DNA of 64,000 bases from the NCBI GenBank assembly GCA_023515725.1, contig JALDTO010000155.1, positions 469,147-533,146 of the forward strand. Reading direction: 5' to 3'. Positions 1-64,000 of this stretch are shown here, piece by piece; the first letter of the stretch is position 1, and each line of letters begins with the position of its first letter. Under the pieces are notes generated by a model that did not search any database, was not told the DNA's origin, and saw only the letters and a list, made by a program, of their open reading frames with translations. This stretch comes from Amoeboaphelidium protococcarum X5 (lineage: Eukaryota > Fungi > Aphelidiomycota). A program made the position numbers and the translations under genes.

Positions 1-222
1 AGACTTTCAAGAATGAAGAAGAAAAGGAGGATAATCCACAGACAGAGCCGAGGCCTATCACAGTGATGCGTGTGACGCGTGATTCATCGCGGAGATGCTC
101 GAAGTTGAAAGAACACGTCACGCGGTGATACACAAAGATATAACACGAAAAATAGGTTGGATCCAATACTCAATATTTCACACAAGTCAAGATTATGTCT
201 TAATACAGGTTCCATTCCATAA

Positions 223-1896
223 TCACATCTTCGGACCAGCTTCACATACAGACTTCTCAGCCATGGACGCGTACTGCTTAAAGTTGTCTTGGAACAGTTT
301 GGCCAATTCATTGACGGTTGCCTCATACTCAGAGGAGGAATCCCAACTCTTCTGTGGGTTCAACACGTTATCGGGTACATTTGGACAAGACTTTGGAATC
401 TACAATCCAAACACTGGATAATTCTCATATTGGGCCTTGTTCAGAGAGCCATCATGGATTGCATCAATAACGGCACGGCTGTACTTTAGCGAAATTCTCT
501 TACCCTAACCGAAAGCACCACCACTCCAGCCAGTATTCACCAGCCAAGCATTGGCCTTGTGATGGCGCATCTTCTCTGCCAACATGGTGGCATACTTGGT
601 TGGATGCCAGACCAGGAACGGCTGGCCGAAGCATGCACTGAAAGTAGCTTGAGGCTTCACGACTCCCATCTCAGTTCCAGGCACCTTACTAGTATAACCA
701 GAGATGAAATGATACATCACCTGGTCCTCGGTCAACTTTGACACGGGTGGCAAGACTCCCATAGCATCACAAGTCAACAGGACAATGTTCTGAGGCTGAC
801 CAGCCATGCAAGGAATCTTTGCATTCGGAATATACTCGATGGGATAGGCACAACGAGTGTTCTCAGTCAATTCAGAATTGTCATAATTGACAACACGAGA
901 CGTTGGCTCATAGACGACATTTTCCAAAACGGATCCAAAGCGAATAGCATTGTAAATCTCTGGTTCCTTCTCTCCGCTCAAGCCAATACACTTGGCATAA
1001 CATCCACCTTCAATGTTGAACACGCCCTTTTCACTCCAACAGTGTTCATCATCACCAATCAACTTCCTGTGAGGATCTGCAGACAGGGTAGTCTTACCAG
1101 TACCACTAAGACCGAAAAACAGGGAGACATCACCATCCTTGCCTTCATTAGCACTAGAATGCAGAGATAATACTCCCTTCTTTGGCATCAGATAGTGCAT
1201 CACAGTGAACACACCCTTCTTCATCTCACCAGCATACTGTGTACCCAGAATGACCATCTCATTTCTGCCAAAATGAACCGCAATAGAAGTCGTACTGGTC
1301 ATACCCAAGGTATAACGATTAGCAGGAAACTGACCAGCATTAAAGATGGTGAAATCAGGATGATGAAAATCTTTCAGCTCCTCCTCAGTTGGACGGATCA
1401 ACATGTTCTTCATAAAGAGAGCGTGGTAAGCTCTAGCACACACCACACGAATCTTCAGACGATGCTCAGGATCCCAACCTGCATAACCATCAATAACATA
1501 CAGACGGTCGCGGGTGTTCAAGTAATCCACAGCACGCTCACGGTTGATCATGAAAACCTTATCATCCATCTTGATGTTGACCGGTCCCCACCAAACATCA
1601 TTGGTGCATGAAGGATCATCGACAATGCGCTTATCCTTGGGACTTCTGCCAGTCTTCTGACCACTTGAAGTTGCCAGAGCGCCAGTACTAGTAATAGCCG
1701 AGCCCTCCTCATACTTCAACGCCTCTTCATACAACACCGCAGCGCTTGCATTATGAATAATTGGTCTGTTGTAATCAATACCAGCTTCATTGTGCAATGT
1801 CTCAACCACCTCAGTGTAAGTCTCATCATCAGCCATTTGCGCACGAGATCTTCTATAGTTGCCATTCATATTGTTCTATTGTTCAGATGGAGCCAT
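223..1896 (-). CDS. PCK1: Phosphoenolpyruvate carboxykinase (ATP)
   Basis: Motifs [42 protein letters not shown]. The frame continues through TAG (505-507) into [17 protein letters not shown]... and ends at TGA 223-225. In-frame ATG at 1896. Confidence 0.96.
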
Positions 1897-2666
1897 CTTC
1901 AACTATGTGCTTTTATTATATAAAAAAAGATAACTTCAGTAGTGATTCTCAGGGAGGAAGAAGACGGAAGAAGTGAATGTTTGTATTACTCAACGCTGGT
2001 GCTTACAGTTGTGAAAACAATCTGGAAACGGCGCAGGTTGGCAAGACGGGGAGAACACTGAGCGGCGAAACCGTGAGAGCGATCGCCGTGTGACTTTTCC
2101 CCAAAAGCTAACAATGTTGGCGATCCATCCATTCACTATGCCTGAAAGTACGTACCGTATGACAATTTTAAATTCAAATCGTTCTAGTTTTAAAGATTAA
2201 GAAATAATCTATTTTAATTACTCACAGCAACATTATTTCTCAATAAAGTTTAATTTAAAGCGACCAAAGCATTTCGTTTTACTTCACTGTATCAGTTCTG
2301 GTAAAACTTGAACATCAATGAAAGCGCTACAGGAAATGTTCAACATGAATGGGTAGTGCGTGAAATTCACGAAGAATAGCGATTATGTGAGTGAGTGTGT
2401 TTGACAGGGAATGCCAAGACATTTGCCATTCATTCATCGATCGTTTCAACATTTTTGTTTTGTTTGACAATTGTTTGAAACCGAATGAAAAAAAACTCTA
2501 TTGGGCGCTGATCAAAGCCACCTCCAGGCCAACCATTTAGCTTATCTGAATCACATTTGTGTTCCATCCACTCGGCAAAATTGTCGTCATCATTATCATC
2601 GATCAAAACAAAAACAAAAAGAGTATAAAACTCGCAGCGGTTGCGCAATTTAATTGTTTTGATCAA

Positions 2667-4628
2667 ATGGGCGTTATGTCTGTCTGGCGTTAAATTGTCC
2701 GACTTAAAAGTGAACATATGGCCATGTTGACCTCCATCTTGGTGCTTTGCTCCATTCTCCTGCTGGTGGCGATATTCTCGATTGATAGCTTTGGCAATCC
2801 TAGTATGATACATCGACGGCTGTACTTTAGATTTGGTAAATACCCAACAGACGCTGTTTCCTCGAATCCATTTGCAACTTAATCGAAACATTATGATCCA
2901 GTGCAGAGTAGGAATATTACAGAAGTTAAGTAACAAGAGTTAACTCGGAACGATATTGTAACGTGGGTTCCGCTATTATACACTTTAGATCAGGCGAGAA
3001 TCAAGTTCGGATTGTATATGATATAGGCTTGGCTGGATATCAGGCCGCAATTCTTTCATGAAAATGCCGAGTTGGTTATTTTGGGATCTTATAGTCATAT
3101 ACTTGCTCAAGACATCTCCTACCCGTGGCTTCAGCCTGGCCGTCTCTCTTGCGCTATCGTGGACTCTTCTGATTACAGTCAGGTTCTTATCGCGTCTGAA
3201 GCTAGGATGAAGTTTGTATTTGAACGTAATGATTATCGACCTGCCATTATAACATGTCCGGTATCTAATTCATAGCTTGGCATGCTCCGTGCTGCAAATT
3301 CCAAGTTTATGATCACCTTGCTACCGATTAATATTAAATATTCTGATCAAGTTGAAGAGAGTTGGATATCTTTAAATTTATAGAGTGACTTTAGCATTTA
3401 AAAGCTATTGGATGTCGAACAATTGGATACAATGGCTATTTGTACCAATGCTATGAGAGGCAATATCTACCAAGATACTATCAAGACTTGGATTGAGTAT
3501 CATAAACTGATGGGATTTGAGAACGTTTTCATGTATAATTACTCCATCCCTCTAAATGGTCATAGTTTTAAAGTCGCTTAGCACTATCAATAAAGCGATC
3601 AATCTGTCTAAATAGCACATTGGATCTCACCTCCATTGAATGCTAGCGATCGCTTGCAAAAGTAAACTTGGCTGGATGCTGTAGATTCCGTGGCGGTTCT
3701 AGTCGTGGCAAAGTATGAACAAGAGCAGCGTACTATCTCTTATATCTCAAACAGGCCGTCTAGTCTTGTGCCAGATTCTACTTTTGCACTGATTAACATT
3801 CATTATTACGGATAGTCTATTCTGTCTTAGTAGTGTCTGATGAATGCCGTTGGTAAATTCAAGTACGTTGCGTTTATTGATCTGGACGAGTATATGGTTG
3901 CAAAGTAGGAAAGCCTTCTATCATCGATAAAAAAGACAGAGCAACGTCATTCAGACTCTGTGCTTTATAGTTTTGGTATCAGGAACTCGTTCTCTTGCAG
4001 CAACTGTCGATTGGATGTGAATTAAATATCTGTTGACTAGTTTGGTGTCTCTGGAGTCAAGTAATTTGAAATAACATAATTGCGAGCTAATTCATAGATT
4101 ACCAAATGTGTTTATGGCTTTAAGAGTACTCCTGGTTACGAGAATACTTAGCATCTACCTTATGTATATAACAGTGCCTATAGGGAGGTATTTGTGAGTC
4201 CTCCGTTCAAGCGATCCAAGCTTATAGTCAGATCTCTACTGACAGAACACGTTCTGGTTCATTAACCGGGAGCTCCTCTAATTAAGAAGTTTAACTAATA
4301 GACTGTTTGTTAATAGGGACCTGTTGGTCTACACAATCTTTTTACATGTCCCGAGTAAGAAATCCAAAGACTGGTTGGCTGCGGTGGTTAGTCCAATGCC
4401 GTTCCAGCTAATCACACTATTGCATTCTTCAGTCCCGATGATGTGCTCCTGCATCATATCAGAGTGCCTCTGAGTAAATTTGACATGGCCAGATTACCCA
4501 ATGGAAGGGCGATACAGCCGCGTTCTATGAAGTGCACAGATGCATGTCCTCTGCCTGGCACATACGACTTCTCATTGGTGCAGAAACTTCGAAAAGAGGT
4601 TATGCAGAGATTAATTGAAAATTGTTGA
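2667..4628 (+). CDS. Type II membrane glycosyltransferase, GT92/DUF23-like
   Basis: Single TAR-containing frame. N-terminal TM (ILVLCSILLLVAIFSI), TWIEYHKLMGFENVFMYN, and HYYGQ...CL...KYVAFIDLDEY (DxD). Confidence 0.75.
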
Positions 4629-4757
4629 ATCAAAAATAGAATACTATTGATGGGGGCTGATTGTGTTTATATCCTCTTTCTCTTCCGCAAGAATTTTCAC
4701 TCCAATATTGAACAATTCAAATTAGGCTCTTACGGTATACTCGAGATCATTAAAAAT

Positions 4758-5234
4758 ATGGCACCAAGAATAAGAACTATACACGATTTATACAGGAAAA
4801 ATGATGGAAACGTAAGAACTACAAATAGGGATGGTTTGAGTGATGATGAAGCATCCTCACCAAAGTCTGACGCCGAGATTTAATGTAAGCATCACTGTAT
4901 TTCTAGTTAAAATACAAAGTGTTCAATTTTATATCACTTGCTGTGACATGTAGCATTCATGAATAGACTATCTTTGTCACTCCGGGACAGAAATGTACAG
5001 CTGAAAATAATCTTATGGCTTATTTTACTTGTCGCGACGAGTTATTATGGCTTCGGAGGAGTGTATGTGTGCATGAGTATTCTGGTCATCATATATATCA
5101 ATACATCGACAAAGCCACGAGACTCTTCACAGATGTCTGCTTACAGCGTGTTTAATAGAAATAATGAGCGTATACTTGGAGATAGAGATCCCAATTCTAT
5201 TGATTCGCAATTGAAATCTGGAACCATATTCTGA
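4758..5234 (+). CDS. SAYSD1: SAYSvFN domain membrane protein (intron 4885-4953)
   Basis: Hairpin TM followed by SAYSVFNRNNERILG. GTAAGC...TGTAG intron restores the frame. Confidence 0.85.
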
Positions 5235-5649
5235 TTCTGATATACAGTAAAGTACTGATAGTATTTTGAATGATTTCACTCCCTCTTAAATGTACGTTAA
5301 TTCTAGTATTTAAAGCAATTTTTGGTCTTGAATCGCGTCATACACACTGTGTGCAAAAAGTTGACATGTACAGTACAGTATATAATGAGTTCTGTCATCT
5401 TCTCCCGATTAGATTGATCGCGCCTGTTTCACCGTTGTTTTGTTCGTTATGAACACATACGTACAATAGAGCACTCAAGTTATGCGAAACAACGACTTTT
5501 TAATAGAAGTTACGCGTGACGGACGACCATCGTTTCACTCCTTATTGTGTCAGCAGACTATCGAACAATTGAGCATTGTTTCACTCCACTTGACAGTTTC
5601 ACAATTTAGGGAGAGTCATCTATCCCAACTTTGCACCTATCTGCCTGAT

Positions 5650-6564
5650 ATGTTTCAGAAATACCTTCTGCTTGCTGCTGTATTGGTATCAGGTACCTTT
5701 TCTAATGCAGAGCAGCTGAGCGATAAATGCCAGCGGGCTCTGGATGCCTTTATTAATCCGTCTGTGGATGTGCTGAAACTGTGTGGTAGCAAAGTTCCAC
5801 CTGCGACAATGCCGCTCGAGATTAGCTCTGGTCAAAAGAAGTAGAAAAAGTCTAGTGTGATGTCCGTGCCTGACGACAATCCATTTACGCTGTGGCAGAA
5901 ATAATGCTCCTAGTAGTGTTGTAAGCTTAATTTATTGATACGAAACTGAATATTTAGATACCGTTTTATATGCATGTTCATATACTGTATTTGATGCTTA
6001 AAACTAGCTGTACAAGAACATTTATATGGCGTGTGGACAAGACTTCAACATAACTGTGCCTGTGAATAATGTAAGCGACATAGGTGCAACCTCCAAGCAG
6101 AACCTTCCCGCATTGACAGTGTTCAAGGTTAACATTCTAACTCGCGACTTGCTCTGCCTCAATTAAAAATAAGCCAACTACACGCAATATTGTTGGTTTG
6201 ATCTGGTAAATTTCTATAAATAGAGTCGTCTAATCATTTGTATTAATGAGTTATTTATCGTGTGTAGGTTGTAAATGGTAAGAGTAGCAGATAGGTGAAT
6301 AGAAGCGCCACTTGCTCAGATTGTGCAGCGCTGGTATACGCTTCGGTTTAGGCTTTGAGCTCACAGTCTTATGTTAACTTCACACAATACATGGAACCGT
6401 ATCTGGAGCAGGCCACTCCTTTGATGAAGGCTGCAAATAAAACCTGTCCTCCACGTTGGTTCAAAAATCTACCAAGACCTCCATTCTAGATTGGATCCGC
6501 GTCCAAGGTCAACGCAAATTGGACCGCAATACTTGTCGCTTTATTGTTTTTGGCTCTGTATTGA
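5650..6564 (+). CDS. Secreted Cys-rich, probably GPI-anchored protein (2 introns, ~5921-5957 and ~6206-6267)
   Basis: Signal peptide MFQKYLLLAAVLVSGTFSNA. Several Cys (LLCL...YC, TCSDC). Hydrophobic C-terminus GSASKVNANWTAILVALLFLALY before TGA. Confidence 0.65.
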
Positions 6565-6647
6565 TGCTGATGTGTAATGTATGATGTTTGAAGATTTTTT
6601 AATAATGATTTAATGTTTTATTCATGTAAAAATTTCATCCTGTTATA

Positions 6648-9600
6648 TCAAAATTTACCCAATTCTTCCAACCGCTGCTTCAATCTATTGTAGAAGAATC
6701 TTCTAGAATCCTTCCATTCCACAATGCCATTGATAGCCTTCTTGGCAAGCATTCTCTCCGGCTTGTCATGTAGATCTGCAAAGTGAACAGCCGCCTGCTA
6801 ATACGCTGGTAGCAGCTACTGCTCCACCTCCTTCAGTTGTAACTCCATTTCGCGTAGTTCACAGTTACTCACACCTCTGTCGGCCTTGGCAATTTTATAT
6901 TCATCGCTCAGCTTCTTGTACTGCGGATTAAGACGTTCCATCATGTTCAGTAACTTCTACTTTCTAAACTTGATCTCCACAATACCTTCTGGTTCGAGGA
7001 CACCACCACGAGCATCAGGATCAGCATACATCTCAATAAACTTTGGATTGATCGCAGAATCCAAAACTACCCAAGCACCACCGCGAAGTTCAGCAAATGG
7101 CGGCAGATACACAAACACCGGCCGCTTATAATCACTCAGAGCATCGACAATCATTGCACCATACTTCAAAATCTCATTGTACATGTCCATCATCCCACCG
7201 CTAAATCCTCTCCAGTTTGCCAAAATGAACAAAGGCATTTGCTCGCCGTGATTGAAATCATTAATAGCCTGGGCAGTCTTGAATGCATTATTTGGAAACC
7301 ACACCTGACCAGCTTGTTGATGAACACCTTCAACAGAATTCGCACACGCAGGATCAGCAGGTACAACGTATTCTCTCGATCTAACTTCCACAGCAATTAC
7401 ACCACACGGTATTCCACCAAGTCTAGCTCTGCCAACGACAGTTGTCTTGGCCCACCCGGCAAGAGTCTCTACAAATGACCCTTTATCAAACATTCCGTGC
7501 ATAAAGATGCCATCAACATCTGCACCAGATATCAGGCTTCTCACATCATATTGACCGCTCTTGGTTGGATGATATTCGACATCGCGATCTACAACAGCAT
7601 CAATGTTGTGGCTGACAGAACTCTGTGATAGAGGAGCATCTCTATGCTTTGGCACAAAACTGAGCCAATTCAAAATCTGCATAACACCATGCATATCGTC
7701 GTGAGCAGTCAGATGAGTGACACCGTTATTATGCATTATCTGAGTACCACCAAGTTGCAAATTAGAGGTGTATACTTCGCGGCCAAGAACCTTGTTTAAA
7801 GCCCCAGAACCAGTCAATATGATGGGATGTCCATCCACTTGTATCACTCTCTATCCAAGACGGACCAAATACGCACCAATGCCAACTGATCTACACGACA
7901 CCATAGAAATGGTAAAAATATCCTTATATGCGCGACTAGTACTACCAGCAATCATTCCAGAGCCCTTCAAATTTTCAACACCAATACCTTCTTGCAAACC
8001 GATAACATCCAAAATTTTAAATCTCACCTAACCATTGATGTTAATCTCTTCAAAATGCGCGGCAATCTTGTTTCCATCATCACCACCACCAACGCTATTG
8101 CTGACTGAGGAGACTTTAGCACAAAGCGACTTATAAGAGTTTTCATCCAAATACAAGTAATCAACGCCAGAGTGAACATCGTCCTCATTCTTCCAAGCGA
8201 CTTGGAATAAACCACTCAGCTCTTCAGCCAAACCAATTCTGGCACCGGAATTAGCACTCAGATATATACGCGGAATACCTAATCTCTAGGCCATCTCGGT
8301 TCCCAGATTAAAGAGCATATCCTCATCCACTCCGAAAGATCCAATCTAGTGAGTTATATCATTGGCCAAAACCAGCACCTGTCTTCCTGCTGGATACTCT
8401 GGTGTCTTCATAGTGAACATCCATAGCACCATTCCAATATCATTAGAACCTTCTGGGCGCGAAATCTCAACCAATTGCTTACTCTGAGGATCAATCACAA
8501 ACTCTTGACACTTCAAAGCATCCTGAGGTATCTATGCTCCACATTTGGTCCAAGCCAAAGACAGCGCTTGTTCAAACAACTCTGGATAGTCGTACACATA
8601 CGTGGTTCCCAACAAATGAGCTTTGTATCTCTTTGGTTGCAGTGGTTCTTTAGTCTAGTACAAAAACTGCACCTCGAATCCATGATACGATCCAGTGCCA
8701 TCTTTCAAACTACGCAACAAAGTCTTACTACTATCCGCCGCCATGATCACCTCCTTGTAGCCCTCAGTCTTCAACACATACCCAGATACATTGGTTAAGA
8801 AGAAGCGATGAGGTACCAGCTTGCCCAGCTCATGGTCATATATGACAATACGAATCTCAGCGTTGGTGACACGCAATTTCCACAGTCGGTAACCATGACG
8901 CATTATGAATCCAGGTAGAGCCAGTTCAACGTCTCTAGCAGTAATATTCTTGAAGTGTGGAACAAAATTGATAAAGATATGATTACAGTCCGCCTTTGGC
9001 TACTCAACACACACAATCTCCAAGGCGTCCAGAGCCTCCATAAGAACACGATCTCCAAGCGAAGTGAGATAGTCAATGGTGGCCTCTCTCAAATCATTCT
9101 CTGTGGAACCAACTAGTTTAACAGGACGCGCCATAACACGTAAGAAGAAACGCTCATCAGAGGTATTCTCTTTGCCAATGGCCTAATAGATGTGAAGACG
9201 AGGCAAATGATATTTCAACACTGGCGCAATCTTAAAGTTTGACAATCTATGCAGCTCAAGCTGATGCGCCATCGCAGGTTCAATGTTACGCAACATCAAA
9301 TCTTCCTTGTAATCACCTGATTCCGTATCTAGCTTGAATGACTAGTAGTTAGGATATTTACCAACCTTGTCAAATATTATGAAATTGCATTAAATGACAT
9401 TTTTGGACTTTAATACGTCTTTCGACTGCTCTATAACGGCACCATAACTATTCTCATTACCACATTTGGTCACAATATACAGACATGTTGCTTTCATATC
9501 ATTAGTCTACTTGTTAAGAGTACCATCGATGACGCTCAACTAGAACTTGGAAAGATCATCCTCAACAAACAATAAGCCTTGCTATGAAGAGCTCGCAGGC

Positions 9601-12600
9601 ACACTACTGTCAGCAAAAGACCATTTTAAATAAAACGGCAAATGCTCAGTATCCAGATCATCAACTTGAATTAAAGTCGAATGAAAGGCACGTCTAATGT
9701 ATACCTGCATAGCAGCCAGACTGACAAAGCGATTGTTATCAAACATGAATGATACCAAGACATCAAATAGCGTATAACTCGTATTTATCAACGGGACTAG
9801 AGCACTAATATTTGGTGTTTTATACTCTGGAAACTGCAACTCAGCAGATGCAGTGGACTAAGCTAGAATATTAGACACGAATTACACACGATCATCCAAG
9901 CTTGGGATATGAGACTTTATCACCATCTCTCTGGCTTTAAGAGCTGCCGGAGCGACATTGCCATGATTTAATTGAGCCAGTTTCTTAACCATAGCCTTCA
10001 ATTCATCAATAGATTCCAAATCTAAACTTGAGTCAATCTTGTCTAATAACGCCATCACCAATTGCAGTCTAGGCATAACATTAATATGCGCCACAACGAT
10101 ATCAGTCACTTTTTACAGATCTGTAGAATGCTACTCACGCAAATTCATGATAACACCCACAGTGGTCGTGCTATTCTCAGATAGTTTAGACTGCAGATCA
10201 TCAACATTGTCAAATAGAACCTCCACCTCATAGAACTTGCGCAATAAATCGCGGAAGCATCTGGCTAGTTTATCCTCCACTGAGCCAGAAAATTATTTCA
10301 AACATTCCATGAAGCTCGATAGCTGATCTTGAACTGAAGAATGATGATAATCAGTGCACTCTATAATCTTCTGATATAATCCACCAAGATCACCGCCAGC
10401 CGTCAGCACAGGACTGATGATAGAATCTAGACTAGGTGGCAGCCTGCTTTGAATGCTAGAGTAAGCCGCTATAGCAGCATCTACAGCTAGCTTATTGTCA
10501 GAAAGCACGTCACACAACTGAGAAAGTAACACTTCCACCCTCTGACAGCTTTGATAACCATCCATGTGGCATTTCAACTTGGTATAAATAGCGTCAAATC
10601 TCACCACGGGACGATCCATTTAAGCAACCGGTGGCAAGAATTCTGGCAGCTTCTCAGTGAACGGTGTTATTACAGAGACTTGAGCATCAGAATCGAACGT
10701 CAATCTACCTATCAGATCATTAGGCTTCAGTACAGATCCAGGCTACTTCACAAACGTTATCACTCCAGATTCGCTGGCGATCAAAGGCATACACATCTTC
10801 ATGACTTCAATCTCTGCATATGCTTACAGCTTATTGACATGAGCACCATCTTTAACAAGGTGGCGAATGAGCTTCCCCGGTGATGGACTTCTCAACTAAC
10901 TAGGATCTAAATCCTTTTCCAAAATGCACGTCTTACCATCAATGATCATTCTTGTACCATCCACCTCATCTCTGGCATAGACGTTATGAGATTTATTGTT
11001 AAAGAGCACAAGGTAGGACTAGTCTGACAACAGCCGGTATTGCACCTCAACACGGCTACCGTTTATAGCAACAGATAGCGAAGCTGGTGACGTCTGATTA
11101 ACAGAAAAGCTGAATTTCTATCGCTCATAATTCAGAGTGATCTAAGTGGACAGCTTCAGAAGTGATCTAGAAGCCACCTGGCCACGCTTGAGTGCCTCCA
11201 TGTATTCACCACGCTTCTTGGCAAATTCAATCTAAGCTTTCACCACAGCACCGCAGATGACAGCAACGTACTTGTCCGGCTTCTCGGCAGTCATTCTCTT
11301 GGTGATCAACATATCAAGCCAACCAGTGTGGATACTATTACTTGAAAATGCCTCAGTCTCCAGCAACTTGACCAAATACTCAACAGTAGTTCTGAAGTCT
11401 CCACGAATACTCAACTCTTTCAGAGCCATAATCATATTCTTACGAGCCTGATGTCTATCTTCGCCATATGCAAATACATGACCAAACTGGGAATCCGCAA
11501 ACTCATGGAGACCTCCATTGTTGCCAACACTGAAATAACCCCAGACATTCAAACTGCTCCTGAAATTGAGCGACTCCATCAAACCACCACTAGGCTTAAA
11601 TCCTTCTTCTGGGTTCTCGGCGGTTATTCTAGCAGCAATAACATGTCCCTTTGCAGATGGACGGCGTTAAATGGAAGATGACTGAGGATTCGTGAAGTCA
11701 AAATCAATCAAAGAACTGCTTCTCGGTGAAAGACCATACATCAATCTGATTTCCTTAATATCATGCAACGGGATGCCCATAGCCACCAAAAGTTATGATG
11801 CCGGCAGATTGATACCAGTCACCATCTCAGTACATGGATGCTCCACCTGCAGACGAGGATTCAACTCGAGAAAGTAAAAGTTATCCGTCTCCGGTTCATA
11901 CAAATACTCAACTGTACCAGCCGAAACGTATCCAACCATCTTGGCCAGGCGTACGGCCGCCAGCTCCATCTTCTCAAACGTCGATCGCGGTGCAATAGTC
12001 ACAGGAGCCTCTTCTACAATTTTCTAATGACGTCGCTGCACAGAACAGTCTCGCCCAAACAGCGAAATTACGTTGCCGTACTGATCTGCCAGAATTTGCA
12101 CCTCCAAATGACGCGCGTTTCCAGCCAGTTTCATCACAAAGATGGGAGAGCCGGCAACCTCGGCACAACACTGCTCATATGCATGTATAAACTTATCAGC
12201 ACTTTCAACCTTTCTAATTCCCTTTCCGCCACCTCCTTCGCTCGCTTTAATCATCACAGGGAACCCAATACGTTTAGCCTGTTCTAAACCTTCCTCAGCC
12301 GTCTTCACACAAGCACTTTGGTATAAATCATCCGGAACTGTAACGTGCCCATCTTTATCCACAGAGTCTTCATCCAGCATGATGCCATCTCCACTCCACG
12401 CCATAGTAGGTACTTGTGCAGACTACGCAACAATAGTAGATGATATCTTGTCACCCAAAGACCACATTGCACTAGCCGGAGGACCAATAAACACGATTCC
12501 GCACTTCTTCAAAGCACTAGGTAGTTTGGGATTCTCGCTTGCGTGTCCCCAACCAGCCCAAACAGCGTGACATTGTGTACGCTTTGCAATATCAACAATT

Positions 12601-12957
12601 AAATCGACATTGGCATAATTGTTATGATTACTTCCTCCGGGTACATCCACACACTAATCAGCCAGACGGATATATTCGGCATTGTGAGACAGGTCTTCCG
12701 GGGTGGCCATCGCAACAAATTCAATGGCTCTCTCATAGCCAAATGTCTCATACGCCCACTTGCGCACAGAACGTATTTCCTTAACTGCTGCAATACCATT
12801 ATTGGCAATCAAAACTCTGGATATCACCGTGTGTCCATTACTACGACTAACAAAATCAGCAACGCCTACAATAATACAAGGAAATGAATAAACCATAAAC
12901 GATCATTAAACATTACATGCACTTACTATTATTGTAAGATGCTTTGTTACCGAGCAT
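6648..12957 (-). CDS. ACC1: Acetyl-CoA carboxylase (BC-BCCP-CT), intron 12866-12926
   Basis: [34 protein letters not shown], biotinylation motif [23 protein letters not shown]. The ORF fragments are joined in one frame by TAR codons. Confidence 0.97.
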
Positions 12958-13465
12958 TTAATCTAATTACTCAGAATAGTGGTAATAAAATCTAAATTAG
13001 TCAGTTATATTAGTCTATTGTGTGATGGGATGAAGCGAATTGAAGCGGAGAGAGAATGGAGTGTGGCGTAGTAGGACCTTGTTCTCGTGGTTTAGTTGTC
13101 GCAAGCAATTAAGCGCTCGATCAATCAGTCATTCTTTCAGGGGCGATTGAGGGCGGCGCGATGATCAGCGTTCGCGAGTCGAAACAACGCGCTGCTTCGT
13201 GTAACGATGTTGGATGCAACGCGATCATTAGGACATCTATTGCGTGCCCTCTTCTATTTGTATCACGTGATGAAGTATATTTTATTCTTAATATCAAATG
13301 ATAGTGTAAAAGATCGCGGTATTCTTTTGAAGTATTACTCGGCGTCTCTCGCTCACAGTTAGAGGGATTCGTTTCTGTTTGGGCAGTTTCAAACCTCTGC
13401 CTCTTTTCCAACAAAGCGCGCTGTATATACAGTACATGGTATAATTTTACTGAATATTCGCAATC

Positions 13466-14555
13466 ATGGACTAATATTTGAGGATTAAAATTGTTGGCAG
13501 AGGTGCAAATGGGTAATTTATACTATATATAACCGGAATCGCCAACATTAAATAACTTTATAACATTTATTGTAGTGCCGCCATATTGTGTAAGAGAAAG
13601 AAGGACATGCAAATGGTGGTGGTGAAAGAATTGTTCGAGAAGGAGATGAGCGAGGAGGACCGTAAGCAGTCGATGAATGAGATTTAGGTTCTCTCTATGC
13701 TGAAGCACCCTAATATCATTGCATACTATGACAGTTTTACAGTTGACAATAATAACAATTAGTCGGACAGCTTACTCACATCCAATGCTGCTTCTGCTAT
13801 TACTCAATCCACAGACAAATCTCTCATGATCATCATGGAGTATGCTGATGGTGGAACGTTATTCGACTTGATTCAAAATTAAAAAGCTTATTTCAGCGAG
13901 CAGGTATGTTGATGTACTTCTAATCTGGTGTTTGATCTGTAGCACGTAATCTTTTGATTATGTAGGAACTCATGTACTTTTTTGTCTAGATTGCTATGGC
14001 TATGCATCATGTTCATTCACACAATATTCTGCATAGAGATTTAAAGACTTCTAATATTCTCATATGTGGTAAAGGACCGAATAAAGTACTCAAGATTGCA
14101 GATTTTGGAATATCCAAACTTCTGAGCACTAAAACTAAAGCTGAGACAGTAAGCTTATTTAAAAGTATGGAAATAATTTCAAATAATTTCTTGAGGTGTA
14201 GATTGTCGGTACTCCCTCTTATCTATCTCCAGAGCTGTGTGAAGGGAAACCATACAACAAGAAGAGCGATATATGGGCTCTCGGTTGCGTGCTAGCAGAG
14301 ATTGCGTGTCTAAAGCGATTTTTTGACGCTACGAATCTGCCAGCATTAGTGTTGAAAATTATGCGCGGTGCTCATGAATAGATTCCTAATCAGTATAGTG
14401 ATGACATCCAGAACTTGATCAAGGCTATGTGTGCGAGTAATCCAACTAAACGGCCTGACATGAATGAAATTATCGGTATGCCCTTTCTGCAAGAGCCCAT
14501 GATTGATGCTCAGATGACTATTGGTCGTCCTCTACCATTCTCTACTGAACAGTGA
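13466..14555 (+). CDS. NIMA-related kinase, NEK8-like catalytic domain only (introns 13513-13575, 13904-13965, 14149-14201)
   Basis: [59 protein letters not shown]. Confidence 0.88.
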
Positions 14556-14777
14556 GTAAAAATATGTTTTTATTACTGTGATGTCTCTTGATACCATTGT
14601 AATTCTTTCTAACAGTGTCACGCGTTAGACTACAAATCTCCATGCCAACCATTGTTTAGCACACGGCAATGTAGCAACAGGCTCGGCCCCATATTACAAT
14701 CATACACCATCTAATCTTCCACTCTACTATTGTAATAACTACTAAGTTAATTAATTGTCGCAACAGAATAATCAGCA

Positions 14778-15305
14778 ATGTTTGATACAACTCAGAATAG
14801 TTTGGTGTACAAAGTGTTCATTAGGTTCTTACAGGCAGTCTCATCTCTGGCATGTGGGTTCCTAGTTGGAACCAACATTTACATGATGGTTCAAATAGCT
14901 CCGGGTATCAAATCGTCAGACTCTGCGATGGACTTCATTCTGCGTATCTACAATGTCATCTTGGCACTACTGATTATCCTCAGCTACTTTGATATAAAAG
15001 CGATTGCCAGCCAGATGTATTTTCTGATCACATTCTTTGGCTCGGGGATGCTGCATGTATTTGTGGGTATTTTGACTATTGGTGCCTCTACCAGTTACGT
15101 GCTGTTGACTCAACAGTCTGGAAACTACTCTGATTATGTTGATAAGGCGCGTTTGTACAGTGGATGGGCTCTGGTTGCAATTGGCCTGCTGCAGACCGTT
15201 ATGAGCATTCTCTAATTTCCACCTCTGACAAAGGAGCGCGAGATGCTACGCCTTTCAAAGAGCAGTCTGGCTCGTTCCCAATAGAAGGGCATCGACCAAG
15301 TATGA
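14778..15305 (+). CDS. Small multi-TM protein, COPI-associated/TVP15-like
   Basis: Four hydrophobic segments; YFLITFFGSGMLHVFVGIL resembles this family. Frame extended through TAA to TGA 15303-15305. Confidence 0.55.
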
Positions 15306-15380
15306 TATTCAACACATAAAGTTTTATTACGATGAGTTAAATAAAAGACATGTTTTATTAACTTCAATATTGATTTTCAA

Positions 15381-15950
15381 TCAATCTTGAAACTTCTGGT
15401 TCAAATACTTTTCATAAAGATCGTAGTTCTCATTGTCAAATGTACACAATACAATCTGATCAAAGTTATCAAATTGACCCGCTGCTTATTAATCTTTAAG
15501 CATAGAGGTGACTAAATTTGCAGCGCTCTCTTTAGGATATCCATAAACACCGGTAGATATATTGGGAAAGGCGATAGATCGAATATTATTATCGATTGCC
15601 AACTTGAGACATGATTAATACGCCATTTTCAATAGATCTGGCTTCTCACCTATCGGACCAACAGTGCTTATAACGTACTTTGCAGGCAGATTGAAACCTG
15701 GAGACAGTTTTGCGTGTCCAACTGGGCAACCACCCAAAGTTTTGTTAAAACGCAGCAACTCCGGTCCTGCCGCCTAATGAATCGCTCCATCAACACCTCC
15801 GCCACCCAGGAGACTTTCGTTGGCTGCATTGACTATGGCATCAACTTTTAGAGTCGTTATGTCCCCCTACATAAGTCTCAGCTTGCCTCCCAAAAATGTA
15901 AGTGATCGCTTCATATTAATCTTTGTGGCGAGAGAAGATTAAGTGCGCAT
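15381..15950 (-). CDS. MacroD-type macrodomain ADP-ribosylhydrolase / O-acetyl-ADP-ribose deacetylase
   Basis: [49 protein letters not shown]. Alternative start at 15914. Confidence 0.92.
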
Positions 15951-16022
15951 TTTTTATGATAATAGTAAAGTAAGCAATTCATGACATTATAAAGAGAGAT
16001 ATAGTTATTATAGATATTAAAT

Positions 16023-17012
16023 TCAAAAACCACCCTTTCTGCGCCTACCGCTGTACTTTGAGTCATTCGGGACAGGTAGACCACGCTTGCGTCTGACTTC
16101 TTTCTTGTGCAAGACCCATTCTTTACGCGTCATACCCTTCTTGTAAATATTTTTTTTGACTTATTTAGAAGAATTTCTGATGGGTCCAGCACCTGATGCT
16201 TAATCAGTAAGCCCCATAAACTCAGTGCCATTATCACTACTACTTCCGCCGCCAACAGTAAGACAGAGGTAGTACTTGCGCTTCTTCTAGCTTTCCGGAT
16301 AATCAATCACCAGCCCGCCACCGAAACCGCATTTCAAGGCACAAGAAGTCATGAGTTCAAGTTATGAATTGCTACCATCGGGCTTATCATACCTGGTGTC
16401 TGGATATACCTGCAAAATGGCCTTTGCGCCATGACGTAGAATCTTGTATAAATCAGTGAAAAATAATGAAAGTCTCTTCTGAGGTATTTGATCCGAAGTA
16501 CACGACGTACAGAGCCACTGCAAGCAAGAAATACTGATGCAGCCATCAAACGATCCAGGTCGGAATGATAGACCCTATCCCACATCTACGCGCATGACAT
16601 CACCATCTACTTCGCGATCTACAGCTATATCAAGCATCGCCTCAGATATATCAACTCCAATCCACTGATGTCCATGCTCAGTCAGCACATCTCCAGACAA
16701 TCCAGACCCGCATCCGATATCTAATATCAGTTACGGCTAATCATCGTCAAGATCCAACAGCTCCAATGCCCGCTCAGTCATCTCCACTTAAATCTTGCCT
16801 ATGCGAGAACTACATTACACGAGTGGAAAATCGTATTTAACAACCAGCAGTTATGACGCGAAATCTTATACAATCAAAACTTACTTTTCAGTATACTTTT
16901 TGGCTTCTCGAGAATCATAAAACTACACTCTTACAGTCGATATTAATTTAATTGCATTGTAACGGCGTATTAATCATACCAAGTCTGGAGGATTCTCGTC
17001 TTCAGGTCTCAT
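16023..17012 (-). CDS. BUD23: 18S rRNA m7G methyltransferase (introns 16923-16979, 16810-16884)
   Basis: MRPE...FYD...[52 protein letters not shown]-terminal [10 protein letters not shown]. Confidence 0.92.
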
Positions 17013-17497
17013 TCTTCTAAAGTATATATGATAATTTAGCTTGAGCTTCACAATTAAAAATATTGACTAATCAAAATAGAATTCAAAGGCTATTATATAA
17101 AGTGGAAAAAATGAAAAAATTAAGAGGTGCCGCTGTGTAGAGCTGAAAATGTGAGTCTCTCAGTCCATGTGAGAATGAGTAAAATCCGTGATAAATTAGC
17201 TCAAAGTCACACTTTGCCAAAATCGGCCTTTGTGCGACCTCTGTACTCAATATCGACTCTCAGAATTCCACGATCTAGAATGAGGTCACCAAATACTTTA
17301 AATCGCGGCTTCTGACTGGTTGCTAGCGTTGTATTACGTTGCGCGCTCATTAGCTGATCGTCGTTTCACAGGCTAAAAATAGACACTGAATCTGGCCATC
17401 TTGGCCTTTGGCAATGTAACTATTTTCTTCTCTAGCGTAATTTTAATCTATAAAATCCCTTCTTCCTCATGATGATTATCATTTTACTTTCTTCAGT

Positions 17498-17609
17498 AAA
17501 AAGATGTAGTGTTTGTAAGATATTGTACGACTAGACTGAGCCGTTATCATCCACACGCGGCAACACTCTAGTCCTACCTATCTTACAATCACACTCACAT
17601 CGCCTTTTT
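17498..17609. repeat. Imperfect ~50-bp inverted repeat / long hairpin in the BUD23-presenilin intergenic region
   Basis: GATGTAGTGTTTGTAAGATA...GACTAGA...GCCGT pairs with ACGCGGC...TCTAGTC...TATCTTACAATCACACTCACATC, closing a ~10-nt loop. Confidence 0.8.
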
Positions 17610-17922
17610 CCTTTCAAAATTTCCGCTTCTCTTCATCTTTAATAATAATAATAATTAGGCAAATTTTTGCTTAACAATTAATGAAACACAAACAATTTGA
17701 GGCCATGTGCATCAGCAAAGGTAATATTTGCCTCACTGATCAATAGAAAAGAGATAGAAAGAGAGAGGCCCCCGGCTGGTGAATCTCTCTTATCTGTTTC
17801 AAATTTATCGCCGGCGCTGAAACAAAGATCAAATCTTCCCGTTGCTCGTCCATTATTCAATTCCTTCCTTGTTGTTTACCACTTTCTAGTGCCACATCTA
17901 ACATTTTATAAAAATTGGAGCC

Positions 17923-19584
17923 ATGTCAGAAATTACAGATAACAATGTTAATTTAGCCAATTCCTAGTAATCTTCATCATCTGGTCCTTAATAATCTTTG
18001 ACTTAGCAAGGGTCATCATCTACTTCATAGAGGAGAAGACAGATTCCGTCATGTATTCTATGTGATAAGCCGGCCGAGTTCATGTGCCCAGTCTGTGGGC
18101 CAGAATACAGGTACTGTTCATTAGAATGTTAGAAAAAGGACTGGCCCACACATGCCTAAATTTGTAAGGATCCTGTGGCAGTAGATCCGATGTATGGATA
18201 ATCTTAGCCTGCTGATATGGACCCCGATGATCCACGAGATTTAGCCTACTTTATCAATCAGGTGGCCGCAATCATCAATCCTGTGCTCGCGTGTATCTTC
18301 CTTTCTATTGTGTGGGTGAAGATCTCTCTTATGGGCTCAGACTATAGACCGCAACGTTCAAACTTTGGTCGGTATGTAGAGTCACCCACAGACTCTCTGT
18401 CGCAGAAGGTTGGCGGTGGGTTGGAGAATGCTCTCATAATACTTGCGCAGATTGTAGTAGCCACCATTCTGTTTGTGGTGCTGTTCAAGTATGGATGCTT
18501 TAGAATACTGTATGGGTATTTATTCTTGACTGTTGTGGCCTTGCTCGGATTCATGTCATATTTGCTGGCTTTGAACTTAATTCAAGTCTTTGCTATACCG
18601 TTAGACTACGTGACCTTGATGTTCTTTTTATGGAACTTTTCGGCTGGTGGTATAATTGCTATTTTCGGTGGACACATAGATTTTAGATCCACCACCTAGG
18701 CAAGTGAATCGAACACTGAAGAGCCTCAGTAATAGCAGTAGACGGTGGAAGTTAAAAAAAGAAAGACTCCATGGGCTCCACTTTACATTCAGCAGCTATA
18801 CCTTGTAATTATGAGCTCATTGATGGCATTTGCTCTGACCGGTTTAGATTCATGGACCACTTGGGCCTTGTTAGCCATACTTGCAATCTGGGATTTAATT
18901 GCTGTATTATGTCCGTATGGACCGTTAAAAGTGTTGATTGAATCTTCAAGATAGTAAAATAGAGATGTGCCAGCATTGTTATACTCTGTCACAATGTTGT
19001 ACTTTATGGTGGACACCGAGGATAATTACTAAGAGAAGAATTAGTCTCAGAATATCCCTCTCAGTATACGCAGCCAAGATAGCAATCACAGTGAATCGTC
19101 TAATCTCATACAACATCCCCATGCCGTATCTTAATCTGCTTCTTCTCCTCTTACATCAGTCATTGGCAGTGCTTCTCCTAATACTAATACGGCAAGTGTA
19201 CCAATTATTGAAGATAGAATCTAGCTCCCTCAAAGGCGGCGATCATCACAACTTAATATTTAGAATCCTGAAAACGCCGATAGCGACGATATTGAATAGA
19301 TTGATGAAGAGTAAAGTGGTTTGAAGCTGGGATTGGGCGACTTTGTTTTCTATTCAGTTCTCATTGCAAGAACTTCTAGCACTTCAGACTGGATAACCAC
19401 CATGGCGTGTATTATAGCTATACTTACTGGTCTCACAATGACAATATTTCTGCTTGCTGTTTATAAGAAGGCTCTTCCTGCGCTGCCAATATCTATCGCA
19501 TTTGGTCTCCTGTTTTACTTTGTTGGTTCCACTACATTGTCTCCCTTCATAAACTATGTGAGTATGAGAGGAATTATATTGTGA
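17923..19584 (+). CDS. Presenilin (GxGD aspartyl protease) with N-terminal MYND-type zinc finger
   Basis: [36 protein letters not shown]-terminal CILC...CPVC...[18 protein letters not shown] in the same intronless frame. Confidence 0.92.
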
Positions 19585-19706
19585 ATTAATATTTGCAAGT
19601 ATAGACTGATTTATTCATTCATAATTATATATATACATGCACATCCTTTACTTATTATTGTTATCATTTTATTAATTGCAAAAGTTGATCGATGTAGAGG
19701 GATTCT

Positions 19707-21284
19707 TCAATAAGGCTTCCGCGTCTAAGAGGCTGACGCTTCAAAGGCATCCTCAAAACTAAAATTCTCACCTCCAAGACTCTGGACCCATTCATTGTGC
19801 TGCGTCTCCCATTCTTCCAATCGAGCTGGTACTTCAAAGTAAGACAAATCTGGCTCTAAAGAGTTGGACTGAATAGAGGGCGCAAGTGACTTTATACTTC
19901 TCAGCGTCTGGGTATCAGAGTCTTTAGCAGTTCTTAATTATTACTATTACTATTATGAATTAGTATCTGAATGCATAGACTGACGCGCAACTGCCATGTC
20001 ATCATCAATATCATTCAAGTTATCGGAAGAGTCTGTGATGATATCCAAATCATCCTATTCATTCCCGAGTCCCATTTTTAACACCACAGGCTTGCTAGTA
20101 TTATTATCACGGTCATCCAATTCCACATCGTCAATTTCCAAATCCTCCAAACTTCCGAGCTAGATATCTTTGAGTAAAACTTCAGACAGTTTCCTGGTCT
20201 CCTGCTTAGCACTACTTGAATTATTCTAACGCGTACTTTACACCAAAGTGTCGTTATCCATAATATCCACGACTCGGTCATCTTCTTCCTCCATCTGATC
20301 AAAAATGTCCAATTCATCTTCATTCCCAATCCATCTCTGAGTTTTCAAATCAAATACCATTTATTAACCACTCACATCAATCCCTTCCTCAGTCTAAACT
20401 TTAGGATTTTCATGATTAATACTTTCCAATTCATTCTACGATGTTACATGTGCAAATGGTATATCCTCTTTTACCAAATTGATATCAGATGATACGGCAT
20501 CTAGCACCTTTGACTCTTAATCAATTGCAGCGATAGAAGGGTTATCTTGATCTAATGTTATCGCGGCATTCTGATCACTTTCTACCGCGATACTTACAAC
20601 TTCCTGCTGAATAGAACCATGTTCTACAGATTTCTTATCATGCTAAAACTACAAATTATCGCGCGTATCCAACACAGTTATATCAGACTACATTGACAAC
20701 TCTTCAGCTGTATCCACATTGACATCTCCCGCGATGGTAGATAATCTCTCAATAGACTGACTCAGCGTAACGTGCGACTCCACCACACTGACATCTGCTG
20801 CATGTGTTTAAACCTTTTACTACTATATATACTCTTACTATTATTGCTACTGAGACTCCAATTTCAACAAAGACGATTAACCATTCTAAAGCATGCTATT
20901 ATCAGCATTTTGAATTATAGCATTAATGGGCTAGATAGTGTGAGACTAAGTTGAGGCTTTCTAGCGAACAAGAGAACGTCTAAGCTTACTCAGAGCCGTG
21001 GGCTGTCTACCGGAAGTATGTGTACTTTAATACAACTTATTTTACTACTAAGCACTCTTCTAGAGTTCAGAACCATGAAGGCTGAAGGAACATTATACAT
21101 ATTATGTCAATTAATCGGACTAGAGTGTACTACTATCAACCTCGCCACTCAAAAGTGTACCAAAAATCTGCTCTAAATCACGTTCACATTAACGCAGCTT
21201 CTATTCTTCCGCTTTGACACGCTCACTCTAATTATTAACAGTAGGATAATTCTTGCCAGAACTTGAATAACCCAAAAATAGCAT
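19707..21284 (-). CDS. Hypothetical acidic, Gln-rich, largely disordered protein (525 aa)
   Basis: ATG and TGA in the same frame; the N- and C-terminal stretches I translated are TGA-free with TAR-encoded Gln runs. No family recognised. Confidence 0.65.
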
Positions 21285-21712
21285 TCCCCTAAATATATTT
21301 ATATTTTACTTCAAACAAACTAGGCTCAGTGAGTTGTCGTTGCTATAATAACGTCGTTGCTTGGCAAAAGATAAACGAGATGACAGACAGACAAAGAGAA
21401 GGAAAATGGCGGCCGGCCTCTCTCGCTTATCGTTCGTTCCCTTTCGCCTTCAATTGTTCCTTTCTCTCAATTCTTACTTACAGCATTGTTGTTGTTGGGG
21501 ATTTCACTTCATTCATTCATTCATTCATATTGATTGTCTTCTCCATCTTTATTACTATCGTGTGATTGATTAGCTTTACTACTGCTGATTTAGCTCAAAA
21601 GTGTCAAAATTTGCTCATTTGTATACTAATTATATTGTCTTATAAAGTCAGTAGATTATAATCAGATAATAAATAGTCTGATTTTATTATAGATTTCTGA
21701 ATAGAGAGTGTA

Positions 21713-24550
21713 ATGAGTTATAGTAGTGGTAATTTGTAATAGTCTTTTGCGGGTGCTTTTAATACCTTGAAGAAGAAGCAGAGGGAGAGTTTGAGTGCGT
21801 TTAATCAAAAGTTTGGCGGTAGATTTAAAGATGTATTTGGTTAGAGTCCCGGGGGTGGTGATGGTTCCCTGGCGCTGTAATCTCTCAATTCACTGCCTAT
21901 TGATGATGCCAGTTTGAGCTCTTCCCTCAGTCCTGCCGCTGAAAACGATTTTATGAGTAGCTCTGGGTAGAATACAATGTTCTCTGCCAATCTGGATGCA
22001 GATCAAAAGTCTTAACACTCTACTGGTACTTCAGGTACGCAGGGAGTAAATACTCCGCTCACACCGCAGATTAATGATATTCACTAGCTGTCTTTTAATC
22101 AAGGCTCGTCTGATTTCTTAATCAAGGTGTTTGTACCAGATGTTGATACCAAGTTCACACTCAAGGTTAATCCTTAGATGAATGTTGATAAGTTAGTCGC
22201 CATGGTCAAATAGTATTTAAAAACCAGGGGATTAGCTGTGGATACTGAAGATGATGACGATGATTTATTATCTCCCTGGTCTGCTTCCATCTTTAGTGCT
22301 TACGTTAGTTCAAAGTCTCTTACTGGCGCAAATAGATCGTCAGCTTATGGAAGTAATGTGGTATCACCTCAATCAGGGGGAAATTCAATGCGTAAAGGTG
22401 CCAAGTACGGATTGTACATGCCGTCGAGAAAGACGTGGATGGCGCAGGAAGATGGCAAGACTCTTGAGTATTACAGTCTTGCTGCTAATCCAGAGGAATT
22501 GCAGTACAAAATTAGATTTCTGCCTCTTACAATCAAAGTACCTGAGCATTTGAGCTAAAAGATTGAGGCAGCGTAATCAGGCGTAGAGAGAATTGATCCT
22601 ATTGAACAACCGGCCATGACTTAAATTCTGGTGACTGAGGGCCAGACTGTTGCCGAGGGATTGGAGTTGTTGAACTTTAGTAATCAAGTTGCGGCAGAGT
22701 ATGGATGTCTATTGTAGGTGCCACCGACTGAGGTCTTTGCATTGTACACTCGTGCGGGGGAGAAATTGAAAGCATCCGATCTTCTATGGACGATAGCCAT
22801 GGATATGTCACCTGTGGATTGTCTTGAGTACCGCATGTAGCCTCGAAAGTTGCAAATAACATCGACGGAAGATGTTGGTGTGAAAGTTGAGGTTGAAGTT
22901 GATTTAAGTAAAAAGTTGTGCCATGTTTTGCCGTTAATGTGGAGAAGATTCGGTATCGATCAGTCTATGACTTTCAGAGGCATTCGACTGATATCCAGTA
23001 AGAATGATCTAGATCTTAATGAGAATTTGATGGAGTAGAATGTGAGACCTGGATCTGCTTTATTATTGGATTTGGAGTTATCTACGAGTCCCAAGTAGTC
23101 TTAAAGTGAGCTGGGTAAAAATCAGACCGATTTAGTCAATATTTGGGAAGAAGGTGCTGACTCTGAGTCTAATATAAATTTTTCTACAGCAGGCGACGGA
23201 GTTATAGTAGCTGGTACTGTGAACAAACTCGTGGAAGCTTTGACTAGTGCTGGTAGTAGCGAATCGGCAGATTCTAACGCTTATATGGATTTCTTGAAGA
23301 CATTTCTATTGACTTACTAAAGTTTTACTACACCGCTAATTTTTCTAAAGAAGATGGTTGAGAGATATCACGTTCCTCGTCAAAAGTAATTATATCCTCA
23401 GTTTTCTGATTATGAAAAAATGAGACTCAGAATCTAGTTACGTGTCTGTAATGTTATGTAGCAGTGGACCAAGAAGTTTTTCTATGACTTTGTGGACCAT
23501 ACTGCTTCCACTCAGGATTGTTAGAGCGAAGATGATGAACCGAGCGCTGTGTCTCTTATGAAGCATCAACTGTTGATGGAGGCTCTTGATTTTGTGGAGA
23601 ATGTTGTTCTTGAAGATCATCCCTCACTGGCCAGATAGATTAGGAAGAATATGATGAGACTGCGTGATGGCTCTTGGATTAATCTGCAGGCAAAGGCGCA
23701 ATTCAATGATCCCCCGCCTGCTGTCAAGTTTAGCTCATAGTAGAATAAGGTGGCCAATGGGAAAGTTGTCAATCTATTCAATTGTGATCCCGAAGAGATT
23801 GCTAGATAATTGACGTTGATCGAGTTTTAACTCTTTGATAACGTTATGCCTTATGAATTTTTGAACCAATCATGGACTAAGGAGGATGCTAGTATTCGTG
23901 CACCAGGCATCATGAAGATCACTAAACGCTTTAATGAAGTTGCATTCTGGGTTGCCAAATCTGTACTGGAGGTGAAGTCTCTGAATGAACGAGTGAAGCG
24001 TATGTCTCGCCTCATAGAAATTGCATACTATCTGTATAAGATGAGTAATTTCTCAACTCTGATGGCGTTCGTGGCTGGATTTAACAAGGCGCCAATAACG
24101 CGATTGAAGCATACTATTAAGGAACTTCCCATGAAGTACGGTAAAAAGATGGCTGATCTGGAAACGTTGATGACAGCCGAGTCTTCCTATAAGTTGTACA
24201 GATAGAAGCTTCATACCGTTAATCCGCCGTGTATTCCGTATCTGGGTGTGTACTTGCTGGATCTCACTTACATGGAGGATGGAAATCCGAATAAGATTGG
24301 CTCTCTGGTCAACTTTGCCAAGCGGCGTCTAATCTATGGGCTCATCCGCGAGGTGCAGTAGTATTAAGACAAGCCTTTCAACTTTATGGTGGTACCTGAG
24401 ATCAGAGGCAAGATTCATGAATTATCTTAGATGCCGTTGGATGATAATGGTATATAATTGACAATGAAGGCTGCTGAAGATCAATTGTTCTAGTAGAGTC
24501 TTGAGATTGAGCCGCGCAATGCAGATCGGTCATCTTTGCTTGTGTAATGA
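21713..24550 (+). CDS. CDC25-type RasGEF (REM + catalytic domain) with N-terminal ubiquitin-like / FERM F0-F1-like region
   Basis: AGTVNKLVEAL, FLLTYQSF, PEEIARQLTL, NFSTLMAFVAG, PCIPYLGVYLLDLTYMEDGN, VNFAKRR, SLEIEPR. Confidence 0.92.
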
Positions 24551-24844
24551 GAGTATCTTTTTGTTGTTGAGCCTTATAATACGTGTAGTTAATAGAATGA
24601 TATTTATAAATACGGTATTGCTTTTACTCTATTATTGTTTAAATACGCGCTGACTATTATTGTTCTTTTAACATCACACTTTTACAGTTGAACCTTTTAA
24701 AGAAGCTTTTATCATCTCGGATGGCATTTTGGGAGATCTTGAAAACAACGAATTGCTACTTTTTTGTTCCAACAAACAACGAAGAAGAAGCTTTACTCGA
24801 TCCACCTCCTGTGCACAATCTGTGCTCAATTAAATAAACCACTG

Positions 24845-26404
24845 ATGGACAGCAGATTTCTGAGTCAAAATGATCAAGACTGGTTCGCTGATAAAGTGGC
24901 GACTCCTACAAGCTAGCAGTAGTCCCCGCTACCTAAGAAGATTGATGGCCGAGTACTGCCATAGACACCTTAATCAGGCAGAGAGAGTGTCGCAAGTATA
25001 TCCCGGCCGATTATTCACTAGTAAAAGACTATACCGTCTGCATCATCCACCCTATCCAATAGCGATGCTTCTAGACTACAATCATCCTCATTTATGGAGC
25101 GGTCAATGTTGACGCAGGTGAATGCTGATGCAGATTGGATCATGATTGAATAGGGCCAGTTGAACTCTAGTAATTCAAGCGGCTAGCATCATGTCTCTGG
25201 AAATGGCAATAGATCTTAATCAGATGATGTCTAGGCTCAGGTTACCAAGCTTAATATGTAGATAAGTAAAATTAACAAGTTTAAAGCAGTACTCAATGAC
25301 GGTACCAGCAATTCAGTTGATTTGGAAAAGTTGCGCAAGTTGTCTTGGTCCGGTGTACCTGACGAATTCAGAATGGTTGTATGGCAACTCCTGCTTGGGT
25401 ATATGCCTGTTAATAATGACAGAAGATAGTAGGTGTTAGATAAGCGTCGCGCCGAGTATCGAGACTATGTATCTCAGAGCTTTATATTATCTTCGCCTTC
25501 TGACAGTTAAAACAATACTTAGTTGTAATAATAACAAGACTAAGTAGAATCCAAGTAGTCTTAACAGCAGTAATAATAATAATAACAATAGTTGACTCCA
25601 TCAATGTAAATTAATCATGCAATTTGGCACCAGATTCATATTGATGTTCCTCGTACTAATCCATCTGTAAAGTTGTATCAGAATCATCGAATTCAATAAT
25701 CTTTGGAGCGAATATTGTTCTGCTGGGCTATTAGACATCCATCATGTGGCTATGTGTAAGGAATTAATGATCTAGCTACTCCGTTCTATTCCGTCTACCT
25801 GTCAGGACATTTGGAAGAGAGCAAGATTGACATTGATGTTTTCAAAGATAATCAGGATTTTGATAGCATTCCATAGCGCGTCATAGACTTGGTTGAGGCT
25901 GATACTTTCTGGTGCCTTACCAAGCTATTGGATGGCATTTAGGATAATTACATGCACTCTCAGCCGGGCATATAGAGATAGATTGGTAAAATGAAAGAGT
26001 TGATTAACAGAATCGATTCGCAGTTGTATTCCCACCTTCAGAGTTAAGGGATAGAGTTTATTCAGTTTGCGTTCAGGTGGATGAACTGCTTGCTTATGCG
26101 AGAAATGTCAATCAGAAATGTGATCAGAATGTGGGACAGTTACCTCAGTGAAGGTCCAGATGGATTTAGTGATTTTCATGTATATGTCGCCAGCGCATTC
26201 CTCGCCAAGTGGACTGATCATTTGAAAAGTCTAGAATTTTAGGATATTATAATGTTTCTTTAATCACCACCAACAAAAGACTGGTCTGACAAGGAAATTG
26301 AAGTGTTGCTCAGTGAGGCGTTCATGTGGAAAAGCCTGTTCCATGGCTCTCCTAATCACCTCAATAGATCATCTGCTCAGGAAACGTCAAGCTGGAGTAT
26401 ATGA
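24845..26404 (+). CDS. GYP1: TBC-domain Rab GAP, GYP1/TBC1D22 family
   Basis: LRKLSWSGVP, QIHIDVPRT (Arg finger), GYVQGINDL (Gln finger = TAA 25757-25759), QFAFRWMNCLLMRE. Confidence 0.93.
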
Positions 26405-26857
26405 ATGTTGCTCACATTAATAGCATGAATCCTCTGTGTCTTCGTTCCGCTTGAGTTTTAAAAATAGATTTAGTTTGCCTTTACCTTGTTATTTTTAACT
26501 CAGTTTTATCATTTTGACGGAACTTGTTTTATAGTGCTCCGCTCACAATGTTAAAGAGGTCACTATTACAATCTGCAGCAGTACTTACCTGCTTATCTTC
26601 TGCTAGGCTTGTTCTTGAGTAAATTATATTTACTTTGAACTCAGCAGCAAGTCTAACCTAAAATTTATACCATACCTTGATTAAAAATGAGTGGTAGTTA
26701 AGGAGGATAATAATATCAGAATGTTGGGACGTGTTGATGGTATATAAATATTCCATCTCTTCACGATTGAAAATATCCGTCGGCTATCCTTATCTTTCAA
26801 CAGTAATTATCTGTTTGAACTAATTTTGCCATCTACTTACCGTGATTAATAATAACT

Positions 26858-28486
26858 ATGCGCGTTCATTGTGCTGTATACCTCGCTGCTGCTTCGTTTG
26901 CTCATATCGCGTCTGCTTTTCCAAAGGTGTCGTCTGTAAATGCCCATTTAGCGCCTTTTGCTGATGCTCACCTTGCCGGTCAGTCTGATGCTGATGATAT
27001 CGTGCCTCACTCGTATCTGGTACAGCTCAAATCTGGTGTGTCCCTGGATGACCATCAGTCTTCATTCCTAGATCACTTTGATGCGGTCAATGATAAGGTG
27101 AAGGTTGGCCACTACTACAACTTGCATGAATTTGCCGGCTACTCTATTGAGGTGTCTGATCACGAATTACTGACCAAATTGCGCTCAAACAATCAGTTGG
27201 AATCTATTGAGCACGATCGTTATGCCAGGGCTGCTGACAAATAAGACTCTGCCAACTGGAATCTGAACAGAATATCTCAGCGAAAGCTTCCTCTAGGCAC
27301 ATCTTACTCTTATCCATCGAAGGCCGGTGAAGGTGTCGATGCTTACGTGGTGGATAGTGGTATCTGGTACTCTCATATTGAGTTTGGTGGTCGCGCCACG
27401 TTCGGTGCAGATTTCGTCAATGATGGCTCCACTGGAGGTGATCCATACGGACATGGTACTCATGTTGCTGGCACCATAGGAGGATTGCTATTTGGTGTTG
27501 CCAAGAAGGTGAACCTGGTTGGTGTCCGTGTGTTGAACTCTTATGGTTACGGCAGCTGGTCTTAGATTCTGGCTGGATTGAATTGGGCCGCTAATCGTAT
27601 CAAGACCACTAAGAAACCGTCAGTTATCAACATGTCCATCAGTGGTCCTGCCTCAGCCGCAGTCAATAATGCTGTCAATTCATTGATCAAACAGGGGATA
27701 CACGTCGTCGTAGCAGCTGGTAATAATGGCGATGATGCTTGCGCTTACTCTCCAGCTGGTGCTCTGTACGCGTTCACTGTCGGATCTACGGGAAAGAGTG
27801 ATTAGATATCATCATTCAGTAATTTCGGTAAATGTGTGGACATCTATGCTCCTGGTGAGTAAATCCTTGCTGCTTGGACCAACAACGATTATGCTGCCGC
27901 TTGGGATCAAGGAACCTCAATGGCAGCTCCTCATGTAGCTGGTGTTAAAGCTTTATGGTTGAGCATTAATCCAAAATTGACTTTGCCACAGCTGGACGAT
28001 ATTTTGCGCAAGACTGCCTCAGCTAACGCGGTTACTGGAATGACTGTCAATCGCAATAACCTGCTTCTCTTTAGTGATCCATCCGCATCTCTACTGGACG
28101 CGATTGACGATGATGATGATGATGATGACTAAGAAGAACTCATGACGGAAGACGCTGATTATGAGCTCTTCAATGATTACAATGCTTAAGAGAAAAATGA
28201 CAACGATCAGGAAGATAATGACTACCCTGAAGAAGAAGATTTACCTGGCCCAGATCAAGCAGAGTATCCAGAAGAAATCACCACGATCCCTCGCATGTAA
28301 GAGAGTGAAGAATCGGACAGTGCCGTGAATGCAGAAGATGATGCGTAAGATATTGATGTCGATGTTGAGTCAAGCAACGATGATGAAGAAAATGCCGATG
28401 CAGTATCAAAATATGTAACGCTGATCAAGACAAACTTTAAAGGTCTGGAGAGAAAGAGCGCACTAGCTAGATAGATTATATTTTGA
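26858..28486 (+). CDS. Secreted proteinase K-type subtilisin (S8) with I9 propeptide and acidic C-terminal extension
   Basis: Signal peptide, YVVDSG, GHGTHVAG, VVAAGN, GTSMAAPHVAG. Frame continues through a D/E-rich tail to TGA 28484-28486. Confidence 0.93.
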
Positions 28487-28725
28487 AAAATGATGTGATG
28501 ATGATGATGCAAATATACCATGTTTTATCAAAACTTAGCTGTACCATTTTAAAGCACTCAATTGGCTTTCCTTATAATAAACGCCCTTTTCCGACGCGTT
28601 TTAATGTCTCGCTAAGATTGTTTTAAGTGTGTTCTTCATCGGTGCTCGCCAGTCGCGTTCTTTTCTCGCCGTAACATTTTATTACATTTCAATTCTAACT
28701 TGCTCAGTGGAAGTATAGTACCAAG

Positions 28726-29847
28726 ATGGCTCCAAAGCAGGATGTATCACTGGACATCACTTCTGATGACGATTTTGATAGTGAATTGCAGTTTAAAAGT
28801 AACTTTATCATTTGTATTGAAGCATGTCATTGTTATGTGAGATATTCTGTATGTAGATTACAATCTGTCACCAAATTTTAGTAACATGAACAAGACTAGT
28901 GGAAACGCTGGATTTAGTAAGTTTGGACATATCTGGGTCCTTTCACCTACTACAATATGTGTCTTGTAAATGTGAATCATTTTATTGTAGTTCCTGAAGT
29001 GCAGCCGGTAGTGGATAACAGCGGATCTGCTGCCAACAAGCCGTTCTACTCCCTAGAATACTACACCCAGTTCTTTGACGTGGACACTGTGCAGGTAATT
29101 TAGATTCTACTTGGATGTTTCGATATGAATTAAATATTAATTGCCTCAAGTGCTGTAGGTGTTTAGAAGAATGTTAGCAGCTGTGGCTCCTAAGGAAAAT
29201 TTCTTTGACTTGGTGTCTGCTAACTGCGATCTATACGGTAATTATCTATTAATCAGCAATTATGTCATTAAGATTTCATGTAACCTCTTATTATGTATGT
29301 GATATGTGTAGGACCGTTCTGGATTGCTACGACTATAGCATTTCTCGTGTTTATCACTGATAGTATTGGACTCTTTTTATCTCCGTAGAACACTGATGGC
29401 CTGTTCCATTACAAGTTTAGTAAGCTTGGCACGGTGGCGATTATTCTATATTGTTATATCAGTGTTATTCCACTCGGTTTGTACTTCTTTGTGCGTTCAC
29501 TTGGGTATTAGACCAAGTTTGTTGAGTTGATTGCATTCTTTGGCTACAGTCTCACCATCTGGATGCCCCTGACTATTGTTTCGTTATTGCCTAGTAATAG
29601 CATTGCATGGATGCTGTCCATCATTGGAACGGTGATTAGTGGTGCGTTTCTGGTGCGCAACTCGTATCCTCTATTCACAGTACCTCCTCAGACTGCTGCC
29701 GGGCAATCCGGAGATTAGCCAATGAACTGGGGAAGTAGAGGTAAGGCGCTGAGTTCAGGTACTCTATTCACTGTAATTGTCTGCGGCTGCAATGTGGGAC
29801 TTGGCCTAGTGTTTTAACTTTATTTCTTTTAAAGAAGCTTGTAATGA
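28726..29847 (+). CDS. Yip1-domain Golgi protein, YIPF1/2-like (4 introns)
   Basis: YYTQFFDVDT, DLYGPFWIATT, FGYSL. Introns at about 28799-28856, 28917-28990, 29095-29158 and 29238-29311. Confidence 0.85.
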
Positions 29848-29950
29848 TATCCAGGCGTAAATTGTTTAAAAAAAGAACTATCAAAAATAGTTGTAATATC
29901 AAAATTCCTCAATATCTATCTTTCAGTCCTAAATCATATCATATACAAAA

Positions 29951-30760
29951 TCAGCCATCTCTCCTTGGATATTGTGGTGCTTCCTAAGGCCTTCTATCTG
30001 TCGCGTAATAAAAGATGCCCACACGAGGCGAATTTCGACCATACCAAGTCTCACGCCTGTCCTTTTCATTTCTGGCCTTGTCTTTGAGATCACAGTTGGT
30101 CCGATTACTGAGTATGTAACTAAAATCTGGATCAGCTTTGATTGACGCCCAGACATAGTCAGTTCTTCCCACATAACGTCGCATCCCAAAATCCAGAGCC
30201 CAGTATTCATCATAAGTCCAATCTGTTGGCTGGCGGCGAGGCCTTCTTCTCGCAAACGGACGATACGCAAAATTACCGCCAGCAGGTTGGTCATGTGCAC
30301 CTTATACTGCAGTACCTGCTCCACTTCCTCCTACATTTGGAGACTGCCAATATCTAGGCCGCTGATAGGCCGAATGAGGACTACCAAAAGCTGGATTGGG
30401 GGTAAATTAGTAATTACCATAACGTTGTTATGCTTACTGATGACTCCGTCCAATTGGAGATGGCGAGGGCGTCCTGCGTTCCTTACCGAAGCTACCAGAG
30501 AGATCGTCTAGCGCAGTTACAAACGACTCATTATCACTATCAATATCATCATCATCATCAGTCGAAGAGTAAATCTATATTAGTGGCGCCTTGCCCTTAT
30601 CTTTGCGAATATGGACAGGAGTCTCTGGAGTGATTGGTCTATTCAAACGAGGACTCCTGCGACGCTATCTCACCTCACCACCATCATTAACAGACAATTA
30701 ATTGCTACTAGAAGCTTTTCTATCAGCCGACATATCTACTCTTTTTTTCGTTTTAGGCAT
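29951..30760 (-). CDS. Telobox-type (TRF/Tbf1-like) single Myb-domain protein
   Basis: WTYDEYWALDFGMRRYVG...WASIK...RTNCDLKDKARNEK. Basic/acidic disordered N-terminus. Confidence 0.72.
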
Positions 30761-31250
30761 TCTTAGTGATAAGTGATTTAGCGACTTTTGATTCTGTTTG
30801 ATCTTGTTTCAAGTTTTGCTGGGAGAAACGAGAGTATTTGTTTCACTCCAAACAGTCAGCCACATTTAATTCTCTGATGTCTGAATTGTTGGATCCTTTA
30901 CATCCTAAAATCAAACTTTATGCGAGCAAATTATTAATAATAAGAAAACTCAAATAATTGTCTCTTCTACTCGACTATATAGGAATTGACTCGGAATAGA
31001 TCAGGTGCAAGTGAAGCACTGTGAGAATAATGAGGCACGCGATACTGAAGATGAACGACAGGTCGGCCTCCTGAAAGTTTTTCGTTTCGCCCGTCCGTTT
31101 CTCTCTTTGTGAATTTCAATTTTCAACACTCAGCGTGAGAAGAATTTCATCATTTTGACTGTTGACGAGTATTGTGCATTGTACTTGCCACTGAATATTA
31201 GATCTCTCACACATTACTACGGTTTAGCGTATTTAAGCATACTGTAATAG

Positions 31251-32828
31251 ATGAACAATTTAGGTGGAGGACTGCAGTCGAAATAGTAAATGCGGTCAGT
31301 GTCGGCGTCAACCTACTCAACTCCGCAGCTGGCGAATGTGGCTGAGTCGCCGCATGACTTGATGTCGTTGAAGTAGAAATAATCTGCAATGATGAAGGAA
31401 ATAAATTATAAATTGCATGCAACACAGCGGTATGATACAACAATGCCTCTGTGCAATGATGGCATAATTATAAATTAGAATGTGACTCTTCACAATGGTC
31501 TGACGATACCTGCTGGAACAATGTTTACCCAAATGGTACCACCCTCTTCATAATAATAATAGTAGTAGTAGTAGTAGTAATACCAATAATTAGGATTGAA
31601 CATTGGTAACTCGAATTCTGCCGCTTTTCCTGATTTTTATAGTCTACCAAGTGGTAATGGTCTTACCTTGGGCGATACTGATTGTTCATGGCTTGGTGGT
31701 TCCTCGGTATAGCTTTAAAATCGCCCGGATTATAACCAGAATCATTCTAGAAAGAGGACTATATCATCAATCACGTCGAATAATGATTATAATACACTTC
31801 TTCTTGATGGTGGTGGTAGTTGTAGTGGTGCAGGTGAAGCTGATTTGGATTCGCTCATCATGCAGCCATAGGAATTGGATTCCATAGACAATTTCTTCCA
31901 GCAGGCCTTGCATAACTAAAGTCAACTGTTCAATTAGAGTGAGCAAGAGTATTTCAGTAATTTTCTCGATGGCATTCTAGTTGGAGATGATGAGGATGAC
32001 GACAATGATAATAATAATAATAATAATGGTCAAGGCGCAACTGGTGATACATACGATCCATCTAAGAAGATTCTGCAGAAATCTAATGTTAGTAACTCTT
32101 AAAAGTTGAATGATTCTGCAATGTTTAGTGCTGGCTTAAAGTAGACAGTTGATATCAGAGATAATCCTCAAGAGAGTTCAGATGTTGTTGGATTTGAGTC
32201 TGCACTACCACAGTCATCGTCATTCGCCGATATAAATGCCATAAAGCTCATGAACACATCCGCTCTTCCTAGTGTATCGTCTGATATCAATCGCTATGTG
32301 CCATAGAGTTTATTCTAATAAGCACCTCCTCAGCGGTATTCGGTATTTCAACCCAGTGGATCACTCCTGCCTAATAGTAGATTTTAATAACACTAATTAT
32401 CATCATCATAATAGCAGTAGCATAAATTAGATAAAGAAGAGCCGGATAAGGGGCAGGTGGATGCAAATGGTCCGAAAGTAGTGCTGGCACCGCGTAAGAA
32501 GCGTCACGCATCGAGTCAATTGCTCACAGAGCAGGAGAAGCGATAGAATCACGTTCTCAGTGAGTAGAAGCGCAGATAGAACATTAAATTAGGATTTGAA
32601 GCTATTTGTCAGCTGGTTCCATCTCTGAAGCTACTACATGGCACTGATGCGTAGAGATCACAGCACAATCGACAAGGACCTCCACCAGCCAAGACTGTAA
32701 TTTTAGGTGAAGCTATAGAATTTTTGAATCAGCTGCTGGCGGAGAATTAGTTATTAGAGGAACGAGCACTGGAACTTGGACGCATATTGTAACTGCGAAA
32801 TATATAATAAACTACGCGTCACTCGTGA
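31251..32828 (+). CDS. bHLH transcription factor (INO4/MLX-like) with polyQ
   Basis: EKRQNHVLSEQKRRQNIKLGFEAICQLVP...KTVILGEAIEFL. Ten consecutive TAA/TAG codons in frame at 31551-31580. Confidence 0.85.
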
Positions 32829-33067
32829 TCTATTCATGTTGGTTGGTGGTAGTTGTTAAAAAAGGCTATTGTACGTGTGAACATTGTCAATAGTATTAAA
32901 TCATCATTCGTTTTCTTAAATTGATTGCTAGACACTTGTCATAATATGCTTTCAAAAGATTAATCAAAACAACGGATAGTGATATAAAAGAACATGGTGT
33001 ATTAGACTTCTTCATGATTATCACGATCATATAGAGATTAGAGATCTATAGCGTACGATGAATACAC

Positions 33068-33686
33068 TCAGAAGTTCAATGCAGCATTCTTAGTCTTCTT
33101 CTCACCACCCAGTTCAAAGTGCTTGCAACGCTTCAGTGCAATCTGATGCTTAACCTTACAGACGGTACATTCGAGACGGAGCACAATCTTCTTGGTGGTC
33201 TTGGCCTTCTTGTGGAAAACCGGCTTGGTCTGACCACCAAAACCAGACTGCTTTCTGTCGTAACGACGCTTACCCTATTTGAAGAGGGAGGCTTTACCTG
33301 CCTTGTACTATGTGACTTTGTGTGGCTGATGCTTGCGGCACTCTTTGCCCTTGCAGTAAGTGTTACGAGTCTTTGGAATATTAACCTACATGTAGTAAAT
33401 GACACCCCCACATAGACAAACGCATACACACACGCATTCAGTCGCTATATTCGCATCCTGTCCGATTCACGAATATGAAATGGCTAGAGTTAGATACGAC
33501 TATGAATGTGCGAGTGTATATGCATTTGCGTATGTTAATAGGTAGTCATCAATAACAATATAATCATTAGCATCCGCTACTTAACAGGGAACGCGTCCAT
33601 ATAATCTAGAATGCATGTAAATAGATAGATAATCCTCGTAGACTCCAATTATCTCTAGACGCGTCCACAATTTTAAATCTTACCAT
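33068..33686 (-). CDS. RPL42: 60S ribosomal protein eL42 (L36a/L44); ATG followed by a 298-nt intron (33386-33683)
   Basis: [12 protein letters not shown]...[52 protein letters not shown]. Two invariant Gln are encoded by TAG. Confidence 0.96.
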
Positions 33687-33980
33687 TTTATTTAATATAT
33701 ATTCCTCAATCAAATAAGTTTTAACTCACAGAAATAATGATTAAAATCTAGTCAATACTAATGTTGGTGTCGCTTAGTGAGATTTGCCTAAGCGATTTCA
33801 AAGAAAATTTTCGGTTGATTTTAACCTTAGGCGAAGGCAACGCTGTGGATCACTCGCGCGTCAATCAGTCAGAAGAAAGAAGAGAAGACGAAAGATAAAG
33901 ACGTACTGTACAGCGATAGCCCCTTTTACAGAGCATAATCATTGACTATTTAACAAGACTATTTATAACATCAATATGGA

Positions 33981-36587
33981 TCATTTTTTATTATTAGGAG
34001 AAGAGTTGGGCACCTGAGCGTTTGTATTCTGCTATGATGATGACGATGACTATGCGGCAGAAGTTGGATCTCGTTTGAGCCAGCTGCCACCAATCTTCTT
34101 CATTAGATTCTCGTTGAACTTGGATCCAGCATCAGTCACACTTGACCCGACATTCTTCAATTGAATAGAGGCCAGGCCAGATGCTATTGATGATAAACCT
34201 GACTAATTATGTGTCGGTGAAGAGGGAGCATTCTATGTCGAAGTGACAATAGTTGAGAATTTCGGAACATCCATCAACTATGGAGCATTAATCGCCGTTG
34301 ATTAAATCTTCTTCTGCAGCAGGTCCAGTAAACTTTAAGTCTCAGTCGGACTAACACCTTTCAGTTCTAAAATCTTAAAGAAGCCATCACGCAATTCTTG
34401 CAATCTTACCCGCGAAATGCCTTGAGTTTTCATTTCCTCTTCTGCGCCTTCAGCACACAGAATCAGGTAATTTTTGATGATCACATCTGGAGGTTCTAGA
34501 TGAGTGAGCAATACTTTCAATAAAGTTTCCGCTTTAGCTATGCTCTTTGTCACAAATTTGGTGAACACCGCCGATGCTGGCTGACGTTACTCAGCTCCCA
34601 TATTAGGCATATCCAACAGAATAGTCTTAATTCCGTGGGTATCCAGCAGCAATTACTCGGCACCAATCTCACTTATAGGTTTGCACAGGTGAATGTGCTT
34701 CATAAACGTTGGCACAAAGGTATCCACAAACTTATCGCAGAACCATCTAAATTGCTTGGCCGACTGAGATCCATTGATGGATATTTCGCTCTGAGAGAAT
34801 ACAAGTTTTCTAATGGTGGAGATTTAAGCCGTGAGAATTTTACCAATTTGCGTCACGTAATCTGATTAATCACCGACATTCTACATGGATGACCATGGCA
34901 ACTTGGACATGGTGACAAAATTGCTATTCAAACTTGCCATGACCAGCTTCACCATGCACTGAATTGCAGTAGTTGTCAGGAGTAGAAATGCTTCCTATTC
35001 CCTCGATAAATCAATAGATTCCTTGAATTAAGCATCCACTTTCTCTTTAATCTTCTCCTCCAACTGAAGAGTTGTACCTGAACAATACTCGGCGGTATTG
35101 AGCACCAAACAGGCCATTTTTAAATCTTCACTAGACAATGATCGTTTGTCTTCTTTTGGCAACTTTTGAGAGAGCAAATCACCAAATACTGACAGCCCAC
35201 GAGTAAATGCTTTACTCAAATCTACGAAAGCCTATCTAGTATTCAATTTGGACATGCTGACCAAAGTCTAACGATAGAAGAGAAACAAGTCGGTTGAAGT
35301 GGAGAATACTCCAGTCTGAATATCATCATCAGATATTACAGTCTTCTACTTGAACGCATCCAACAACTACTAGATTGAACGTTCCTCGGCATCCACATAA
35401 TAGCGCAGATATGGCTCAAAAGCCCCAGACACTTTCCCATCGAAGATCCTAAATTCAGGTGGAACTTCATAATTATCATTCAGCTTACCAGAGAGAAAAT
35501 CAGGATTAGAGATGGCGAGGAAACGCTTATTCAGCCCAGACTCAAATTCTAATGTAATTTATAGACTCTTGATCAGCAACTTGACGTCTATATTGCTGCC
35601 ACTCTTCACCAACAGAGATGAGATATCCTCCTTGGTCATATCACTGAATCGCTCACATACAACCTTGGATACCTCCCAGCTCTCGGGAAATATGGACACA
35701 TGATCGTCATCATACGTTTTACATAGCCGCTTAAGCCACGCATAACGTCTGGCAACATTATCCAAACTGCCCACTTCTTCGTTATATCTGAACACTGCCC
35801 TGTACTCTTTTAATTACAGCTCAGTGTACCAGTCAATCAACTGACGTCTGACTTCCGGCTCCATAGAGTCAGCCACTAAACTGATCTCTCTTAAAGTCAG
35901 AGTGTCGCCAGTTAAAGCACCTTACGTGGTAAAAGAGCTTTCAAATACACTGAAGATCAATCTCCGCAACTCTTACTGACAATTATTAACATTAACCAAC
36001 AGATCGGAAATTTGCTAAATATTTTTATAATCTTTAAACTAACCTGCCAGATCCAGCACTGCACCGACTAGAGCAGACATTCCATGATAATTACGCTTAG
36101 ACATTTCATTACGCAGCTAATCTAATCCACTGGACAGCATGCTCAACCGCTTCAACAATAATATACTACTAGTTAAATTACGCTTAGCCAAATCCAGTGA
36201 CTTGATGTCTTTCGTAATATCTTACACGGTTCTCTCAGCATGCTAAGCCTTACTCTTGATATCTTTAATCTAGTCTCTAAGAGCCAGCATTACAGACGAC
36301 ATTCCAGCAAGTTCAGAGCTGAAATCCACTGGCTATATCATCTCCTTGACTTCTCTATCAATCATATCGATTCTCCTGATAAGCAGATCTTTATAGCTAT
36401 CCAGCTATGAGAATGACTACTCATTCGGGAACATTAAATTAATGACATGCACCGGATCATCGATCTGAACTTCATTGCCAACAATAGCACTAACAGGAAT
36501 AGTAGGCATTGGAGGCGCCTTGGGCACAGCAGATGAGTCCCCCATATCGACCTTGGATTATTCCGCGGTTGCACTTGATTAAAGCAT
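33981..36587 (-). CDS. VPS53: GARP/EARP subunit Vps53
   Basis: INLMFPNEQS, DIKSLDLAKRNLT, SLDNVARRYAWLKR, LNTAEYC, VGDQSDYV, GAEQLLLD, ILELKG. Confidence 0.9.
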
Positions 36588-36983
36588 ATCAATACTCCTA
36601 TTATAGACGATCAGTAAGAAGATACACCAAACAATAAGGAACTTTCAGTAATAAGAGTTAGAGGTGATGAAACAGAAACAGAATCTCTTCATGGAAGAAA
36701 AGAATAAAACTGAGGAAAGAGCGCCGAGCGTTTCACCAACAATAACAGACAGACTGATAGAGAAAGAGAAAGAGAAACGCGTCGTTGCGCCGCAATACGT
36801 TTTGATGAAAGAAAGTGAGAAGTTTCGTTCCGTCGCTTTACACTCAAAGCAACTAAAACCCCCCAGCTGGGTCGCTCAGAAAGTGAAGACTAAGCGACTC
36901 TGGGAGAGACAGAAACGAGAGAAACGCCGCCGCCCTTGTTCACTTTTCCTTCTTGCAGTTGGCAGTGAATTTACAGATACAAC

Positions 36984-37404
36984 AGTAAGTACATTTTTAA
37001 CTATCTCCTTATACTAATAATTAACATATTTTAAATTTAATTTCATAGTGTGCAGTGTCTGAAAAAAAGGCCGTCATCAAGAACGCCGACATGAGCGATG
37101 AGATGCAGCAGGATGCTGTTGAGATTGCAGGCCAAGCTGTGGACAAGTACACACTGGAAAAGGACATGGCCGCGTACATTAAGAGAGAGTTTGACAAGAA
37201 ATACAACCCAACATGGCACTGTATTGTTGGAAAGAATTATGGATCTTATGTCACCCATGAGACTAAAGTAAGCTTTTTTATAATGTTGTTATGTTGTTGA
37301 TAAAAGGACTTGACCACTCATATGTTAAGTTTGGCCGTTTCGTGTAGCACTTCATCTATTTCTACTTGGGACAGATTGCGATCCTCCTGTTTAAATCTGG
37401 CTGA
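36984..37404 (+). CDS. DYNLL1: Dynein light chain LC8; start codon split by intron 36985-37055, second intron 37268-37347
   Basis: A|[22 protein letters not shown]...[20 protein letters not shown]|[18 protein letters not shown]. Confidence 0.93.
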
Positions 37405-37524
37405 ACACTCTCCAGCTGGTGATGGTCTGATTACGCGTAAGAAGTAATAATAAATGGCCTTTTTATGATTATTATCATTATTATTGATACCAAGTTTGAG
37501 ACTTTCATGCTACCGATCAATCAA

Positions 37525-38251
37525 TCACTGTTTCTGTGTTGATGCTGAAGGATTATCAGGTTGCTAGTCAGGATGAGCCTTCTTGAATGGTTCCAACTGC
37601 TCCAGAGATGCGTTGATTCTCTAGATTAGAGGGAACTTGGTCATGTCAACTTGAAATCTATTAGCATTATACACCTGGGGCACCAAGCATACATCAGCTA
37701 AAGATACTTGATCTCCCACACAGTAAGTACCCGCGGTCTGTTAAAGCATCTTCTCTAGCGCCTCAAATCCGGAGGTTATACACTTCTGAGCCCATTCCAC
37801 CTTCTTATCCTCCCCGACTTGCTTCAAAATTTTCATATTTTACACGGGTTGAATATCGCAGCATATAATGTTGACCAATGCGCGAACTTTTGCCCTCTCC
37901 GCCGGCATGACTGGCAATAGACGCCAAGACTCTGGCTTTCGCTCCTCCAAGTACTCCAAAATGGCCACAGACTGCGTTAGTACTAGCCCATCTATTAGTA
38001 AAGTTGGTAAGCTCTTTGCCGGATTCAGCGCGACATACTCTTCACCTTGCTACATGATCTTTATTGGTCGGTCACAATCACAAAGGTTTTCATCTATCTG
38101 TAATCGCATCACTTACCTATTCCGCCTACAATAAGTTGATAGCTCGGTATTAATATGGAATGCCTTTGAAATTTAGTGCGATTCTAACTCTCCAAGAGCA
38201 CGAAGATCTCCAATAGGAATACAACACTATTTGGTTACTAATGTCTGCCAT
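37525..38251 (-). CDS. GSTZ1: Maleylacetoacetate isomerase / zeta-class GST (intron 38050-38116)
   Basis: [57 protein letters not shown]. Confidence 0.92.
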
Positions 38252-38398
38252 TATGTAAACGAATAAGCTTCAAAGCGACTAATTTGAAGAGAAATTCTTG
38301 CAATCGCCCAACGAAACAATATAACAAAGTTAAAAAAGGCTACCTTGAAATATGTAAATTATGTGAACAATTTTTTATAATAATTAATTCGAACAAAT

Positions 38399-39364
38399 TC
38401 AGCGATCTAGTGGAAAGCTATCGGGAAATTCAAACTACTGGTTGTGCAATTAAAACGCGTCAATGGGCAGCATGTTCAACTGATATCGAGGATTAGAACT
38501 TTGGAACTCAGAAGCCTCTGCATCACTCCTATGAACGCGTAAAACAGGTAGTAATTATGGATCAATAGTATCAAGGCTTTCAATTTCATCATTAGATGAA
38601 GCAAATAGAGCCAAATCAGTTGAATCGCTCAGTGGATTTATATCAATCAATCGCACCACATTCTCCTTCATTACACAGACATCAAACACGTAATCCTTGA
38701 GATTTTAGAATGTATCGTTTAACTAATGTTAGTGGAAGTCAATTATAGACTAGCGAATATTACCAAGCTCTTACTGTGTATAATTGTAACAGACTCCCAA
38801 GTATCTTTGCGATATTCCCACTAAGGTACTGTGATGAACAATGCACCGAAACTCCATTGATGGTACGATGTTGTCATCGAATCTCTTTAATATCAAGTGC
38901 CTCAACTATCCCTTCAGAATCCTAATATCGTCATCAGATAGATTATGGTCATTTTAATAAGCCTAAGATTATAAAGTGCACTCATCAAATACATGATTAA
39001 GATCAAAATTAATACAATCAGACGCTTTCAGCATTTATATGATATCATCCACTGTTGAGCATTTAGGAGATTGATTATGGTTAATCCAGCACGCATCTTT
39101 TGGTGAGGACCAGTTGAGTTTAGGAAATACATTAGATAATTAATTGATCGCCTGTTGTATTCTATCCAACGTGGGTTTAATATTGAGATATTAATCACAA
39201 TCTTTTTCCATATCAGATGGCTATAGGATACCATCTTGGTTCAAATACTCAATAAATGACGCGTCTAATTCAATGATTTCATACTCTCCACAATTATGTT
39301 TAAGCTTTGGTAACCATTTATGAGCACTACATTGTAAAACTTGCTCCCTAGTTGTCATAGGCAT
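38399..39364 (-). CDS. CDC123: CDC123 (D123) ATP-grasp eIF2 assembly factor
   Basis: FIEYLNQDGI, VFPKLNWSSPKDACWI, LIKSSDFI, EFRCIV, ISQRY, LIDINP. Confidence 0.85.
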
Positions 39365-39533
39365 TTGATATTAGGGATTCTAATACATTGCCTGGGGAGT
39401 TTTTTTTTACAAAGATTTCACCAAGTGGTGAGAGAGCATGTCAATCACAAAGTTGGTCAACCAAACGCTCGTTATAATTATCAAACATAACATATTCAAC
39501 TTTTTATAACTTTTATTCCAAATAATAAATAAA

Positions 39534-39992
<459 letters not shown>

Positions 39993-40112
39993 TTCTCTTT
40001 ATAGTTGAGAAGAGATCTGAAGGGCTGAAGATAATAAATTAACGGATTGTAGAAGACAAGATGTAAATATAATGATTTTATTAGAGCCACAGTATACGGA
40101 TTATGATTAGAT

Positions 40113-43100
40113 TCAAGCTTTTGGGATGCCAACGCAGTATAGAGAGGCAGCAAAAACGATGTCACGCTTGATAGCAGCAAGACCTTCATCAAGGACACGG
40201 TACAGTTCAGTGTTGCCAACAGTACGGGCAGCATCTCTCATCTCACGGCAGAGTTCATCTAATCTGGTGATTGCGCGAACTATACTTCCCTCCAAAATGT
40301 CAGTGAGTTGAATAATCTTTATAAATGGTGTACCACTGGCCCACTCATAAACCACCTCGGCCAGTCCGATATTCAAAACTTGTTTCATGTACTCATCAAC
40401 GGATACATGCAATTGATAATTTCTCTAAATCACAGCCACTTTCTGCACAATTAACTGTGTATCGTTCAGAGCATCATTCAATCGAGGAGTGAGTCGGGCC
40501 TTGATTTCATCTAGAGGCACCTGAGTCTTCTCCTAAAAGACGAATGCAGATAACAGCGCCACCACTTCTTTCCCATCCATGTCTGCAAACACATTATCCA
40601 TGAGCATCTCAGTCAAAACCAGCGAATCCCCTGCATTAATCTCACAGGCGACGCGGCCCTTCAACTTCACCACAGAGTTCTAATCAATGAACCCAAGTTC
40701 TTTCAGCACATTCAATCTCTGATGATACTCCGGCATCATAACCAGATTCTTGTCTGATAGTTGCAATCTTAACTGAGCCATCACATCTTTCAATTGTACA
40801 ACTTCATGGACAACTTTGTAATGTTCATCAAACTGTGGGCAGTGTATGCAGCTGAAATTCATAACGGAATCCAGTAGACTTCTTCTCAAAACACAATTCT
40901 GTTAAAAGTCAAAATCTTTAATCTTGCTTTCTATATCCAACTCGGATACCATAACCTTGTTCTAACTTCTTGCATCCATGATGTCTTACAGTACGTCATT
41001 AAGCTAGAATAACGCCTGCTTACTCTACTCAGTATCACCTTTCGATATAGCGGCAACATTACTACTAATGTTTATCTTCTTGCCGAATATGAATAGAATA
41101 TCAGAGTGCTTAACATCTAATCGTACAATACTTTGTTATTCTCCTGCAGATGGCATAGACAGGTCCAAGATTGAAACAATTCTCTGCTCTTTCTCCTTAC
41201 CAGAATGTTCGATCTATGCTTTATTACATAAAGCTATGCACTCAACAATCTTAAACTAAGATGTTGATGATTAAGCAGCCATGGAACTACTGACTCCAAT
41301 ACTATTTATACTATTACCGGATGAACCAGAATCGTTCTTGAATCCAACAACAGCAGCCAATAGATTGCCATAATGAACATGCTTCACAATGCAAAGTCTT
41401 CCCAAAGGCATCGCTTTAGACCACAAACCAGTAGAGGCAGCAAGTGCACTCATAATGTCAGACTAAAGACGCACAATTTGAGCATTGGCTTGGTAAAACT
41501 CTTCTAAATCATTCATACAAATCACACACCCGCTCTTCTCCTCAGATTTGCCACTTTCTTTAGCCAAATCTCCAACTACAGTCTATGTGGCAGTGATATC
41601 TACATTCTATGATCCAAAAACAACTGCTCCCTCCTTCTAAATGCGCTCTAACTCTTCTTCTTGTTCTTTCAACAACTGCTCTGTAATAGGTACATTCTTC
41701 TGAGAGTGAGCTTCATAAAATGACTTTTTCATCATATCCTCAATCTTAATCGCCTCAATTCGAAGTAGATTCAGAATCATATTGTAAGTCAATCTGAATT
41801 GAGACTCCAGCTTGGTCGGCTGGCCCAGAATTAAAGTCTGCAGCAGATTCGCCTCGGGAAAGTCATAATCTCCGCTATAGGCCAGTATCACCACTCCAAC
41901 ATCATCCAAACCACGACGTCCGGCTCTACCAGACATTTGAGTGTACTCACCAGGCAGAAGATCTCTATAACTCTAGCCATCATTCTTACTGGTGCCACTA
42001 AACACGACAGACTTTGCGGGAAAGTTGACTCCCATGGCAAAAGTCTCTGTGGCAAACAAAACCTTAATCAAGTTCCTCTAGAACAATATCTCCACAAGCT
42101 CCTTGACAATAGGCAGCAGGCCAGAATGATGTACAGCCACACCTCTGGAAAGCATCTCTTTCATTCTTAAAATCTGCGGTAAATCTCGGTCAATCTGATT
42201 CAACCTGGCAATGGACCTCTATATAAAGACATGTACTTCGTTCTGCTCATTCTAATTCAATAATTTCTTATTGTGCAGGGTGTCCACATACTCCTCGCAT
42301 CTCTTCTTACTGAACGTGAAAATGACAGTAGGCAAGAGGTTATTCTTCTCAAGCAAGCTGGTCAAGTGATGCCACAATTAACGATCAGCTTTCTAAGGTG
42401 CACTAAAGTTACCAGCACGTACAGCTGTAAACTTGCCAGCCTTCTTATCAGCTTCCTTCTTCTTTTTAAGTTTCTCCTCTTTAAGTGCAAACACCATCTC
42501 ATGCGCTTTCTTAAACTCTAACTGAGAGAAATTCTTCTACCCGTCCACTATGCGAAATAGGCGGTGCGGTGTAATAGCAGATATGAATAAATGATGCTCC
42601 AGAGGGATCGGACGCTGGTACGTACTTATCACGTAGATATCCTTATTCTTGGTCCTGCCGACCCAGTCTGCAAACTCAAAAGTATTAGGGACAGTGGCAC
42701 TAAGCAGAATGATGGTGATGTGCGGAGGAAGCATAATGATAACCTCTTCCCACACAACACCTCTCTCCAGATCATTGATGTAATGGACCTCGTCAAACAC
42801 CACAAATTCAACATCTCTAATCAGATCTGCACCTCTATACAACATGGATCGCAAAATCTCAGTTGTCATTATAACACACGGCGCATCCGGTCTAATCTGA
42901 ACATCGCCAGTCACCAGACCAACTTCTTCATCACCAAACACATTACGAAAATCTCTAAACTTCTAATTACTCAGAGCTTTGATAGGACTGGTGTAAATAG
43001 TGCGAGTCATATGCTTCTACGATAAAGCGATAGCATACTCTGCAATCACCGTCTTACCAGCGGAAGTATGTGCAGCCACGAATACACTCTCACCACGCTC

Positions 43101-44024
43101 CAGACTCATGACGGCGTACTTTTAGAAAGTATCCAGTTCAAATGTAAACTCTTTGGCCATAACGGGGACGTGATGCTTAAAGACATCATTAGTGATCTTG
43201 ACATTGGTATCAATTAAGTGTGCAAATGTTCTGTCAATAGCACCTTTTTTCTTCTTATTAGAGAACTTGGAACTGACAACCAGCTCAGCATCTTTCACTA
43301 AGTCATCCACTTGCTGATTATCACTACTGGTGGTGTCGGCGGGATTCTATAAACTGCTCTAATTCACATTGGGCGAGTCGTTTCCATTTAATTTCAACTT
43401 TTACGTGAAACGCTCAGCCAATTAAGCAGAAAATGGACCATCAAATTTAGATGTTCTCACATCCAAACTCTCTACACCCGCAACTTAGGTATCATCAAAA
43501 TTAGGGGGACTAGTACGCAGCTCCATCTGGGTAAAGTCCAACTACTCTGCAGCTTCTACCAATTAATCTTTTACAGAAGCATTATCAAAAGTCAGCGTCA
43601 AATACTATGGCAGATCCTTGTCATTAAGCGGCTGACCAGTCGTTGTGGATTTGACGCGTTCCACCGTGCGCCGCTTCAAGCTCTAATTGCTATTGAGTGA
43701 TTACAAACGTGAGGCATTAGTTATAAACACCTCCTTCAACTATTACCCTTCTTATTATTATTACTATTGCTTGGAGTCTTGAGATTAAACTTGGAATTAT
43801 TCTGAAAGTCTAACCTCTGTTGACCATGGAATATCATCAATGATGAACAAATCTTTCATTTCGCATGAGATGTCTGTTATATGAGATCTCTTGTCACTCT
43901 GAGCCCATTCAGGAATTTCTTGAGGTGGACGTAGTAATTTCAGACTCAAAGGTTCATCTTCAAATGGAGGCAATAGCGGAACTCTATTAACTTTTGTACC
44001 TATACCACTACTTGGCACAGTCAT
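40113..44024 (-). CDS. SKI2: Ski2 DExH RNA helicase
   Basis: [71 protein letters not shown]. Confidence 0.94.
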
Positions 44025-44321
44025 TTTCTGTTCTGCTTCACTTGCCTTATACGTGTCTAAAGTTCTAATTAAGCCGAGAAAGAGAAAGCACTGTGTTTGA
44101 GCTTCAACGAAGGAACTCTTGTTGAAAAAGACGCGCGTCGAGATGGAGATTTAACGCTTCCATTGGCGCAATAAAACAAGTTTAATGAAAGAATCTCATA
44201 TTCATGCGATTACGCTCATTCTATTGGGTATAAGAATCAATTAGCAATCATTAAATAATCTGACACTTTCATCTATAACTTTGTCAAGTTAAAAGCCCGT
44301 AATCACAAATCATTTAACCGT

Positions 44322-45851
44322 TCATTCAGTCTCTGATATTAACGTGTAGGATATGTCGCTATCCCTCGACACAATACCCTCCCGACTTTGCTTCGCCGCG
44401 TAACACTTTTAAATATAGAGAGAGAATCCTAAACTGACGAGTAAACTGGCAGAGTATAGACCAATGTTCACCAGCAGATAATCGCCATTAGTGACATTAA
44501 TGACAATCAGATTAAGTGCGTACGTCGAGAAGTTGAACACTCCGGATATCATTGTCATCAGGCCGTACACAATACCAAAATGTCTAAATCCGAAAGCACG
44601 TCCAACAAATTCATTGCTTACTGTGTAAACTAGAGGCCTCATGGTGACAAATGCAATAATGTTTATAATCTATCCAGCGGGATGACGCGTGAAAGACAGC
44701 GCAGCAGAAAGTAGATTAAGGGCAGTTATAGTCAGAAAGCTATAATGCAATTTCAAATGATCTAGCGTGTAAGTAGACACCGGAATTGCAATGACACCGC
44801 CCAGAGGTAGCAATAGACCAAACCACCAATGCAATTGTTGTAACTAATCTTCAGAGTCAATGTATCGCCCAAGTTGCTCTTTAGCAGATGAGATGTACAT
44901 GTTTAATCGAACCATGTAAATGCACATGAACGCGACAAGCCACAAAAAGGTGGTGGATTTCAACTAAGATAATGCAGATTTGGCATACAGTCCTAGGCCT
45001 AATTCATCATCAATCTTGTTTGCACTGCGTTGCTCAACTTTTACATTATCATCATCGTCTTTTAGTAAAGGCTGTGTGTCTAAATCTTAATCGCCAGTAG
45101 AAGGCACATCAATTTACTCTTCATCATCATCTGAGATTTACAAAGTAGAATCCAAGACTCTTTTAGGCATTATAACGAGTGACCAGAGAAGAGCTAATGC
45201 AGGAACTACAGAGTAAATACCGAATATCCATTATATCTTTTTAATACAAGACGAGACACTTTGCATCAACTGAGATCGATATACTAAATCAAATAACCAA
45301 AATACAATGGCTGACGCGTCAAAAGATCCAGTAATCAAAGACATACATAGACCAGAGTGCCGGGGAAACACTTTAGATACGTGCAGAGTACTTACAAATA
45401 TAAAAGGACCACCAACAGCTAGGAGCGAGTACCCAGGAAAATATAAATCTAATCGTGACCCGGTCCCCTCCTCTTCTCCAACAGCAACAGGATGACTAAG
45501 AGCCATAAACACAGTGCCTAAAGCAAATATCAATGAACCAATCGCCGCAGTAACTCTAGGACCAAATCTATCCAGTGTGAGACCAATTACGATAGCCATA
45601 ATATTTGTCACACACGCGGCGACAGTGTAAATTAAATCAAGCCGTGATTTCTATTCGGTACAAACCAGATTTTCGCCATTTTCGGCATCTAATTAATCAT
45701 CATCATTATGATTACTGTTGCAGAGATAGCTGTACACTCCTGCATCGATAGCCATGTCTTTAAAAGATTGATATCCAAAAACTACACCAGCGCACAGAAA
45801 GGCAAATAATATCGACGTTGATAGCAATATCAAGCGCGTAACAGTCTTCAT
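44322..45851 (-). CDS. MFS transporter, FMP42/SLC43-like
   Basis: GVVFGYQSFK, LDRFGPR, GSFDASA, FGFRHFGIVYG; about 12 TM segments. Confidence 0.8.
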
Positions 45852-46151
45852 GCTTATTCTTTATAATATCCCAGGATTCCAAATATTAAATGGGATATAT
45901 AAAAAATAAAATTTTTCTACGTGAAAGAAACTAAATGAAAAAAATTTTCCAATTGACCACGCCGAACTCTTGAAAGAAAGCGAGATTGAGAAAACGTGTA
46001 ATGACAAACAGAGAGAGGCCCTTTCAAGAGAAATCGAGTGCGCTCAGATCGAAAGCTTTCTCTCTCGCTATCTCGTGTGGTTTCGTTTCGTGTCGTTTAG
46101 TTGTAACAACCGACGGAAGAGAACGTTTCATACAGCATTAGAACGCGTAAA

Positions 46152-47145
46152 ATGACCTCAGATTTAGACAGGTAAGTAAATGACGTATACTTTATCGTAT
46201 ACAATCATCCTCTGATTTTTTATGTACTTTAATAATATGTGTAGGTAGATTGAGTAGTTGAAAGAATGCAAGACACTCACGGAGCAGGAGGTGAAGTTGA
46301 TATGTGACAAGGTTATTGAGATCTTGGTGGAAGAGTCCAACATTGTACCGGTGGATGTTCCTGTATGCATTGTGGGTGACATTCATGGTCAGTTTTATGA
46401 TGTCTTGCAGATGTTCAATATTGTTGGCCACGTCCCCGATACTTCATTCATTTTCATTGGTGACTTTGTGGACCGAGGATTCTTCAGTGTGGAGACCATA
46501 CTGCTTCTTCTAGCATTCAAGGTGAGGTATCCAGACAGAATTGTGCTCATCTGTGGCAATCATGAGAGTAGGTAAATCACCCAAGTCTATGGATTCTATG
46601 ATGAGTGTATGCGAAAGTATAATTCTGCAAATGTTTGGAAGTGGTGTTGTAACGTGTTTGACTACCTAAGCCTAGGTGCAACGATTAACGATGTCATCTT
46701 CTGTGTACATGGTGGGCTCTCCCCAGTGTTGAATACATTGGATCAGATTCGGATTATAGATCGGCGGTAAGAGGTGCCTCATGAAGGTGGAATGTGTGAT
46801 CTTTTGTGGTCAGATCCTGATGAAGGTGTCACTGGATGGGGTCTGAGTCCGAGAGGAGCTGGCTACCTGTTTGGCGAAGAGTGTGTAAAGGAATTTAATC
46901 GTGTTAATGGTATAGAGTTGATAGCAAGAGCGCATTAGCTCGTCATGGAGGGCTACAAGTTCATGTTTGATGATTCCCTTGTCACTGTGTGGTCTGCTCC
47001 CAACTACTGTTATCGTTGCGGTAATGTGGCGTCTGTCATGTAATTGGATTCTGAATTGAATCGGCAATTTATAGTGTATGAAGCTGCACCACAAGAGAGT
47101 CGCGGCGTACCTGCAAAGAAACCAATTTTAGACTACTTTTTATGA
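46152..47145 (+). CDS. PPH3: Ser/Thr protein phosphatase 4 catalytic subunit-like (intron 46172-46244)
   Basis: [38 protein letters not shown]-terminus [14 protein letters not shown]. Confidence 0.9.
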
Positions 47146-47285
47146 CTTTGTTATACTGAAAAGTCAGCGGCTATGCGATAATAAACCAGTTGTGGCTTTG
47201 GTAGAAGTGATGCAAAGAACATATTGAATATTTAACAGATATATTACTAAAAAGCATATATTCATTTTTAAACAGTACATTTAAG

Positions 47286-47448
47286 CAGTGGCGTATCTAG
47301 CGCTACGCAAGGGTACGCGCAGCGTACCCAAAATTTTGAGATTAGACACTTTTACTAGCAAATTTTCTACCTGTTTCTAAATTATTGTTCGGATAAACTT
47401 TTTTAACGTGGTGTGCGTACCTGGAATTGAAAGCTAGTTACGCCACTG
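47286..47448. mobile_element. 163-bp non-autonomous hAT-type MITE
   Basis: TIRs CAGTGGCGTATCTAGC / GCTAGTTACGCCACTG (15/16 match), flanked by an exact 8-bp direct repeat CATTTAAG (47278-47285 and 47449-47456). Confidence 0.92.
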
Positions 47449-47458
47449 CATTTAAGTC

Positions 47459-48259
47459 TCAGTTACGCCGCCTCTTCTTTCTAACGTTGCCAGCCACTGG
47501 GGAAGATGAGCGCTGATTACTTGAGCTGCTGGCCGGCTTTACATCTGACGGTACTTCATCAGCGGCTTGACTCTTTCGACTCTTTGTAGACGGCTGTTAT
47601 TATTATTATTACGACTAAGCCTAAGCTTTAGACTTTTAAACACTAGTTTACGGCAACTACTATTACTGTTACTTTGACTATCTAGCTCTGGTGGTCCTTG
47701 AACTTCTAGTCACCTTTGCCTCCTTCACCTGGCGATCGTCACCAGGAGTCTACTGTTATTACACAGGGGATGCAGGCACTGAATCGGTGCCGGTAGTTGA
47801 CGCAGAGTCTCTTCGCTTAGATGCAGTTCGCCTCTTCTCTTCAACCACAGCCTAAGAGGTGGTAGAGTTGGTAGCATTTGCACTAGATTTTCGACTAGAT
47901 TTCTTGGTTGACTTTTAACCGCGTTCTGGTGGAGCTTTGTCAACGTTCTACTCTTCATCATCGTCTTTCACAAACTGGTCATACTCCTCGATGGGATACA
48001 GCGCAAACTCCGATCGCTCTTCCACACCATAATCTTGGTACTGATTTTACTCTTTATGGTACTCATCAAGTTTGTTCACATCATAATACTTTGCAATCTT
48101 GGCTTCCAAATCTTTGAGGCTATGATTTACACCTTTTTGCTTGTTCCATTGGTGTAGCAGACTGGCCATTTTGAAGTGTCGATCCATTCCAATAGGTGGC
48201 ATTTTTGCTGCCAATGTAAAGAAATCTATATCTAATTCTAAAGTCCACTCGGTCATCAT
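47459..48259 (-). CDS. EAF7: NuA4 subunit Eaf7/MRGBP-like
   Basis: WTLELDIDFF...PPIGMDRHFKM...KYYDVNKLDE, then an acidic/basic low-complexity tail ending RKKRRRN. Confidence 0.7.
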
Positions 48260-48490
48260 TAAGATTGAAATACTTAAATGATATTCGTCAGACAAAAAAT
48301 GAAAGTATAACAACTATTTGCTAAATGCGCTTAATAGAACTTGTACAACAAAGAATGAGAACAGTCAGCTCGAAAGTCACCTTTGTAGAAACGACGGTAA
48401 TAAGAATTTAATCGATATACTACTAAGTGTATTCTAGTAAGAAGAAAAATATTGTTATACAACATACTCATTCACTCTACAAAACTGATA

Positions 48491-49351
48491 TCAGTCACGC
48501 GTCCTACTTGGTTCCCAGCGAGAAATGCTTCGCGCAGTAACCTTCGATGTATCCATCAACTTTTAAAGATCTTCAATTGAATTCACACTGACATTCTATA
48601 AAACTCCTTCTTCTGCATCAACTCTGGCGACTATAAATCGCTTTTACACTCCATTAAGGACTCTCAATTCTCCTAACAGATCTGCCATTTTCAAAAGACC
48701 ATCATCTACAACAACGCCGGCAAACGAATGATTGAAAGTGGGGCCTTCTTTATACAGCATAAAGTCACATCCAAATTACGCGCCATGCCTTACAACAAAG
48801 CCTAACTGTCTATAATGATGATACACCGTCAGTTTTCTTACAATTGAAGCATTGACCCGCTCAAGACACGTTGAAATAACATTGCTGTTAAATAACTTAA
48901 ACTCTAAATGCAAATACAAGATTTCTATTATACTCAAGGTGAGATGCTCCGTAGTATTGGCATCAGGATACTATGCAAGACCAAGAAGATACTCTGGCTA
49001 GGAACGTGACAGAGATCCTTTACCATAACATCCACCATACCATAACTTGAAAGCAGATTCCGGATTGTAAACAATGAAGAACTATGATACTTTTGAAGCA
49101 AACACAGGAGACACTTCAATCTAATCCTTGCAATTAATCAGCAATCCTCTATCATAGAGATTCGCGTCTTGTGGCCTCTTCATATCTTATCAGCATTTAA
49201 CCTAATCTATTCAGTACAAAAGAATATCAAGCTGGGAGCCGTTAGATTCAATAGCTTTTAAGATTTTTTGATTCTGTGTAAATACACTTGGCACCAAGTG
49301 ATCTCTCGCGTATGTTTAAAAGGTTCACCTCGGCCTTTACTTCTTCGACAT
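48491..49351 (-). CDS. SEN2: tRNA-splicing endonuclease catalytic subunit Sen2 (2 predicted introns near the 5' end)
   Basis: GCYGKGSLSRSQP, EHLTLS..E..YL, VYHHYRQLGFVVRHGAQFGCDFMLYKEGPTFNHS, C-terminus RWEPSRTRD. Confidence 0.82.
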
Positions 49352-49419
49352 TTCGACTGATTTTCGAATTTTAGTCAACATATCACAAAACACTAATATT
49401 TGACATTAGAAATTTCGAT

Positions 49420-50112
49420 ATGAATATATTTACGCGTTGCGGTCAATAATAACAGGTGAGTCTGATCAGTCAGATTAGATGGGCCACCAAAAAGACAGGA
49501 TCATCAAAGGCTAGATAGAAGAGATCTCCTGAGGGGAAACGTCTCGGATTGAAGGTGTATGATGGAGAGCCGGTGAAGAATGGTGGTATTATCGTCAGGC
49601 AGCATGGAACCAAGAATCATCCTGGAATCAACGTTGGAATGGGCAGGGATTTTAGTATATATGCGCTCATGGATGGCTATGTATAGATAACGCGTGATCC
49701 TCTCAAGGCGAATAAGAAATACATCAATGTCGTTAAGGAGAAGCCGGAACATAGTACGATGTAGCACAACGAGCGCGTCCTCCACACACTGGAGTACAAG
49801 TCGCCTATTTCTGAGGGATACAATGACTCTATAGTATAATCACGATGTACTATTACGGGGAAGCGAACATTGAAAGTGACTAATTTGAATCTAGTCAATG
49901 ACGGAAAGCCCGCAGAGAGTTGGGAATTATCAGCGTATGAGTTTGATCCAATGGCTGCATTGATCAAGGCTAGCGGTCTTTCTAAAGATCAATTGATATC
50001 AAAGATTGGGAATTAAGAGAGTTTTAACTTTGCTGATCGCTTTGAAAAAGCTAGATGTGCTTTGGGTGATTCGAACATAAAGTCCCCAGCCGCTGACACG
50101 AAATAAGATTGA
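49420..50112 (+). CDS. MRP7: Mitochondrial ribosomal protein bL27m
   Basis: Transit-like N-terminus, then [10 protein letters not shown]...GKRLGLK...[28 protein letters not shown]. Confidence 0.88.
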
Positions 50113-50338
50113 TTACTTAATATGATATGAGAGTTATATTATATTTCGTTATAGGAAGTACTGTAGATGACGTGTTTCTTATTTCCCCGTTGCCTGTTTC
50201 AAAACAATCGTCACGCGCGTTCAAAACTTTAAACACCCAGCTCTCTCAGTCACTATCCTTTCTTCATTCTGATATTGATATCTATCTACATTCTCATTTA
50301 TATCGACTCACTTATAATCGAAAAACTTTGCCTTTAAT

Positions 50339-51403
50339 ATGAAGACTCTTCTACTCGGACTGTTGTGCTTGATTACTCTTCTGGCCTTGGTTGTTGCATC
50401 TCCGCTCGTGAAAAGATAAGAGTATTCCTCAGACAATGTTGTTGATATGGAAACTATTGCTGATACCGCTCCTGAGCTATCAACTTCCGAATCATTGTAA
50501 AATGTCAACTCAGAGATTTCTGCTGCTATTGATAAACTTGAAGATGTTACTAATGACGACTTTGTGAATGAAACCATCCAGTCTGATGTTGATGAGCAGT
50601 TCAAAGATATTGCAGTTGAGAACGAAGATCGCGCCGCTGAAACGGGTGAAACTGTCAAACTTGTTGATAACGCTGAAACAGCAACGGTCAATCTGAACTC
50701 GACTGCAACTGAATACGCCGCCGTGGCTGAAGACTACACTGAAGAAGCTCTCAAGAAACAACCTGACAATGCAGAAATTGAAATATCTGCTGATGGAGTA
50801 TAATTGGACAGTGATAGTGAAACTGACTAGTAGTATCAAACAATTCCTTCCGATATTATTGACGAAGAAACTAGCACAGCTCTCCTGGCTTCTGGTTTCA
50901 CGCTACCACCTCTTGTCACTCCCACTGTATAGCCTGATTAAGCCTTGACTTATGACGCGTAGAGATAAGTCGTTCCTACTGACGCGGTTAGTCAACTATA
51001 TGAAGAAGCTTAGTACCAGGATGATGAAAATGAACCTGAAGAGCCTGAAGACATGATTAATGATAATCCTGATATTATTACTAGAAGGGCATCAATTCAA
51101 GAGAACTAGGTATAGTAGCAAGCTTAAGGCTTTCAAAGCACTAACACGTAGTCAGCCGGTGTTGAACTAAAGAAAGACGCCAATGAAAAGGGTGGCTCTA
51201 TATACTCCATCATCTCTGCGGTAATACTGGCATGCGCAGTTGTAGCTGCATTGGTGCTCTATCTGTAGAGGGGACAATTTAAATAAGCTGCGGCACCAGA
51301 GGCTGACAGTTTAGAGGCGCCACTGACAAGAGAAGGTTTCCAGATGGCAACATTCAGTAACAAGTAGCCATACAGTAGAGTATTAGCGGCTGAAGACGAT
51401 TGA
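50339..51403 (+). CDS. Acidic type I membrane / surface protein
   Basis: Signal peptide followed by SPLVKR|Q (Kex2-like), D/E/T-rich ectodomain, TM IISAVILACAVVAALVLYL, cytosolic YSRV...EDD. Confidence 0.75.
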
Positions 51404-51567
51404 TCAAGGTATAGTGTGTTGCAATACCCATTTTTTGAAAAGTGACTTTCAATTCTCAATCATAATCTATTAATGCATATCAAATCACACTTGTAATTCA
51501 CTCTTATACGAAATATATCACATTCTATTAAGACAAACTGGAATTGTCAACTATAATCATAGCAGGA

Positions 51568-52218
51568 TCAAAGTGACTCTTCCCAATTACGACATGTCCA
51601 AAGTAATAGCGAAGATACAAATATTAGAATATTCTACACTAGAATACTAACACCAAGAGAACCCCCATTATACTTCACCACCATCACCGTTATAGAGCCG
51701 CCAAGACTACCAGCGATCAGGACAACACCAAAGAAGAAACAAAGCTTAGCAAGCCATCCCCGCTCCACAACTCCTTCTGAGAGCATGGCTTTGTTAACTT
51801 GACTCATCAGAAAGAGTCCCAGCGTGTTGGCAAATCCACAAATGTAATCCTCAACACCCAGATTAGGGATCGATGGTCCAATCGATATCATTCCGTCAAT
51901 CCAAACCCACCAGCCGGTTGAGAACATTATGCCGCAAACGTATACGATAACAAGATGCCAAGTTAGCCACTCAAAATCAATGGTCCTCATTGTATCAATA
52001 ACGCCATCATATATTTATGTGAGACAACCAACGCAACTATCTAATCTATCCTGCAGACTATATCTAAACTACTACTACTAATGACCATCATGGCCACCTG
52101 ATTAGAAATCGTTACCGCTATTATCATCATAGTAAATAGACATTTAATGATTATTGTCTTGCGGAGATGAAGTTGTCACCGGGGCATAGGCATAATTTTT
52201 ACCACCACTGCCAAACAT
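51568..52218 (-). CDS. VPS68: Vps68/TMEM50 (UPF0220) family
   Basis: GIMFSTGWWVWIDG, EDYICG, AKLCFFFGVVL, LVQNILIFVSSLLLW. Confidence 0.75.
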
Positions 52219-52374
52219 ACTCTTGTATTTTCAATGATATTCTCTTTTCGGCGCGTTCTTTCAGTTGACAGAAGGAAACTTATTTTATTTTTATTGTTGC
52301 AATATTATTGATCAATCTACGTCCTATTATTTTTTATTTCAGCAAGGTGACAATACATTTGTAGGAGGAATATA

Positions 52375-52689
52375 ATGCTCTGTATTACAAAATATATTCC
52401 GGTGCTATTTCTGCCAATGATTAGTGTGGAGTATCCGTCTATAGTGATTGCGCTGTTCTATGCATTTTACGCGACTCGGCATCCTCCATGCCTGTACTGT
52501 ACTTCGCTGCTGTTGTGCTTGGCTGGTTCGCTGTTCTCCGTCTTTGAATTCTAATCTTCTCGGTGGTCATCGTAGTCGAATTAACTCCATCAAGAATCAT
52601 CGTTTGCTCAGTACGTGCTGCAGTTTTTTACATCTGATTTCCTGACCCTAAATCGACACAATCGCTAGCCAGTTTAAATTTAATTTTGA
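52375..52689 (+). CDS. BLCAP: BC10/BLCAP family small membrane protein (104 aa)
   Basis: MLCITKYIPVLFLP...FYATRHPPCLYCTSLLL matches the family pattern MxC...PvLxxP...PCxxC. Absent from the ORF track because an in-frame TAA truncates it. Confidence 0.7.
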
Positions 52690-52947
52690 CATATGCGTGG
52701 CGTCTAGATGTCAATTTTGTATTAATAAATGCATGAATATAGAAATTTTAATTGTTGAATATGTTTAAATTTCGGATTGCTTTATGGGCATCTAAATCCG
52801 CTATAAAGAGGTCAACTTATTGTTTCATTTGACAGTCGTCTCTTCTTACCAGTTTTAAGTATTTAGGCTAACTTATCATAGTTTTAACGTTTACAAAGTT
52901 CTCACCTTAAGAACAGCAATATATAGAAAATATAGCAGAAATTTAAA

Positions 52948-53499
52948 ATGGAGTATTCGGGAACTATAACTCCGTGGGATTCAGTGAGTGTTGTGTAAAA
53001 TAAGACACTTCAGCATATGAGTAGAAATGATTAAAGTTATCAACCGAACAGGTACAGAGAGTAAGCGCTCACAGGCGGTCGTAACTAGAGTGATGCGATA
53101 ATGGATGAATAGTATGAGAAGGAAGAGCAGAGTCTCGATTGGGTGCTCAATACTGTGGAATAAGCTCTGGTTGATGAAGATCTTGGCTGTTAAAATGTCG
53201 TTCATAATGATGATAATGTTGTGGATGATATAGTCGCCCTGGTACAAGACGCCCTAGTAGAAGATGAAGATTAATACATCCATCCACCTCGTAATTAAAT
53301 GTCAACGTGGCTTCCACGCGTTACGTTGCCTTCCGCGACTGATCGTTCGATGAATTCTTCTGCAATTGCTGCATAATTAACACCTTCCGAGTAGTCTTCG
53401 ATTCTACCAAGGATCCAGTAACCTCATCATCTTACTGAACAATCTACATATGATCACGAATCCACATTTATGAACATTGCACGTAAATACAACATTTGA
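52948..53499 (+). CDS. Hypothetical protein (183 aa)
   Basis: Open ATG-to-TGA frame with TAR=Gln. N-terminal ITPWDSVSVV and an internal repeat (VEQALVDED / VQDALVEDED). Confidence 0.55.
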
Positions 53500-53609
53500 T
53501 TATCACCTTTGTACTTTTACATTATTGTCTGTTATTTTCAGCTCTTCTTATTCACTGTTATGATTGTCTTCTTTCTCCTTATACTTGGCACTTGATCAAA
53601 CCAACAAAT

Positions 53610-54297
53610 ATGCTGGTTTTAATTTGCGGCAATTTGAATATTCCCAATAGATCTGTGGATCTACCAAATAAATTCAAAAAATTATTGGTAATTTTAAATT
53701 ATTTACCATGTCTTACCGTGTGGCTGATTCAATTAAATGTAGACTCCTGGTAAGATTGGAGCAATTATATGCAATGGTAATTTGGTGACGCGAGAGACTT
53801 TTGACTTTTTAAAGTCTATCAGTCACAACTTGCACACGGTCAGAAGTATTTGGGAAAGTGAGGACTAAAGTGTACCAGACTACAAGGTTGTGAGTGTGGA
53901 AAATGTCAAGATTGGTGTCGTGTCTTCTATTGCCACTCTGTACTCCTCCTCATCTGATGTTGGTGCGGGAGAGATGCTGAATGAAGAACTCGGAATGACA
54001 GCTAGATAATTGGACGTTAATATCCTTGTATACAATGACGAAACTGCAGTGGATGGTGTTGTGGCATTCGAAAGAGATAATACATTGTTTCTTAACCCAG
54101 GAATGTGCTCACAGGTAAGGTACAATGCTTTGACTGGATCTCGCTCGATCGTTCCTTCTTTTGCTCTGCTCGACGTGAAACCAGAATCCGTCACTGTCTA
54201 CATGTACAAGTATATAGCCTCTGATGACTCGGTCAAAGTTGACAAGATGCAGTTTTAGACGCGCTAATCGCTGAGCAGTAACGTTTAAACTGATTGA
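53610..54297 (+). CDS. VPS29: Divergent retromer subunit Vps29 (intron 53688-53742)
   Basis: MLVLICGNLNIPNR..DLPNKFKKLL|TPGKI...CNGNL, ARQLDVNIL, FLNPG, PSFALLDV...YMY. Confidence 0.85.
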
Positions 54298-54653
54298 TTT
54301 ACTCATTGTCAAAAATAATATATTCTGCAGGCTTTTTTGTTGCAATCTGTTAGCATCTCGAATATCCCGCTTTAAGGATTTACAAGTAGAGCGTCTCTGC
54401 CGTTCTTGGGCAGCTTTTGGGTGTCATCCATCGGCAAACTTGTTGTTCATAAAATCTACTCACAATGAGCTTTTTTGGCGCGTAGATGGTAGTAGACTGA
54501 AAACTGTGTGGAATAAAGTAAAAGAACTATATCACCAAAACAAATAACATTCATCACATAGAGGTTTTCACGGTTTTAAGGCCGATGATGTACATGAGCA
54601 GTATTACATTCAAAGGACAACGGTTGTTGAGCGGGCTGATGATAGACATTGAA

Positions 54654-55808
54654 TCACTTTCTGAACCAAACATCATCAACTTAGTGCTTAGTTCCATCCT
54701 TGGCATAAAAAGATCCCTTTTGACCATGAAGAACGCCATTACGATAATCATCAGGAGTATGAGCATATTCAGTAACGTCAACCAGATCCGCATCCCCCAG
54801 AGGTTCAAGTATAGCAATATTCGTATCGCTAATGAAACCCAAGTCAAAGCCGCGAGTGTTGAGACACTTTTTGACTGAAGACAATGACACTAGCAGACTA
54901 TCATGGTCCCGCTGTTCCGTACCTCCTTGACATCCAGGTACAGTCTGCATTTCCATGGCCAGCTTATGAAGCGCGTCAAAGCCATTAGATGCTTTATATG
55001 GTTTGCGAGTGAATGGACTCAGCGTTTAATCGCCAAACACCTCATGAATATCAATCAATCCATTTCCATTCAAATCTGACATGGCAAGCATTTTATCGCC
55101 ACCAACTGCACCACCGTGGCGTAAATGTGGGTTAGAAGGATCTTTCGAGATGCCAGTCTTCAGAGACGCGGAGACGACACCATCTTTGTTCATATCAAAT
55201 ATCAATGGACATTCCCCACCGCCACCGCCTTTAGCATTTTTACCAGTACTACGCGGCCTGCTGTTTGACGGGGGCTTTGGTGAGGACGATGAAGGTGGCC
55301 TAGGTCCAGGAGATCGGGGCGTACTAGGTGGATTGTTAGGATCGTCTGAAGGTGGAGGTGGAGGAGGTGGGGGAGTACTAGGAGGACGTGGCGGCGGCTA
55401 CTTGTCAGGAGGAGAAATAGGCGGCTAAGGCGTAGGAGGATTTTGAGGTGGAGGATAATAAGCACAAGTAGTACATGGCACATTAGATGATGGCGTAGAG
55501 ATTATCGGCTACACAGAAGTGACAACTGCAGGTGTTGTGCGCGAGGAGGAAGGGCAAGGAGTTGGAGATGCAACGCAACTTGCACACGGAGTGGCAATTT
55601 AGGGTGGAGCAGCAGTTGTAATTCTCGCAGCAGCAGTTGCCGTAGAGCAGTCTGTCGATGTTGCAGTCTTTACTACAAGAGGTTCACTGGAGCACGGTGG
55701 AGTATTCGCTTACGGGCGATTTATAGGCGGAGATTCAGCAGACGCCAAGATTGAAACTAAGCCGGGAACTAACGACGCCAGGTAAACGCAGTAAATTGTA
55801 TGATACAT
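54654..55808 (-). CDS. Secreted Pro/Thr/Cys-rich protein with C-terminal FrpC SPM-like domain (384 aa, intronless)
   Basis: Signal peptide, Thr/Cys-rich stalk, PPPPPP region, then CPLIFDMNKDG...DLNGNGLIDIHEVFGDQT...NGFDAL...NGVLHGQKGSFYAKDGTKHQVDDVWF. Confidence 0.8.
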
Positions 55809-56528
55809 CGTAACTGATTTTGGTAGAAGTATATTTACACGATAAACAATTTAAATATAAGACTTTGAAACTAAAAAGAAACGAACACCCAGCTATATTG
55901 TAATCACCACTTCAGTATTCTGATTGTGCAAAGTACAATTGAACACAAAGCCAATGAACAATCACTGTTCGTGAAACGGTGACCTGCCAAGTCATCAGGC
56001 GTTGAACACATGTGTCTTTAAGATATCTAGGCATTACAATAAACGTAGGCCCAACAATGAAAAAATACTATGTAGGGATTGCCCCAAATATTATGACAAT
56101 CGATATCTTGAGATTCAAGACAGGACCGGTGAGAGGCACTCCCTCATCCATTAATAACTCCGGGGCGTAATCTTCTTGTTCTTTTTCACGCGCACTATAA
56201 AGGCCGTCGTAAATCAGATATTATTTTACAATGTTTCAAAATGCGCAAAGTAAGTCAACAGATGATGCTATACAAGCATTAGCTAGGGCGGTATAGCATG
56301 TATTATTCCCTTCCGCTGCGATGAGGATTGCTTGGCCATCTGTTCCGTTTCAAACCTCCTTGCCTTGGCTGATCGCCATTGACTCAATAGAGAGCGAGTG
56401 CGTAAACAAACACTTATACAGTACAGCGCGGCATTCCATATCATTGCCATTGTTTTCTTGCTGTTTCAACCTCCATTTTATTGTTAGTTGTAAAGGTGCT
56501 TTAGTGCATAATAATATATTGCAATATC

Positions 56529-59500
56529 ATGAAGTTTTCATTTAATGGAAATGAAGAGTTTTGGTTTCATAGTGTTAAGGATGAGCGGATTGATTTGAGA
56601 GAGCAGGTGAAGAGTGGGAGGCTGTATTTATCGCATGTACAGTCTGCCACTGACATTACGGATGTCAAGGATATCAATTCTTATAACATACTGCGTTGTT
56701 TCAGGTCTATTCTTGATTAAGTTTGCGTATCTGGTCAGGAGAGAGCTAGTGTCGTCCTCTCTGGTGATGTAAATAATGCAAAGACATGCTCCACTTTAAT
56801 GCTTGGCCAGCTGATATTTGAAACTACAGAGGTGGATCTTTTGTCACCATCAAGTGATGAAGAGTTAAAACTTTTGTCAAAAATTCCAAATTCATTTGTG
56901 TCAAAGTACGTGGCTGCATAGAGTGTTGTCGATCTGTTAACCTCTGTGGCCGAGACGCCGAGGCAATGTGTAGAGACTATTGCACATGTTGATCTTGCCT
57001 ACTATCCGTTCAACTATCAACTTATGGGCGTTTAATTTAAGATCAGATTGCCAGATATGGCCACTCTCTCTCAATTTGATGTATTTACCGCTATTGTACA
57101 TGGTATGGACTCTAATCTGAAGAAGGTCACTAACTGCACATCTTCATTGACAAAGTCGCCTCTCGTTAATAATTCAATCTCAGTAGCTGAGGCCTAGTCC
57201 AAATTTTAGAACTTCTATGAATCACTTAAGCTCCTTAAGTTCCATGTGAAGGAGATTGAAGCTGTCATCCGTATCTTTGTTGCAGTTTTGTACATTAGCA
57301 TTAGTGATGTCGATCCGCATGATCCCTGTTTGCCAATTGCTGAAGAGATGTTGGGGTACATTCAGCCTGATGAATCAATTGATATCAAAAAGATCAGAGG
57401 TTTATCTAGACTGATTAAAGAGAGATCGTATATATCTGACACTGGGTTGAATTTTGCAAAGGAGAACAATGCATCGGAGATGAAGTTGGCCAAGGACTAA
57501 CTCTGTGCTAATCTGTACAACTTTGTTTCCAATTGGATAGTATGGAGAGCGAATAATGTCTTGAAGTTAAATCAGAAATGTACCGAAGTTTCGTTTATAG
57601 TAGCCACTGATCCTGTTGGTAGACACTCGTATAATTACCTGTCGTACTTGTATTTGAGATTGAAGCTCTATCAAGATTCTGAAATATTGAGATTTGGTGA
57701 TGCTGAATAGCTTTGCTAGATTTTGGTTGAAGATGATAACAGCATTGTCAACATTATCTCCCAGTCTCTGAATGTTGTTGATGCAGCTACTAGGATTCTT
57801 TTACACTATGGGACTTAAAGTATTGTAAGAACTCGAATTGATGAACTGGATCGAATTATTGTCGATGTTGGGCCATCCATTACATTCCATGTTGATGACA
57901 ATTTTCTGTACCAGGTATAATGTGGTAGTAAAATCAGTCTTGATGTGCTGACATTTCTGCGCAATGAATGTAAAGCCAACAAATTTGTTCATGAGATAGT
58001 CGGGCCTAATTACGTGGAGACCGCTGATATTGACGGATAATTGTTATTTGCTCAATTTATAGAGTTTGGTGGAATAAAGTAGAAGCTGGGAATAGTCCTG
58101 AATAAGCATATTTTCCGTAATCCGTTAGTTGTCTTAACTGATTGGTTGGTCTCATAAGGTGATCTTTATAAGATTGATTGCGCTGTATTCGGGGCTAAAG
58201 ATACATTTGATGTAAGTAAATTGAAATTTAGTTAAACCCAGTTTATAAGTTGTAGTTGGATTTAAGTTTAATCTCGTGTCGGTAGCTCCAGCTTTGATCC
58301 TATTAAGAATCTGCTTAAGTTATTCAACTGCTAGTTTGATGATTAATCTGAAATCTTTTAAGTACAAGATTGGGTCCTTGCTAAACTGCTTATTCGTCTC
58401 AGTAGCAAAAGCGATATTATTCGCAAGGAGAGAGCATAAACTTTGATGTCCAAGTCTTCGAATGCTTTAACTCCTCCTCAATACGTTTCCGAAACCCCTG
58501 CAGTAAGTCCATAAGATCGTTAAAATTGGTATAAGTGCGCATCAGATGAAGCCTTTACATCATCGCGTTCTATATGGTTGAAACTTGTCTGGCTGTGTAC
58601 ATGGTACATTCCTGACTCTTTATACATCAAATATTGGGGCATGAATGATGCGAAAGCGCGACTGGCCAATCGTGAAAAGATCACGCTGTGTGTCTTGATC
58701 GCCATCCTGAATATTCTGTTTGTTTGCGTATTGCCAGTGCTGCAAGCTGCATTATGTCCGCAAATGTCCTCCAATCCTTTCTACGGATTCATGAGTGTCG
58801 GCGAGGTTTACTTGTCTGCCCAATTTACTAGTAAGGCTCTTTTTGTTAAAAATGGCAAAGTTTACGATGCGTCGTTCGTCCCTCTTAGTTTGGGTGATCG
58901 TGCTCAGGTGTATGAATACGCTGGTTAAGACATTTCGGTTTACCCACGAACTGATTCTTTGGCATTCTCTTAATGCAACTAATTGTCGAATAGTAAAATT
59001 CAGGATCTTCGTCGAACAGTGGATGTAAAATCTTATAGGCTGTCTCCATTGCAGAGTATTGCGCCTGTGTTTGACAATTCTGCTGTTTATAAGTATGAAG
59101 TTGGCCAAATTGTGTATGCTGATTTTGGTAATTACCGCAATTATACCAATGGTGGCGTATGGATTTAGATAGATAACTCTGTGTACAATCTTACCGAGTA
59201 TTACGGCAAATTGTATCCGCCATTCTTTGATGACAGAACTGAGGATATTATTCAACGATATGCTGGTAATAAGATACCCAGTGATGTCGTGCTCTAGATG
59301 GAACCCGGCTTTGTTGATTGTTTGGACAAATTGTACAAGATTGGGAAATTTGATTATAGGACAACAACGTCTTGTGTAGCTATATCTTCATTTACCAATG
59401 TTGTGTATTTTATCATTGTAGCCGTGGTATTATTCAAGTTTGCTGCTGCCTTTTCCATCTCATGGAAACACCCGTTTGGAGGTGATAAGAAGAGTAAAAC

Positions 59501-61094
59501 TGATTAATTGCCTGGCAAGCTTCCTAATGTTGTGTACTTCATTCCTTGCTATACTGAAAGTAAAGAAAATATCTAACAACTAGTAAGTGCACTGTCTTAA
59601 AGTGAATATGCAGGTGGAAAACTGTTGTTTATTATATGTGATGGTATGATCGTTGGACAAGGAAATACTATGGTCACACCAGCTATAGTCTTGGACGTGT
59701 TGAAGCACAAAAGAAATGGTGTTCCTTCGTGTTATCCGTATGAATCTTTGGGAACTGATAAGAATTCTATTAACTATGCCTAGATTGATTGTGGTGTGTA
59801 TAATGAGCAATTGCCATACATTGTTGTGTCTAAAGTGGGCCGTCCTGATGAAAGATTCAAACCTGGCAATAGGGGAAAGAGAGATTCTCAGATGCTGTTA
59901 CTGAGATTGCTCAGTCGCATGTTTTATCATCAATAGATGTCGCCATTGGAGCTTGAATTGAATTACTTGGCTCATACCGAGCTTGGTCTGCGTCTTGAAG
60001 AATTTGATGCGTGCCTCATGATTGATGCTGATACAATTGTATCGGAAAATGGTATCTAAGAACTGGGTAGAGTGCTGCAAAAGAAACCAAATGTTATAGG
60101 AGTCGCTGGAGTTACCCAAGTTTCTAATCCTAATGATTCTATATTCACAACGTTGCAGGTCTTTGAGTATTTCAATAATCACTTCTATGCTAAAGCGTTT
60201 GAGTCATTGTTTGGTACTGTCACCTGTCTCCCTGGCTGCTTCTCAATGTATCGTTTGGCGGACATGCAGAATCGAATTCCTTATCTAATTTCCCGCGACA
60301 TTTTGACCGACTATGGTGTAACGCAGGCTAATACTTTGCACGAAAAAAATCTACTCAGTCTTGGTGAGGATCGGTACCTGACCACGCTGATGTTAAAGCA
60401 TTTTCCACGTCGCTTCACCGCCTTTGCTCCTAATGCTCAGTGCGAGACTGCAATCCCTCACTCTTGGTCGGTATTCCTGTCTCAGAGAAGACGTTGGATC
60501 AACTCAACAGTGCATAATCTTGCTGCTCTATATAATGTGTCTAATTTATGTGGATTGTTCTGCTTTAGTATGAGATTTATTGTTCTACTTGATTTTGTGG
60601 GAACGATCATGTCGCCTGGTATGTTTATATATGGACTGTTCATAGTGTTGCAGGCCATCATCTCTCCTCAGGCGCCTATTTCTGCACTCCTGACGATTCT
60701 TTGTGTTGTTGGCTCCCAAGTGCTAATTTGTCTATCTAGAGGTGAATTGAAGATGTTGCTGTACATGGTTGTGAATATGATTGCTTTCCCTGTCTATGCT
60801 CTCGTGCTTCCCTCGTACGCCTTCTACAAGTTTGATGACTTTTCGTGGGGCTCAACGAGGAAGTTGGCTGAGACTCATAAAGATGTTGGTGATGGAGATC
60901 TCAAAGACAACAACAATAACAGTCTCAAGAACGATATGTATAAGATTCCTTTGGCGTAGGTCGATACGGATAATCCATTTTGGAGAAGTGAAGATTACCA
61001 GTTTGCTAAGAGGGTGTCTTATTTTGAACATAACCAAGATGTCCTTTAGGCAGTTTCTCCACTGTCGCCCACGTTAAAATCTGCTGGCGTGTGA
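56529..61094 (+). CDS. Chitin synthase (division 2, class V/VII-like) with degenerate myosin-motor-like N-terminus and cytochrome b5-like domain
   Basis: REKITLC, WIQIDNSVYNLTEY, PCYTE, CDGMIVGQGN, GNRGKRDSQ, DADT, CLPGCFSMYR, LGEDRYLT, SQRRRW, DDFSWGSTR; fragments share one frame. Confidence 0.93.
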
Positions 61095-61221
61095 AATTTG
61101 TATTTAATGAAACCCGTATTGATGATTGTGCGTTTTGAGTATTTGATATTGGAATATGATAATGGACAATAAAGTGAAGTTAATTCTAAAACTTTAAAAA
61201 TTCGGAGTAAGAATATTCATT

Positions 61222-63999
61222 TCACTTCTTACCGGCATTATAACCGCTCTTCTTCATCGACTTTGCCTTAGATCCGGTAGGCTTTCCAGCTGTGGCATTA
61301 GGCATTGACGCGACAATACTGCTGCCAGTAGATGGTTAAGACAATGGGTTCCAAATATCAAACCCAAATAGACTAGCACTACTTCCACCTAGAACTGAAG
61401 AGCCAGGCGCAGATAGCGGAGTCTGAGGTACAAGACTCGGCGCAGATTCAGTGCGACCAATTTTTCCAGATGAAGTGGATTGAGAAGCAGAAACATCATC
61501 AGCCACAAACATGGTTCTTAGCTCCTAATTCAATTCTGATAGTAAACTCTACGCAGTCTGCATATTGCTATCAGTGAATGGATTATTACCGAAAGACGTA
61601 GATGGCTTTAATGGTTGACTGGCTCCTTTCCAATGACCAAAACCATCAACAATGGCATTCATACTGTCCCCAGCAGAGCATACAGCTACAGACGCACGAC
61701 TATTGACTCTTTTGGGCATCAGATTGGATCCAAAATTACCATCGGCGCTCTTTAAACTAGTACTTGTATGATCAACAGGAACAGACATAGACTTCTGCAA
61801 TTCAGTCAAAGACAACAACTATTGATCTTCCTTCTACTTAAGACTGGCTTCCAAAGTAAGTGTCTTTGCAGTAGCTTCTTCCACTTCCTTCTTCAACTTT
61901 TCGTTCAAGCATTGCACCTCCACAACTTTCTGCTCCAAGTCAAAAATTCTAGCTTAAAGATGAGAGATCTCCATATCCTTGCCTTTGCAAAGCTCAATCA
62001 GCTCACCATTCTTCCTGTCAGCATCTTGGACGCGATGTTCAAATGCAGAGAGTGTAACAATCTAACTCTGCATCTAACCTTGTAGCAAGTTGAATTGTTG
62101 CAATAACTCTGTATACTTGCGCTCCTCGACCATCGGCTCACTAGGACTAGCAATGACTGCTGATGTCTGACTAGGAGTGGATGCAAGAGGTGGCGAAGTA
62201 GGGGGAGTGATTTTACGAGTATCGGTAGCATTTCCACTATTGCTCAGAGGTTGACGCTGAGACTATTATTAAGCCTTTTTACTCTTTGAAGATTACGGCT
62301 GGCCACTAGGTGATAACGCGGGCTGTGCATTCTAATCCTTCTTGGAACTAGGTGATACTTGGGTAGATGATACGGCTTAAGTAGATGCTGCATTTCTTTT
62401 AGCTTAAACAGGCTAAGCACTTGATACAGGAGTATTCTTCACACTAGTAGCAGCAGGGTTATCAACTGCAGTTTTTCCGACAGAATCGTTACAATTAGAA
62501 CCACCTTTAATATTCTGGGATTCAACAGGCCTTTTCAGTGAGGAAGACGGTAATGGCTCCACTTACGTAGATTATTACTAATTCCCCTTCTTTGAGTTGG
62601 CCGCAGAGTTGTTGTTGGACTTCTTCTTACTCGCAGTCTTCTACTCCTGCTCTGCCTCAAGAGATCTCAACAACTCATTCTACGCCTCCAAAGCCTTGTT
62701 GTCAAAATATTTCTTCTACATTTCGCGGTGCAATACTTTAACAAACACGTTTGATAATTCAACGCAACCGCTACTAAGACCGGAGAGATACTTTGACTTG
62801 CATATAGAGCTATCGTGCAAGAACTTCTTTACTTCCTCAATTCTCTTAGCGATGGCGTTACTGATAATGTCACTCTCTCTACCAGTATTCTCATACACAA
62901 AGAACTTGACAATCATGTACACCACCAACACCAGATAGAACGATGGAAATGCATTAATAAGAGCTGAGTTAAACTACTTGAGGAGCGTTTGCAACATCAT
63001 CTCAATTCTCTTTACGCGCTTCTTGAAATCCTTCTTCCCAATACGCTCCATTCTTCCCAGATAGGAGGCTTTGGACTTTCCACAATAGCTATCGTTCAGA
63101 TAATCAACCTCCGCCAGCAGCTCCTCCTTCTTGCACTGATAATCTTCAATAATTTCACGGATGCGCGTCTCTGTGATAGTAGACAAATTCTAAACCGAAG
63201 ATCTCGCCTCACTCTCAATCTGCTCAACCAGCTCCTTACTTCTAGGTATATCAATCTTCTATACTCGACTGAAAAATACGTCAGAGAAGCGACTGACAAA
63301 CTGCTACAACTTCTCACCAATACGCTCGGCATCACAAAATAGCCCTTCATCCGCAAGAATCTCATAAAAGCAATCGATATAACTCATGATATACCCATCC
63401 AGTTTCTACAGAGCTTCCTAGGCATTTTAAGAAGCCAAAACATCCAAAGACTACTTGAAGTCTTAGAAATACTAATCAAAAGGAATATGTTCAGGCATAT
63501 GAGCCTGTTCACAACGCTCGCTGGTTGCCTTTTATATGGCATCAGCGCCTACAATCAGTTCAAGTTCTTTCAGATTATCGCGGATAAATACAATCAAATC
63601 CTCAATAGTCTACCATTAAACTTTCAATTTTGGCTTCAGATCAGTCTCGATGCACTTTTCAATGATCAAGCGACGCTTATCCAACTCTGCCGCCTCCACT
63701 TCAATTTCAGTAGGCATCGTGTCAGTGGCGCGATCATGGCAATAGTAATCTTTAAGAGTAAGGGACTCCTCTACAAATAGGTCTTGGTACTTGCACAGAT
63801 CAGACATCTTGATGCGGAATCCCTTCTTATCTTGATTGATTGTGCGCAAGAACTCAAAATTGCGACGATCCTTAATAACGTTACCATTATGATTATTCAT
63901 GTCCGGGTGAGGAGTGGGCAGCACAAGAGGCTTAAGAACATCCTAAGACTTCCACGCGTTTGGTCTCTTCTCCATCCACTAGTTATAGCACTTGAGCAG
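61222..63999 (-). CDS. Large hypothetical protein, 5'-truncated by the window (helical region, coiled coil, Ser/Pro-rich tail)
   Basis: ORF-track fragments share one frame of >900 codons with TAR=Gln, open to the window edge. No family recognised. Confidence 0.7.
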
Positions 64000-64000
64000 A

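Follow-up and report, generated by a model that had tools for sequence, protein, structure and literature searches.

A gene in the window (the whole 64-kb stretch of DNA that was analysed) encodes a putative secreted protein of Amoeboaphelidium protococcarum, a fungus-related aphelid parasitoid of green algae, whose C-terminal domain belongs to the structural family of the bacterial protein FrpC's self-processing module (SPM). The gene is real, expressed, conserved and under purifying selection, it is intact under its own genetic code, it encodes neither a toxin nor an injected effector, and it belongs to a family of paralogues that probably descends from a bacterial domain and in which the residue preceding the junction Pro is Ser or Cys.

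The reading frame holds seven in-frame TAA or TAG codons, and TGA is used as stop. Reading TAA and TAG as Gln is supported by three observations: long open reading frames appear across the 64-kb window only under translation table 6; the column of Gln363, which is Gln in all 59 Melainabacteria-type rows, holds TAA or TAG in several paralogues; and the table-6 translation, for which an earlier note on this DNA had called and which yields the full 384-residue frame, is identical to the public protein P0279. The 91-residue fragment that the same note had seen under the standard code was located at 54681-54956. RNA-like runs, judged as such by a GT..AG joint in a neighbouring gene and by poly-A ends, span the gene and reach a poly-A end at 54534, and as they contain no splice joint within it the gene is indeed intronless. 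For the domain, comparison with the homeologue gave a dN of 0.009 and a dS of 0.295 (dN/dS about 0.03), and the closest database relatives of the protein are, by name, A. protococcarum proteins. Elsewhere in the window, a long gene at 56373-61094 (+) resembles a chitin synthase in its C-terminal part, which has a QRRRW motif; the SPM gene starts 565 bases away from it, an adjacency that may be due to chance. A second predicted secreted protein, with a signal peptide, a KR site and an acidic region, is encoded at 50279-51403 (+).

Table 1 Features of the SPM-tipped gene and of its predicted product, in window coordinates.
Feature	Coordinates	Strand	Basis or remark
SPM-tipped gene	ORF 55808-54654	minus	384 aa, TAA/TAG = Gln
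Predicted signal peptide, residues ~1-24, cleavage site approximate	55737..55808	-	hydropathy 1.89, residues 4-23
Thr/Ser/Ala/Pro-rich stalk with Cys, residues 25-117	55458..55736	-	composition
Pro-rich spacer, residues 118-186	55251..55457	-	~47% Pro, with a single stretch of eight Pro
Basic/Gly linker, residues 187-198	55215..55250	-	ends in five Gly
Cys200-Pro201, equivalent to FrpC Asp414-Pro415	55206..55211	-	by alignment; codon TGT
SPM-fold domain, residues 201-384	54657..55208	-	Pfam PF26745; extreme C-terminus
Ca site D205, N207, D209, G210 (FrpC D419/D421/D423/G424)	55179..55196	-	
D238 (FrpC D456), completing the first Ca site	55095-55097	-	
EF-hand-like 12-residue loop D245-E256 (FrpC D462-E474)	55041..55076	-	
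Asp260 (FrpC D478), a ligand at the bond-twisting fifth Ca site	55029..55031	-	PMC7078468
Helix-loop-helix in place of FrpC loops D499-D511 and D521-E532	54843..54962	-	
C-terminal strand V377-D378-D379-V380-W381; D379 = FrpC D579, cleavage-port wall	54666..54680	-	
3' UTR, poly-A site ~54534	54534..54653	-	poly-T loose end before 54534, run X2

The predicted product has the architecture that had been claimed for it, with a signal peptide, a Thr/Cys stalk, a poly-Pro region and a Gly linker ahead of the terminal domain (Table 1). Hydropathy over 19-residue windows peaks at 1.89 at the N-terminus and nowhere exceeds 0.8 past residue 30, so that by this measure neither a transmembrane helix nor a GPI-like tail follows that residue. 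The stalk contains no N-glycosylation sequons and, judging from its make-up, is probably O-glycosylated; AF2 confidence is low throughout the region upstream of the domain. The epithet 'extensin-like' had to be dropped: extensins (HRGP) carry repeated Ser-Pro4 motifs, whereas the window protein has a single poly-Pro run ([ST]P3+ occurs once).

To place the terminal domain, the window protein was searched in pieces, or by way of a stop-free paralogue and of database proteins. Its first 62-residue piece had the FrpC SPM structure 6sjw as top match, weakly (E 0.031), and a Cys-Pro orthologue domain compared directly with the PDB reached E 0.0013 over its N-terminal half only; because this direct search was weak, the stop-free paralogue and a family profile were used. 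The paralogue domain matched residues 1-166 of 6sjw end to end (E 1.7e-8), and the profile, built from 123 rows, matched the FrpC SPM with an E of 1.8e-33. Scans of Pfam-A and NCBIfam returned only weak EF-hand matches, with no SPM match in the copy of Pfam-A used, and PF26745 is precomputed on P0279. AF2 models had pLDDT values of 97.7 for the stop-free paralogue and 94.2 for a 96%-identical Cys-Pro orthologue (P0002; 178 of 186 residues identical to the window domain). In structure comparison both models matched only 6sjw and 6sjx, with Z scores of 14.8 and 14.2, respectively, and of about 3 (3.1) for the next structure; the P0002 model fitted 6sjw with an rmsd of 3.1 Å over 144 residues, and Foldseek gave an E of 1.4e-7 and a TM of 0.60 against the SPM. 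As modelled, residues 201-384 have the SPM fold, and the match is not one of chance; the homology that the earlier note had proposed was thus recovered by both of the routes it suggested, profile and structure.

The FrpC structures 6sjw and 6sjx, with their list of Ca sites and the fifth Ca site (PMC7078468), allow the domain to be compared residue by residue. By alignment, the Ca ligands D205/N207/D209/D238 and D245/N247/N249/D253/E256 appear conserved, and the port and fifth-Ca residues D478, D579, G477 and G491 are kept as D260, D379, G259 and G276. The FrpC loops D499-D511 and D521-E532 are absent, a helical segment taking their place, and so is the FrpC W451/W519 pair, whose positions are occupied by Ala234 and Cys315; the Trp pair is missing in Melainabacteria-type rows too. 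The suggested replacement of two Ca loops by a Cys-containing segment is therefore correct in that the loops are gone here, but they had already been lost in the bacterial relatives. Cys293 and Cys315, both within the helix-loop-helix, could form a disulfide specific to the A. protococcarum copies. Overall, the domain shares with the FrpC/ApxIVA SPM the fold from end to end, the Pro at +1, two Ca sites, the D478/D579 equivalents and an N-terminal passenger. It differs in having Cys (Ser in paralogues) where FrpC has Asp414, and in an identity of only ~25%; and whereas FrpC carries RTX repeats and a type I secretion signal, the window domain is C-terminal, lacks both and is mounted on a eukaryotic signal peptide and a mucin-like stalk. 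No HemolysinCabind (RTX) match was found in the protein, whose domain stops at the stop codon and whose signal peptide is N-terminal. It is accordingly a member of the SPM structural family without the Asp-Pro or the RTX context, and is not to be called a clip-and-link module.

An exhaustive search for homologues gave 254 matches. After the A. protococcarum proteins come ~90 proteins of 250-870 residues with the same C-terminal domain at 40-50% identity, and those with names are mostly from Melainabacteria, chiefly Gastranaerophilales, together with one Vampirovibrionales, one Caenarcanales and three Desulfobacteraceae loci (the last assigned from record titles). The nearest kin of the domain is consequently not FrpC/ApxIVA (Neisseria), as had been supposed, but the C-terminal domains of Melainabacteria (Vampirovibrionia), and likewise it is a Melainabacteria cluster that comes closest in structure among the Atlas models (model TM 0.89, rmsd 1.6 Å, against a TM of ~0.7 for classical SPMs). 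Domains such as those of MFA6990089.1 and MDD3150468.1 have the GDKMLAM, FGD.T..PFT and DDVWF blocks in common with the window domain; like the aphelid copies they are C-terminal, have lost the same two Ca loops and are mostly Ser-Pro (51 S, 14 D). Unlike them, they keep an extra DxDxDG loop, whereas the aphelid copies lack this loop and have the Cys pair, and they follow RTX-like or DUF3060 N-terminal repeats where the aphelid proteins have a stalk. The bacterial genes stand singly between housekeeping genes, and the flanks that were read show no obvious secretion operon; the subfamily is patchy, being present in 2 of 120 genomes drawn at random from the class. One Gastranaerophilales genome has three tandem SPM-tipped genes (L059, 917-5239). 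The title 'uncultured Gammaproteobacteria' is misleading for at least one locus (L063, genome G002), which shares its GTDB class with the Vampirovibrionales genome, and records titled 'Muribaculaceae' show Melainabacteria synteny and are probably mislabelled as well.

A. protococcarum is the only named eukaryote among the matches whose names were retrieved, and a second eukaryotic group comes from metagenome contigs that use the standard code. The neighbouring genes on these contigs include IFT80, a fungus-like ArgRS and, on one contig, an aphelid-like RPC2 (best named match Paraphelidium tribonemae, 68%); on contig L043 the ArgRS is 57% identical to those of both basal fungi and A. protococcarum, and the host is fungus-like. 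The environmental proteins have a signal peptide, a KCRxR-like motif and a stalk in common with those of A. protococcarum. Two of the contigs (L114 and L115) encode Asp-Pro, with Ala at the equivalent of position 377. From their sequences, the genes at L114 108-1665 and L115 3037-3693 would be the best candidates for true clip-and-link in a eukaryote; the frame of the former shifts inside the domain, through either an intron or an assembly error.

In phylogenetic trees all eukaryotic rows form one clade (support 100/98), which groups with the Melainabacteria-type domains (100/99) and apart from classical SPMs; a quick search under a mixture model gave SH-aLRT values of 99 and 97 for the same two groupings. 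Nesting inside the bacterial group is suggested under LG+G4, with P0042 as the sister row (97/83), but the mixture model leaves the placement ambiguous, and an AU test of donor-group monophyly was borderline (p 0.045). A transfer from bacterium to eukaryote nevertheless appears likelier than the reverse, since the family has a broad distribution among bacteria and since the bacterial DxDxDG loop, found in classical SPMs as well, has been lost from the eukaryotic copies. We consider it very probable that there was a single transfer, into an ancestor of the aphelid lineage. The bacterial origin put forward in the earlier note is supported by the one eukaryotic clade beside the Melainabacteria-type domains, with no broad eukaryotic distribution among the named matches. 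Host code, eukaryotic neighbours, polyadenylation and purifying selection show that the gene has been integrated and is expressed. A Vampirovibrio-type algal predator would be an attractive candidate for the donor, but the matches are mostly from Gastranaerophilales, with a single one from Vampirovibrionales, and the subfamily is rare among the 120 genomes drawn from the class.

The genome contains 27 copies on at least eight contigs, each consisting of a signal peptide, a Ser/Thr/Pro-rich stalk and the C-terminal domain, and the family is present in two annotated assemblies (locus tags MIR68_ and MP228_). The residue before Pro is Ser in 21 copies, Cys in six and Asp in none. The Cys-Pro reported in place of Asp-Pro is thus present in the window gene without being a feature of the family, and it does not qualify as a defining innovation: it is a minor state in a family where Ser-Pro prevails, its TGT codon is one base off the AGT (Ser) of sister paralogues, and within the group of the four closest copies TGC is used as well as TGT. 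The head domain is strongly conserved and homogenised; the stalks have diverged. Compared with a paralogue 11 kb away, the window domain has a dS of 0.23, as near as its own homeologue, and the stalk a dS of about 1. These near-equal domain distances and far-apart stalks indicate that heads have been homogenised or swapped between stalks. The two genes form an inverted pair (window 54657-55208 and L003, G000:C155:535493-536050), an arrangement that is repeated on contig C146, and the sequences suggest gene conversion of the head domain. A KCRxR motif follows the signal peptide in 23 of the 27 copies and is missing from the window gene. It stands 5-20 residues past the signal peptide, from A. 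protococcarum (L002, L003, L005 and 20 paralogues) to environmental homologues, with KCRxR or KCRxR-like versions in L042, L043, L112, L115 and P0027 (L041; four copies in P0027), and may mark a protease site or provide an anchor for a disulfide.

Pro is preceded by Ser in 136, Asp in 29, Cys in five and Thr in four of 174 dereplicated homologues, a sample in which relatives of the query are over-represented, and no intact copy has Ala, Gly or Asn there. Ser, Asp, Cys and Thr are all side chains used in protein self-cleavage, and together they account for 99% at -1 against 20-46% at positions -2 to -6. On the tree, Asp and non-Asp states were exchanged at least 12 times, and one bacterial locus shows both (Ser in L046, Asp in L050 and L057), which suggests that the two states do the same job. 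In the degenerate eukaryotic copies P0053 and P0103 the -1 nucleophile and the D579 equivalent were lost together. Position 377 is Ala in 20 of the 29 homologues with Asp at -1 and in 19 of the 136 with Ser, which tend to have bulkier residues there; this covariation is strong in the raw counts but not significant among independent pairs (4.0 same, 0.2 opposite, p ~0.125). The Asp/Ala377 pairing, which extends to the two eukaryotic Asp-Pro copies, places the -1 side chain in the port; between the -1 residue and the D478 position there was no covariation. Even among classical RTX-type SPM rows (P0108-P0150), 20 of which are in the tree, 16 have Ser, two Asp and two Cys in this query-biased sample, and the sequences suggest that Asp-Pro is a minority state of the SPM family.

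In FrpC the Asp carboxyl forms a five-membered anhydride (PMC7078468), and the D414A substitution abolishes both cleavage and linkage (PMC7846742). As no A. protococcarum copy is Asp-Pro, gluing through an Asp anhydride is impossible in any of them, and the argument that a missing Asp implies different chemistry is sound in so far as the known reaction is excluded without Asp at -1. We favour self-processing by a Ser/Cys acyl shift, to which we give somewhat less than an even chance. The domain would fold around its two EF-like sites, either outside the cell or while still in the Ca-rich secretory pathway, and the conserved port (Pro201, Asp260, Asp379) would clamp the junction between stalk and head; the Cys thiol or Ser hydroxyl would then attack the preceding carbonyl, an N-to-S/O acyl shift at Glu199-Cys200, so that the head would be shed and a thioester or ester left on the stalk. 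This (thio)ester might hydrolyse, or a nucleophile of the cyst wall or the algal surface might capture it, although capture by a wall or host molecule, and with it covalent gluing, seems unlikely to us. If the Asp and the Ser/Cys forms do the same job and the Asp forms cleave, the others probably cleave too. A precedent for the product exists in the FIIND of NLRP1, whose self-cleavage leaves an N-terminal Ser-Pro (PMC7483925). The known acyl-shift domains (NLRP1/CARD8 FIIND, GAIN, SEA, inteins, Hedgehog), with Ser, Thr or Cys right after the scissile bond, nonetheless offer an analogy of chemistry only: their folds are unrelated, no such structural match having been obtained, and no counterpart of their catalytic His or base was found in the window domain. 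Further points weigh against self-processing. The bond that the SPM twists is -1/+1, but for an acyl shift the strain has to lie at -2/-1; no invariant His or base was found near the junction, and -2 and -3 are variable; the D414A result in FrpC is itself unfavourable (PMC7846742); the domain lacks two of the Ca sites as well as the Trp pair; and Ser, Thr or Asp in front of Pro commonly serves as a turn cap, too.

An alternative is a head that does not cleave at all, a very stable, Ca2+-locked binding or adhesion domain in which Ser or Cys merely caps the first strand in the port. We regard this as quite possible, if somewhat doubtful. D414A FrpC does not cleave (PMC7846742), folding with Ca2+ persists in a non-cleavable SPM (PMC7078468), a mucin stalk with a terminal globular head is the usual layout of an adhesin, a permanent head would gain stability from the new Cys pair, and the distribution of Ala377 (with Asp in 20/29, with Ser in 19/136) can be read as steric packing of the -1 residue. 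A mere cap, however, would tolerate Ala, Gly or Asn, which occur in 0/174; the stalk has no transmembrane or GPI anchor; Asp-Pro copies of this layout occur in bacteria and on the two eukaryotic contigs; and a conserved head on divergent stalks is the reverse of what is usual for a head that recognises a host. The lack of an anchor, together with 27 copies on diverse stalks and a Cys-containing KCRxR that could cross-link N-termini, would suit a protein of another stage, for example one that forms a coat or matrix between host and parasite or belongs to the wall of a resting spore, where the domain would serve Ca-dependent assembly and the junction chemistry would be incidental; we think this rather improbable, since it leaves both the strict S/D/C/T-Pro junction and the coupled loss of the junction residue and D579 unexplained. 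FrpC-like clip-and-link, in which the Cys-Pro bond itself is broken and the stalk joined to host lysines, could call on the retained port residues and on the attachment of cysts to algal walls through an appressorium (PMC3577820), but is highly unlikely: the five-membered anhydride needs an Asp carboxyl, Cys or Ser acting on its own carbonyl would give a four-membered ring, and Asp-Pro occurs in 0/27 genome copies. Contamination, an assembly artefact or a pseudogene, which a bacterial-type domain and in-frame TAA/TAG might bring to mind, is ruled out, at a negligible residual probability, by the host code, the position between eukaryotic genes, the 27 copies on at least eight contigs and in two assemblies, the polyadenylation and the dN/dS of ~0.03.

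For the acyl-shift reading, the likely though putative role would be in building or attaching the cyst, the appressorium or the cell coat, and attachment fits the life cycle, in which the aphelid cyst is fixed to the algal wall via an appressorium (PMC3577820). The fuller version of it, in which Ser/Cys/Thr-Pro SPMs embody a second Ca2+-triggered self-processing chemistry on the same fold, the (thio)ester acylates wall or host and aphelids have acquired the system from Melainabacteria and amplified it to 27 copies for anchoring, is a speculation that we would not expect to hold in full.

The SPM has been described in the literature as exclusive to Gram-negative RTX proteins. The family found here departs from that picture, as it is eukaryotic, enters the ER and lies within a wider group where Ser-Pro is common. 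No paper on eukaryotic or Ser-Pro SPMs was found, and the literature searched on PF26745, on SPM junction motifs and on aphelid adhesion or horizontal transfer contained nothing on it, nor does the main text of a dual RNA-seq paper mention it; the PF26745 match to these proteins is visible in databases, and the family is undescribed in the literature searched. Its members are candidates for the molecules by which aphelids build or attach the infection cyst, with relevance to crashes of algal ponds and to early fungal evolution. If Cys-Pro does cleave, it would provide a new Ca-triggered route to protein thioesters, useful beside NeissLock; if it does not, the family would be a good example of the transfer and repurposing of a domain.
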